Of a stretch of DNA of 64,000 nucleotides, positions 1 through 64,000 are shown piece after piece. Position 1 is the first letter of the stretch. Every line of letters starts with the position of its first letter. The notes beneath the pieces were generated by a model. It was not told where the DNA came from. It ran no database searches and saw only the letters and a program-made list of their open reading frames with translations. The stretch is from Dimorphilus gyrociliatus. Taxonomy: Eukaryota; Animalia; Annelida. The stretch covers positions 124,001 through 188,000 of the forward strand of contig CAJFCJ010000029.1 of NCBI GenBank assembly GCA_904063045.1, in the 5' to 3' direction. A program made the translations under genes and the position numbers.

Positions 1-1496
1 ATAGATATGGCAGACAAAGGTCTGTTTTCAGGTTATGAGATAGCAGATGAAGTATTATATTCTCAATCAGCTTTTTTATGCATAAATCAACATGCAGTTA
101 GATTCGATTAGTAGTCTTTGAGTTCAAATAAAAACTGAACACATTTCTTTAGCGCCACTTTGAACAAGCAAATTAATCTGACCTATAGTCCTAAAAAAAT
201 CATTATGTGAGTAAGGAAATTATAAAAGAAACTGTGTTTTCACATCGTAACAAAAGTGGTATATGGGCCTATAGGCCGAAAAAGTAGGTAAGAACGAAAT
301 AGGTAGGACTTTGAAAGGTCACTTGAAAGGGAATTAGATATTAGAGTATAATATAGAAAAGAATAGAGAAAAGAAAAAACGCGCCAGAGAGAGAAGAATA
401 AGGGCTAAGAGCCAGTGGGATTGAGTGAAAAAGAATAAAAAGGGGAGTAATTTATCTCATTATCTTTTAGTCTTTCGGAATCTTATGCAACATTGCAACG
501 CTTCGAGCACAAAATGCATTAGCATTGTTTATGAAAATACAGCGAAATATCAGAATAAACCAAATAATGAGTAGTGAAAAGTTTAGGGCATACACTGTAT
601 TATAGATTGCAAATACTAAATATACAGTATATACATAGAGAGAGGGAGAGAGAGAAATTTGAGAATATTTGCCTACAATAAGTTTATATAACTATCTGTA
701 GAAAGAATATTAAAATGCAATATGAATAAAAATTATTTAATATTTTCTCTTTCAATCATCCCATTCACCTAGACTTCCACTTACATGCATTTATTTCTCT
801 CTTCCCTCTTTCTCTTTACTCCGTCAGCTTCTCATTAATTCCTTCCTCCTACCGCCTTTCCTCTATGTCTTTCTATGCTCGTCTTCTCTCTTTCTCTCTT
901 TCTCATTCTCTATTTCTATCTATCTAACCTACTCCTTTTTCTTAGCTGACAAGATTATTCTCTTTTTTATAATCTCGTATTAAAGAAAGACAAAACTAAA
1001 AAGAAATGAAAGTACTCTTTTTTTCCTTTTTTGCAAGTTATAGAGTGTTTTTTTTATTAGATAGATAGTAAATAATATTTAAATAATTTAATTTCTTTTC
1101 ACATATAAGCAAAGTTGTTAATGGTGTTTTTTTTCCTTCCTTTTATAGCATAGTAAATTCTGGAGTAAATAGATATATAGATTTTCATGTATAATACTAC
1201 TTACTCTCTTTCATCGTCTTCTTCCTCTTCCTTTTCTGTATTATATTCTAATACTTTTTATAAACAATAAGCATGTTATTTTGTAGCAATTACAATTGAA
1301 CAATTATGCATTATGTATATCTATTGGTTTAAGAGTTTTGGATTAAAATCATTATAAATAATTAAAAAAAGGGATAATAGATTATTTCTAGTATAAAAGA
1401 ATATTTTAGATCTCTTTCTATACCTACTTTGATCATTTATTTCATCTTCTTGGAACTTTTCATACAGTATTCTAAATCGGCTGAAAATTTGAAAAT

Positions 1497-1558
1497 GCCG
1501 CCATTTTGCTATACGGACATAACGTCATCCAGAGGGAGTGTTTTGCCAAAGTTCCGGT
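1497..1558. promoter_or_regulatory. Probable UBE2W promoter elements: YY1-type motif and ETS-type core
   Basis: GCCGCCATTTTG at 1497-1508 matches the YY1 consensus (reverse of CAAAATGGCGGC). TTCCGGT at 1552-1558 is an ETS core. Both lie in a GC-richer patch ~400 bp upstream of the UBE2W ATG. A GTAAGT donor at 1604 and a TTTTTTTAG acceptor ending at 1843 suggest a 5'UTR intron. Confidence 0.5.
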
Positions 1559-1929
1559 TTTCCATTAAATGCTAGTTAATAATCATTATTTTAAGGGAAG
1601 AATGTAAGTATATTTCTATTAAAATTGACAGAATCCCTTATACTACATTTAATAGGAAATAATTAGCGACCTTAGCCATTGAAAACTGTATTTTAATTCG
1701 GAGAGAATCTCATTAAATGAATATCTGCTGTAATTTCGTAATAGAATTCTCGATTAATCCATTCGATTATTTCTCTAATTTCGCGAATTGTGCAATCATA
1801 CTAGTAAATAACAGAATGACAGTTGAAATCGTTATTTTTTTAGGGAAAACTTTAACTAAAAGACTTCTAAGCCGATAATCTAATCAACCGTTAGAAAATC
1901 TTAAAATTTAGCCATCACGAACAAGCAAA

Positions 1930-2376
1930 ATGGAGAGGAGATTAAGAAAAGAGTTGACAAACCTTATAAAAGATCCCCCAGATGGTATTGTTGTTGACCC
2001 GGACAAAATTTCTCAAAATATTACGGAATGGACTGTTGATGTGAAGGGAGCTGAGGGTACATTGTATCAAGGAGAGAAATTCACACTACAGTTCAAATTC
2101 GGCAGTAAATATCCATTTGATTCTCCACAAGTCATGTTTGTAGGAAAACACGTTCCTGAACATCCTCACATATACAGTAACGGTCACATATGTTTGTCAA
2201 TTTTATCTGATGATTGGTCACCAGCGCTATCGGTTCAATCTATCTGCTTATCGATTTTAAGTATGCTGAGTAGCTGTTCGGAAAAGAAAAGACCACCAGA
2301 TGATATGTTCTACGTTAGAACAGCTAGTAAGAATCCAAAAAGAACGCAATGGCTCTTTCACGATGATACTGTTTGA
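1930..2376 (+). CDS. UBE2W: Ubiquitin-conjugating enzyme E2 W (148 aa, intronless CDS)
   Basis: Full UBC fold with HPHIYSNGHICLSIL (catalytic Cys), DWSPALSVQSICLSILSMLSSC and the UBE2W-type C-terminus KKRPPDDMFYVRTASKNPKRTQWLFHDDTV. Confidence 0.95.
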   Translation: MERRLRKELTNLIKDPPDGIVVDPDKISQNITEWTVDVKGAEGTLYQGEKFTLQFKFGSKYPFDSPQVMFVGKHVPEHPHIYSNGHICLSILSDDWSPALSVQSICLSILSMLSSCSEKKRPPDDMFYVRTASKNPKRTQWLFHDDTV

Positions 2377-4691
2377 GCAGACTATATTGATTGTGGCTTA
2401 GGAGTAATTGGCCGATTTTATATGTAGTACCTAATAATTGTTCTTATGTGCTTGTACTGCATTATGAAATCATTGAAAGTCCTCTAAATACGGTTATGAT
2501 TTATATATTTTCTTGTTTATTTTTTTCGACCAAAAAATTTATATATTTAATAGAAAAGAAGCGGAAAATCTTTGAGATTCCGTGATCCTATATCGATCTT
2601 AGTTTTAGACAAATGACGATTTGTACCAGATAAGGATAATCCCTTAGAGCAATGTGTTTCCAATCTAGCTTTGCTCTATATCAGGAAACTTGGAATAAAA
2701 TAAAGAACCAAAAATTTTGTTAAGTAAAAAAAAAAGAAGCTTTCTCGGACAGAACAGAATATTTTTTGTGTCTTTTTTTATTAGTTTCATTATTTTTCTT
2801 AGAATTACAAAGTGCACTTGAAAATGTTGAAAAAAATTTCATTTTAATTATAAAGTATGTTCAAATCTCCTTCCATAAACGTATTATTAAATGTTAATTT
2901 TCTATATTTACAATTTCTCTCTATTTATCTATCTATCCTTTACTGTTTCTGTAACTGCCTCTTCTTTTTTTATCTAATTTAATTTAAGTAAATTATTGTA
3001 TTAGTTGTTTATCGTACTATACAAAGGCAGTTGCCATTTTTAATTATTAAAAAATTGAATTATTTGGTTACGTAGTTAGTATTTTAATGTCTAGAGCTTC
3101 AACTTTGATGTATGATAATTGTTCTTTTTTTTTCTTGCTGTTTTCAAAATTGCATCAAATCACTATTTTTAGATGAAAAAAAAAAAGAAACGAAGAATTT
3201 TTACCAACTTTGTCGTCATTGTAGCCCTTTTAACAGTCTACAAATCTTGTTTAAAAGAATCTACAAGTGTTGTAATTAAAAGAACAGTGAAGGAGATTGA
3301 TATTTTAATTCAAGAAGAAAAAGGGAATTGAATTGTTTGAAACAGAATTTTATATTTAGCAAAACAAATGAAAGCAAACTATTTAGTGAATTTTTTCAAA
3401 AATTTTACAAATTGTTAATAATTTTCTTTAAATAAATTATTAATTATTATTAAATTAGTATTACGTTAATAAAATATTTATATTCTTGGATTTTTATTGG
3501 TTGTATATACTTTTTAAACGCTTTATTTTCTAGGTTATTTTTTATAGAATAAAATATAAAGTAAGGCACTCACGTGATTTTTCTTATACAAAGAAAACTT
3601 GATAATGATTCATTACCAGTGTATTTTCACTCAATTATATGTTTTAAAAGACTTTTTATATACAATATATGTATTAATAAAAGTGCGTTTATTTTCTTTA
3701 TCAATTAACATCTTTAACATCTTTTTAAGGTTATATTCGATTTTTAATTATTAATCGACTCCGTAATGGAAATTAAATATTCCATAAAGGTTTATACTAT
3801 TTCGTACAATACGCGCATAGTCTACTATCTATGGAATTCACACCAATTTCAATAAGCGTAATGTGCCCGTATAGATTGTTCCAATAACATTAGCTGGAAA
3901 AAAGAGAGAGACTTGAATTGATAAATACAGGTAGAGATGTTTTGTATTCAGAAAACGTGCAATTTCTTATATGCCCTACCTTCCTCCTCTCCCTTCTTCT
4001 CTACTTCTTTCTTTGACGCTTATTCTTTCTCTTCCTCTCCCCCTCTTTCTATTATTGTTTGGCTCCCCTCTTCCCTCTCAAGCTCTTTTCTCCCTATGAA
4101 AGTATACTAATAAAACATTCGTCAGAAGAGGATGGAAGCTGTTTTTCCCTCCTCTTTTTTGGATGGAAAATAGCCAAAAAATAATAGAGACAGTTTCTGT
4201 CCTAAATTTCTCCCATCTTTTGACAATATCTCCTCCCGATGCTTTACACTGCACGTATTTTTTCTACAAATGATAGAGTCGTAATAGCTTAACAACATCT
4301 TACATTGCAAATGCATAATAATATCGATAAAGGAGATATAAAATATGAATTATGAATAACACTAGGATTAATATTATCGTCAAATTGTTCTAAGAACCTT
4401 TTAATATAGGAGAAGAGAAGATATTCAATACTTTTTTATTTTCACTACGCCTATATAAGAATATGGGAATAGAGAGAAGAAAGAAAGTACATAAAAATTA
4501 TACAGATTTTAAAAGAGAGAAAGAGAGAAAAGAAAATAAGCTGAAGAAAATGTAGATGGAGAAGTTTTCCCTTAAATTTATTACGTTTGTCTAAGAAAAT
4601 GGGCTCCTTGTGAATTTATGGTATCAGCAAGCTGTTACGTGTTTCTTTCTTAGTTTCCCCCAGCTTCTCTTTCTCTCTTTCCCTCTCTCTA

Positions 4692-4692
<1 letters not shown>

Positions 4693-4726
<34 letters not shown>
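4693..4726. repeat. (TG)17 microsatellite
   Basis: Perfect dinucleotide run, followed by (TA)n and (CT)n tracts to ~4940. Confidence 0.95.
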
Positions 4727-4729
<3 letters not shown>

Positions 4730-4907
4730 GTATATATGTATAAATTTATATATACTGTATATATATATATATATATATCTGTCTTTCTCTCGCTATAAAT
4801 ATCTTTATCTTTCTTTTTCCATTTCTTTCACTCTCCCCTCCCTCTTTCCATTACTATCTCTCTCTGTGTCTTTTTTCTCCTATCTTTCTTTTTCCTTTAT
4901 TTCCCCA

Positions 4908-4941
<34 letters not shown>

Positions 4942-7087
4942 TTTATATTCCATCTCTAACTCCTCTTCCCCAGCCATTTTTCATCTTAGAACTTTGTTGT
5001 TTAAACATAAAATATATACAATTTACTATTTAGATAATTCTTATACTATTAAACAAAGTTTAGTTCTTGAAGATTTCTCCGTGTGAAAAGTTTGTTTATA
5101 GAATTGGTTCTAAGAAAAAAAATATCTATATCATCTTTCTCTTTTCTTCTGTTATGTTGAATGAACTAGTTTAGAGTTTGTACCAAAAACGCATCACTTT
5201 TCGTATTGAACTTATTTATTAGTATAATAGAGTAACGTGGCAAATAATTACTGTAAATTTACAAGCTTAATACACAAAAAAGGGGGATTGGGGGAAACGG
5301 AAAGGATCAAATGAAGAGAGAGCGTTGTATTAAGAAGTTTTTTTTTCTGGCAATTTACACGTAAAAGTAATTGAATGATGAGTGAATTAGCAGGTTTTTC
5401 ACCTCAATCGTTCAGCTGATTATCCATAAAACGAACTTCTTGTTAAAAACCAAGAAATGGGTGTGTCGTTTGTAAACCTTTTAATTCTTCCAACCATATC
5501 GTTAGCAAAAAATAAACAAATTTTCCCCTTCCCAACATCCGATTTTTCCAGACGCTTGTTAGTACTGTTTGTAAACGTTGAAAATGCCGAACGCAGTTTT
5601 CTGTCTAGGTGAAAAAGTCATGTTGATCGTAAGTAAGGTAGCATTTCACGATGAATAGGGAAACCCCTAGATAACTTAAAAACTCTTAAGAGTAGCCCCT
5701 GATTGTCCATGTACTTAATGATGCGCCTCAATGATCATTGCCTTTACAATATAACATCACTTATTAGGCTTCGCCGATTCTACACCTTGACAATATATTC
5801 AAAACTTTCTTTTCTCTAAAGTCAAACGTCTTGCGTTTCTTTTTATCGTAGCACGCCTTAGTAAGAGTATTTCAACTATGTTATAAATATATTTGTACAG
5901 TGTATACATTATATATATACAAAATTACAGGATGATAATCATGTATTATTGATATTATTATTACATAAGACCAAGTAGAAAAAAAACTTTAAGGCATTTA
6001 ATAATGAAAATATGAATGCATTTTTATGAATGCAGTAATGATTTAATGATGAAAACATATAAATAAACTGTTAAAATACATATATATATATAAACAAATG
6101 GAAACAATAGTGACGAATCCTAAAGATTTCACTGAGAAACATACAGTACTTATTTCAATGAAGTATGATTATAGAATGCTATATAATTGATATACATATA
6201 GTTTTTATACTTGAACATTTATTTACATAAAAACATAGTAAGACATCTATACAGCATTTTCTGGATGAAAAGAATCTGCGAGATATAGGTCTATTAAGCG
6301 CTGCTCCTTTAGGAAAAAAAGAAAGAAAATATGGACATATTTACAACACTCAGACTTTTGATCTCTTTCGAAAAAGAGAGAAATAATTTGCCAAGACAGC
6401 TAATGTCTATCCTCAAGCAAGAATCTCAATTTGTCAAGGCAATTGATATTACGCAGGAAAGAGTTCAAAACCCTGATTAAACGATTTATATATACCATGG
6501 TACTAAATAATGAAATTTATTCATTCTATATATTGCGTTTTTATGGCTTTTTTTATTATTTAAATAGTATTACTTTTCATTTATGTTTTTAAAACAGGCA
6601 CCCCTATAGTAAGTGACGCTTTTTCAGCCTCGCGATCATTCATGAAGAAGGTATCTGACACTTTCACTCTATAGATAAAAAGTTATTGAAACTATGCAAA
6701 TATCAAAACAAACAAACTTTTCATCACTTTTAATAAAGTAAGCTCTTTTGCAAATAGCATTTGAAAAAACTAAAAGATAACTAATGAGAGAAGAAAGATC
6801 ATGTGACCGATGGCATATTGGATTATATAAGCAAATATACAGTGTATATTATATACGATATATATCGCTATAAAGATAAATATAAATTTATATCATATAT
6901 ATATATAGGACTAATCATATGCAGTACGCACATATGATATATCGTATGAAACATACATTTAGAAGGTGGCTTAAATATTAGATAAGTGCTTTTATATTCC
7001 GCAAGAGGCTTGCCGGTTGTCTTCCATTAAGCAATGCTGAAAAACTAAACACCCACAAAATATCTTGTCGTCCGCAGCCGCTTTCTT

Positions 7088-8209
7088 TTATAAATCCTCT
7101 TCCTCATTTAAATTTTGCTTTTCCTCTTCAACAGGTACTCTTTCACCATTTCTTAATAGGTTCGTTGTAGCTGAGGGCCTAACTTCCATCCCTCTAATAT
7201 TGGTTCTTTCGTAATCCGTCATACGAGTTAAACGGAGCCTTCCACAGCTGAGTACTTGTCGGAAGCTTTTTCGAAAGTTTTCTGACAAAAAGGCATAAAG
7301 GACGGGATTAATGCAGGAATTACCATAGGCCAAGATTGCGGCTGCGACATGAACTAAATGCCATTCCATATTTTCTGGGAAGGCATCCCATGCCCTTGTG
7401 GTAAAAACCAACTGAATAGGCAACCAGCAGAATATGAAGCAGACGATAACGATAATAATCATACGCGTTACTCGCCGTTTGCTACGTAACGCCTCACGAC
7501 TTTGATTTCCTCCGGGTACGGCTCCGAATAAGAGACGTCTGAGCATTAAGCCATAGAGAACGCAGATTAGCAGAACAGGGAGGCAAAATCCGAATACGCA
7601 AAAGCAAGTGTAAAATATACGTTTCTTTATTATCCTTATTGTCATGCCTTTATCATAGAGAACCATATGAATACACATACTTCTATTCTCTCCAGAATGG
7701 TTGTATGGCACAAAATTAAAGTCATTCCAAGAAGGGGCATTGCTACCCACAACTACTACCCAGAGAGTAACAATAAAGATGACTGCATTTTTTGTAGTAC
7801 GAAAACGCATTGATGAAATGGCATGGACGACTGCCAGATAACGATCGAAGCTCATGAGTACGAGAGTATAGATGCTAATATAGACAGTTATGAATTGAAA
7901 AGCAAGGTGTAATCGGCACATAAAAGTTCCTGCAACCCATTCATGTAAAATGTAAACGCTAACCATATTGGCTGGAATACAGAAAATAAGGAAGATGAGA
8001 TCGGCAAGTGACAAATTCAATATGAGCAGATTTGTTGTGTTCCTCATTTGTTTATTCGTAGCTATTACAAAAATAACTAAAGAATTTCCAATTAAGCCTA
8101 CGATGAGCGTTATGATAAAGGATATCGGTACGAAGACGCGGAGAAGCGTTTCATAGGCAACATCACTCGCATTATTATGTGTATTATTATTTCCCGTAGC
8201 GTTTTGCAT
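7088..8209 (-). CDS. AstA-R: Rhodopsin-class neuropeptide GPCR, allatostatin-A/galanin receptor family (373 aa, single coding exon)
   Basis: Seven hydrophobic segments with NTTNLLILNLSLADL (TM2), LVLMSFDRYLAVVH (DRY), KRRVTRMIIIV and CWLP (TM6), and AYGNSCINPVLYAFLSENFRKSF (NPxxY plus the AstA/galanin-type tail). N-terminal N-glycosylation sequons. The ATG is directly preceded by a splice acceptor (TTCTTTACAG|ATG). Confidence 0.9.
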   Translation of the reverse strand: MQNATGNNNTHNNASDVAYETLLRVFVPISFIITLIVGLIGNSLVIFVIATNKQMRNTTNLLILNLSLADLIFLIFCIPANMVSVYILHEWVAGTFMCRLHLAFQFITVYISIYTLVLMSFDRYLAVVHAISSMRFRTTKNAVIFIVTLWVVVVGSNAPSWNDFNFVPYNHSGENRSMCIHMVLYDKGMTIRIIKKRIFYTCFCVFGFCLPVLLICVLYGLMLRRLLFGAVPGGNQSREALRSKRRVTRMIIIVIVCFIFCWLPIQLVFTTRAWDAFPENMEWHLVHVAAAILAYGNSCINPVLYAFLSENFRKSFRQVLSCGRLRLTRMTDYERTNIRGMEVRPSATTNLLRNGERVPVEEEKQNLNEEEDL

Positions 8210-9699
8210 CTGTAAAGAACATTTTATTATATTTTCTATAAAAGTAGTGTAAAGCGAAGGTCGTAAGGTCTAACTGGAATAAAAGGGACTTTAAGATAGC
8301 CTTAGGGCGTCTAATTAGAACAGCCAGACGTTCATATCTAATCTGTCTCTAACGCAATTCATGACAGGTGCTACTTTTTCCTCGCAAAGAAATAAAAAAT
8401 CGAAATTTTTGCAAGGAGCACGTAGGCAATTATCTTGTATTTATTTTACTTGGAAAGACAAGACAAGACTGAACGTAAAAAGAAGTCAAGTATTCCTTTT
8501 ACACTACGCATCTACTCCACCTCCGACCCCGCCCCCTACTCCCTTTGAAGGCTATTTCATTTTCGGAATCAACCCGTTTAGAGTTAGACCGCACGTTGCA
8601 AATTTACTAGCCTCATAAATATTCATCGCTTTTCTTCGATAATCTTATCTTAGGCAAACTCGGCTACTATGCTTATAATATTTATTTTTTCTTATGTCTT
8701 AAATGCCTACTTTCGTTTAGATTAAAGGCTTTCGGACAGAGAATTTCTTCAAAGTTCGATTGAGGATTGTTTAACAATACAACTAGGAATCTTGGTAAAA
8801 GGTTAAAAAAATAATCGGTTCCCTTACATCGCCAAAAAGAAAAAGGGAGAGGAAGAGGGAGAAAGAGCGAGAGAGAGAGAGAGGAGAGAGAAAAGCTATT
8901 GAATACCCATACATGCATATTTTCATGCCATCTTCAATTAATTCCTTAACAAGTTGTCTTAAAGAAAAGTAGAAAAAAAACTCTTTAGACGTATTAGATT
9001 ATTGACTAGGGAAACAGCTGCGAATAAATTAAATTTCCCTTATTTTAAAAACATTAGAGGAATCGTATGTATAATTAAAAGAAAATAGATTCATCTTATC
9101 ATCAATTATCTATTGACTTTATAACTTAATGTTTATTTTATGCTTTTGTACAAATGTTGTAGTAGATCATTCCGTACATGTGACGGTATTATTAATAAAA
9201 AATATTATATCTATCTCTTTCTCCTAAAAATGAAATTAAAAAAAAACTAGTGTTTTTCTCTGTTACAAAATTTAACATTTCATACTTGAATTAGTAAATA
9301 AGCCTTTGAATGCGAAACTATCAATCACCAAGCGAATTTCAATAGATAAAAACATGGATGATAGTTATTGTATTTTTTTTCCTTTTTAATATAATATACT
9401 CTATTTTTGAACAGTGACAAACTCAATGGTTTTTATTTTTATGATCTCTTCTTTATAATAATAAAAAGTTTTGAATAGAAATAGATGAAAAGATCTAAAG
9501 AGAGCAAATTTCTTTACTGGATTATTTTAACTTTGTTTCATGCATGAATACTGTTTTCTAATTACAAATTGTTTGGTATTTGTGTTTTTTCTTCTTTTAT
9601 TCCACAAGATATTCGTGGAAGGAAATTACAAATGTTCAGAGTATTAAATTACAGTTTTAATCAAGTATGTAATACCATATTTTACCAAGAGACTATGCT

Positions 9700-9702
<3 letters not shown>

Positions 9703-9740
<38 letters not shown>
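9703..9740. repeat. (TA)19 microsatellite
   Basis: Perfect run, continuing into TGCAGTATATACAGTATATA. Confidence 0.95.
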
Positions 9741-9744
<4 letters not shown>

Positions 9745-12700
9745 GTATATACAGTATATATATATTTAATAGAAATGCTGTATGAATGTAAATTAAAGAA
9801 AGAATGCTTTTGTATTTGAAAAATTAATTATTCAAAACAACTAATTAATAAGCGATGCATGAATACATCATAGCAAATGGAAGAGATAGAGATAAAACTA
9901 CTGTAAGTATATATTACATTCATATATATATGCATATTATATATACTGTATATATATATATACGTTTTATATACAGTTACACTATACTGTATATATCTGA
10001 AATAATATCATGCGTATATTGTATATATCTGTTATGAAATAAGCCTTATACTCCTTTACAAAAATACCCGAAGGCAAAAACCAACTACAACTGCCGAATA
10101 AGTCGGTGGTAGTATAAGCCTGGCTTATTAGGCCTACAGCGACATCCGGAGGGACTAGTTATAAGAAAGAAAAGGTAAAGTTATCTGTACCTATAATTGA
10201 GAGTTGTAATTACGTAAAAGACTGCATGAGATTGCAAATAAAACTGCATGACTTTGCACGCGTCTACGCGTGTAAAAGCGCCTAACTTGGTGCCAAAATT
10301 TTACGGTTTCATAATTTAATAAAGACGACTAGCTGCGTGTGACTTGTTGCGTTGTTTTCTATTGCCTACGTATAATCTGACAGGGGCGTCAAGGCGTTCA
10401 ACAACAATTCTGTGGAAATATTCTCATTTTAAGTACTAGATATAGAAAGCATAGATAAATGTTTTTATCTGCTTATCTGAAAGGCATTATATTTCTTCAG
10501 TCTCATCCTATCTTCTACTTTTCGACGAATCTTTATATTTCTCGTTAAAGTATCTTTTGTTTACTAATCCAAATTATTCCCCCACACCCTCTCCTCTCTT
10601 CACCTCTCTCTCTTTCTTTTTACTCTCTCTCTCCCTCTCTTTCTCTCTCTCTCTCTCTGCACTTCTCTCTTTTCGTCCTAGCTCTTTATCTATCTATCTA
10701 TCTATGTATCTATCTCTCAATCCCTTTTTCTTTTCTTTCTTGCTCTCTCGCTTTCTCTTTCTCTCCCATTCTCTCTCAATCTCAAAGAGATGTATAGAGA
10801 ACATCTGTTAAAAGTCTGCATTCATATCTACGCCTGCAATAAATTTTTGTATTCTCAAGAACGAAAGCGATGCGAAGAGCAAGAAAAAAATGCAATGGGT
10901 TAGTGAAAGAAATAATAAATCGATTGTTTCGTAAATTTTTCTTCAAGATAAGTAAGAAGATTTACATCTGTTTGTTTATATATTTGTAAATTTGTGTATA
11001 TTTAGAAAATTTATAAACCAGATAAAGCGCGACTCATGCCGCTAAATTAGAATTGCAAATTTCAATATATGCTCTTGCTATGAAATGCTTTATGAAATTT
11101 ATAGCATTGATAATTGATGAGTATATACATATCTAGACTAATGGTGACAGCTAGATATATAAAACTATCATTATTTTTTTAAACAGCGAGAACTCTCTTA
11201 ATGTTTTTCGCCGCTAACCGAGTAATAGGAAGCATTGAAATTAGACGCCTTCCGCCTATTATTAACTTGTTGATAGTATTGATAAAAAATCAATGAGGAT
11301 GTTCCGAATAGAAAGTGTTTGATTGAAAAGGTTCAGTATAAGAAAACTGTAATTATACACTTTTTAATGATTTTTATATCGGCGGGTGTAGGATTCGGGC
11401 CTGTTATTATTATATAATGAATAGGTAATAAGAGATGCTAGGGATATTTCTGAGTGAATTGAATGTACTTACCTTAATTAAACGATAAAGCGATTTCAAT
11501 TAAGAAAAGCGCACCAATAATGTTCACTCCATTGCGGTCGTACGCCGAAGGACTTTTTTCAGTCGACCGCTCTACCAGTGCGCCCTCTATTCGTCAATTA
11601 GAGATTTAGACAGCTATGCCTTACTTGAAAAATTGATGCCAAACTTTACAAAACTAGCAATATTTGCGGGCGGCAAACGTTTGTCAAACCGTATCCGACT
11701 TATGCTTAGGTCTATTGTGTTGAAAATGGAAAATGAAATCTATTGTAAGATGGTTGATAAGAATCTCTATGGAAGGGTGTTTAGTTTATTTAAATATCAG
11801 AAAATGATTATACTAATTCAATTTTGAACTTTTCAACTCAATAAACTCGATTAAAATCTTAGGCAAGAATAAGAAAAGCACCTAAAGAGGTTAAAAACAA
11901 AAAGAAATAAAAGAGAATTAAAGATAATTTCTAGATAAAAGTAAAGAGTTTGCAAATTCTATTAAATATATTTCTGGTTTCTGTTCCTCTTCCCATCTTC
12001 CATTCCGTCTTCTTTAAATAGAAAGGCTCAGAAAGTGTGACAATCTTATGTAAACTCTTCATTTATTGCTTGATCCTGCATAGATTTTATTTTAGTGTTT
12101 TGACGCCCTTCCTTACATTTTCTTTATTCTATTTTAAGTAGGATATTTTGTGCATATTATGTCGTAACACTATATTGTTACTTTAAACAATACTGACGTT
12201 GTAATAGTATAAAAGTACATTATTGGCGCGCTTGTGAGGTTGAATTGGTTGAAAGCTCTTAGCCACTTCACGTCTCCTTACGCCTGCAAACTTTATAGGC
12301 CTAGTAAATGGACGAAAATATATACATGAACCAATCCAATCGAATAAAAATGGATTATTTGCCAGCAATCCCATTTGAAATAAAAAAAATAATTTACGCC
12401 TTTGATTTACCGGTAGTGACGTCTAGTAGTTTAAACTTTTCTCGCTTACCAGTGTATATATTGTACACAGACGTATCTTAAACATACATTGCTCCTAGAT
12501 GATAAGCAAACTGTAAATCCTTGCGTAATCTCTGGACAGTAGCAAAAATGAAGCCAATATAAAGATTTTGTAGACATATTACAAACAAAGTAGAAATAGA
12601 GTTCTCTAATAATTTGTGTAAGATGCTTTTCATTAATTTTTAAAATTAATTGAACTTATCACAATTCTTAGAATCACTTGTTCTCCCTTTTACGTTTATT

Positions 12701-15700
12701 ATATTATCATTCGCTCTTCTTTATATACATGTATATCAAACGGAATATCTCGAATGGTTGACTTTAGTTACCAAAAAAATCGGATTACCGCACATATTCC
12801 TCCGTCCATGTAAATACATAAGTGCAAGATAGTTGATGCGTGATAAATACAATAAAATATTGCTAACACGAATATAGTCTTTTCTAATCTAAACAAACTT
12901 TTGTCAACAGTGATCCTAGCATATCACGCCTGTTTATCTACTTTTACCCGTATTTTTTATGATATGAAGTTATTGAATTGATACTTTTACTCTTTTACCC
13001 TTTTCCTTCCTACCCCTCTCCATTCCGTTGCTTAATCATCTCTTGTTGGTGTCAGTTATCAATACTTGAAGAAAATCAGAAAAGAAAATTGAAATTTTTC
13101 TCTCTCTTATCGAATTAAGATTAAAAAAAGTCAGAAATTTTAGGGAAAAAAGGTTAAACAAGGAAGGGGGAAAACGAACCACAAACAAAATCGAGAAGAT
13201 GAGCTAGGGTAACGCTATTTTCTCGATGTTTTCTCTATGAATTATGTATTTGTTTAAACTTCATAAATTTCGATTACGACGTCCGACCGGGCATTCCCAA
13301 TGGAGTAAGTAGAAGAAATTACTAAATTACTTCCAACCCGTAGTCCAGCCTGTCAATTCTTAGTAATTTTCGACAGAATAATGCAATTAAACTTTCGTCG
13401 CAAAAAGCACTATTTCCTCTATGATTAACACATCACTGTCCCTTAGGATTGTTTTGGACCAGGAGGATGTATCAATAGCTTCTCTAATAAAGGCTCCATA
13501 AAGGAACTCTAGAGATTTGCTTGCCTTTACGGAGTTAAACGGTCGTAACAGAATATGTCGAACATATTAGCGTTTAGCAAGAAAACCGTTTGTATATCGT
13601 TAAGTACCCGTCGCCCGTAGCGATCTTCGGTATCATTGTCCAAAAAAATTGCATTCCACGCTTATATTAGAGACAGTAATAAAACCCTTCCCTATGGAAT
13701 ATTCCATTATTTTAAAATAAATTCTCTCTTCTTCTCCTTCTCCTTCTCTGCCTCTTTGCTCCCCCTCCATCGTTTTTTTTAAATTCATAGAATATAAAAA
13801 ATACTTTAATGTATGAAGTATTTTTTATTTAATCTAGGTAAAAAAGGCAGAAGGAGGAAGAGAAGGAGCAGGATAGAGAAAGGGATAAGTATTCTAAGTT
13901 TACAGACAGGAAATCTCTGCTCCTCGTTTGAAGCTCAACATTTCTTCCTTCTTAGCTATTTTCTTAGAAAATACAAAAATTCTTGTCTTTCTCTCTTTGA
14001 CTTTAGCTGAACTTATAAAAAAAAGGAAGAAAGACCAGATTTTTAACTATAAATAGAAATCTAAATAGATTGTAATGTATAACCTTCGAATAATTTCAGA
14101 TGGGATGATAGAAGATTTGACTTAATAGTCTGGCTCTTCGGTAATTGTTATATTTAAGCACGAAATATTTAAAATCCCTATTTTTAAAACCAAGCTTGTG
14201 AATTGGTAAAACTTTAAACCTCTTTTGGGACTGACATTTGACAAAATAATGTTTTTATCACGTATTATTCAACGTAATGAAAGGTTTTAGGGGGGTAGGG
14301 AAAAAATTGGCAAACAATTAGTCTTTTTTTGGAAATATAATGGTAACAAAACAAAAAAACTTTATAACAATTACTCTGTTATGACTATAACTTTATATAA
14401 ATATACATTACAAGCTCCTTAGGCCTATAACTTATATATAACTATTACATTTAAAGAAGGTTGATGTTGATACCCTTCAACTTAACAAAAATATTTAATT
14501 TCTTTTCTTTCTTTTGTCGTTTACATAAATGGCATTTCTATAAAAGGAATGTATTTCAATCTCTGTATAATTTCTTCTATCTTCCCGAAAATTTATCCGG
14601 GTTCGCCTCAATTTCCGTTCTAGATCTGAATTTCCTGATTGAATTGGTATTTATAAAAATTTGGTCTAACAAGAAAATTTTTTACGGTTATTGATCTCTT
14701 TAGGAGGGGCAGTTTCCTGGTTAGTCCTATTGAAAATCACAAGAATATTGTTTCGACTAGATAATGGCCTTGAAATTTTACAGATTGATCAATTTTGTAA
14801 CTTAGAAACCAAGCCTTACCAATGAATGAATAGTGAGTTTGACTAAAACACGTAAGGGAGAATATGCAACGGGGAAAGGGGTGAATAGAATTTTTCATTT
14901 TTAGAAAAAATTATAATACTTGAAGAAACAGCATTGAATAGTATAAAAGCGCATAAAAGATAAATAGAACGATCTTTGTACATTGAAAATTAAAACTCTT
15001 TAAGAACTATAGAACCTGAAATCGTTCTATTTTTTGTTTATTTTGAACGAAATCTGTCTATATTATTTTATTTGGCAAAAAGAAGATATAGTGTCAATTA
15101 ATAAGGTTGTTGGAATAGTTAAATTTTTCTTATAAATCTGTCTGAAAATTAGGCAATCATCTAAATTTTTCCACCAATACAAGATCTTATTGGAATAGAA
15201 TTAGGGTAAGTGGGAATAAAAAAGTAGAGTTTATCATAGGATCGCTATTAAAATAAAATTTGTTATTTATATAATTTTTTATTGTAAAATTGCCAACATC
15301 AATTACTGAAAGGAAGTCTTGTTGCTGGCTTTATTATCAGTGTCTTTTAACGACCTACATTTGTATATATTCGCCATGAACGTTTCGTGCGGTTCTTTTA
15401 ATCTGTTATCGAATCTTTATCAAGAACGGTATATTTTTTTTATTTAAATTTGAACGGCGAAGAATTTCTAACGTTCATGTTATAATAGTCAATACTAATC
15501 ATAATTAATCGTACTCTTATCTTAATAATAACCCTATCCGGATTATCCGATTTTAGTATGACCGCTTCTAAATAGTAGACTATTTATATGTATTTGTATC
15601 CAATTAATGGTCATTATTAACATCGAAAATATCCAGAAGAAATAATATATCAATTCAACACATTTACCGATCTCACTGAGAAAAATGGCTGTTAACATAC

Positions 15701-15997
15701 TTTTTTTTAACTATAGTATAATTACATATCAGACTTATCATAGAAAGCGCAGACTCAAAGGGTTTAAAAACAGAATTAATAGTAAGAGAACTGTGAGAGA
15801 GCACTTCATACAACAAAAATAGAGATCTCTCTTTAAAATCAGGCCAAATCCAAAATGCCTTTCTTGTCTAGATAATCAATGCTGTTGCCACAGTAGTATA
15901 TAGACAACAATATTTCGCTACGTATCTGACCAACCGTTTACCATTTATACCTCTTAATGTTTTTGTCGAAAATTTAAAGTGTTGAAATAGTATTAAA

Positions 15998-18900
15998 ATG
16001 GGCTGTGCACCTTCAGGATATTCCAAATTAAATTCAGGTGATCCTTACATAATACGTGTCGATCAAGCTTGGAATAGAGCCATTAAAACCTGCAAAACGA
16101 GAACAAAAAAGCCACCTAAGATGGAGAGGGCAGATTGGAAGACTGTCAGAATATTTGTCAGTTCAACTTTTAAAGATTTCCACGCTGAACGAGAAATACT
16201 TGTCAAACAAGTATTTCCTGATTTAAGACAATGGTGTGAGTCAAGAAATCTGCATCTAATCGATTGCGACCTCCGATGGGGAATACCGAAAGATTCTACA
16301 ACAGAAGAAACGCTCAGGATATGCCTGAAAGAGATTGATAGATGTTTTGAAACAAACGTATGGCCTTTTTTCGTAAATATGACCTGTGAGAGAATTGGAT
16401 GGATACCTGAGGCTAATATCGTTCCTCAATATATAAGGGACACTTACGACTGGATAGACGATTTAAGCGTAACAGAAATGGAGATTATTCATGCAGCCTA
16501 TAGGATAGATAATCCAAATGGTAAGTTGTAAGAGATATCTTGATAAAAGCTACATTTTCACACCTAACAAATAAATTGAATTTATAAATCTATCTTTCAG
16601 CTTTGTTTATGTTTAGAGATGCTGATTTTATCAAACAACTACCAGCTGATGTTAGACAAGAATTTACTGATATAAGAGAAGAAAGTGAAGCCGACAATCA
16701 AAATTTCATTCAATACAAGATTAAAAGTCTACGTGATAAAGTGAAGAGCAAATTTGTAAATATATTCATTAACTTGAATATGATAAGATAAAATAACATT
16801 TATCTCTATTTTTATTCCATATTTTATCTAGAACCATGAATCCATATGCACATATAAAGTGGATTATTGTGGAAAAGATCCTGAAACGGGAAAGCTAGAA
16901 TTTTCAGGTCTGGAAAATTTTGCTAAGCAAGTGTTTGAATTTTTCAAGAAAAAGATTGCAAATCAATATCCTCCTATTAGTAATGTTCACTTGGATCCTT
17001 TAACTAAGAAAAAACAACAACATGAATCTTTTATGAAAAGTAGATGTGAAGACGTTTTAGGCAGGGATGAAATTTTGAAGCAAATAGAAAATTACTTATA
17101 TAAAGAGGGTCCAGACACTCCATTATTGATTCTAGGAAATGCCGGAAGTGGAAAATCATCGATAATGGCAAAATCAGTTGACCAAGCCATTAAACATATA
17201 GCCAGTGGTCAATTAAAGAAGCACAGGGGTAAAGACTGGAATGTTTTTTGCCATTTTGTTGGGGCTGTTCCGGGATCAACTGACATTGACGATATCCTAC
17301 AGAGATTGATTAAAGAGATGACAGGGCAGGAAGTTCGGGACAATGAAAGATCTAACATAGTTCAAATTACCTCCTCACATCTCAGCAATGAAAATACAAA
17401 TCCTACTTTAATTATAATAGATGCTCTAAATCAATTGGATGAGGAGGATTCTGCAAAATATGTCACATGGCTGCCAGCGAAACTATCTCCTTCGATTCGA
17501 ATTGTTTTATCGATGATCGGTGACACTGCTCAAGGGAAAACTCTGGCAGCAAGAGAACCAAAACCAAAAGAAATTCTTATACAGGAGTTAGACGAAACTG
17601 CAAGGAAAGAAATCGTCTCCACAATGCTCGGAAAGTATAACAAGAGATTAGATGATGAACAAATGAATTACCTATTGAGAAAATCTTCTTCCCACAATCC
17701 TCTTTGGTTGTCAATAGCATGCGAAGAACTTCGTGTATTTGGAAGTTTCAGAGAAATATCTAATAAAATCAATACACTGGCCAATGGTCTTTTGGAGTTA
17801 GAACAACAAGTTTTACAAAGATTTGAGGAAGAGAATGGGGGCAAATTATTGGTTGCTGCTGTATGCCTAATAGAAACATCTGGTATGGGATTGCTCGAGA
17901 TAGAATTATTAAGTATCCTTAGTCACGACGTGTTTTTGGAAGCTTCTTTGGATAAGAGCGAAAAAGAGTGTAGCGAAAAGAAGGTTAACTTTTCAGAAAA
18001 GCTACCAGCCTATAGATGGGCCGAAGTATACAGAGCTTTGCGACCGTTTATCAGACCTTTTGGAGATAGTGAAGACGGTCGATTGGATTTTTATCATAGA
18101 TCTCTTAGTAAGGCCGTTAGGAAAAGGTATAGCTATTTTGTACTATCGTGTTTTTCTTAATAGTTCTACGTTGTATATTTTATAACGAAGCAACTACTGT
18201 ATTTCCCAGTTGTATCATTTAATATTCGATTGAATAAGGAGGCGGTTAGAAATAGCCGAAGTATAGGTTAAAGGTCCAGAATATATGACAGAAACTAAAT
18301 AAAAGAGATTACATTCCCTTTTAGAATGAATGTTATTATTTTTCTGTTTTGTTTTTTAAATTATTTATCATTATTTTTGTTATAGATATTTCTACAAAGA
18401 AGATGGATCAGAAAATACGGATATTTTCCAGTGGTGGCATTATGTTCTTACGGAATATTTTAAACAGACTACGAATTTTCACCGACAAATTGAAGAATTA
18501 CCAATTCATCTAATAGCTACGAAGCAAACGAAACATTTAGAAGATTTCTTGTCTCAGTGGGATGTCTTTGAGAAACTTTTCGATCCTCTCTTAAGTAAAA
18601 AATTGTTAGATTATTGGAGAACTGGGAGTAGTCTTCGTAATATGGGAGCTGTTTATTATAATTTGGGACAAAATTTCAAAAATTCCATCTCAGAGGAAAA
18701 GAAGGATTTAGAAGAACTATCTCATAAATTAGAGAAACTATCGATAATTCTTGCTCAAGGTGGGGAGTATGACCGAGCTATAGAATTTTCGAAAGAAGCA
18801 TTAGAAGCTGCAGAGAAAGCAGGATCTGATAAACTCAGATTAGCTTCCTTATATCATCTTTTATCTTACGTTTTAGATGAACAATTAAAACTGCAAGAAT

Positions 18901-19505
18901 ATATGTATAGAAGTCAATTAGGCGTTATGAGAGAAATCATAAACAATTTCGAGAAGGCAATTGATATTTGGTCAGAATCAAATAAAACTGACATCTTACA
19001 TATATTGGGAAGATGCTTAAACAGGGTATCATTTTATTATAGCGGTTACGCCCTGAGAGGAGGTGATGAGCACTTTAGCTCAACAACAGCTACAGCTTTA
19101 GCAAAAGAACGAGTTGAGAAAGCAATTGGTATTTTTACTAAACTAGGCGATAGAGTAATGGAAGGTGATTGCTGGACAACGAAGGGAGTTGTTCTCGGAA
19201 GAGCTTGCTCCGAGCAAATTAAATGCTATACAACAGCAATAGAAATGTTGACTCTTGCCGGAGGAGAGCTTAATATAAATTTAGATAGGTGTTACTTGAA
19301 CACGGCTATATATTACGAAGAGACAGGAGATTATTATAAAGCATACGAATACTTTCAGAAATGGTATCACATAGGAATTGCACTCTATGGGGAAGTCCAC
19401 CCACGAAATGTCCGATGTATCAATACACTTAGAGAGCCTATGTATAAAAGAATAGCTTTGGAAAAAGGAGATAAAGTGCCCCAATTCCCTGCATCTGAAG
19501 AGTAA
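15998..19505 (+). CDS. DUF4062 + NACHT/STAND NTPase + TPR protein (TEP1/NPHP3-like architecture), ~1030 aa, 4 exons
   Basis: Exons 15998-16520, 16601-16755, 16832-18126 and 18386-19505 join in frame over GT-AG introns. DUF4062 motif RIFVSSTFKDFHAERE...IDLRWG, Walker A GNAGSGKS, Walker B IIIDALNQL, NPLWLSIAC winged-helix region, and C-terminal TPR-like helices. Confidence 0.88.
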
Positions 19506-19977
19506 AGAGACTGAAAATATACTAACGATAAATCATAAATTTACTAAATGAATATGTAAATAGTATTAATAATGATAATAAATAAAACGTTAAAATTCAA
19601 CCTAATTACTAATAAATTGCATTAAATGAAGAACTATTAATAGAAAGTATAAAATCACTCACTCTATTTATTAAAAAATTCCGTAAAGCTATTCGATCGA
19701 ATTAGCCTTATGTTACAGGGACTAGAATGACAGCTTTGACCTAGGTACTTTTTGTGTGAAGTATAGAGATTTTGGGAAATTTGATAGAAAACCGACAAAT
19801 AGTGCATAAAAAAAAACAACAAAAGTTGCTCTTCAATGCTCTTATGCATATTTTTCTAATATTTTTGTTATTATATACCAGTTATCTGTCATAATGAAAT
19901 ATTAATATTATTTATTTTTATATAATTTATATACACGCTACGCTTTGTCTACGTTTTGTCCACTTTCCGTGTTAGCA

Positions 19978-19985
19978 TGACGTCA
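19978..19985. promoter_or_regulatory. Perfect CRE palindrome TGACGTCA in an intergenic CpG patch
   Basis: Exact palindrome inside a CpG-rich stretch (19940-20030). Further copies at 42040-42047 and 43928-43935 in TMTC introns. Confidence 0.35.
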
Positions 19986-20942
19986 TAGACGTCGCTTTCA
20001 CGCTATTTCGGAATTAAATATAGCCGAAAGTTGCAATAAACGAAAACGAAAGGCCTACTTAAGTACAAGCTAATCGTTTTTGGATGGAAAAGTTTTTGCG
20101 GTGTAGCATTTTGACCTTTGCATAAAGCGATGTAAACTATTCGCTGTTTGCTAAGGAATTCCTAACGAAATTACGATTTGTTTGTTAAATAAGATAATAA
20201 TCTGATAGGAAAGTAAATGCTACAAATAAAGTTTGATTTGTCTCTTCATAAATGAGCTTTAAACAGAAATAACTTAATAATCTTATCATTAATCATAATA
20301 TAACTGTAATTATAACACAAATTGACGTTTATAGAAAAACTATATGGAGTCGAAATTACTGGGCTGGAAAATAACGATTACTTTTTTTCTATATTAATCA
20401 TAGAAAAGAACAGGAAAGAAAAAGAACAGCATCCAATAAAAAGAAGATGGAACAAGAATGCTATTAGAAAGCGCTTTCAATAAATTAGAGTAATGTAATC
20501 AGTAAATATAATTAATTAGCAATTAAGCTTAATTAACTCTTATCTCTATCAAAGTAAAAAATTTTACCAAGTAATTTTCTTTTCCAAAAAGAGAAGAGAA
20601 AAAGAATTCATAAGATAAGAAAAAAATTATATCAACTAACTTTATTAGGATACGTGTTTGGTACTTGTTGCGGATTATAGGATGTAGATGAACGGGATTC
20701 GATTGAGAGGGAATCCAAGTCGAGCAAACTGTGCATTTAAAAAGCAATTTTATTAATTTTTCTAGATTTATTCAAAGCGACACAAGAAATATTATTGATT
20801 TTCGATGGTTTAAACAACAGACTGTGACACTTCTACAAATGTTCTTTTCTTTATATATATATATATATATATATAAATTTGTATATATATATATTTATTA
20901 ATATGTAGCATATATTGAATGCAAAACTTTTCAAACATATCA

Positions 20943-20951
20943 ACCGGAAGT
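20943..20951. promoter_or_regulatory. ETS/GABP-type site ACCGGAAGT
   Basis: Exact consensus match in otherwise very AT-rich DNA. Confidence 0.35.
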
Positions 20952-21503
20952 TCAATTAAAACAGAAAAGAGCGGAAAAACAGTTAACAATGTACAGGTCT
21001 ATAAAAGAATAATTTATTAAATAGAAAATGTTAACTTTAATTATAAGTATGCTACTTTGAAATAAATAGTGCCGAAGATTTAAGAGGTCTTATCTTTTAA
21101 AGGTCAAGAAACTACCTTAATTTACTTACGTAGATGTTGCGGTATTCTCTCAAACTTTACCTATGAAGGCGACTTGCGTTTCTATTGGGAATACAACTAT
21201 ATGGATCGTCTAACAAATAATATTAAGTGATTCAGTTTTCCTCGTCGAGATTAATAAATATTTAGATATTCTATGTATTGATTGGGTTATATTGTAAGGA
21301 TTGAGAATTTTTATCCTAATCATTCTCATCGTTTTTCTATATAATTCAATAATTTAATCTTATAATAATGATTTTGAACTTAATAAAACCCAAACAAAAA
21401 TTATGTAAATTTAATTTGAGCATTTGAAAATAAAAACGACATCTGACAGGTTGACCAAATTAGTAATAAAACAGTCAACATTTGCAAATTAATCCTTTCT
21501 CTC

Positions 21504-21506
<3 letters not shown>

Positions 21507-21540
<34 letters not shown>
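21507..21540. repeat. (CT)17 microsatellite
   Basis: Perfect run. Confidence 0.95.
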
Positions 21541-21543
<3 letters not shown>

Positions 21544-22264
21544 CTCGTAAAGTTCTTTATATTTTCTTATAGAGTAAATATTTTAAATATTTTATAGCAT
21601 GTATATAAAAAAACCTAAGGATTAATAATAATTCATTAATATTTATTAATAACTAATTACAATGTATTGGTTTAAAAATTATATGATACACTGTATCGTT
21701 CATTTTAATTATAATGGAGTAATTAATATATAAATATAAAATATATAACTTTCTATATTTTAATACTAAATATACAAAAATGTTGTTACTTTGATAAAAA
21801 TTCATTGAAGAGAAGTTTGGTTTCTTTTTTTTTAATAGTAAAAGAAAAGAGAAACAAATGCGAATATTTTTGTTTTTTATCAATAGGGCATTATCTTCCA
21901 TCTATAGATTTTTTTTGTTTGCCTTCTTCATTAGCATATCAAAATAGAATTAAATAGAACTTGCGTGTTTAAGATTCGATTCTCCACATTTAGCTTATAC
22001 TGTATATATTTTATATTTCAGTCTCTGTTATATACAGCTATATATGACGTAGATTATAAAAGTATACTGTATGTATATATTTATAGCATGTCCTCCTTAT
22101 GAAATTTACAAATCAAAGCGATAGTATTTCTAATAGCTTCAAATCAATTCTTTTTTAGAATAAAAAGATAAATATTTAAACTAATAATTTTACTATAAAA
22201 AATGGTTTTTTCAATAATATATAAGATTAATCTCATAGGATGATAGATGAGGTAATTTACTTAC

Positions 22265-22440
22265 TTTTCCAAGATTTTCTCCGTAAGGATCAGCCGAACT
22301 GAGTCTAAAAAATGCTAAACTTTTCCGACTATAGGCCAGATTAATCGGATTCTTAGGAATTTTATTGATTCCTTTATTATGATGTAAACAATAATGGGCT
22401 CCATTCAATGCAATTTTATTCCCACAGTTAACGAATAGAC
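22265..22440 (-). CDS. Candidate internal coding exon of an unannotated gene
   Basis: 176-nt stop-free stretch (GLFVNCGNKIALNGAHYCLHHNKG...DPYGENLGK) from an AAG acceptor to a perfect GTAAGT donor. The acceptor is weak and I recognise no family. Confidence 0.3.
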
Positions 22441-22944
22441 CTTACAAACCCTTATTGGATTGTGTTTATTCATAAATTTTATAGTAAAAAAAGGTTAATA
22501 AAAGAGAAATTTTCATTAAGCTTTGACTTAATCAATCCTTTCTTTATCATAGTTTCCCCTTTCTAAACAAAGATATATATATATTATTTTAGTTATAGTC
22601 CCAATTCCCCAACCTTTAATAGGTGTATATATATATATATTCATATATACAGTATATATTATTATGAATATCCTATTAGTAAAGTAGAAAGAATCGCTAA
22701 TAAAATCAGTTGAATATACTTAATACAATAGAAAAAGAAAAGTAAAATAGCTTGTATTTTCTATTAATATTTAAAAAAACATAAAATATTTTCTGTTTTT
22801 CTTGGACTTTCGTTATGTAAGTAAAACTCAATTTTTATTTTAGTTTACCATTTCCATTTTACAATGTTTATTTAAGCTACAATGGAAAAATTGCAAGATT
22901 TTTAATTATTAATAAAATTATTAATATTTTTTTCTTTAAGTCAA

Positions 22945-22976
<32 letters not shown>

Positions 22977-24102
22977 TTAGAAAGACAGCTTTACTTCATT
23001 TTTATATCAATTAGTCAAGTTATTAAAGCAAGAAACAAGCGTATAAAGAAAACGACATAGAGATTGAGACTGAAAATAGGCAATAGAGAAGAAATTGCAT
23101 AGAAATAAATAAGATACTTTATAGTTTCGAAATTTTTTTTATACATGTTATGGTTGTCAAATAGTGGTGACTTATTACTGTTTAACTAACCTATAAACTT
23201 AACCTTATATCTGTGAGATGTTAAGTTAAATTATAGCATACAAATTTGCATATAATATTCTTTAATTTCCTTTTATTAAATATGTTCTATAATATTAATT
23301 AGTATATATAAAAATACTGCATATATCACTAATTTCTCTCCAGATTAAACTACAAGCGACATCTGTTGGATAAAATAGTTAAAATTTTATAAATTATTAA
23401 CATTCTGGTTCTGAAATTATACAAAGGTGAATATTTATAAGTTCTAGTATACAGTATATAAATGTTTGTCTATATTATATAAAATTCCAAAAAAGGGAAT
23501 AATCCAATCAGAATCAGGAAAATTTATATATTATTGAAGGAAACTGGTCACAAACAGGCGTTAAAGTAGCAATAGACTGGAATAGTGGAATAGTCAGAAT
23601 CCGTTCATATGAGCCACTCTATGGTTTTTCTGGTTTTGCGAAATTATCAATAAAATAATTATTCTTCTAAATATAAATGTTATTATATTAAAAAATATTA
23701 CTTATAAAATTATTTCAATGCTGTTGAATTTTTGAATTTTTTCGTTCAGTTGCTTATATTCATGTCATTTAGCGCCATTTAGTATCCGACTGAAGACCGA
23801 GCAACATGATCTCTAAGGGGTAAATTATTTTTCTCTCTAATCCTTAGGAAGTAATCTTTCTTTCTGAAAATTTGATCGAAAAATATATTTATAATGTTTG
23901 TATATATGTCTATAAAACATAATTTTAATAAATATCCGTGAAAAATCATAAAAGTCACACCTCAATGCTTTTGGGGAGTTTATGAATCATTATCACCCGT
24001 GATATAACAAAATGAATTTTAACTTTCTTCAGTCCTATAGTAAATAAATTGTTCTTGAGGTAAAATATTTTCACGACAAAGCAAATTACCTATCATAATT
24101 AG

Positions 24103-26030
24103 TGCACAAGAGTTTCGAAAATGGATCTCTGACTTTGGACGCAGTCTGAAAGTCAAAAAGTCAGAATTCATCACATGGATTTTTCATGGTGAAGATGATT
24201 CTCTAGTACATCAAGACCCAGATGAACGGTCATCTTGTTGTAATGGAGAGTCTATGGAGATGGTTATTTTCAGGTAAGCAGATAAGAATTATCAAAGTTA
24301 AAAGGTTTGAAACAGGCCTGTTTTTTCGTTAAACAGTAATGAAGATAAGCATGAAAATGCCCAAGAAAGTCAAGATTTCTTGAACGATTTAAGTGAAATT
24401 CTAAATTGTATTGAAGGCAAAGAGAACAATGATTTGCCATCGACTTCTCAACAGGTTGACGACCTAGTTGAATACCAAACTACTTTTTTCGAATTTCATG
24501 GGAACATGGCTATTTCCAGGTAGGCAGATATGAAATATCGAAATCAACAAGTTTAAACAAGGTAGTTTTTTCGTCAAATAGTAGAAATAACATCGAAGAT
24601 GTTCAACCTGAGGATCAAGCCCTACATATAGGAAAGTATGGAGTGGAAGAGAACGGTGATGAAGATCATGATCAACGCCAACAAGTTCACAACCTAAATG
24701 AAGGACAAACTGATTTTATCGAAGAGTTTGAGAACATGTAAGCAGATAAGAGATACGAAGTCAAAACATTTGAAACAGGCATTTTTTTCGTTAAACAGTA
24801 ATGAAAATAAGCAACATATGAAAAACGGTGTAAACAGTGCTCTTGATTTGCCGTTGATGTCTCCTGGTGAAAACCATGAAGAACGTGAACGAGTTTGCAA
24901 CCAAAGTGAAAGGCAAATTTTACATTTTATAAAATAATAAAAGTGATAAAGAATTTTTTCACAGGAAATTTGAGTCGAATGTTAAAAATATTTTTATTAA
25001 CATGGGTCCAACTCCAGAAGAAGTGTATTTAAATATTGGCAAGATAGTCCGACTTCTATCAAAAGAAGATGTATATCCTATTGAAACAGTCGAAAAACAC
25101 AAGGACATAAGAGAATTACTTCAGCAGCAGTTTAAAGAAAGTTATAGAATGACGAATTCAATAGCTTGCGATAATTGCGATATTACGAACATTGTTAATG
25201 TCACCGTAGGGCATTTCACATTCTCAAAGATCTACTTTTTGATATCCTTCTTCATCTGGATATTAGAAAAAAAAAATGAATCAGTCAAAGACATTGGTCA
25301 AATTGCAAAAGATGCTTTTAAAGAGGAGTTTGTAAACAATCACTGGAAAATTGTAAGTGAATTTTTGCAAGCCCGAATAATAATTATGGAATTTAGTACC
25401 AAGACGCTGCCTTGTTTTCTACAAATTCTGGATTCAAACATGCATCCAGAGAAAGTACTTTTCTTTGTAAGAATGGCAGAGAACCCTTCGGAAACTTTAG
25501 CGCTTACCTTTGTCAAGCGCAATGAAAATATCAGAAAATTGAAATACCAAAAATTTTTCTTGTATGATGACCAGGTACTAATCAATTACGATGTCTACGG
25601 AAAAAATCATCAAGGCAAATGGATCTGTAGGGAACCTTTTTGTCCCGTTACGTTGATATTTCCAAATGATGAGAAGAAATTGCCATGCAGTGTTGGATTT
25701 CATACTCATACTCAAAAAGGTAAGGCTTTTCTGAGCATTCTTAAAGAAAAGCTCGAAGCAAATGAAGACATCTGTCAACCAGTCCAAAGAATAGCCTTTC
25801 CTTTTGTGCTGAAGATCAGGCTAAAAGCTTCTAAATATGGGGGGATACGGAAAAACAGGCCGCTGTATAACATGAAAATAAGAAATCTTTGGGAAAAAAA
25901 GCCCAAAGGATGGCAGGATGATCTGGTTTTCGAAAACCCAAATAAGCCAGGATCAAAATTAAACAAGAAGATGATTAGGAAAATTTTAAAATTTCTTATT
26001 CAGAAGTGTCCATCACTCACATATACTTAA
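24103..26030 (+). CDS. Orphan multi-exon protein: acidic repeated N-terminal exons plus a 342-aa terminal region; 5' end unresolved
   Basis: Exons 24103-24273, 24337-24519, 24582-24737, 24799-24912 and 24965-26030 splice in one frame, all at phase 2. The last intron needs a GC donor (AG|GCAAAT). The terminal exon contains ORF 25002-26030. Confidence 0.7.
24274..24798 (+). repeat. Three related ~62-nt introns (tandem exon-intron duplication)
   Basis: 24274-24336, 24520-24581 and 24738-24798 all follow GTA(A/G)GCAGATA...GTTT(G/A)AAC...TTTTTTCGT(T/C)AAA(C/T)AG (one copy has ATTT for GTTT). Confidence 0.85.
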
Positions 26031-26379
26031 ATTTTATCTTATTAAGGCTATGGTTTTTATTTGTCCCTTTTTCTTTGTGCTGAACTTTCTAATTTTAATA
26101 ATTTTCTTAAACTAATATTGAAAATGACATAATGCACTTTAATATCAATACAAGTTATTCTGCACCTATATTACTATATCTACTTTTAAATAGGTTTTTG
26201 GCGTAAGCCTATCGACTCTCTTTAAGTTTAAGACAAGAATTAGTACTTTTTTGATATATTTTTCATTCTATTTCATTTGGTGAGGAGGAACAAAAACACG
26301 GTTTTAGAGAATAAAAGTCCCTACTATCGTCATGATATGTCCTGACCTCACCTTAATTATGAAAAAAGAAGAAAAGAAT

Positions 26380-26450
26380 TGCATTGGCCGGGAATCGAAC
26401 CCGGGTCGCCCGCGTGGCAGGCGAGCATTCTACCACTGAACCACCAATGC
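26380..26450 (-). tRNA. tRNA-Gly-GCC: tRNA-Gly(GCC) copy 1
   Basis: 71 nt GCATTGGTGGTTCAGTGGTAGAATGCTCGCCTGCCACGCGGGCGACCCGGGTTCGATTCCCGGCCAATGCA. Cloverleaf with anticodon loop CTGCCAC, A and B boxes, and a T-rich terminator. Confidence 0.97.
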
Positions 26451-26805
26451 TTACATGAATAAAAATGCCACTTGTTGACATCATTGCAGGAGGAGCAGTC
26501 AACCGTGAAACTTTTCTGTTGGTTAAACACAAGTTGGTCTTAAAATTCACATCTTTTTAATATAAGTTTAAAAATGGTAAAAAATATATTACACGAATCA
26601 TACGAAAGTAGTTTTTTTAGGTGAAATTCTAATCAATTATAGCGGTTCAAAAATGCTAAATATTAATACTAGGTTAAAAAAATATATAGATCAACAGCAG
26701 GCGGACCATTATTGAAAAAAACATATTACCTACTATTAGTACTAGTATTCTTCAAATGATATTTTCTAACCTCACTTTAATTATGAAAAAAATAAACAAA
26801 AGAGT

Positions 26806-26876
26806 TGCATTGGCCGGGAATCGAACCCGGGTCGCCCGCGTGGCAGGCGAGCATTCTACCACTGAACCACCAATGC
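26806..26876 (-). tRNA. tRNA-Gly-GCC: tRNA-Gly(GCC) copy 2
   Basis: Identical 71-nt sequence. Confidence 0.97.
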
Positions 26877-27429
26877 TTACGAAAAGATGCTATATTAAAT
26901 ACATGAACGAATCTTGAACAAAAAATTAATGAACAAGTTAAATTTCTTTATCTAATAGATAAAGCTTATTAGGCGATTTAAAATTGTACAAATCACCTTA
27001 AATATTCTATTGTAGCCACCATTAACTGCTAACAGAATTTCTCCTAACAAAGGCAACTGCTTACATGTCAAAAGAATAGCTATCATCTTCTATATCGCAT
27101 CAATTTCTCCTTTTACTTTGTAATTTTCTACATCTTATTGATCCAGTTTTTCCAGAGTAATTTTTATCGTTATAATCGTTACATGAAAGTTTGACTTCTC
27201 AATAATGGTTTTATGCATCACAAGAAAATAGTGTCAAAGAGAGGTAAAGACAGTGTTTTTGCAATTCTATTGTCAGCATATGAATAAATTTTGTGATTAT
27301 CTCTATATCTTATTTATGGATTAGATAAAAGATTATCATATTTGAGCGTTATTTCAAAATATGCCGATTATTCTACATTTATCAATGATCAGCAATCGTT
27401 GATGCATTTCGTATCACATCTTTTCGTCA

Positions 27430-27500
27430 GCATTGGTGGTTCAGTGGTAGAATGCTCGCCTGCCACGCGGGCGACCCGGGTTCGATTCCCGGCCAATGCA
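27430..27500 (+). tRNA. tRNA-Gly-GCC: tRNA-Gly(GCC) copy 3
   Basis: Identical 71-nt sequence followed by T runs. Confidence 0.97.
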
Positions 27501-27742
27501 ACTCTTTTGTTTATTTTTTTCATAAAAATATTCTTTTTCAAGAAGATAACATAACAAATAAATTTATAATAATAAAATATTATTACTCAACTGTAAAATA
27601 CTGACAAAACTGATAACAGACAACAGATACTAAAGCAACGGCAAAGGATTATACTTCTTTCAACAGAATAATTAGATAAGTCATATTATAATAGCATGAA
27701 TACATTGCACATTTAAAGAGTATGCAAAAGAGAGCAAAAAAT

Positions 27743-27813
27743 TGCATTGGCCGGGAATCGAACCCGGGTCGCCCGCGTGGCAGGCGAGCATTCTACCACT
27801 GAACCACCAATGC
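27743..27813 (-). tRNA. tRNA-Gly-GCC: tRNA-Gly(GCC) copy 4
   Basis: Identical 71-nt sequence. Confidence 0.97.
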
Positions 27814-28058
27814 TTACAGAATAGTTTGGTAATTCATCGAAAAACTATCAAATACTTGTAGAAATCTGTTATTGGTTGTAAAACAATAGACAATTGTATC
27901 TATACAAAAATGATAATTGCATCATCTCTTTCAAGCCACACCCAAACTTTAAATAGCCTTTATTTATGATTTATACCATTTAATTCTTGTCCAACAACAT
28001 AAGTTTACTGGAAATCTTTCAAAGTGGAATATTTATGTTGATTTAGATAAAGTGAAAT

Positions 28059-30779
28059 ATGTCAGCCTCACCTATTGTTGAAATTGTAGACCGGAAGTTA
28101 AAGCTGAAAAATGAAAATTTTCAATTTTTATTCAAAGAATACGCGAATAAAAAGTGTATTTTCATAGGAGGAACAGGTACGGCTAGATGTGGAAAATCTC
28201 TATTACAAAATCTACTCTCTCAAGATTTGCTTCACTTTAAAAGTCATTTTCATAAGATATTTGGCGTAGAGCCTGGCGATACATCTTTAACAGAAGGTAC
28301 TATCAGCATCAATGTTTTACGCTACGTCTTCTTAAAATTATACTCTTTCTACAGGAATAACAATTTGCAATGAACCAATTAAACGGTAGAAATATAATTA
28401 TAATCAATTTAATCAATCTAAAATTTGAAATTAAACAGCGAAATCGAAGGTGAGGATTATTATATATTTATTGTTGATTCCCAAGGATTATTTTCAAGAG
28501 ATAAACTGAATAAGCATGATCTTTTCATTCTTTCTTACCTGCTTTCATTTTGCTCTATTCTCCTCTATAACGTTATCAAACGGATATCGGAAAATGATGT
28601 CAACGAAATTAGAGTAATAACTCCTTTATTTTTCATTTTCTTTTATAATCTAATGAATAAATTATTTGTTTACATTTTATTTTCTTTTTTCAGTTTTGTA
28701 CGAAATTAGGTATCGACGAAAATGAGCAATTTCAAACTTCTAAGAAACTTGTTAGGTTTTAACAAACATAAATTTATAAATTATTTAATTTATTAAGAAC
28801 CGATGCTAATTTTTAAGGGACTCTTATTAGTGGCTCATGATAGGCCTGAAGATGATGAATTAGAGCATGGAAAATTCAACAATGAATATAAAAGGATGGA
28901 GTATAAGGTTTCATATTTTTAGGCCTTAACATGTTGTTCTTACGAATCTTACACATCTAAATGGCTTTATCTTCTAATTAGAGATCAGAAGACACAGCGG
29001 TCTTTTTTCAAGGCGCCTTTAGAAATGTACTATTTTCATTATTACCTGAACCAGATTCTGCCGTTAAGAGGAAAGATTTCTCATTTAAAGTATCAGGCAA
29101 GAATCTTGTATTGCTATTTATTAAGAAACAGTTACTTTTATTAGCAATCTTTAGATCTTGGTTTAAAATTCTTTGATGCTATTCAATTATTGAAAAATGA
29201 TTTGTTCAATGAGATAGTCTTGTACAAGGATGTTGCTAAAACTGGAAATGAGATGTATGAATACTTGGAGACCACTTTTACTACTTTACAAGAGAAAGAT
29301 CATATAGTAAATTCAAGAACACCATTAGAACGTTACTCCTACGGATGTTTGGTGGATTTTGGAGAACAACTTTTATATGAGATGCAATCATCTTTTGAAA
29401 CATCTATACATAATTTGAAATTTGAAGAAGAGAATTGGTCAATTATACAAAATGAAGCTATTTCCTACGATAAAAAATACACTCTCGAATTTAAAGATCT
29501 ATTAAAAAGAGAAGAAAATCTGCAAGATAATGATAAGATTTTTCTAAAGAAAAAATTTAAGAAAAGAAAACAGATTTATTTTAAAGGAGAATTAGAAAAA
29601 ATTCAAAAACAATTAAATGAAATTAAAGAAAAATTGCTAATTATTAGTCAGCAAACAATTGAATATGAAAAATATTGTGATAAAAAGTTTCAAGATCTAA
29701 TTGAAAATTACAAAAAAAGTGATCATTTCTTTTTAGATGAACAGTTTGAATTATCTAAAGATAAAGCTATAGAAGATATTAGAAAATTATCAATTAAACT
29801 GGAATATATGACAATTGAACATATAGATAATTCATTAAAAAGATTTTGTAGAAATTGTCAAGAATTCAAAAGGAATATGAACTTTGATAATGAAAAAATT
29901 AAAAAAGTAGAGAAATTAATTCTCAATAGACTTTTATTTGTTGTTTATCAGAGTAATAGTGAATTTGATATTCAACAGCCAATAATCACTGACGATCTTT
30001 TAGATAAAAGGATAGAAGAAGTTTTAAAAATGGTTATAAATGAAATGGGAGAAAATTTCTATTTAATTTATAAAGAAAATGAAGGAAAGTTAAAATTAGT
30101 TAAAAAACAAATATTTGAAAAACTAAATGATGGAAATAAACTTAAAGATGTTTATAATTTTCTAAAGAAAAAACTGGTAACTAATTTCGATAGACATTTC
30201 GAACTATTCTGCTTGAAAAGTAATGACGAGACTACGGCTTATTACACAGTTGATATTAAATATCAATTTACAAAAGAATTGTTAGATTTTACATCTTACT
30301 ATAGATATATTGATGTGGATTGCTTATTAGATCATCGTTTACACTTTATTAATCATTTTATAAAGACTGTACTACACGAAAAAAGTCTATTAAAAGAGAG
30401 GGGGAAACCACAAGAAACCGTACAGGGAAACCAAGTCTCATGCTGTTTAGTTTGGTTAAACAGCAGATTCAGAAGCCAAAGCTCGGATATTTCAACTTGC
30501 GAAGATTATGTTCATTATGATTATCTATTGAAAACTAATGATTTCTCAAATGTGTATCTTGATGAAATTCAACTTAGAAAGGAAGTATATTTTAAATGGA
30601 AGAATGTGAGAAATGATAATATTTCAATTTTAGATTATGAAAGAGAGAGTGATATCTTGAAGGTTCTAAATTTGAAGAGGATTATTACCAATAATGAAAA
30701 ATTAATCAGTTTATTCAAAGATTATATGCAGTTAATCCCTTTAAAGTTGAGAATGAACAGATCTATAATTGAAGATTGA
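28059..30779 (+). CDS. Atlastin/GBP-like (GB1/RHD3-type) large GTPase, paralogue A, ~776 aa, 7 exons, no obvious TM segment
   Basis: Exons 28059-28296, 28355-28385, 28439-28613, 28694-28750, 28818-28907, 28982-29096 and 29155-30779. G1 GTARCGKS, G2 TEGITIC, G3 DSQG, G4-like LLLVAHD, LFSLLPEP, then a long helical/coiled-coil region. Confidence 0.85.
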
Positions 30780-30914
30780 AAATTACTATATACTTATAAA
30801 CAAATAATAAAAGTTACGCAACTTTATCTTACTGTTGTTTTTTTTTTAATGTCTATCTTTCAGAATTCGATTAAAACTATATTTAAATGGTTTCTATGGA
30901 AAAATCAAAAAAAT

Positions 30915-30985
30915 TGCATTGGCCGGGAATCGAACCCGGGTCGCCCGCGTGGCAGGCGAGCATTCTACCACTGAACCACCAATGC
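30915..30985 (-). tRNA. tRNA-Gly-GCC: tRNA-Gly(GCC) copy 5, between the two GTPase 3' ends
   Basis: Identical 71-nt sequence. Confidence 0.97.
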
Positions 30986-31161
30986 TTACGACATAGTACC
31001 AATAAAATTCAAAATTCCAACTGAGAACTATTAATTTTGAGGACCTCTTTTCTAAAATTAGATTGGAATAAGGATTACTATTAAAAAGTGTGTAGTTTTC
31101 TGATCTAGTTTTTTAATATAATTAAAAATTCAGAAAAAAATCAAAATGCAAAAAAAGAGTT

Positions 31162-33601
31162 TCATAGAGTTTCAAAGTTATGGATTTGCTGACATTTTAG
31201 CTTCATTCTTACTGGTAATACTTGAAGATATTCCTGTGTCATTTCTACGCTTCTTTCTTTTTTAAATAGATCTAGGAATGAAACTTCTTGATTTGAAAGA
31301 AAATCCTCCTGGGCGGAAGCTGATGTTTTTTTATCAATCCGTTTTACAATAGACTTGATTATAGGTTTTAAACCAAAACCAACAGCACCACCCACACTTG
31401 CAGCTCCTGCAGATGCACCAGTTATTCCTGCCGCTAATGGGATAGTAACTCCTAACGTTGGAATAATTACAGCTGCGCAAACAGCGGCAGGAGCTATTCC
31501 CACAATAGTCAATAAAGCATGCCCAACAGTTGCTCCTATTGTCAAGTTTAATTCTTTCTTAATAAATTCATTAAACTCTTGCAAATCTGCATATCTTGAT
31601 TGCATAGTAAATTTTAAATCTAAATCTATGTTTAATTCAAACAATTGGTGAATTGAATCGTTCAGATAGAGATTATGCTCAAAATTTTCGAATGCTTCTT
31701 TCCTGCATTCTTCCAGTTCAACTTCATTCAAAGATATTTGATTTTCATATTTTTTAACGAAAATGACATCAAAATGTTGTCTTACATTACGATCAAGAAT
31801 TAAATATGCTTTTTCAAGTTGTACGCTTCGGTGATAAATGTTATAATATACTTTCTGAATATTATCTGTAAATGATCTTAAACAATCATATTCAGGTTCG
31901 AAACCAAAAAGAGTTTTTAATTCGAGATAGGCCTTCGAAAAGAAGTTTTTGTGAGCGTCTAATAGGAATGGGCATTCTAGAAATGGTTTAGGATATTGAA
32001 TAGAGGTAGTGAACTTGAAAATAAACGATTCCATATTAGCTTTATAATTATCAATAGTTGATTTGAGTATTCTCTTTTCTCTATATATTTTAAGATTAGC
32101 ATTAATTTTACAATTAGCCCTTTCAGTAAATTTGCCCATTATCTGTTCATCTTCATTCTCTCCTTTAATCGAATTGTATAGTGTTACCTTCAGTTCTTCA
32201 AGTATAGTCTTACAAACAAAAGAAAAAGTTTCTACTGAAATTGAACTTTGAAGACAAGAATCGAATTCATTTTGAATTCTATCAGATAAAATATTTTCAA
32301 CACCTTCCAAGATCATATTAATATTCATAAATTTTGAATAAGAAGCTTCATTGGGTGTAATTCGTTCGATAATTTCTTTCCTCGAGCTTAAACTATCAAA
32401 TATATGATCAATTCCAACATTTAACGAATTAGTGTTTAATAATTCTTTAGATAGACAATATAACTGATCCATCATGAAATTTTTCAAATCATTTACATAC
32501 TTAATAAAATCATTAGAAACATCTGCAAATGAGGAGAACATAGTTGATTAAATACTCTAGTATCAATTTCTAGCTTGAATTCAAACCTAATAGTAAATCT
32601 TTATACAATCCAGAACAAATCTGATCTCCTGGATTTGGCAGAAGATAACAAGAAATTTTTTCAAAGCTCCTACTAAATGGATAATTCTCCAGCTAAGATG
32701 TAAAATTTTTAGAAAAACAGTTTATTTAATAAAGAAGATGAAGGATATTACTTTTAAATTAGTCTTTAAATAGTCTGTATTATCGCCATACGAATAATTA
32801 TTTAAATACTGCCAATCTCTAACGATAAATATCAAATTCTAAATTCAAAGAATGAATAAGTTAAAGAATATAAATATTAAAAGGTTTCTCCAAAGTTAAT
32901 ATACCTTTTGTCTTCTATTGCAACTTTCCCCAACTAATCCGTACATTGAGCAGAACTAGAATGTTTTTTTTAGATGATTTATACGATAGTTGTTTAATAT
33001 TAAAAATAATTATTTACATCAAGTTCTTCCAGATAGGCAGTTGTTAAACGTTTTTCAACATTAAATAGTACTATTGAACAAAGAGAAAACAAGAACGAGA
33101 GGATAAATCTATCGTACTTTCCCAGCTCTTCAATGGTATTTAATCCTTGGGAATCCATTATAAATGTAAAAATATCCTCACCATCAACATTCCTTAAACA
33201 AAAATACTACAGTTCTTTTTTATATTCACAGTAAGGGTACTTACTGTACAATTGGCCTACTCCAAAATTGAATACCTTTATTAAAACAAAATTGGAAAGG
33301 GAAATTAAAGAGATAATAACTATAAAAGAGTCACTTAATTTTATGATTTACCTCTAGTGACTGAATTCATTCCGGAATCACTGGCGAACCCTTGATCTTT
33401 TTCAAGTTTGTCATAAACAGTCTCATTTATAATTAAATTTTGTAGAAAAGATTTCCCGCATCTCGAGGAACCAGAGGAAGATATAAATAAACAACGTTTA
33501 CCTTCACAAAATTCGGTTAAATATATAACTCCTTCCTCCTCCAAACTAATTGATCCATCATCGTCAATTGATAACAATTGTATTACTTTACCATTATCCA
33601 T
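31162..33601 (-). CDS. Atlastin/GBP/RNF112-like large GTPase, paralogue B, ~686 aa, 7 exons, C-terminal hydrophobic Gly/Ala-rich hairpin
   Basis: Exons 33601-33352, 33275-33245, 33192-33018, 32955-32905, 32838-32752, 32692-32587 and 32522-31162. G1 GSSRCGKS, TRGIQFWSRP, G3 DSQG, LIFIVRDW...YSYG and ISCYLLPNPG, all atlastin-like. TM-like segment ALLTIVGIAPAAVCAAVIIPTLGVTIPLAAGITGASAGAASVGGAVGFGL. Confidence 0.88.
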
Positions 33602-34506
33602 CTTATTATCATCGCGATTGAAGATTTTTATAGAAATAATAAACCCTCTATTTTCAACTCTGTATAACTGTTGAAATTTATAGTCAATTCATATTGAGAT
33701 ATTAGTAACAAATTATTTATAGTATCTATTAGTCATATACAGTATTATAATGACCAATGTTTTTCTATTAGATCATACAATTTTCTCTTTCTTTCCAGGT
33801 ATATTTTGTTATTTAATATTTAAAGGTCAACTTTATTGTTTACCAACAAAAGCACTAATCGATCAATGTATTTCTAATATTTAAAGGAAATCGTTATCAA
33901 TTGATTTTTTTATCAGAAATATTCAATTTATCGCAGTTAATATAAACATAACATATTTTAATGAAAAACCCTTTAATAGCAAACTAATGAATTATGGAAT
34001 TAGATAACTGAAGAGAGAGATTAAAATATATTACCTTGATATAAAACCCTCGACGGAGATATGTTCTTAATTTTAATAAATGGTTAACAAACCAGAGCTT
34101 GTATAATAACAGATGGCGTTGGCCACATGTGTGTTATAAAAAATTGATTATTAATTTTATACCTTTTTTTTTAGGTTATAAACTATATATATATTTTAAT
34201 ATATATATTACTTTCTAAATACTAAACGTTTAGTTTCTGGAATGAAATTAATAGTTAAATTCTTTATTCTAAGCAATAAGTATTGAACAATTGTTGTAAT
34301 CTCTGTCTACAAATTGTAGAACACATCAGATTGAATATTTAGCAATTTATTACTTTGTAAGAAATAAACTTATGCAAACAATTCCATTATTTTACTTCAA
34401 AGGAAGCGTATTTAACATTAAAACTGTTTAGACAAAGGATACAAAAGATGTAAACATTTCTAAGAAATTTACTTTAAATGCAAAAATTACCAAACTTCTA
34501 TCGTAA

Positions 34507-34577
34507 GCATTGGTGGTTCAGTGGTAGAATGCTCGCCTGCCACGCGGGCGACCCGGGTTCGATTCCCGGCCAATGCA
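34507..34577 (+). tRNA. tRNA-Gly-GCC: tRNA-Gly(GCC) copy 6
   Basis: Identical 71-nt sequence followed by ATTTTTTT. Confidence 0.97.
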
Positions 34578-34694
34578 ATTTTTTTATCTTTTCTAAGATA
34601 ACTTTTTTTTTTTTAAAAAAAAGACATACCATGTTTTTACTTAACTTTATAGCTAATGTTTTGAACCCAAAAGCAATAGCCGAGGATAAAAAGT

Positions 34695-34765
34695 TGCATT
34701 GGCCGGGAATCGAACCCGGGTCGCCCGCGTGGCAGGCGAGCATTCTACCACTGAACCACCAATGC
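34695..34765 (-). tRNA. tRNA-Gly-GCC: tRNA-Gly(GCC) copy 7
   Basis: Identical 71-nt sequence, convergent with copy 6 across a 117-nt spacer. Confidence 0.97.
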
Positions 34766-36737
34766 TCACATAGGAAGTTGAGCAAATTGATAAGACGACC
34801 CCTTAAACATCAGTAAATTGGCTAATAAGAAAAAGTCATAAAAGGTTATTTGAACTCTGTAAATTAACTCAATTTCCGGAAAAATATTCAATTTACGTCA
34901 ATTTTTGCGTCCGAATTGCATCAATATTTTATACCTGATGTTCCTGTATTAACGAAACTTTTGACATATTGGAGAATGTTGTTGGGTTTATTATAAATAA
35001 AAATTCGTCTGTTTGATAATAGAAAAAGTATTTAAAAGTAATCGGATATATTTGATCCAGTCAATCCTCTTATACTCCAATTGCCTATTTACTAAACACA
35101 GGGTGAGACACTCTTACTCCGTCTTTTTCTCTCTCTCTCTCTCTCTCCCTCTCTCTTTCTCTCTCTCTCTTTCTCACATATCTCCATCGAGCCTCAGAGA
35201 TTTTAATTAAAAAATAATAAATTAATAATTAAACTAATAGAATAGTATTTTTTATTAAGAAAAGTAATGAATTATATTCATTCCCTTTCATTATACTTAT
35301 TTATATGTTATGTTATAATTATCTATATAGATGTAAATGGGAATTTATGCCTTGTTGTGTAAGCTATATTTAATCATGTAAGACGATCATTTGTGTACAA
35401 CTAAATCCCTTATGACAAACACCACACCCTTCAATTATGCTATAATATTATTAATCCTAATACGACCTTTAACTTTTTGAGAAATACGATGTGAGACTAG
35501 AATATTAAAAAAAGAAAGAGCCTATATTATGTTATTATGTTAGATATACATGTGAATATATAGTATTGTATAATAGAGCGTAAAGTATTCATCATTCAAT
35601 TCTAATAAACGTTGTTTTATTAGACTTTTTTATATTTTATAATTAATGCCTGCTAAGCTATAAATAGACTTGATTTGATTTGTTGTAAGTATTAAATTAA
35701 GTATATGACCTTTACTTATAGATTCTATCCCAATATCCTACTTGAAAAAATACAAAATCCTTTTCAACATCTGCGTATAAAATTCTCCTTCCGCTGCAAG
35801 ACATTAGCTTTTTTCCTCTACAAAAACGTCCCCAAGTAACAATTAAGAGGCATAATTTTTGACTGTGAAATTATCCACTTTAAACGAAAATTTTGGCTTA
35901 ATCGTTTTCATCTTGGCATTTTCGATTTAGAAATTTGCCTGGACTTCCTTCGCTTGTTACTTCTTAATTCTATAATCAGATGACTGTCCTTCATGAACGA
36001 CTCTCCTACAAGATGTTCAAAGGTCAATCTCTTGTCAAGATAAATGCTTCTCTTACTCTTAATTAGTGTAGAGTAGAGTTTTTATTGCTTATTAAGGATC
36101 CTAGTTAGTTTCATGGTAGATTCTTTCTTTGTACACTTTTTCTTGCGTTCCAATAATAAATCACGAAAGAGTTTGTGTATGAATAACGCTCACTGACAAG
36201 GACTAACCATCAAAATAATTGAAACTTCCTAAGATAAGATAAATTGAATATTTATCAATCACTTGATAAAACTATGATTGATCTATTTAGTTGATAATAA
36301 TTGAAAGAAGGAAATACTAATGTTAAAATTTCAATTGACTGCATTGCTAAATTGACAAAGAGGGTCACCTTTTGTGGCTCTTATGACATCTCTTTCAAGT
36401 GTTTTTTGACTAAACCTATTGAGATTCGCTAAAAGTGTACACTTCTCTTATTGCGTAACCTATGTTTATTTTTAGAATAAATTAACCGATATTTTCGTCT
36501 TTCTTTGAAAATTGATTCAAATATACAGCCTTACAGACAAACATTTCATCTTTATAAACTAGCCATTTAGATGGTCAATTTACTTAAGCTTCTTTCAAAC
36601 ATCACTTCTAAAAAGTTAAATGCCATCTATCGGATAAGCCCGAAGTAATATTGGTGCCTTAATACAAAGTCACGCCTCAAAGATTTTGCCGGCATGTATT
36701 GGACCGACGTGGCGAATCGTCTGCTAAGTACACGACG

Positions 36738-38084
36738 ATGTTATTCCCTGCGTTCATTTTCTCAATTTTTGCTTATTGTTTAAACGCCCAGGAAGTACCA
36801 GCAGACGCCTATTATGAAGTATATACGGATGAACATCTCTTTAGTATTCGTAATAGTTTGTCATCTGGTGCAACACGTCTTTTCGTCCACATGCACTCAT
36901 CCCTATGCGAAGAGCAATCGACTACACCCCCGTCCACTTCCAATGTGATTTTCTTATCTTACGATTTCGTCACCACTCCCATTTATGTATGGTATAAATC
37001 AAAAAACTTGACCAGCTTATGGAATATATCCCGCTGCGATACACTTGTTCATGTGAAATCTGACACAGATTTTGAGATTTGGAACGGTGTATCTTCGTCA
37101 AGAGAATGGATTAGGCAGCAACTAGGGCAAGACATCGAATTGAAAAACGACCTAGATGAAGCTGTTAGGGTTGACATAGAACATGACGGTCATAAAGAAG
37201 AGATTTTTCTAAGAAGAAGCGAACAGGAAAATATAAATGTCCCGTTTGGCTGTAAAATATTAGCTTTTAATAATAGAAATGAATTTATATTCGGTAGTGT
37301 ATTTAATAATCAAGAAAGGCGTGTTATAATAAGGAAAAGTGGTACAGAACCATCTGCCCATGATTGGAAAAAGAAAGTTGAAAAAATAGAAGAAGAAAGC
37401 TTAGAAAATATTCGATCAGTTCTCATTAGGCACGTAGAGAGAACTCTATTAACTATAAAACAACCTGTGATGATGAGATCATTATTAAAAAAGTTATGGA
37501 AAATTAAGAGGACGCCTAAAGCCCTTTTATCGCGATTGAGGAAAGCTGAAACTGAAAGGTTGGAAACGATCAACTCGGTTGTCTTTTCTCTGCCAATAAC
37601 TAAGGGAAAACTGACGGACAATGAGCACGAGATTACCAAAAAGATGGCAAAAAAAGTCGTAGAGACGTGGAGTGGGAGGGAGTTAGCGATCTGTAGGATG
37701 TCTCATGTTATTAGTGTTGGTAAGGATACGAAGATGTGGCGTCAAATAAGAACGCCTGACAAAGAAGCAATAGCCGCTATTATACCACTCGAATCAGATC
37801 CCGGAGTCAAATGGCCGTTGGTACTGGAAGCGCCAGATGGCGTTCTCGAGACTATAGACGACCTTAGCGTTGGTGAAATGCTAGTGTTCGAAGGTTCGAA
37901 GGTGATTAAAAGTAGGCCTACACCTTATGCAGGAAGTTTGTACAGATTTGTCGAATTACATTGCGTTCCTTATGCATGGGAATGGAAGTATAACGAAAAA
38001 AATATGGTACTCAGGCACATGGATCATAAAATACCGTTAATACCAATAGGGCATACAGGAGCTACTGTGCACGACGAACTTTAA
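36738..38084 (+). CDS. ER-lumenal protein (signal peptide, C-terminal HDEL) with a degenerate 2OG-Fe(II) dioxygenase-like domain, 448 aa, intronless
   Basis: The first ATG is at 36738 (the ORF track starts at a TTG). Hydrophobic leader MLFPAFIFSIFAYCLNA, final residues HDEL. The segment KWPLVLEAPDG...LSVGEMLVFEG..IKSRP..Y..VELH resembles a DSBH oxygenase core. Confidence 0.85.
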   Translation: MLFPAFIFSIFAYCLNAQEVPADAYYEVYTDEHLFSIRNSLSSGATRLFVHMHSSLCEEQSTTPPSTSNVIFLSYDFVTTPIYVWYKSKNLTSLWNISRCDTLVHVKSDTDFEIWNGVSSSREWIRQQLGQDIELKNDLDEAVRVDIEHDGHKEEIFLRRSEQENINVPFGCKILAFNNRNEFIFGSVFNNQERRVIIRKSGTEPSAHDWKKKVEKIEEESLENIRSVLIRHVERTLLTIKQPVMMRSLLKKLWKIKRTPKALLSRLRKAETERLETINSVVFSLPITKGKLTDNEHEITKKMAKKVVETWSGRELAICRMSHVISVGKDTKMWRQIRTPDKEAIAAIIPLESDPGVKWPLVLEAPDGVLETIDDLSVGEMLVFEGSKVIKSRPTPYAGSLYRFVELHCVPYAWEWKYNEKNMVLRHMDHKIPLIPIGHTGATVHDEL

Positions 38085-39671
38085 AAATGAATCAATTTAA
38101 AAGAGAATTACCGTCAAGACAAAGGCAAGAATAGTGTTTGTATGTATTTATGTGTGTCGGTCTGTCGGTCTGTGTAGTTTTCTAATTTTCTGTTATATAA
38201 TCGGTTTGTTTATGTTTGTGTTTTAGCGGGTAGGAAAAAGAAAAGATTAATTAAAAAAACGCCTAGGCCAAGTAGAATCTACCTAATTCCTACCAGATGC
38301 CAAGATAATACAGGATAAGATTGCAAAACAGCAAAAAAAACGTTTTCTTTACCTTATTGACGTTTAGTACTTGTTCGTTAACAGCACGAAATTATCGGAA
38401 AAAAGTTTTCAAGTAAATATTAGCTTGTCGTGTCTTTGAATCCGCGTCATATCGATCAGACGCTTGATCGGAAGAAAAGGCGTCTTGTAAGGGCTGACTT
38501 AATGAGCATTATTAGCCTGGAATCTGGGCTCGTTACTCTGACCTGGAGCCGTCGCGAATGAAAAGGATTATGGGCCGAGTCGGAACGATGATGGATGGGC
38601 ACGAATTATCCGAGAAACGGTTAATCACTAATCCTAAGAATTATGCGCTTATTTCCAGTATAGCGTGATTCAACCGTTTCCCAAGTCCTTTAATCGCCTC
38701 TATTATATGTTAGACGCCTCTTTTAGTAGAGGATTTCAGGGCCATACCCTCAATTTTTTATATTTACAATGGTTCATTTTAAGGGTGTAAGAACTAGAAA
38801 AATGTTGTTATACAACCGGCAATTACCTTTAATTTTTTATGAATAAACGAGAGTTATTTAGCTTCACAATTTTCCATGAACTTTGCGTGCAAGGTAGGCG
38901 AAGTAAAAGAAGAAAAAGACTGGCAGTAAATTCCACTCTGTCGTGGCATTTAATACGAATAACAGCCGGCCCAGAACGAGTGGGAAACGGGGTAAAAATC
39001 GGATGACCCCCATCTGGAAATAAGCCCGTGTCGCTAGCCTATTTATTTACGCTATATACCGAAGTCGTTTGGTTATTTAAACAGGGAAAATAGCTAAATA
39101 AGGAAGATCTGGCCTGAGGAAAGAGGAAGAAGGAGGAAAATTTAAGAAAAGCATGGTCATATACCGGAAAGAAAAAAGGAATTGTTCGTCACGTGACAAA
39201 ATCTAAAACGCCCATCTGCATTGTCGCGTGATTCGACAACGTAATCTGTCGGGACGGTTTAACCCTGCCTTTTTTTTTTCCTCTTTCCCATCCCCGAACA
39301 CATCACCGAACTTGCCCTTCCTGAACTCTTTTTCTAAACCTTCCTTAATCTCACTATTCACTCTAAATATTCTTTTTTTTTGGCGTCTAACTGACAAAAA
39401 GAAATAAAGTATAGTTCAAAGGGAAAACGTTTAAAGTCAAGTTCGTGCCAAAAAAAACGTCCTTCATCCGTCCAAACACGTGGGTGTAATTCGACTGAAT
39501 CCACACATACTTCGCAAGTTCCCACCGTCAAACTGCAACATCAAACGGCTTTTCATCACTCTCCGGAATCGTTAGGCCGCTTTACCAGCATACTTTCATT
39601 TCCTAGTGCCCGCTAGGGGGTGCCGTGGTCGATACAGAGCGCATTTCGGTCTCAGCTATTCAACGATAAGG

Positions 39672-42600
39672 ATGCGGGAATCTTGTTTTGCTGAAAAGTT
39701 TTTCAGAAATCTCATTTATTTGAATAGGACTAAAAAACGGAAAAAGAATAATCTTAATACGATAAGAAAACAAACGAAGCGTTCCGAATCTGCATTCCTA
39801 CCGCAAATCTACGTGATTCTTCCTCTGATCATTGCTTTTTTATTATACGCTCCTTCCTGCCTAGAATCGGAATTCGTCCATGATGATATTGTTGCCATTA
39901 CTCGAAATCCTGATGTCAAAGGAGAAACTTCAATCGCCTCTCTGTTCCAACACGACTTCTGGGGAAACGAACTAACAGATCCTTTAAGCCATAAATCCTA
40001 CAGACCCTTAACAACACTTACCTTCAGGTAAATTGTCTCATCCTTTTTATTAGTTGCTCTTAGAAAAAAGTAGACGGAAAATGAGGATTTTAGGCGTTAC
40101 CTCCCACGACCCCACGAACGGCCGTTAAAAGTTCATAAGGATCGTGATTGAGGAGAATTTTATAAGCGTCGTTCCGCATCTGCGCCTGAAAATTATACGG
40201 TATATAAGTTTGTACTGCCTACAAACGTTGACGTTAAGTGAGTTGATACTGCAAACAGAGTCGTTACATAATTTATTATATAATACCTAACAAATGAAAA
40301 GGGAGTCTGGTCTAAGTAAGACTTTAAAACGGTCTTTATTCCTGATATTTCTTTATTTATTTAAAAACAAAACATTTGATATAATAAACTTTATATATAT
40401 ATTATTCTCAATATGGCTATCTATCTTTATATATACAGACAATATAAAGGAAAGGGCCGTATGTTTTTCATATTATTCGAATAAAGGAGAATGTTTCCAT
40501 TTCAACCCTATATATACGTGTCTAAAATCAGAAACTCGCCTCCTTTTATAAACAAATCTCTGCTCCTTTTTAAGATCTTATCGTAGGTCTGGCTGTCATC
40601 TCCTTTGTAGAAAATTTTGATAGGCAAACCCTTAAATAAGATATATAGTATTCAGTATAATGTTTAACCTTATATCTTATAATACCTATTATTTTAAACG
40701 TCTTACGCTTGTAAAAACAAAGGATTAGAGATAAAAATACTCTATCGCCTCTCTATCTCTTTTCTGTATAACTTTTTGCTATTTTCTCTTCATATTCTCC
40801 ATTTACTCCAACAGCCTTTTAACCGTCTCAATGATTTATCCAGCTTAAACGTTACGGCGGGCAGCAAACGTAATTGCGTAATCGATCGAATAACGCAAAC
40901 TCGAATTGCCGCGGAAGTCAATTAAAAAATGTGTAAATGAATGTTTAAGTAAAAAATAGCATTGAAACGATTTTTTTCACACTGCTGAAAGATAGAAAAA
41001 GAACTATAAAGATAAGTAGAAATGATAGAATTTATGTGAGATTTACTCAATTCGCTGACAGAGATAGTAGGATTATATTGGTAGGAAGAGAAGGGATTTT
41101 TCGATTCGTCAAATATATGGTAGATTAATTATTTATTGGGAGGTTTTTCGAGCAAAAACTCTCAGATCAAAGGATTGCCGATCGGCTTGTTCGATACGTC
41201 ACAAATACGGTTTTTGTTCAGCGATTTGTACGGCGTTCAATAGACGCTCATTTCCTATTCGACCGAAATGCAAACCGTTTAAATATGACGATCAGCGTTA
41301 CTCACCGGAGGGGCTCGATTTAATTACTCAATTTTCACCTTTTTACCTCAGGTTCGAATGGACGCTGTCAAGAGACGCCATGCAATTTAGAATAGTTAAT
41401 GTGTTACTACACGTAATCGCTACTGGTCTTCTTATGACAATTTCGTCAACGGTAATGAAATTACCTAAATTTTGGACTGTTATTTCTGGAATCTTCTTTG
41501 CAGTTCATCCAATTCATGTGGAAGCCGTAAGTACTATCTTTCCCATCTCTGTTTTCTATTTTGAGCCATCACGTGATGGTCATCATTCGAATTATACTGC
41601 GTGAAAGAAGTCATTTTATTCGATCAATATACCAGCATCATTTGAGTGGCTAGACGTCAGGCGAAGCTTATAAATCACAAAACACCTTTTCTTCTATTCT
41701 GTTCAATCGGACCAAGACATGAACGGCAAATAAACGCAGATGCGATCCATTATGAGATAATCTTCCTATGATAGAGTGCTATTGACAGAGATTATTCCCT
41801 TGTGATTTCATTTAGTCCGACAAAGGCAGAAATCAGTAGATATATCAGATCAGATTATATTCGCCGGTGTTAATCCTCTCTCAAAGAATTCTCTCGGCAA
41901 TACATAGTCTATATATATGAGAATATATATCATTATTAAATGGGCGGGGAAGATAGGTAGGGGCCGATCACCACCCTTAACGCCCTTTTCTGTAATCGAA
42001 ACCCAAACTAGACTGGGACTTAAATGAAGTAGAAGAAAGTGACGTCATGTCGCGAATATAAAAAGAAAGCGGCATTATAATGAAAGGTGTCGGTCTCAGC
42101 GTGGGTCGATGATACTAACCAAATTTACAGACTCACGTTAAGGTAAACGTCAATTCTTCTACCTCTGTATAGGCCTTCTTCAAATAGAAGAATCGCGGCT
42201 GGTGACGAGTTCGCGACCTTTTCTACCACTCTATTTTATTTTATTTCTATTCATTTTGTTAGTCTGTCTATTTTCTATCAGCCTTTCTCTCCCTTGATAG
42301 GGAAAAAGGATAAATATCTGACCCTTGTTCTTTTCTATTTTAGCTTTTCTTTTTTCATTAAATTTTCAAGACTTTCTATTTTTTCTTTTCCTCCGATCAA
42401 TAGACTGATTGATAGGAACAGTAACAATCTCCGGCCATCGAAAAGTAGCCCTCGGGGAAATCTGCGCGTAATACGAACTCTCAAAATAACAACGCCAATA
42501 CACTTTGTAGAATTTACTGAACTAAAAAGGGAAAGGGGAAATCGCCTAACACGAGAAATTTACCCAATTCCCTAATTTTGATACAAAACCCTCAAATGTA

Positions 42601-45600
42601 TCTTTATCTGTCTTCTCTAATAGTGTCTCTTTTTCCTCCACAAAGGTTAGTGGCATAGTCGGTAGAGCGGATGTTCTGTGTTCGATAGTAATGATGCTAG
42701 CCTTTCTGCTCGATCAACGTAATAACAGTTTGACATGGTTTGTATATAATATTTCTGCTCTATGGATATATCGATAGCTAAAAAAAAGAAGTAGAGAGGG
42801 AAGTTTTTGAAAGAAATAGGGGAGGGGGGAATATCAATTGCCAAGTGTCGTTTTATCTTCGCTAAAGAACTTAACATCAAGAAGCTTTTTGAATAGGAAA
42901 AAATATATATACATATAAAATAGAAAAGTAGCACGAAACATAATTTACTTCAGAAAGCTTTTCGGTAAATTCTATTCTCTAAAGAAAAGAAATGAAAAAA
43001 GGGTAAACCCTTCTAGAATACTTAAGATGTATTCATTGAAAAAAAAAGGAGTGTTTATCATCATTTCTTATTTCACCCATTGTTAACTGAATATTAAATA
43101 ATTAATTATAATAATTTTTTCAATTATTAATTTAAGGTGTTTAACCTTTGATTTTTTTTCTTTCTTTTTTTTGATATAGGCATTATGTAATTTTCTGATA
43201 TTTTTAGTATTGGAAATTTGGTCGAGTAACGCCCGCCGGCCAATGCGTCTGTCATTTCTTTCATGTATAATAAGGGCTGATATAATTGGCCATCGGCACG
43301 TTTAATGGCCGTCTATAGGGCGTCTATTTACGGGGGAGGGGAGCTGTTCAATGCTTGGTGACCGCCGAGAGAAACGCCTGTATAGGTCAATGAGAATCAG
43401 ACAGGCGTTCTGACATTTATTAACGCTTAAACAGGATTCTCGTGCTCTTCCTTTCTTCGATGGCAACACTTTTCAAGGAGTATGGCGTGACTGTATTGGG
43501 AATTTGCACTGTCTTACGGTTAATGAGGTACGTTGTTCTTCTCCTCCCACTATTCTTTGCCCTCTGTAACTAGTGAACGATGTAACGAGTGTCCGAGCTA
43601 ACTGAGTCGGATCAAATATTTTTTCATACCTGACCGCTTCTAATTAGCGTCAATGAAGCGTCTATTTGACAGAATGAAATTTGTCCGATTATGCAACCGG
43701 GCCGAAACGCTATGCAAATCGGCCGTCTTCTCGATTTGGAGACTCGTTTACGCTCGGTTGATTCGTTTGGCGATGAGAGAGATCTTGTCATCCTACCGGA
43801 TCAAACGACCGTATAAAACTGTCTTCTGACCGGCCGCATTAATGAACGCGGGCCGTGTCTCTCGTTCCCCTCAATATCCGATGCTAAACAAGGCTTTCGT
43901 TCATAATCAATACGCCACTTCCGCGCCTGACGTCACTCGACGATTGCGTCACAAGAAGACGCCATCTGCGTTTGACGCTCGACGAACTATAGAATGCCAA
44001 GTGGCTTTTCGAAGAGCGTTTTTTTTGGCGCTCAATAGCGTCTTCCGATCGGTTGATTTACGATGCCTCATTTTTTTCCTTTCTCCCTTCTTTCTTCCGT
44101 TTCTTAAAAATAGTTTCTCTAGTGTTTCCTTTTATAAAAAAAAGTCTTAAAAATAACTTTCGATTCTCCTCCTTGATAGAAACAAGAAAAAAGTTGCAAC
44201 AATTTACGCGATTGGCGTAAGTAAATTTAATTATGTGCTAAACGAAAAGAATTAAACGCTTACATCTTCCTTGAAAATCAGGGAGCGTTGATAGTACTCT
44301 TGAGATTGCAACATCAAGGTTGGACCACTCCACAATTTACTCGAATGGACAATCCAAATGCTTTTGAGAAGAAATTGGCGACAAGGTTAGAGAAACTTAA
44401 ACGGTTCGACGACACCAGCTATTAATGCTGTAGGCTATAAGAGCGTAGGATAAAATTGAATCGGCAGCAATATTCGTGACGGCTGCAATTTTCGCCCAAC
44501 ATATTCTCGGAGGGTCGGATTTAGCGTGTGGGCATTTTCAATGGGCAGCTTAAGAAATAAATCCGGATCGTAATTAAAATTATTGCCCAATAGACGCCCG
44601 TGACCGTCGCGAATTTTATCGTCACCTTTTAATTTCCGACGTCTTAGAAGAGGATTGAAAAAAATTAATGAAAAAAATTATAGCTTATTATAGGACGTGA
44701 TTAAATATGTTCGCTTGAATTTCTTTTACCCTATTTGGGCAATTTTAAGCTTTATTTATTTTTGCTCTTGGCAACCGGTAGAATGTAACAAAAATTACCG
44801 GTTGTTCGTGGTCGAGAGCGTTTAATTGTCGCCTCTCAGCTATTTTTTATGCTTAAATCACGTGATCTAATAGTCAATTTTCCCCATTTAACAGGATACT
44901 CAACAATCTCTACATTTATTATTTCAACCTCCAATTACTTGTTTACCCAAAGCAACTTAGTTATGATTGGCAGTTGGAAAGTTTACCTCCAATCGACGGA
45001 CCTTTCGACAAAAGAAACTTATTGTCGCTGCTTTTCATCTCGTTCTTAGTCTTATCATGCTTTAGAATACTTCGTTCCGGATTACCGGTAAGTCTAACGT
45101 AAAATGAGAAGTTGGGTAATTGAATAAGGGCTCAATAAAAGCGAACAAGCAATAAACTAAAGAAATATTATTCATATTTCTTAACTGTATCCGTCGATAT
45201 ACGACTTTATGTCCTTGAAAAAGAGGATATATAAAAAAGAAAAATAGGTGTTATGTAGCCTTAATTGTTTGCACCTGTACTCCAGTTGAAAGAAAATCGA
45301 ACAATTGTCGCCGCCTTATGGCTTTTTCTTCCGTTTGTGCCGGCTATGAATATCTTCTTTTCTGTTGGATTTGTCGTTGCCGAAAGAATTTTATATGCCC
45401 CGAGGTAAGAACTATAGTTGATAGAAAAGGAAAAGCCAACGTACAAAACAGAAACTTAGCTTCTTTTTTCTCTTCCTCTTCCAATTTATCTATCAATATA
45501 CACCAAACAACTAAACTAATTTTGCACTTTCTCCTCTCTCCGTAGCATCGGTTACGTTCTGCTAACTACACTAGGCCTAAAGCAGTTTACAACCTTATCA

Positions 45601-48300
45601 AAACGAAACAAGAAACTGACTAAAGCTGCAATAATATTCGTGCTATTGATACTGTCAATTCGTACCGAGAGAAGAACGGCAGTGTGGAAAGATAGGACGA
45701 GTTTGTTTTCGTAAGTTTCCTTAGGGAAAAGTGGGGGGTCGGCATGGGAAGCGTTCGGCTTGTTTAAATGTACAATACATTACCTTCAGACAATAATTTT
45801 CCAATATACTATATAAAAGAAAGAGTAAGGGACGAAGGGAGTACGATGATTAATTCCTAATTAATTTACTGTTAAAGCCTGCAATTATTCACGCATTACT
45901 GATCAGAAGCGGGTTTGAGTGACGTAAGGAAGGATGTTGGCAGCAGCTGACTGCGTCGTTATGTTTTGTAAATAGAATGCCGAAGCGAGTGAAAACATAT
46001 TGGCCAGAGTCGAAAGTTATAGTGCCATTTAGGTAGAACTTCTTAGAGGGCTCTAACCGCGGATAAAAAAAAGAGAGAATGGAATATGGGTGGAATATAG
46101 GCAATCAATCCATCAGTAATGATATTTTTCTTTTCGTCTCTTGCAGATCAGGGGTAAAGGATGTCCCTCAGAACGCCAAAATGCATTACAATTGGGCAAA
46201 CGTTCTATCGGATAACGGTGATCCGGGGAACGCTATACGCCATTACGAGACGGCTTTAAGGTACATTTTTTTTATTGGACTCTTTATATATTTTACGCTC
46301 GATAAAAGTATATAAGAAATGCTTATTCTTCTCAGACTATGGCCGGATTACGCAAGTGCGCACAATAATCTCGCACTGCTGCTTAGGAATGATACTCTGG
46401 CTGAAATTCATCTCCAACGGGCCGTTTCCATAGAGCCGACTCACGCCGGAGCCATGCTAAATCTGGCCAACATATACATTAGGATGAACAAGTCATTGGA
46501 TTTAGTAGAAGCCTATTTGTGGAAGGCGAATGAATTGGATCATTCCTTGGACGTGTATACGTCAATGGCAGCCCTTGAAAAAGCCAGAAATAGACCCAGC
46601 GAAAGCGAAAAGTGGTTAAGACGATCGGCCTTGATCAAACCGAACGATGCTCGAACAATCTATAATCTTGGATTAACTCTCCAAGAAAAAGGTAAGAAAA
46701 CGGCAAACTAGCGCATTTATTGATATTTGTACTTTAGCTGAATTCCAACATCGAAATGGACTAATCCTAACAATCCTTACAAGAGGGTCCTTATCGGGAA
46801 ATATTTGCGCAAATAATTGATGCGTGGAGGGGTTATATAGTCAATAGTTAAGTAAACTAGCAGCGTCCAAACACTAAGTTTTCCCTTTCCCACTGTCGGT
46901 AGAGCTTAATCGACTTCAAATTATAACAGGGTTGTCGGATGAAGGATTGCGGCAGTACGAAAGAGCTTTGCGAATAGATGGGCGTCACGAACAAGCACTG
47001 CTAGACGCTGCGCGTACATATTATGAGAAGGGCGATAGGGCCAAGGCTGAAGAATACGTTATGAGGTTTGTCTGCGATGATTTATACGAGCGTCTCCTCA
47101 TTTTCTTTTCTCTATTATTTATCTTTCCTGTTTGATCCTTTAAAGGGCGGAAAGGGAGGCGGACACGCCGAAGGCCCTTCATCAACTGGCAACATTCTAC
47201 TACAACACCGGTAACATCGTAAAAGCAATTAATCTTTTAGATAAGGGTCTGGAATATGATAATTCGGATAGTGATCTTCTGTTGCTGCACGTAAGTTTAT
47301 TTGTTTTTCTCTCTTTCGATTGACAGATTTACGATTTTAGTAAAAGAAACGATTTGCAGATGTTTGTTTTGTGATATATCCGGCTACTTGTAAATAATTG
47401 GTTTTGTTTTGCAGTCGCAGGTAACTTTACGAGCTAATCAGCTGGATGCTGCAAAAAAGTCTGCCATGCGAGCTATTGAAGTATCTCCAAACGACATACT
47501 CTGCTTGGCTCAGCTGGCCAGGATTAAAGGCGTCCAGGGCCAACATCCTGAGGTATAGACTTAAATTCGTTTATAAAAAAGAAGAAGAAAAGACAGAAGC
47601 AATCTATTAAGCCACTCTTCTTTCCCCTCAATAGGCTATAGGACTTCTAAAAACTGCACTGCAATTGGCGCGAAACGAACGAAACGGTGTTCTAGTTTCC
47701 TTACATTTCCAATTAGCAGATCATTACAAAGATCTAGCAATGAAAGAGGATGCTGCAGTTGTAAGTTTAACAAAAAAAACACCTTATTTTTAATTAACTG
47801 TAACAAATGAATTGCAATTAGAAATAATGATTTATAATATCAGTTTTTGTGTAAGAAAAAAATTATATGAATAATAATTAAAAAATCTAAACGGTTTTTC
47901 TTTTTTTTTTGCCAACCCGCCCATGTCTTTCACCGTTTCTTTTTTGTCTTGGATTATTCTACGCCCCCCTCCGCCCACTTCCTACTCTTGCTTTTTATCT
48001 TTGGGATAAAAAAAAACACTCGCAGCATTATAGAAAAACTTTGCTGTATAATGAGAAACATTCGCAAGCTCATCTCAATCTCGGCGCTTTCCATCATTCG
48101 CAGGTTGTATATACGATCGACTTATCAGTTAGACTACAAACAAACGTTATACATGTGATGTATATATTGTACAGGGTGAATACGATCTTGCTGAATGGCA
48201 CTACAAACAAGCGGAACAGCAGGAACCGGACAATTCGATTCTGAAGGAGAACTTGAGGAGATTGGAAAAAGCTTCTAAAGAAAGACGTTCGAAATATTGA
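39672..48300 (+). CDS. TMTC1: Protein O-mannosyl-transferase TMTC (TMTC1-like), ~850 aa, 17 exons
   Basis: Exons 39672-40027, 41352-41526, 42646-42737, 43435-43527, 44180-44216, 44282-44385, 44895-45087, 45286-45404, 45546-45710, 46147-46260, 46336-46691, 46930-47065, 47146-47290, 47415-47552, 47635-47760, 48026-48103 and 48175-48300, all GT-AG and phase-compatible. Motifs [18 protein letters not shown]...[60 protein letters not shown] and C-terminal TPRs. The family is secure; the TMTC1 paralogue call is less so. Confidence 0.9.
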
Positions 48301-49495
48301 AAAGACGACTGCGCCATCCCTTCTCCTATCGTTTTGTAGTCAATATAAACAAAGCCGGTTGCCGTAATCCCCTCACGACATTACAAGTTTACCAGTAGAG
48401 AGAGTCAACAAGCAGCGGCCAAGACGTCAGATAAGGCGTCCCTTCTCATTTCCGGAGGCGTCTTTCAGTCATAAATTTATCTGAAGATCCTGCCTTATCT
48501 TCGTTCTCGCAGCCTCGTGACGCAATAGACGCTTCGTATTCTGGACGGGTGCGGGTGATAAAGGGCGAACTTATTTGCATGCTGGCGTGATAAGGTTGTA
48601 CTCCGGGCCGTCTAAAGAGACGCTTTGATTGGCGTTTAATGATGCGAAATCGTTTTTATTCGTAATACACATTCTTATACAATTCAATATGAATTCTATA
48701 TCGTTTGTCTACACCAACAAAACGAAAACAAACAAAACGACATAGTACACATAAAGCCAAACAAACATCAATAGACGTCTTTGGAATTTCTTTACGACTT
48801 TTACCGTCCTTAATTCGGGCCCATTTTCAGTCTGAAAATAGCAAGCATGTAAGACTAGCTTTTTTAATACAGCCAATAAAAAGCCTAGTAGCCAGCCAAT
48901 TATGTTTGTACCGCACTACAGACTATGTTTTGACGGAGCGGAAAACAGCACCGATAAACAAACTATTGGAAGATAAAACATTAAAGAGGCCGAGGTCGAT
49001 CGGTCCTCCTTCCAAGATGCAATAAAAACAATAGAGTAGTATACTGTAATATTTAGAAAGCAAACAGAGCGTGCTGTAAGTCATATAAAAGGAAAAATCC
49101 AATGTTTATCCTAAAAAAGTGGATCTATATTTTTCGGAAGTGGGGATTTTTGTCTGTTTTTTAAAATGAAAATTGCTGTAGGCATTTGCTTTTAAACGAT
49201 TCGAAAATTATACCAATTATAATAATCATAGTAAATTATAAAGCATACAAGAATTGAAAGATGGGGAGAGAATGGTATTCAACAGCTGTTTCCAGAACAT
49301 TGCGTGATCCCTAAATATTAATGCATTATCGGCATATTTTTGACGTCTACAATTTACTATTTTTCAAAACAAAATTCTATAACGATATTTAAGGAGGTGG
49401 GGGTGTGGGCGGATATAACGGAATTTGTTTATAGCATGTTTATTTATGTATTGTAATATTATTCATCCTTTTCTCTCTTTTAACCCTGTCCTATC

Positions 49496-49606
49496 TGTGT
49501 GTGTATGTGTATGTATGTATGTATGTATGTATGTATGCATGTGTGTGTGTGTGTGTGTGTTTGTCTCTCTCTCTCTTACACACACACATACACACACTCT
49601 CTCTCT
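49496..49606. repeat. Compound microsatellite (TG/TATG/TG/TC/CA/TC)
   Basis: Adjacent perfect short tandem runs. Confidence 0.9.
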
Positions 49607-50578
49607 GCTTCATTGACACTTTCTCATTCTCTCGTCAACTTTAGTTTTTGCATGCAGAAGGCGTCTTATTGGGAGTCCAATAAATACATCAATCAACTAA
49701 TTATCGCAACTACTGTGCGGACAAGATTGCGTTAAGTGAATATATTCAGATCGAAAATCGAATTAGTATTCGGCTTCGAGTACTCTTCTCGTAGATATTG
49801 ACACTATTAAACAACAAACCTTTTTTTAAATCTAACACTTTCTGCTAGTCTTAAAAAGATGAAAGAAACTAAAATATCGAACTGTGTAATTAACGGTTGA
49901 ATTATTTAAAGAGAAAGAGAATTAAAAGAGAAATTCAATAATATTTGAACGTTTCTCTGACAAAGTTCAGAATATCTTTCATCGTAGCGCTTTAAAGGTC
50001 TACTAATGACTTATTAAACACTTTATTGGAACTTGGCACGAGAAAATTAAATTATACAGAATAGAATTAAGTCAACAGCGATTTTTTCTATTAATTTTCT
50101 ATATTCATCGATCGGATCCCGCCTGATTTGACGCTTTCGTAAATCATCATTGACAAGCAATCAGTGGAGAGATGGGCAAATAAAATGAAAATGTCATCAA
50201 TATTTATAGACTTGTCTTCATTACAATTATTTTAATTATCCTTCTATCGTTCCAAATATCGCCGCGATTAGAGGATAATGACAGGAACATTATTTATTAC
50301 TATTATTTTGACATAAATGTATTATTAGATTTATCAAATACTTCTCAAGTTAAGATACCTATTTATGAAGTTTAAAACCCCATTTAATCGAATTGATGAA
50401 ATATTCGTAGATCTGTTTCTCTTTTTCATAGTGAATCTTATCGTATGTAAATTCCAATGAAATTTGTTCTGCATGCGGTATTTGATTAATGCGAGAATGA
50501 AGATTTTTCGGAGAGCTGAAGCGAAATTAAGATAAGTTTCCGTCTGACTTTGATTTGCTGATGAAAAATCGTTTTACA

Positions 50579-50699
50579 GCGCCCTCTATTGACAAGTTAT
50601 TTTAACCCCTTTGTGGCCCTACTTTCCCCTTACATGTACGATCTCTTTGTCACTTTGGCCCATGCACTCCCTAAAGCTATTCCGTGGCGCCATCTATTG
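50579..50699. promoter_or_regulatory. Pair of CTCF-like motifs between TMTC and Shox
   Basis: GCGCCCTCTATTG (50579-50591) and GCGCCATCTATTG (50687-50699), same orientation, resembling the CTCF core GCGCCMYCTRSTGG. Confidence 0.35.
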
Positions 50700-52713
50700 T
50701 TTAAAGTGTAAAATTCCTTAACGTAACCCGTCAAATTGGTTATCTGTCAGTTGGTCTTAATTAATGATTCTCCGATTGTTGTCATTGGTTGTAGATTCAA
50801 TTACAAAGTGGATGGAGTTAAAGTTTAGCGGTATTTTTTTTAAGTTCCATGTTAATTGCTTATTGTTTACATGGAGTGTAATGATAGACGTGAATAAAAA
50901 AAAGACGCTGTGTCTTCGATTTCATATTCTCTATAGAATTTCGAATTTTTTCCTTCTCTATATTTACCCCATTAGATTACCCTCGGCTACCAAAACACAT
51001 TGATTTCAATTTGTGAGTGCTATTAACTTATCATGGGAATATTGGAAGATGTGAACTGGATCAATGATTAATTTGCGAGATGTTCACGAAAAATTTGCTT
51101 CCAATAAATCTGTTTTCCCCCTTAGCATTGAAGCTTTTGAAAAGAGAGAGAGAGAGAGATAAAGAAAGAGAGTGAGCGAGCGAGCGAGCGAGTGAGTGAG
51201 TGAGTGACTAAAAGAATACATACGACTTATCTCTAATGATAAATTGATAATTAATTAATAGAACATTTCCCCTTTCTTCAAATACTATCAATCTATCTTT
51301 TCTCTTTTCTTAAACTGTTATACAGAACTTTGTTTGTTTATTTATGTTAATTGAATTGCTCGGTGAGAGGTTAGAAAACAACAGACTCTTTTTAAATATT
51401 TACAATCCTTTATTTACCTATTTACGTTTATAAGTGTATAGATTTTTTTCTTCTCATTTTCTCTTCAAGAATGTTTTAATCTCTTCTCTATTTAAATTAA
51501 AGTGCATACAATACACTTATCATCAAATTGAGAAAAAGATTTAGCTATAACTTTATTATTGGTAGTTTTTATATTGCTAAGCCATAGATAATCCATAAAG
51601 GTTATCCGGTGCGTGTGATTAGGAGGTTAGGTAGAGTATGTTATTATTTCCTAAAGCTGTTCGCAAAAAAACAGTTGGTTAGCAGAGATAACTGTTGTAA
51701 TCTATCCCAAATTATGCTAGTGTATACTTAAGTTATTATCAGTCCCTTTATCCCAGATAATCATCTAAAGGTTATCCTATTATATATTTTTTCATAAAGT
51801 AGACGATAATTAGTAAAAGCAATAATGAGTCGTTACTTACTGTATTTAAAGATAGATGGAAGCACTGCTAAGATAATATGCTGCGAAGCGTATGATGAAA
51901 AGAAAAAACAAGTTGATGATAAGGTGAAAAGAATTTAAGATATTCTTGTAAACGAATTTTCAAAATCTTTAAATAAAAAAAGGAAATTGATTCTAATACG
52001 AAAAAGACTTTTCTGTACTTAATCTTTTATTTTACGCTTGTATTTTTTTGGTTGATAGAACATAGCAGGGTTCCATTCAGATAAGATGAAGGCAGAAAAA
52101 AAAGAGATTAGATTTTTTTTGTTCGTTTCCTTTACAATTTACAACATATTTGTTTTGCTTTTATCAAATATATATACATATATATATTTATATAAAACTA
52201 TAAGTCAATAGTAAAGGAATAAAAATAAACAAACACTTGTATTGTTCTCTTAAATAGAATTGAACACATTTCATTTTTAATAATATATTATCTGTACACA
52301 AAAAAATAGACTTGTTATTTTTTTTTTTTTTAAATATGGTTTTTTTTTTATTTTTACATCTTCACAGCTTATTCAAAAAGTCATATATATATATATATAT
52401 ATATATATAAAGACGGACGTGTTTTTTTTGTATGTGTTTTACAACGTTGGCTTCTTTTTTTTTGTAAATAAGTTATCTTTGTTTTTTGTTTTTTGAGTTT
52501 TTTTTTTTGGTTTTGTTGTCTTTTTTACTCCAAAACGAAATATTGCAGTTTTATATACATAAGCACTGTGCATGCAGATTTGCACTACAACTTTTTTTTG
52601 TATATGAACAATGACGAGGAAAAAAAGTAAAAAGCAATGATTAACATTAATTTTTTTTTCAGCATTTAGTTATACAGTATGTCACATAAAATAGATGGAC
52701 CTTGTTCAATAGT

Positions 52714-55700
52714 TTACAGACCCAGAGAGGCTGTAGTCATCTGTTTTTTGGCTTTCAGTCTCATATCATCCATATTTAGGCTTTGCTTTAAAGCTGAATC
52801 GGCGACGGATGCCTGTAAAGCTAAATTGAGAGCAGCATATGCGCTAGGTGGCGTTAGGTGAGGGTAGAAGAGAAGTGGATGCTGCAACGGTATTGAATCG
52901 AGCGAAGGAGGGAACAATCGATCTGGTAAAGGTGGAAAGAAAGGAAGGCGAGATGCGCTTAGCGGCGGCAAGTTGACATACGGCGTCATGCGGTTTCCTT
53001 CTAAAGATGACGCTACAGGTGGACTTGTTAGATTGCTTGTTGGAGCTAGAAGTAGGCCTGAAGAATATATTTTTTGAAATTAATATAACCAATTTGATAA
53101 CGTAAACAATCGGCACCACCAAAATCGAATTCAGCTTAATATTTTCTATAATTAATTTTTTCGTTAATCAAGTATATACGAATTGCATTCAATTTAGTTT
53201 CTCAATAAATCTAATTCAATTGCTCTAACAAGATAATTCGTTGGTAAACAATACCGAAGCGACGCCTTTGCACAAGCGTCCCTTCACATATCAATAGGCG
53301 AGTCTAATCAATTGAATTACATTGATCTGCTAATTCAATTACTTCAATTTGGCGAAGTCGCGATAATTGTACTGGGCGCTAATAGAAAGGAGTTCAATTT
53401 ATTAGACGCTACTGTCGAACGTGACTTGTGATCACAGATTACTGCCGGTTCGCGCTCTTAAATAGTGTCTCTTGATGTATATAAACATAGTATCACACAG
53501 ATTATATATATATATATATATATATATACTGTATATATATAAACCCCAATATATGGATAAATTATTAATCTATATACAAGGTGCAAATAGATTTCTTTTT
53601 TATATTTGGGGAAATTATCGAGGAGAGCTATCTAGTTATATATATATATATTTATATAGATATTCATACGTCTTGGATGATATTGAAGTAGCTGTACTTG
53701 TTAAATATAAGATATATATATATATATCTAGAGAGAGAGAGAGAGATAGAAAAAGGGAAAGAGGCAAATCTAAATTTGCAGAATACAAAGAGATACGTTA
53801 TCGCTTATTGTTTTTGAATGAACATGTTAAAAACTATTTACCTTTATGGATTTGACTTTCTTGCTTGCGACATTTTGCTCTTCGGTTTTGGAACCAAACC
53901 TTGTAAGATAAAGAGAATAAAATTTGATTATTTCGATAATGTAATACATATATATTAGTAATAAAAAAAATGTCCCGAAGGCGTATAAATATAAGCCGCT
54001 CTAATACTTATGACGTAAGCCACATGGCTCCGCCTTCCCGAGAGACCACACCCCTTTCGCTAAATAACGTCATTAGTCGATAATTAGCATTTATCTACAT
54101 TACATTCGTGAAAAATTTATCGCCGCAAGATTGCTTAATAAATGTGTAAATTGAATAAAGTCGAATATTGCTCATTATTTATGCATGATTTGTTTGTATT
54201 GTCTGAAAGGTCATTAGAAAAGAGACGGTAACGAAATAGGAACCCGCGGGATGAAAATTAGGGACGGCTAAGCCTTTATGTTTCTATCTAATTGAACCTA
54301 ATGCGTTAATCCGATAAGTTGTTCAGCCGTAATTCGTTTTATTTCGGACACACGCCATTTTCGTAATTGATCGTCGTCGCAAATTTCTCGGCGAATACCC
54401 GCTCAATTTAGCCTTTCCTATTGATATATAAACATATATATCACAGTACTTGATTTATTTATTTATTCATTCATTCATTCATTCTACGCATCTGTTCATT
54501 TACTTAAATAGTATGTTTATTTATTTATATATTAATTTATTTATTGTTTTAGATTCATTAGTTTTATCATATTTAAAAAAATTCTGTTATTAACTTGTCC
54601 AATTTCTAGTAAGATTGTTTTATTTTTGTTTGTAATACATGTTAATGTAATTTTTACGTTTTCCGCTTGAGTAATGTTATATAATATAATATAAATATAT
54701 ATCCTCCCATCCCCCTACCACTCAATTATGACGTAGAATCTGTAAGAAGATGTTTGTTTTTTGCGGCATTTCTATTAGATCTACAAGTATTCTACTTAAT
54801 ATTATAATTAATAGTAATTATAATATTCAAAAACAATCGAAAATGAAATAAAAAATATTTCGTTTTTATTAAAAAAGAATTAACTGAATGGCTTACTTGC
54901 ACTCTGGCTTCACTCAATCCTAGTCTTTGGCTCAACTCCTCTCTCATAAACGCATCCGGATAATGAGTCTCATCAAACAGCCTTTCCAACTCGTGTAGTT
55001 GCTCTAACGTAAAATTTGTCCTTGTTCTTCTCTGTTTACTTTTGTTCTGCAGTTCGTCGTCTCCCATTTTTCTTCCGCCATCTGTAACAAGATTTTATCT
55101 TATTTTTTTTAAACTTTCTAGATATACAAATGGTGATTTTTAAATCAACAGTTATAAAAGCGGAATAGCTTCTATCAAGTCGCGTGCTACGTTATTCAAT
55201 ACAAAGCCGAAGGCGTTTAAAAGCGTTTTTGAAAAGCAGCGCGCTTAAAAAAAGCGTTTCGGATTACGATGACCGTCTGGCCGCTACTTTTAGCGGTCCA
55301 TTATTAACTTTTAGCCAAGTATATGTTAGCCTTTTAAAAGAGGCAAAATTGTTAATGAATATGCAAAGGTCGAAGCGTCTTATGTTCTTTTGACAAGTGA
55401 AATCCTTTAATTAAAAAATACAATGACGTTTTATGTACAATTATCAAACTATTAGAGCATTAAATAATATCGAATTTCCGAGGACCCATCTGTTAAAAAT
55501 AGCCGTACTTTTTCCTCATATTTTAACAAGACGAACGTAAAACTTAATTAAATTAGACGCTTCAGCACGTCCACCAACACGTGACGAAGCGCGTTTAGAC
55601 GACTGTAGTGAGTTATGTGCATTTACAAATTAGACTCTTACACCCCTCGCGGGGTTAGACGCTTATTTATGACCGTCGTCCACTAACCTTTGTCGACGCC

Positions 55701-55847
55701 TTCCTCTAAATCATCAGTCACAGTCTTTTCATCTTCAACTCGACTTTTAATACTTAAATCTAAACCATTTTCTGGTGATTCTTCATTGCTCTTCTCATCC
55801 TCTCCGCTATCGAAAGTCTTAGTGACGAATTGAGTCAATCGGTCCAT
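52714..55847 (-). CDS. SHOX: Short stature homeobox (Shox) paired-like homeodomain plus OAR domain, 248 aa, 4 exons
   Basis: Exons 55847-55688, 55081-54897, 53899-53842 and 53057-52714. N-terminal [13 protein letters not shown] resembles SHOX MEELTAFVSKSFD. Homeodomain [47 protein letters not shown]|[14 protein letters not shown], then MTPYVN..RLPF, and an OAR-like tail [15 protein letters not shown]. Confidence 0.95.
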
Positions 55848-58579
55848 TTTTACATCCACGTGGTACAAGAGCTTCTAACAGACTGATTACAAGACGGTCC
55901 CGCTTTACGGGTAATAATATTACTGCAAATCGGCCAATCAGCGCCGGAGCACCGCTGCTACTGAATATTAATGAAATAGAGTTAGAAATGTAGAATTTTC
56001 TGATGCTCTTACTTTAATTAACGAGTCTCATTAGATTAATTACCAAGAGTATAGTGAGCTAAATTCAAACATTATAACCTAAGGGCAGTTATATGGTTAA
56101 TATGTAAATGAGCGGATTCATTTAAGGGATTATATTTAGACTCTTTGTATATACAATGTTGAAATAGAATTAAGATGACAAATTGAAATAAATTTCTTTT
56201 TATCTAATGTGTACAAGAGAATTAAGAGTTTAATTGGATGAATAGAGTGATAGATTAGAATGAAACATTTTACGCTTGGATAAACCAAGAGTCTAATTAC
56301 AAGATTTATCCTAGAAAGAAAGCACTTGCTCAATCAGAAAATCATAGGCATCATCAGGGATTTAAAAAAATCTATGCATTCTGACAAACAAATTGAGTAC
56401 GTTATTCTTTGAACTATCTTAAAGAATGTATATGTAAATACATAATTTTATATATGTGTATATTATAAACATTTATACAGTATTTATATATAAATTTTAT
56501 ATGATATAATAATTACGGATGTATGGATATTAATCTGAATTTGTAGAGAATTATATAGACAGGATATCTATCTTTAAGATCTTCAAATTTATGACATACG
56601 ACAGCGAATCCTCTTTGTCTTTGAAATAAAGAAAACGCAACTGGCTCTATTATATAAGATAAAGAAATTTGCATACGTGTATTTATATCCTCAATATACG
56701 GTATTCACTATTATTCTTATACCAGCAGATATATACTTTATATATATAAGCATAATTCCAAGTTTAGTCTATAAACAGTAGATATTCTCTCTTTATATAA
56801 ACTATTGCATAAATACATTCACATATACATGTAGAGTAGATACATAAGTAGAAAATTAACGCAATATCCTTCCTCGCATAAATAAGTCCGATTGATCCTT
56901 TACAAATTCCATCCCCAATCCGATAATGTGGAAAGATTACGAAATGACGCGCGCGCAAAAGAAATCGGTCCATTACCGAAATGAAGACGATTTACGGAGA
57001 TGAAAGGTATAAGGTAACATAAAAAAAATCTTTATATATAATCAACGCTTTTGCCTCTTCTTTTCCTCAACCAACGCCCGACCGAGATAATCAGATTAGC
57101 GACAGAGCAATGATATAATTAAATGGAAGAGATATAGAACTGTCGGCGAAATCGTATTTGGACGGCTCGGAATCGTGCGACGGAAATGCTCCACGATATT
57201 AAGACGGAGCGAGCTGTCAGCGCGTAAAAACGCCATTATCGTTAATGATCGCTAATCTGGTTCAGTCAGGGGAAAAATAGGCGCATTTTTAGCGCGTCCA
57301 CAACCACTTTAATTAAACGAATCGAAACGGAATTCTCCAACCGGATTAGCTCGTTAGCGACGGCTCTGCTCATTTAGCATTTTATTTAAAAGAATGAATT
57401 AAGGGCGCTAATAGGCAACATCTGAAGCGTGAAGTAAGGTTGTTTTTACATTACCAATAGCTCCTCAGTCATATTTAGTCAATTTAAACCCTTTTCGCTT
57501 TATTACTATACTTTTGTGCTTAATTAGCCCGCCATTCTAATAATCAAAATGAGTAATAAATAAACAGAATTTATTATCATCAAAAGAATGATGACTAAGC
57601 ACAAGTACTACTATTATTGGCTTTTGTTTTTACAATAGTAAAATACCACTTGTATTTTATTACTTCCTCTTACACTAATCTTTAGTAATCAATTTGTAGA
57701 TATTAATTCTCTTAAGAGGGGTCAGTTCCATAATTATTGACAGTAAAATACTAATTTTATATATTAATGCTCTTAGAATTTATACCTATTAATTAATTAC
57801 TATGCTATTTCTATATTTTTTTCCATAAATATCTATTGAAATATTTAGACCAATTCCAGGAAAGATTTAGTACGAGGAACGATAGAAATTATAGATATTA
57901 ATCACTCCTGAATCATTATTTCTCTCCTTATTGTAACATATAATTACCTTTAACCGATAATAGACATTTTATACAAAAATATTATCATTAATATAAAGTA
58001 TAGAAATCGCTAATCATTATCTTTCTTTTAATTTCCTTCTTCCAGTTTGAAAATAACTCAAAGTGCACCAATTATCTTCAGTCTAAAAGAAAAGCAAAAA
58101 AAAGGGGAGAGGAGGAGAATGGAGAATAAGTGAGACACATACAGAGAGAGAGAGAGAAAGAAAAAAAAGAGAGACGCTTCTATTACGTCTTTTTTATGGC
58201 GAAATTATTGCTGAACATTACCGAAAGATGGCGACGTAGTTATTTATTTCTCCATAAAATGAACAACGAAACTATTATATTGTGTTTTTTTTTATAACTT
58301 TTTTATTGCTTAATTTTATAATATTTAAATCTAAATTAATTAATTATTAATTGATTTATTATTTAACATAAAGAAGTGATAAATTCTGGTTTTATTAAGG
58401 TTTTTATTACCCGAAATAAACAATATTACTGACATAACGTAGCCATAAAATTTTTGTATATAAATTATTTATGAATTATGATTGCTCTTTCTTTTCATTA
58501 AGAAAAAAAAATCACAGATTAACAATGTTTGTCCAGAAAGACACTTTTTATCATTATTTTTATCATTGAGTGTAGAGAA

Positions 58580-58583
<4 letters not shown>

Positions 58584-58633
<50 letters not shown>
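58584..58633. repeat. (AG)25 microsatellite
   Basis: Perfect run. Confidence 0.95.
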
Positions 58634-58640
<7 letters not shown>

Positions 58641-61600
58641 AAGAGACCAAAGTTTTTTTGATTGAGTAAATAACGAACAATGATAAAAAAATACAATATA
58701 AAAATCTCATATGTCTTCCCCTTTTCAATTTATTTCTTGAATTGTTTATGAAGTGGGGTAAACTAGAGAGAATTAATAAAAGAGAAAATAAAACACCCTT
58801 TTTCCCATTTTTGCGTGAACTTTCATTAAAATCTCGTGAAAGTCTTTCTAATGTCATATTTAAAAGGGGTAAATTGAATGGCGTAAGAGAGAAAAGGCTA
58901 AATGATGTTGGTTTACTTACACTAATTAAATAATGTATACCCCTTATGTTAAAACCAACATCATAGATTCTAAAGTTTAAGATAAAAATTACTGTTTAAT
59001 TATAGAGTTTAAAACCGATAGTCTTTGTATACAATATCTCTTTGGGAAAGATGAGTCGAATAGAAGAAATAGGAAGATATAATTTGTTTTGTTGTAAAGA
59101 AAAAAGGTGAGGAGTCTTATTGCTTAAATTGTTACTAGAAATCAAAAGCTTGACCCTTTTCTGGCAAATAGTGTCAGCTAGAACGTAAAAAAGAATTCAT
59201 AGAGAATTGATTCATTATAAATTATTGCTAATGGCATTTTCAATATTCTAATTTTAGTAGAGTCAATAATTGAGAAATATGAATAATAATTTCGTATTTA
59301 TTTATACATTTCTATTACGTAGATATAACCTTTCATGAGCTAATTGTAACCTTTATTAAACTCTGTTCATTAGATATATCTAAATGCAATTGTTTTCCTT
59401 ATATTGCTTATGTATATTCTAAATATTTTTTCTATTTATATTTACACTTAAAGGCTGTCTTTGTATGCTTTAATAATAAGTAATGTACTTATTGTATCTT
59501 TTTTTAGATCTTTTGTAATAAAATAGCTAATTATTAGAAATTTCTTTGTACATTTTATATAGATTATATTATAACTATATTGAATTACAATTCTCCCAAT
59601 ATCCATATAGTTTTAACATATCAGCTAAAACATAAAGAATATCTTTGCTGATCTATAATCATATATAAAATATATGTTTAAAAAAGGAAAGTTCAATACG
59701 CTGTATGTACTCAATAAATGAGAAATTAGTTTCTATATACAATATAAGTAATTTACTAAACAATAGCCTTTAACTATCTGCGAAAATAGAAGAAAAAACA
59801 ATTACAAAGAGAAATTAGTTACTATTACAATCCTTTCAAATTATTTTCTTCTCTCGTCTAGTTTCCTCATTTTCAGTTCAGTTAACTTTCCCCCAGACAT
59901 TCTTTGTCTTTTTATTATAGACTATGCTGTATGTTTTTAATTAATTTTGAAAGGTAAATTAAGGAATAGAGTGTAGAAGATATCAAGAGACGTTGAAAAC
60001 TCGTTGTGACGAGAAAGAGGGAGAGAGAGAAAGAGTGAATGGAAAGAACGGAGAGAATACTGCAAGAAAAGATTAATTAATAATATTTCGATTCTCTAAG
60101 CAAGTCTTACAGCGATATAAAATATTATACTCTTTTACTTTTGCGATATTCTAGTAATCTCTTTCTACATTTTAACCTACTATGAGACATATAGATAATC
60201 TTCTGGCTTATCCCTTTTTATCCGTCTTTTTTATTTAATTAGAACAACATCAAATAAATTTGATGAAACAAGTGTATTTATTTCACTGTACATAAAATAT
60301 ACAATAGAACAAGAAAAGGCTTACCTTAGGTATCAACCTAATATTTCACCAAATGAATGCGATTTGTTTACTCTGAATATTTCAATAAAATCCTTCAAAT
60401 CCTTACATTTGAGGCAAATGCCTGATGATAAATGTACGGAAAACATGAAAATAAAGAATATTACATTTATTAAAAAGTAATTATCAGCTGGAAAAAGTGA
60501 AATTTAAAACAACAGTTTATTATACTGTATAGAGATTAATTTTTAATATGTGTTATTGAAATTATTTTAATATTACTTGAATAATATCTATTTTCCTACC
60601 TTTGATTATAAGTTGTCTATTGTACATCTCTGTGTAATGCAGTTTTTAAAAGATTAAAAAGAAATGATGTAGTTTGATGTAGTTTTTATATAAAATTTCT
60701 TGTCTAGTAATAAATAGGAGGAAATTTGCGCAATTGAATATAAAAATAAAGATGTAAAAAGGTTTTTCTAAGAAAACTATTCATTTCGGCTAATCAACTG
60801 AGAAAGGTTGCGCAGTGGAGTAGAATGATGATGAATATCACATTATTCAATTTCATTCATGTTTCAAATGCACCAATTTGTACAAGGATGCCTTTTTTCT
60901 TCTCTATAAAGGAAATCAAGTAAATTGTTACACAAATTCAGGGAAATCTACTATCCGATAAGATTTTTCTTTTCATTTCGCGTCTTTAACACGAGAGGTC
61001 AAGGCAGCTGACATTTTATCCTTAAACGTTGAAGCATTAAGTAAAAAAAAAAAGGGAAAGAATTGTAGCGCAATAATCAAACGCTTTTGCTTGGGTTTAA
61101 AGGGAAAAAAATGATTCCTAGTCTGGAATAAATCGTGGATAAAAGTGGATTAAAAGCATCTTTATCTAAGCTAAGTTATATATACAGTATATGTATGTAT
61201 GAGATATTTGAAAAGAATTCATCTCTAATTATTCCTTGTTCATTTTTCAAACGTGTGGGAGGTATCAAATACAGTATATATGTCCATTTAGAAATACTGT
61301 TTATTCTACACTTTCTATATATATGTATATATATATATATTTAGACAGTTTTACCGTTAATACTCATGTATATCTGTTGATATAAATGCTTTTAGCAAAA
61401 TTTACAATTAATTTAACTTTGGTCTACTGCGGTAGGATTGAAAAAGAAAAAAAATGTACTCTATAAAGGTGGCGCTATTGTCCATCCTCCAGATGTCTAC
61501 AGGTTTCCCAAAATTCTTTTAGCTTATGCATGGACAATTTTGATTATACCTAAATTCCAGGCTAACGAATAACATAGATTTAAAGTACTTTCAAGTTTAT

Positions 61601-64000
61601 ATAGGAAAGATTAAATGTATACAATTACTACACATTTTGTCAATTTACAGGCAACTTGTTAAAGTTTTTTCAAATCATTTTAATGATTTAAATGATAAAA
61701 ACGTAGGAAAAACTTTTCTTTATAACTAGCAAATGCGTGAAATTCTTTCAAGTTTTTTATCAAAATAATTGAAGAATACCTACTTTATAGTACAGAAAAC
61801 GAAAATAGATCTTTTTCCAACTGTATGCAGTATATATTATTTTGATGGTAAAATCGAAAGCAATAAAATCACACAAAGTATATATAAAACGAATTAGTTT
61901 ACAGACGGGAGATGGTTCTCTAAATTGTATTTTAAAAAAAAAGCGTCTCTTTTATCGGATATAAAAGTAAAAGTTGTTTGTATAGAAATAATTAATTGTT
62001 TTAAAATTGGCTTTGAAAAACAAAAACATCGTCTAAGTTTAGTAATAGAAAGCTCTAAATGATCTCTCTTCCGCTAAAAAAAGAAGTCAACATCATATTT
62101 TTGACCCTAAATGAAGACATAGACAGATAATCTGATCTGATAAGTTACTATTTGCCTGAAAAATTCGGTAGAAATCTCTTATCCTTATGAAAAAAGATGA
62201 TGGAAATTACTACTTTTTGTCGACTATTTTTATATTCTCCTCCTAAAATTCTATGGAAAATGAATAAACTTGATATAATACTTAATAAATAAACGATAAA
62301 AGAGATTTTTGATAGAATAAGTATTCATCCTGTCCCAAATCTATCTGTCGATGTCTCTCTCTCTCTCTCTCTCTCTATCTGTCCCTTCTTCTCACGACCT
62401 CTATCTTTTTTTCTAGCTTGGAAAATAGAAGAAAAAAGGACAGAGAATAAGTTTAGTAGAATATCTTGAATGTTTCTTACAGATAAAAAGGAACATTTCC
62501 AGTAGGATTTGCCGAGTTCTTAGATTATAGGAGACGGATGACACGCAGCGACGCTATGTTTTCTTTAAGTAAAATAAGAGAAAACAGGGATTTATATCCT
62601 TAATACTCTTACAACAAAAATATTACATTCCTTTAGTCAGATAAAAGGGATATTTTTTCTAATACAGAATTGAAACTTCAATTAAGACTTTAAAACTTAT
62701 AAATTACCTTTCCATTTCCCTTATTTAATTTGCATAGAAGATATAAATTACAGTTTAATAGAGAATAAACTGACGTGAATACAATTTTAAACAAATTTCT
62801 AATAAAATAAGAATAATAAGTTTCTGTGAAAAATTAGGCTTTTTATTTTATAGAATTCGTGAGAAAATGATGAAAAGCAGGTGTCGCTTTTTCCATTGAA
62901 AAAGCCTGGAGAGGTGAGGGGGAAAAATGACTTCTTATCTTTATTCATACTTTTAAATGGCCTCTCTATTTTCAATAAATATCAATTGAATGCATTAAAA
63001 GTCGTTGAAAGGGATATTGTATTAAAGAACTTTGACCTAAGGCTCAAACACTTTTACTCTTAAGCTATCTTTTGTAGTTTCAAATTACTTCCAATTTCGA
63101 TTCCCTGAAGAATTATAAGGTCATGTTGAAATCCCGCTCTTCTTTTATATTCAATAAAACATTGTGGACGAACAATATTTTACGAACGCGGACAATTTGT
63201 CAGAAGATTATTTTTATCTATTCATTATTATTCCCATTCTCATTTTTATTATTTCTCCTAAGTTTGTATCGCTAGGCGTTACAAACTGTTGATTGATAGA
63301 GCGGAAATTGTTTGTACGTAACGCATACTCTGCTTCTATCTGTTATCCTGATAAGTTAGGCAATTTTCAGAGACTGCTAACAAAAATAGAAAACCACGAT
63401 AGATGTCGTATACAAGGTTAAAGCTATATATCACTAGACGGCGTAAGTAAACGCCATGATCTTCCCTTTAATTTTAGTTAGGTCATGAATTACGGTCTAT
63501 CTCAATTATTTCTTAATAAAAACATATATCCAGAACGATGAATGCATACAATTCTCTTTTAATTTTCTTTGACCTTGAAAATCTTCCAGTATTGACAGAT
63601 TGAAAAAAACTGGAAAGATTTAATAAGTGAAAAATTCTGTATAAAGCTGTAGATGTAGGCAATTTTGTAACAGGAAAGAATAAAAAAACAAAATGAATGG
63701 TTATTAATTAAAAGAATGCTCAAGTGTAACAATCTAAAAATATTAAACATATAAAATATATCAATATATCTTTGGTATATATATATATATATCAGTATAT
63801 ATACAGTATATATATTACGCAGATTATGTATACAACGTATAAAAAGTCGCTATATAGTGTAAACAGAGCGTACTATATTCCAAAGTATTCCTTACCAAAA
63901 ATAAAAATATCTCAATTTAAATAATTAATCTATGCGGAAAACTGGAGAAAGTTTGGTATACAAGCATATATACAGTATATATATATATATATATATATAT

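Follow-up and report, generated by a model that had tools for sequence, protein, structure and literature searches.

Seven identical tRNA-Gly(GCC) genes around a convergent pair of predicted atlastin-like GTPase genes in Dimorphilus gyrociliatus

The tRNA-Gly(GCC) copies and the two GTPase genes

The window, i.e. the whole 64,000-nt stretch of Dimorphilus gyrociliatus DNA analysed here, contains seven tRNA-Gly(GCC) genes within 8.4 kb, designated t1 to t7 (Table 1). ARAGORN called a cloverleaf with the GCC anticodon in 7/7 copies, and all seven are identical over 71/71 nt. A run of TTTT or longer, the predicted Pol III terminator, was present within the first 10 nt of the trailer of every copy (7/7). 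A genome-wide search revealed nine tRNA-Gly(GCC) genes, seven at this locus and single ones on contigs C21 and C4, both identical to the copies described here. The locus is the principal tRNA-Gly(GCC) cluster of D. gyrociliatus and, at the level of annotation, the chief source of Gly(GCC) tRNA in this model miniature annelid has been located.

Table 1. Features of the tRNA-Gly(GCC) locus (positions refer to the window)
Feature	Position	Strand	Source and remarks
t1 tRNA-Gly(GCC)	26380..26450	-	ARAGORN; outside the cassette of the initial annotation, member of the same cluster
t2 tRNA-Gly(GCC)	26806..26876	-	ARAGORN; within inverted-repeat arm 26781-26920
t3 tRNA-Gly(GCC)	27430..27500	+	ARAGORN; within partner arm 27386-27525
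t4 tRNA-Gly(GCC)	27743..27813	-	ARAGORN; antisense, upstream of gene A ATG
gene A (DgyrCDS14013)	28059..30779	+	777 aa, 7 exons; 100% match to public protein P0003
t5 tRNA-Gly(GCC)	30915..30985	-	ARAGORN; between the stop codons of A and B, in the sense of B
gene B (DgyrCDS14014)	31162..33601	-	686 aa, 7 exons; public protein P0001
conserved non-coding block	34081..34151	-	between B and t6; alignment with the locus of a relative
t6 tRNA-Gly(GCC)	34507..34577	+	ARAGORN; antisense, upstream of gene B ATG
t7 tRNA-Gly(GCC)	34695..34765	-	ARAGORN; flanks unlike those of any other copy

Genes A and B are convergent and their stop codons are separated by 382 nt, with t5 in the gap. The initial annotation described a mirror-symmetric cassette of tRNA-Gly genes arranged around two convergent GTPase genes, and the arrangement, including the copy between the stop codons, was confirmed by ARAGORN and by the exon maps. 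The symmetry itself held for the orientations, since t3, t4 and A mirror t7, t6 and B, but not for the layout as a whole: t1 and t2 are found another 0.6-1 kb to the left, on the side of gene A only, so four tRNA genes are found left of A and two right of B. The spacing is also unequal. The distance to the ATG is 245 nt from t4 to A vs 905 nt from t6 to B, and the gap between t3 and t4 is 242 nt vs 117 nt between t6 and t7.

Gene A encodes a P-loop GTGTARCGKS (GGTGTARCGKS) and a DSQG motif, and the RD of its G4 motif is replaced by HD (VAHDRP), a change that may alter the nucleotide specificity or activity of the protein. The corresponding motifs of gene B are SSSGSSRCGKS, DSQG and the G4 RD (IVRDW). 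The B protein (P0001) matched PF02263 with 56.3 bits, the Pfam cut-off being 21.1. The whole A protein (P0003) gave no PF02263 match, and its exon 3 alone reached 20.3 bits, under the cut-off. The best solved relatives of B were atlastin-1 structures (E 4e-21), and A matched atlastin-1 weakly (E 1e-3). Judged from these comparisons, gene B encodes an atlastin-like GTPase and gene A a divergent atlastin/GBP-like GTPase.

As in the known atlastin/GBP proteins (PF02263), a GBP-type G domain in B is followed by a helical region and then by a candidate C-terminal hydrophobic hairpin, which is the atlastin order. The candidate hairpin consists of some 55 residues, hydrophobic and rich in Gly and Ala, that are conserved near the C-terminus of B and of its orthologue from a related species (P0002). 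Gene A differs from these proteins in its score under the Pfam cut-off, in the HD replacing RD in G4 and in having no such hydrophobic hairpin or stretch. Between the C-terminal exons of A and B no relatedness was detectable. Elsewhere the closest proteins, from flatworms, ostracods and arachnids, are atlastin-like and of the 'GB1/RHD3-type'. No orthologue of gene A was found outside D. gyrociliatus: a search with the last exon gave only A itself and the exon 1 ORF gave nothing. Neither tRNAs nor the two GTPases are mentioned in the genome paper (PMC7854359).

The A and B proteins are 31% identical across 286 GTPase-domain residues, in agreement with the earlier description of strongly diverged proteins beside fully identical tRNAs. 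The exons of both genes were mapped with an exact-match exon mapper against the public proteins. Exon 2 (31 nt) and exon 3 (175 nt) proved to have the same lengths in A and B, as had been noticed before. All six intron phases had also been reported as identical; this was true for the first five (1,2,0,0,0), but the sixth intron is in phase 1 in B vs phase 0 in the public model of A (FSFK|QSLD), and phase 1 in A would require a GC-AG intron.

Flanks of the tRNA copies and relationships of the GTPase family

The mirrored orientation of t3, t4 and A with respect to t7, t6 and B, together with the paralogy of A and B and their common exon structure, could be explained by one old inverted duplication of a unit composed of a sense tRNA-Gly, an antisense tRNA-Gly and a GTPase gene, which would have given both arms with t5 at the axis. 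The DNA around the genes did not bear this out. Self-comparison of positions 25000-37000 revealed no direct or inverted repeat apart from the tRNAs and their short flanks. All inverted repeats of at least 80 nt consist of a tRNA and short flanks, and the remainder are 20-30 nt long at 71-86%. The two arms are thus without homology outside the tRNAs, their spacings differ 2- to 4-fold, and the symmetry is broken by t1 and t2.

The flanks of individual copies pointed to other relationships. The arms carrying t2 and t3 form a 140-nt inverted repeat that is 92% complementary, the similarity of the t2 and t3 flanks scored above every shuffle, and the 3' trailer of t1 is homologous to that of t2. 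Judged from the flanks, one of the two copies t2 and t3 arose recently from the other by inverted duplication, in either direction. The flanks of t3 and t7, which should correspond if the arms were copies of one unit, had nothing in common.

The 5' leaders of t4 and t6 share an in-register 12-mer, AATTACCAAACT, and such a length was attained in 7/2000 shuffles. This would suit an inverted duplication of the unit, but the 12-mer is missing from the leader of the t6 equivalent in the related species. The similarity of t4 and t6 therefore postdates the species split, and A and B had separated before it. The shared 12-mer probably reflects recent gene conversion. It recurs at the C77 and C95 loci, where it is embedded in an unrelated dispersed repeat with no tRNA beside it.

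The trailer starts had been cited as weak support for the mirror pairs. They are as described (ACT in t3 and t7, ATTTTTT in t4 and t6), but ACT is also found in t2, and ATTTTTT in t5 and in the C21 and C4 copies. They were rejected as pair marks, being T-runs of the Pol III terminator that other copies have as well. A sigma-70 promoter/terminator scan was disregarded as meaningless for an animal genome.

In the comparison with the rest of the GTPase family, A, B and three paralogues were represented by public proteins (P0003, P0001, P0034, P0039 and P0076), and the others were followed exon by exon. The 31-nt and approximately 175-nt exons are present also in the C35 and C77 paralogues, and the corresponding exons in the C95 model are about 28-31 and 133-136 nt. 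The common exon lengths and intron phases are family-wide and not specific to A and B, which removes them as a sign of a particular duplication of this pair.

The clade that contains A and B is lineage-specific and fast-evolving, and the loci on C19 and C4 with stronger GBP-domain matches fall outside it. In the tree, which has long branches (C35 and C95) and covers 4 of about 11 family members, B was sister to (C35,(A,C95)) with support of 100/96. The C35 plus-strand gene, the C77 minus-strand gene, the C17 pair, C103 and C43 were left out of the tree, as no public protein was in hand, and so was the partial P0076. The AU test rejected a clade of A and B (p = 0.008). This phylogeny places the C95 and C35 paralogues, which have no tRNA-Gly beside them, nearer to A than B is; sister status of A and B would be expected had a single unit been duplicated.

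The paralogue loci themselves gave no sign of a tRNA-Gly partner. No tRNA was found within about 5 kb of C77, C17, C95, C103 or C43, the C35 locus has a tRNA-Ile only and no tRNA-Gly, and a low-threshold Rfam scan of these six loci detected no tRNA relics at E <= 1. Counted by locus, 2/8 members of the family have a tRNA gene within 5 kb, or 1/7 once the locus described here is set aside. Inverted gene pairs occur elsewhere in the family, at C35, C77 and C17. A and B are themselves old paralogues that face opposite ways, so that their adjacency is most simply traced to an ancient local duplication with inversion.

In support of a joint duplication of tRNAs and GTPase genes, four or more old paralogues from a different family are interspersed among the tRNAs of a Gly(TCC) cluster on C5, so the co-duplication of tRNAs and genes does seem to occur in this genome; the adjacency of t6 and B, older than the species split (see below), is also in its favour. 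With the unlike arms, the t2-like flanks of t3 and the position of A in the tree against it, an inverted duplication of the whole unit is considered unlikely. What stands of that earlier proposal is that A and B are old inverted paralogues, and the tRNA next to B is conserved in the relative; the inclusion of the tRNA pair in the duplicated unit is not supported.

Conservation in a related species and the possible roles of the tRNAs

Sequence of the relative was taken from the SRA run SRR23372229. An antisense tRNA-Gly is located there about 725 nt upstream of the B orthologue (L014 starts inside the equivalent tRNA), hence both the position and the orientation of t6 relative to B were kept. 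The B protein of the relative (P0002) is only about 52% identical to that of D. gyrociliatus. The conserved antisense tRNA beside such a diverged orthologue indicates that at least part of the linkage between the tRNAs and the GTPases is old and not a product of recent churn.

The conserved non-coding block listed in Table 1 was the sole intergenic block that proved well conserved when the locus was aligned with that of the relative. It holds a CTCF-like core, CAGATGGCG, at 34110-34118, which occurs 5 times in the window vs 0.62 expected. The block lies 310-370 nt from the tRNA upstream of B and is probably part of the promoter of B.

Barrier or insulator activity is known for tDNAs of yeast and mammals. 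With such precedents the tRNAs could have been kept in place as putative TFIIIC/TFIIIB boundaries, or t5 as a read-through block between A and B, and the conserved tRNA upstream of B near the CTCF-like promoter block would fit. The resemblance to the yeast HMR tDNA, the human tDNA insulators and the 1q23.3 tRNA repeat consists in tRNAs flanking Pol II genes near a CTCF-like motif, a likeness in position only, and in contrast to these systems paralogous genes elsewhere are without tDNAs. A human tRNA repeat has been proposed to be a boundary (PMC4041453). The very compact genome of D. gyrociliatus with its short intergenic regions (PMC7854359) would also favour such a role, but plain microsynteny would yield the conserved adjacency as well, other members of the GTPase family do without tRNAs, and the tRNA clusters of this genome adjoin unrelated genes. 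A boundary role is rated as improbable. The same observations spoke against the idea of a tRNA-scaffolded GTPase locus, as the six paralogue loci are without tRNA-Gly and other clusters flank unrelated genes; both the paralogue loci and the neighbours of clusters argued against an association with tRNAs.

The identical tRNAs had also been suggested as putative recombination handles, changing the copy number of A (t4/t5) or inverting B (t5/t6) and so diversifying a possible immune GTPase locus. The geometry is suitable: gene A is bracketed by t4 and t5 as direct repeats, and gene B by t5 and t6 as inverted repeats. Recent small duplications among t1-t3 and the inverted gene pairs elsewhere in the family would fit as well. 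However, the identity extends over just 71-98 nt, which is short for homologous exchange, the assembly has a single version of the locus and an alternative haplotig was not found. Moreover, the orientation of B with respect to its upstream tRNA is unchanged in the relative, and the inverted pairs at C35, C77 and C17 arose without a tRNA. Recombination through the tRNAs appears most improbable.

A combined possibility is that dinophilid tRNA-Gly genes are held around B, and perhaps A, as Pol III boundaries or read-through blocks, with the repeats enabling an occasional inversion or loss of a GTPase gene. If this were true, Pol III and Pol II genes would form one conserved functional unit at this locus of a highly compact genome, but we regard it as very unlikely.

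Cluster growth and the mirror-image arrangement

The explanation that we hold to be probable is an ordinary tRNA cluster, grown by small local duplications around an older GTPase pair, with the mirror symmetry being coincidental. The cluster would have been enlarged and rearranged through small duplications, direct as well as inverted, of local extent, as in the other sampled clusters, and would surround a much older convergent pair of fast-evolving atlastin-like GTPase paralogues. The identity of the tRNAs would be upheld by equal purifying selection on every copy, probably aided by gene conversion; on this view their identity is uninformative on age. The t3 t4 > A > t5 < B < t6 t7 symmetry would reflect chance orientations of the tRNAs and not one inverted duplication of a unit; given convergent genes, the chance of two flanking tRNA pairs in matching orientation is 1/4. 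Growth of the tRNA cluster, and not a purpose-built cassette, most likely accounts for the mirror-image look. The old adjacency of t6 and B, the 12-mer of t4 and t6, the apparent co-duplication on C5 and the long C35 and C95 branches count against this explanation.

Small direct and inverted duplications in the tRNA clusters of this genome can thus mimic a designed symmetry, and caution is needed with identical tRNAs beside diverged genes, which neither date nor define a duplication unit. The conserved adjacency of a tRNA to B and the lineage-specific atlastin-like family provide modest leads on tDNA position effects and on GTPase evolution in Spiralia.

The locus resembles animal nuclear tRNA clusters in its many identical copies of the same isoacceptor within a few kb, the T-run terminators, the mixed orientation, the apparent growth by local duplication and the interspersed protein-coding genes. 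It differs from them in holding 7/9 Gly(GCC) copies, in enclosing two paralogous GTPases and in having one adjacency that a second species shares. Among the other tRNA clusters sampled from the genome, orientation is likewise mixed, several enclose unrelated genes, and convergent pairs of identical tRNAs recur. One cluster, on C1, is itself mirror-symmetric, with Thr(-) Lys(+) Val(+) at one end and Val(-) Lys(-) Thr(+) at the other.

Layout of the tRNA-Gly cluster and the two GTPase genes

The window (G000:C29:124001-188000) belongs to a 77.9-Mb assembly. Its low G+C content (approximately 30 %) and its introns of 55-80 nt are consistent with the published D. gyrociliatus genome, in which the median intron is 66 bp (PMC7854359). 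ARAGORN placed seven tRNA-Gly(GCC) genes, t1 to t7 from left to right, in the strand order - - + - - + -. The initial annotation correctly described the copies as identical (71/71 nt), and a T-run terminator follows every one of them. The last exon of gene B was a 100 % match to the public protein DgyrCDS14014, and that of gene A matched DgyrCDS14013; public proteins or single exons served as gene models throughout. Mapping of the public proteins onto the DNA gave seven exons for each of these atlastin/GBP-like GTPase genes, which are convergent, with t5 inside the 382-nt gap separating their stop codons.

The arrangement of t3 and t4, A, t5, B, t6 and t7 had been described as a mirror-symmetric cassette. 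This description was largely right, but it omitted t1 and t2, located 0.6-1 kb to the left on A's side only, and the spacings are not mirrored: the inner tRNA lies 245 nt from the ATG of A versus 905 nt for B, and the gap within the tRNA pair is 242 versus 117 nt. Where two convergent genes are flanked by one tRNA pair at either end, a mirror orientation arises with probability 1/4.

Exons 2 and 3 have the same lengths in both genes (31 and 175 nt), as proposed earlier. The claim of six common intron phases held for the first five (1,2,0,0,0), whereas intron 6 is of phase 1 in B and phase 0 in the public model of A. Alternatives for this intron of A are the public GT-AG version (phase 0) and a possible GC-AG version (donor 29097, phase 1); the latter, which the claimed phase would require, would fall in the exact codon aligned with intron 6 of B. 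The 31-nt and ca. 175-nt exons recur in the paralogues on contigs C35 and C77, and the model on C95 has the same exon order, with corresponding exons of ca. 28-31 and 133-136 nt. The exon structure thus recurs across the family and is uninformative on the relationship of A and B specifically.

Coordinates of the features discussed (window positions unless a locus or contig is named)
Feature	Position	Strand	Remark
Gene A	28059-30779	+	public-protein mapping
G4 region in exon 5 of A	28818-28850		
Intron 6 of A	29089-29156		
Gene B	33601-31162	-	public-protein mapping
Conserved block	34081-34151		upstream of B
C35 gene pair	L001:4854-5114; 5340-5612	-; +	head-to-head
C77 gene pair	L002:4480-4665; 4840-5028	-; +	head-to-head
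Dispersed repeat, C77	L002:6420-6510		
Dispersed repeat, C95	L004:605-695		
C1 mirror tRNAs	L015:1723-3597 (G000:C1:2969722-2971596)		Thr(AGT)- Lys(CTT)+ Val(AAC)+ ... Val- Lys- Thr+
C1 ORF	L015:5639-8170		843 aa
C34 Thr-/Lys+ unit	L017:5573-5835		
C5 paralogues	L010:443-8440; L011:1393-2775 (G000:C5:2412000-2430000)		single-exon, ca. 400-460 aa, no Pfam match
C5 paralogues beside convergent tRNA-Gly	L010:3102-4316; L010:7247-8440		tRNA 100-310 nt past each 3' end

Relationship of A and B within the atlastin-like family

Gene B encodes a GBP-type G domain (PF02263, 56 bits) whose closest solved structures are those of atlastin-1 (E 4e-21), and, close to the C-terminus, a putative hydrophobic hairpin rich in Gly and Ala, which its orthologue also has (see below). 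The A protein, with a weak atlastin-1 match (E 1e-3) and no Pfam match over its whole length, has no such hairpin and carries HD in place of the family RD. Its exon 5 reads VAHDRP versus the G4 motif RD(W) of B and atlastins. In the proteins examined from the C35, C77 and C95 paralogues G4 is R(N/D)RP, so that with A included the region reads (R/H)(D/N)RP; to judge from these residues, nucleotide binding may be altered in this subfamily. The strong divergence of A and B noted initially was confirmed: identity is 31 % over 286 residues and the large last exons are unrelated.

The divergent family comprises about eleven members in the genome; C19 and C4 carry stronger GBP-domain matches in addition. 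Head-to-head pairs lie on C35 (first exons ca. 200 nt apart) and C77, a convergent pair on C17 and single genes on C95, C103 and C43; inverted gene pairs have thus formed repeatedly in this family with no tRNA involved.

A maximum-likelihood G-domain tree was built from 23 rows, four from D. gyrociliatus (A, B, the C35 minus-strand gene P0034 and the C95 gene P0039) and the rest best matches in other animals; the seven family members without a public protein were left out. The four worm proteins, of about eleven in the family, formed a single clade (support 100/100), with B sister to (C35,(A,C95)) (100/96) and long C35 and C95 branches. According to the initial annotation, the cassette arose by one inverted duplication of a unit made of a tRNA pair and a GTPase gene. 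Against this, an A+B clade was rejected, the constraint being 23.6 log-likelihood units worse (p-AU 0.008). Taken at face value, the tree suggests that B, atlastin-like and slow to evolve, is the founder, that A is part of a derived subfamily which evolves fast and has dispersed to other contigs, and that the duplication separating B from the A lineage is the deepest split of the family rather than an event private to A and B. The simplest reason for the adjacency of the two genes is still that B was duplicated locally long ago and gave rise to the A lineage.

Flanks of the tRNA copies and comparison with a related species

The self-comparison suggested as a check of the inverted duplication did not bear it out: between positions 25000 and 37000 every repeat of at least 80 nt, direct or inverted, consisted of a tRNA with short flanks, and the remaining matches were of 20-44 nt at 64-89 %. 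The flanks fell into two groups, t1-t2-t3 and t4-t6. t2 and t3 form the arms of an inverted repeat (140 nt, 92 %), trailers are common to t1 and t2, and the flank analysis found nothing in common between t3 and t7. The relative of t3 is therefore t2 and not its supposed mirror partner, which again argues against the inverted duplication. The sole flank evidence in its favour is the 12-mer AATTACCAAACT, shared in register by the 5' leaders of t4 and t6; 7 of 2000 shuffles gave a match of that length.

An orthologue of B, 52 % identical in the last exon and 50 % in exon 1, with exon 2 likewise of 31 nt, lies on a 3.2-kb contig (L014) of a Logan assembly (SRA run SRR23372229). L014 ends 59 nt past the stop codon, so the comparison covers B and its upstream side, excluding t5 and A. 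Its first 30 nt are the final 25 nt of an antisense tRNA-Gly(GCC) and 5 nt of leader, a start interpreted as the assembly having broken at a repeat. This tRNA, ca. 725 nt upstream of the ATG, corresponds to t6. The sole well-conserved intergenic block (ca. 55 nt), with the CTCF-like core CAGATGGCG inside it, is separated from the tRNA by 310-370 nt in each of the two species. Since both share the antisense tRNA and the block, the adjacency of t6 and B is orthologous and old. The core occurs five times in the window versus 0.62 expected, and in the block it is adjoined by CACATGTG/CACACGTG.

The 12-mer is absent from the leader of the orthologous tRNA, hence the t4/t6 match is probably younger than the species split, whereas the split of A and B, at 31 % identity versus ca. 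50 % between B and its orthologue, is older. Gene conversion extending into the leader would be a better account of this similarity than survival of sequence from the original duplication. The same 12-mer is included in a dispersed repeat, near-identical over at least 85 nt, found near the C77 and C95 paralogues.

tRNA clusters elsewhere and the origin of the mirror pattern

The supposed link of GTPase genes to tRNA-Gly did not extend to the six other paralogue loci. No tRNA was found within about 5 kb at C77, C17, C95, C103 and C43, C35 carries one tRNA-Ile, and a low-threshold Rfam scan of the six loci detected no decayed tRNAs, which also speaks against duplication of a joint unit. Gly(GCC) has two further copies, a lone gene each on C21 and C4, both distant from any GBP-like match. 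Nor are tRNA clusters specific to GTPases: they enclose an 843-residue Q/R-repeat protein on C1, small ORFs without assigned function, one of them cysteine-rich, on C26 (Cys cluster), and a GPCR-like and a secreted protein on C5. Thus two of the three observations named at the outset as contrary to the cassette reading were made, paralogues without tRNA association and tRNA clusters beside unrelated genes.

On C5, at least four paralogues (26 % identity) from an unassigned family of ca. 400 residues lie among the tRNAs of the Gly(TCC) cluster, several adjoining a tRNA; this looks like an old tandem duplication of tRNA-plus-gene units. Such units can therefore be co-duplicated in this genome, which keeps the proposed inverted duplication alive in principle, yet nothing in it is specific to GTPases. 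With most tests against it, that origin is improbable.

Elsewhere, identical tRNAs are paired convergently within the Gly(TCC) clusters of C16 and C5, and likewise within the C1 cluster, itself mirror-symmetric with no GTPase nearby. These cases point to small inverted duplications as a normal route of tRNA cluster growth here, and inverted duplication of tRNA units appears common in the genome. The explanation we favour, and consider likely, is that the locus is the main Gly(GCC) cluster of the genome, continually remodelled by small duplications, with copies homogenised by selection and conversion, and that it surrounds two atlastin-like paralogues, an old pair in convergent orientation, the mirror pattern being incidental. 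Putative roles of the tRNAs as boundaries, roadblocks or recombination handles would be plausible in view of what is known of tDNAs elsewhere and are compatible with this explanation.

The Thr-/Lys+ unit of the C1 cluster was found on C34 too. The ORF on C1 has a signal-like N-terminus and consists almost entirely of Q/R/L-rich repeats (QQR...LAQQ).
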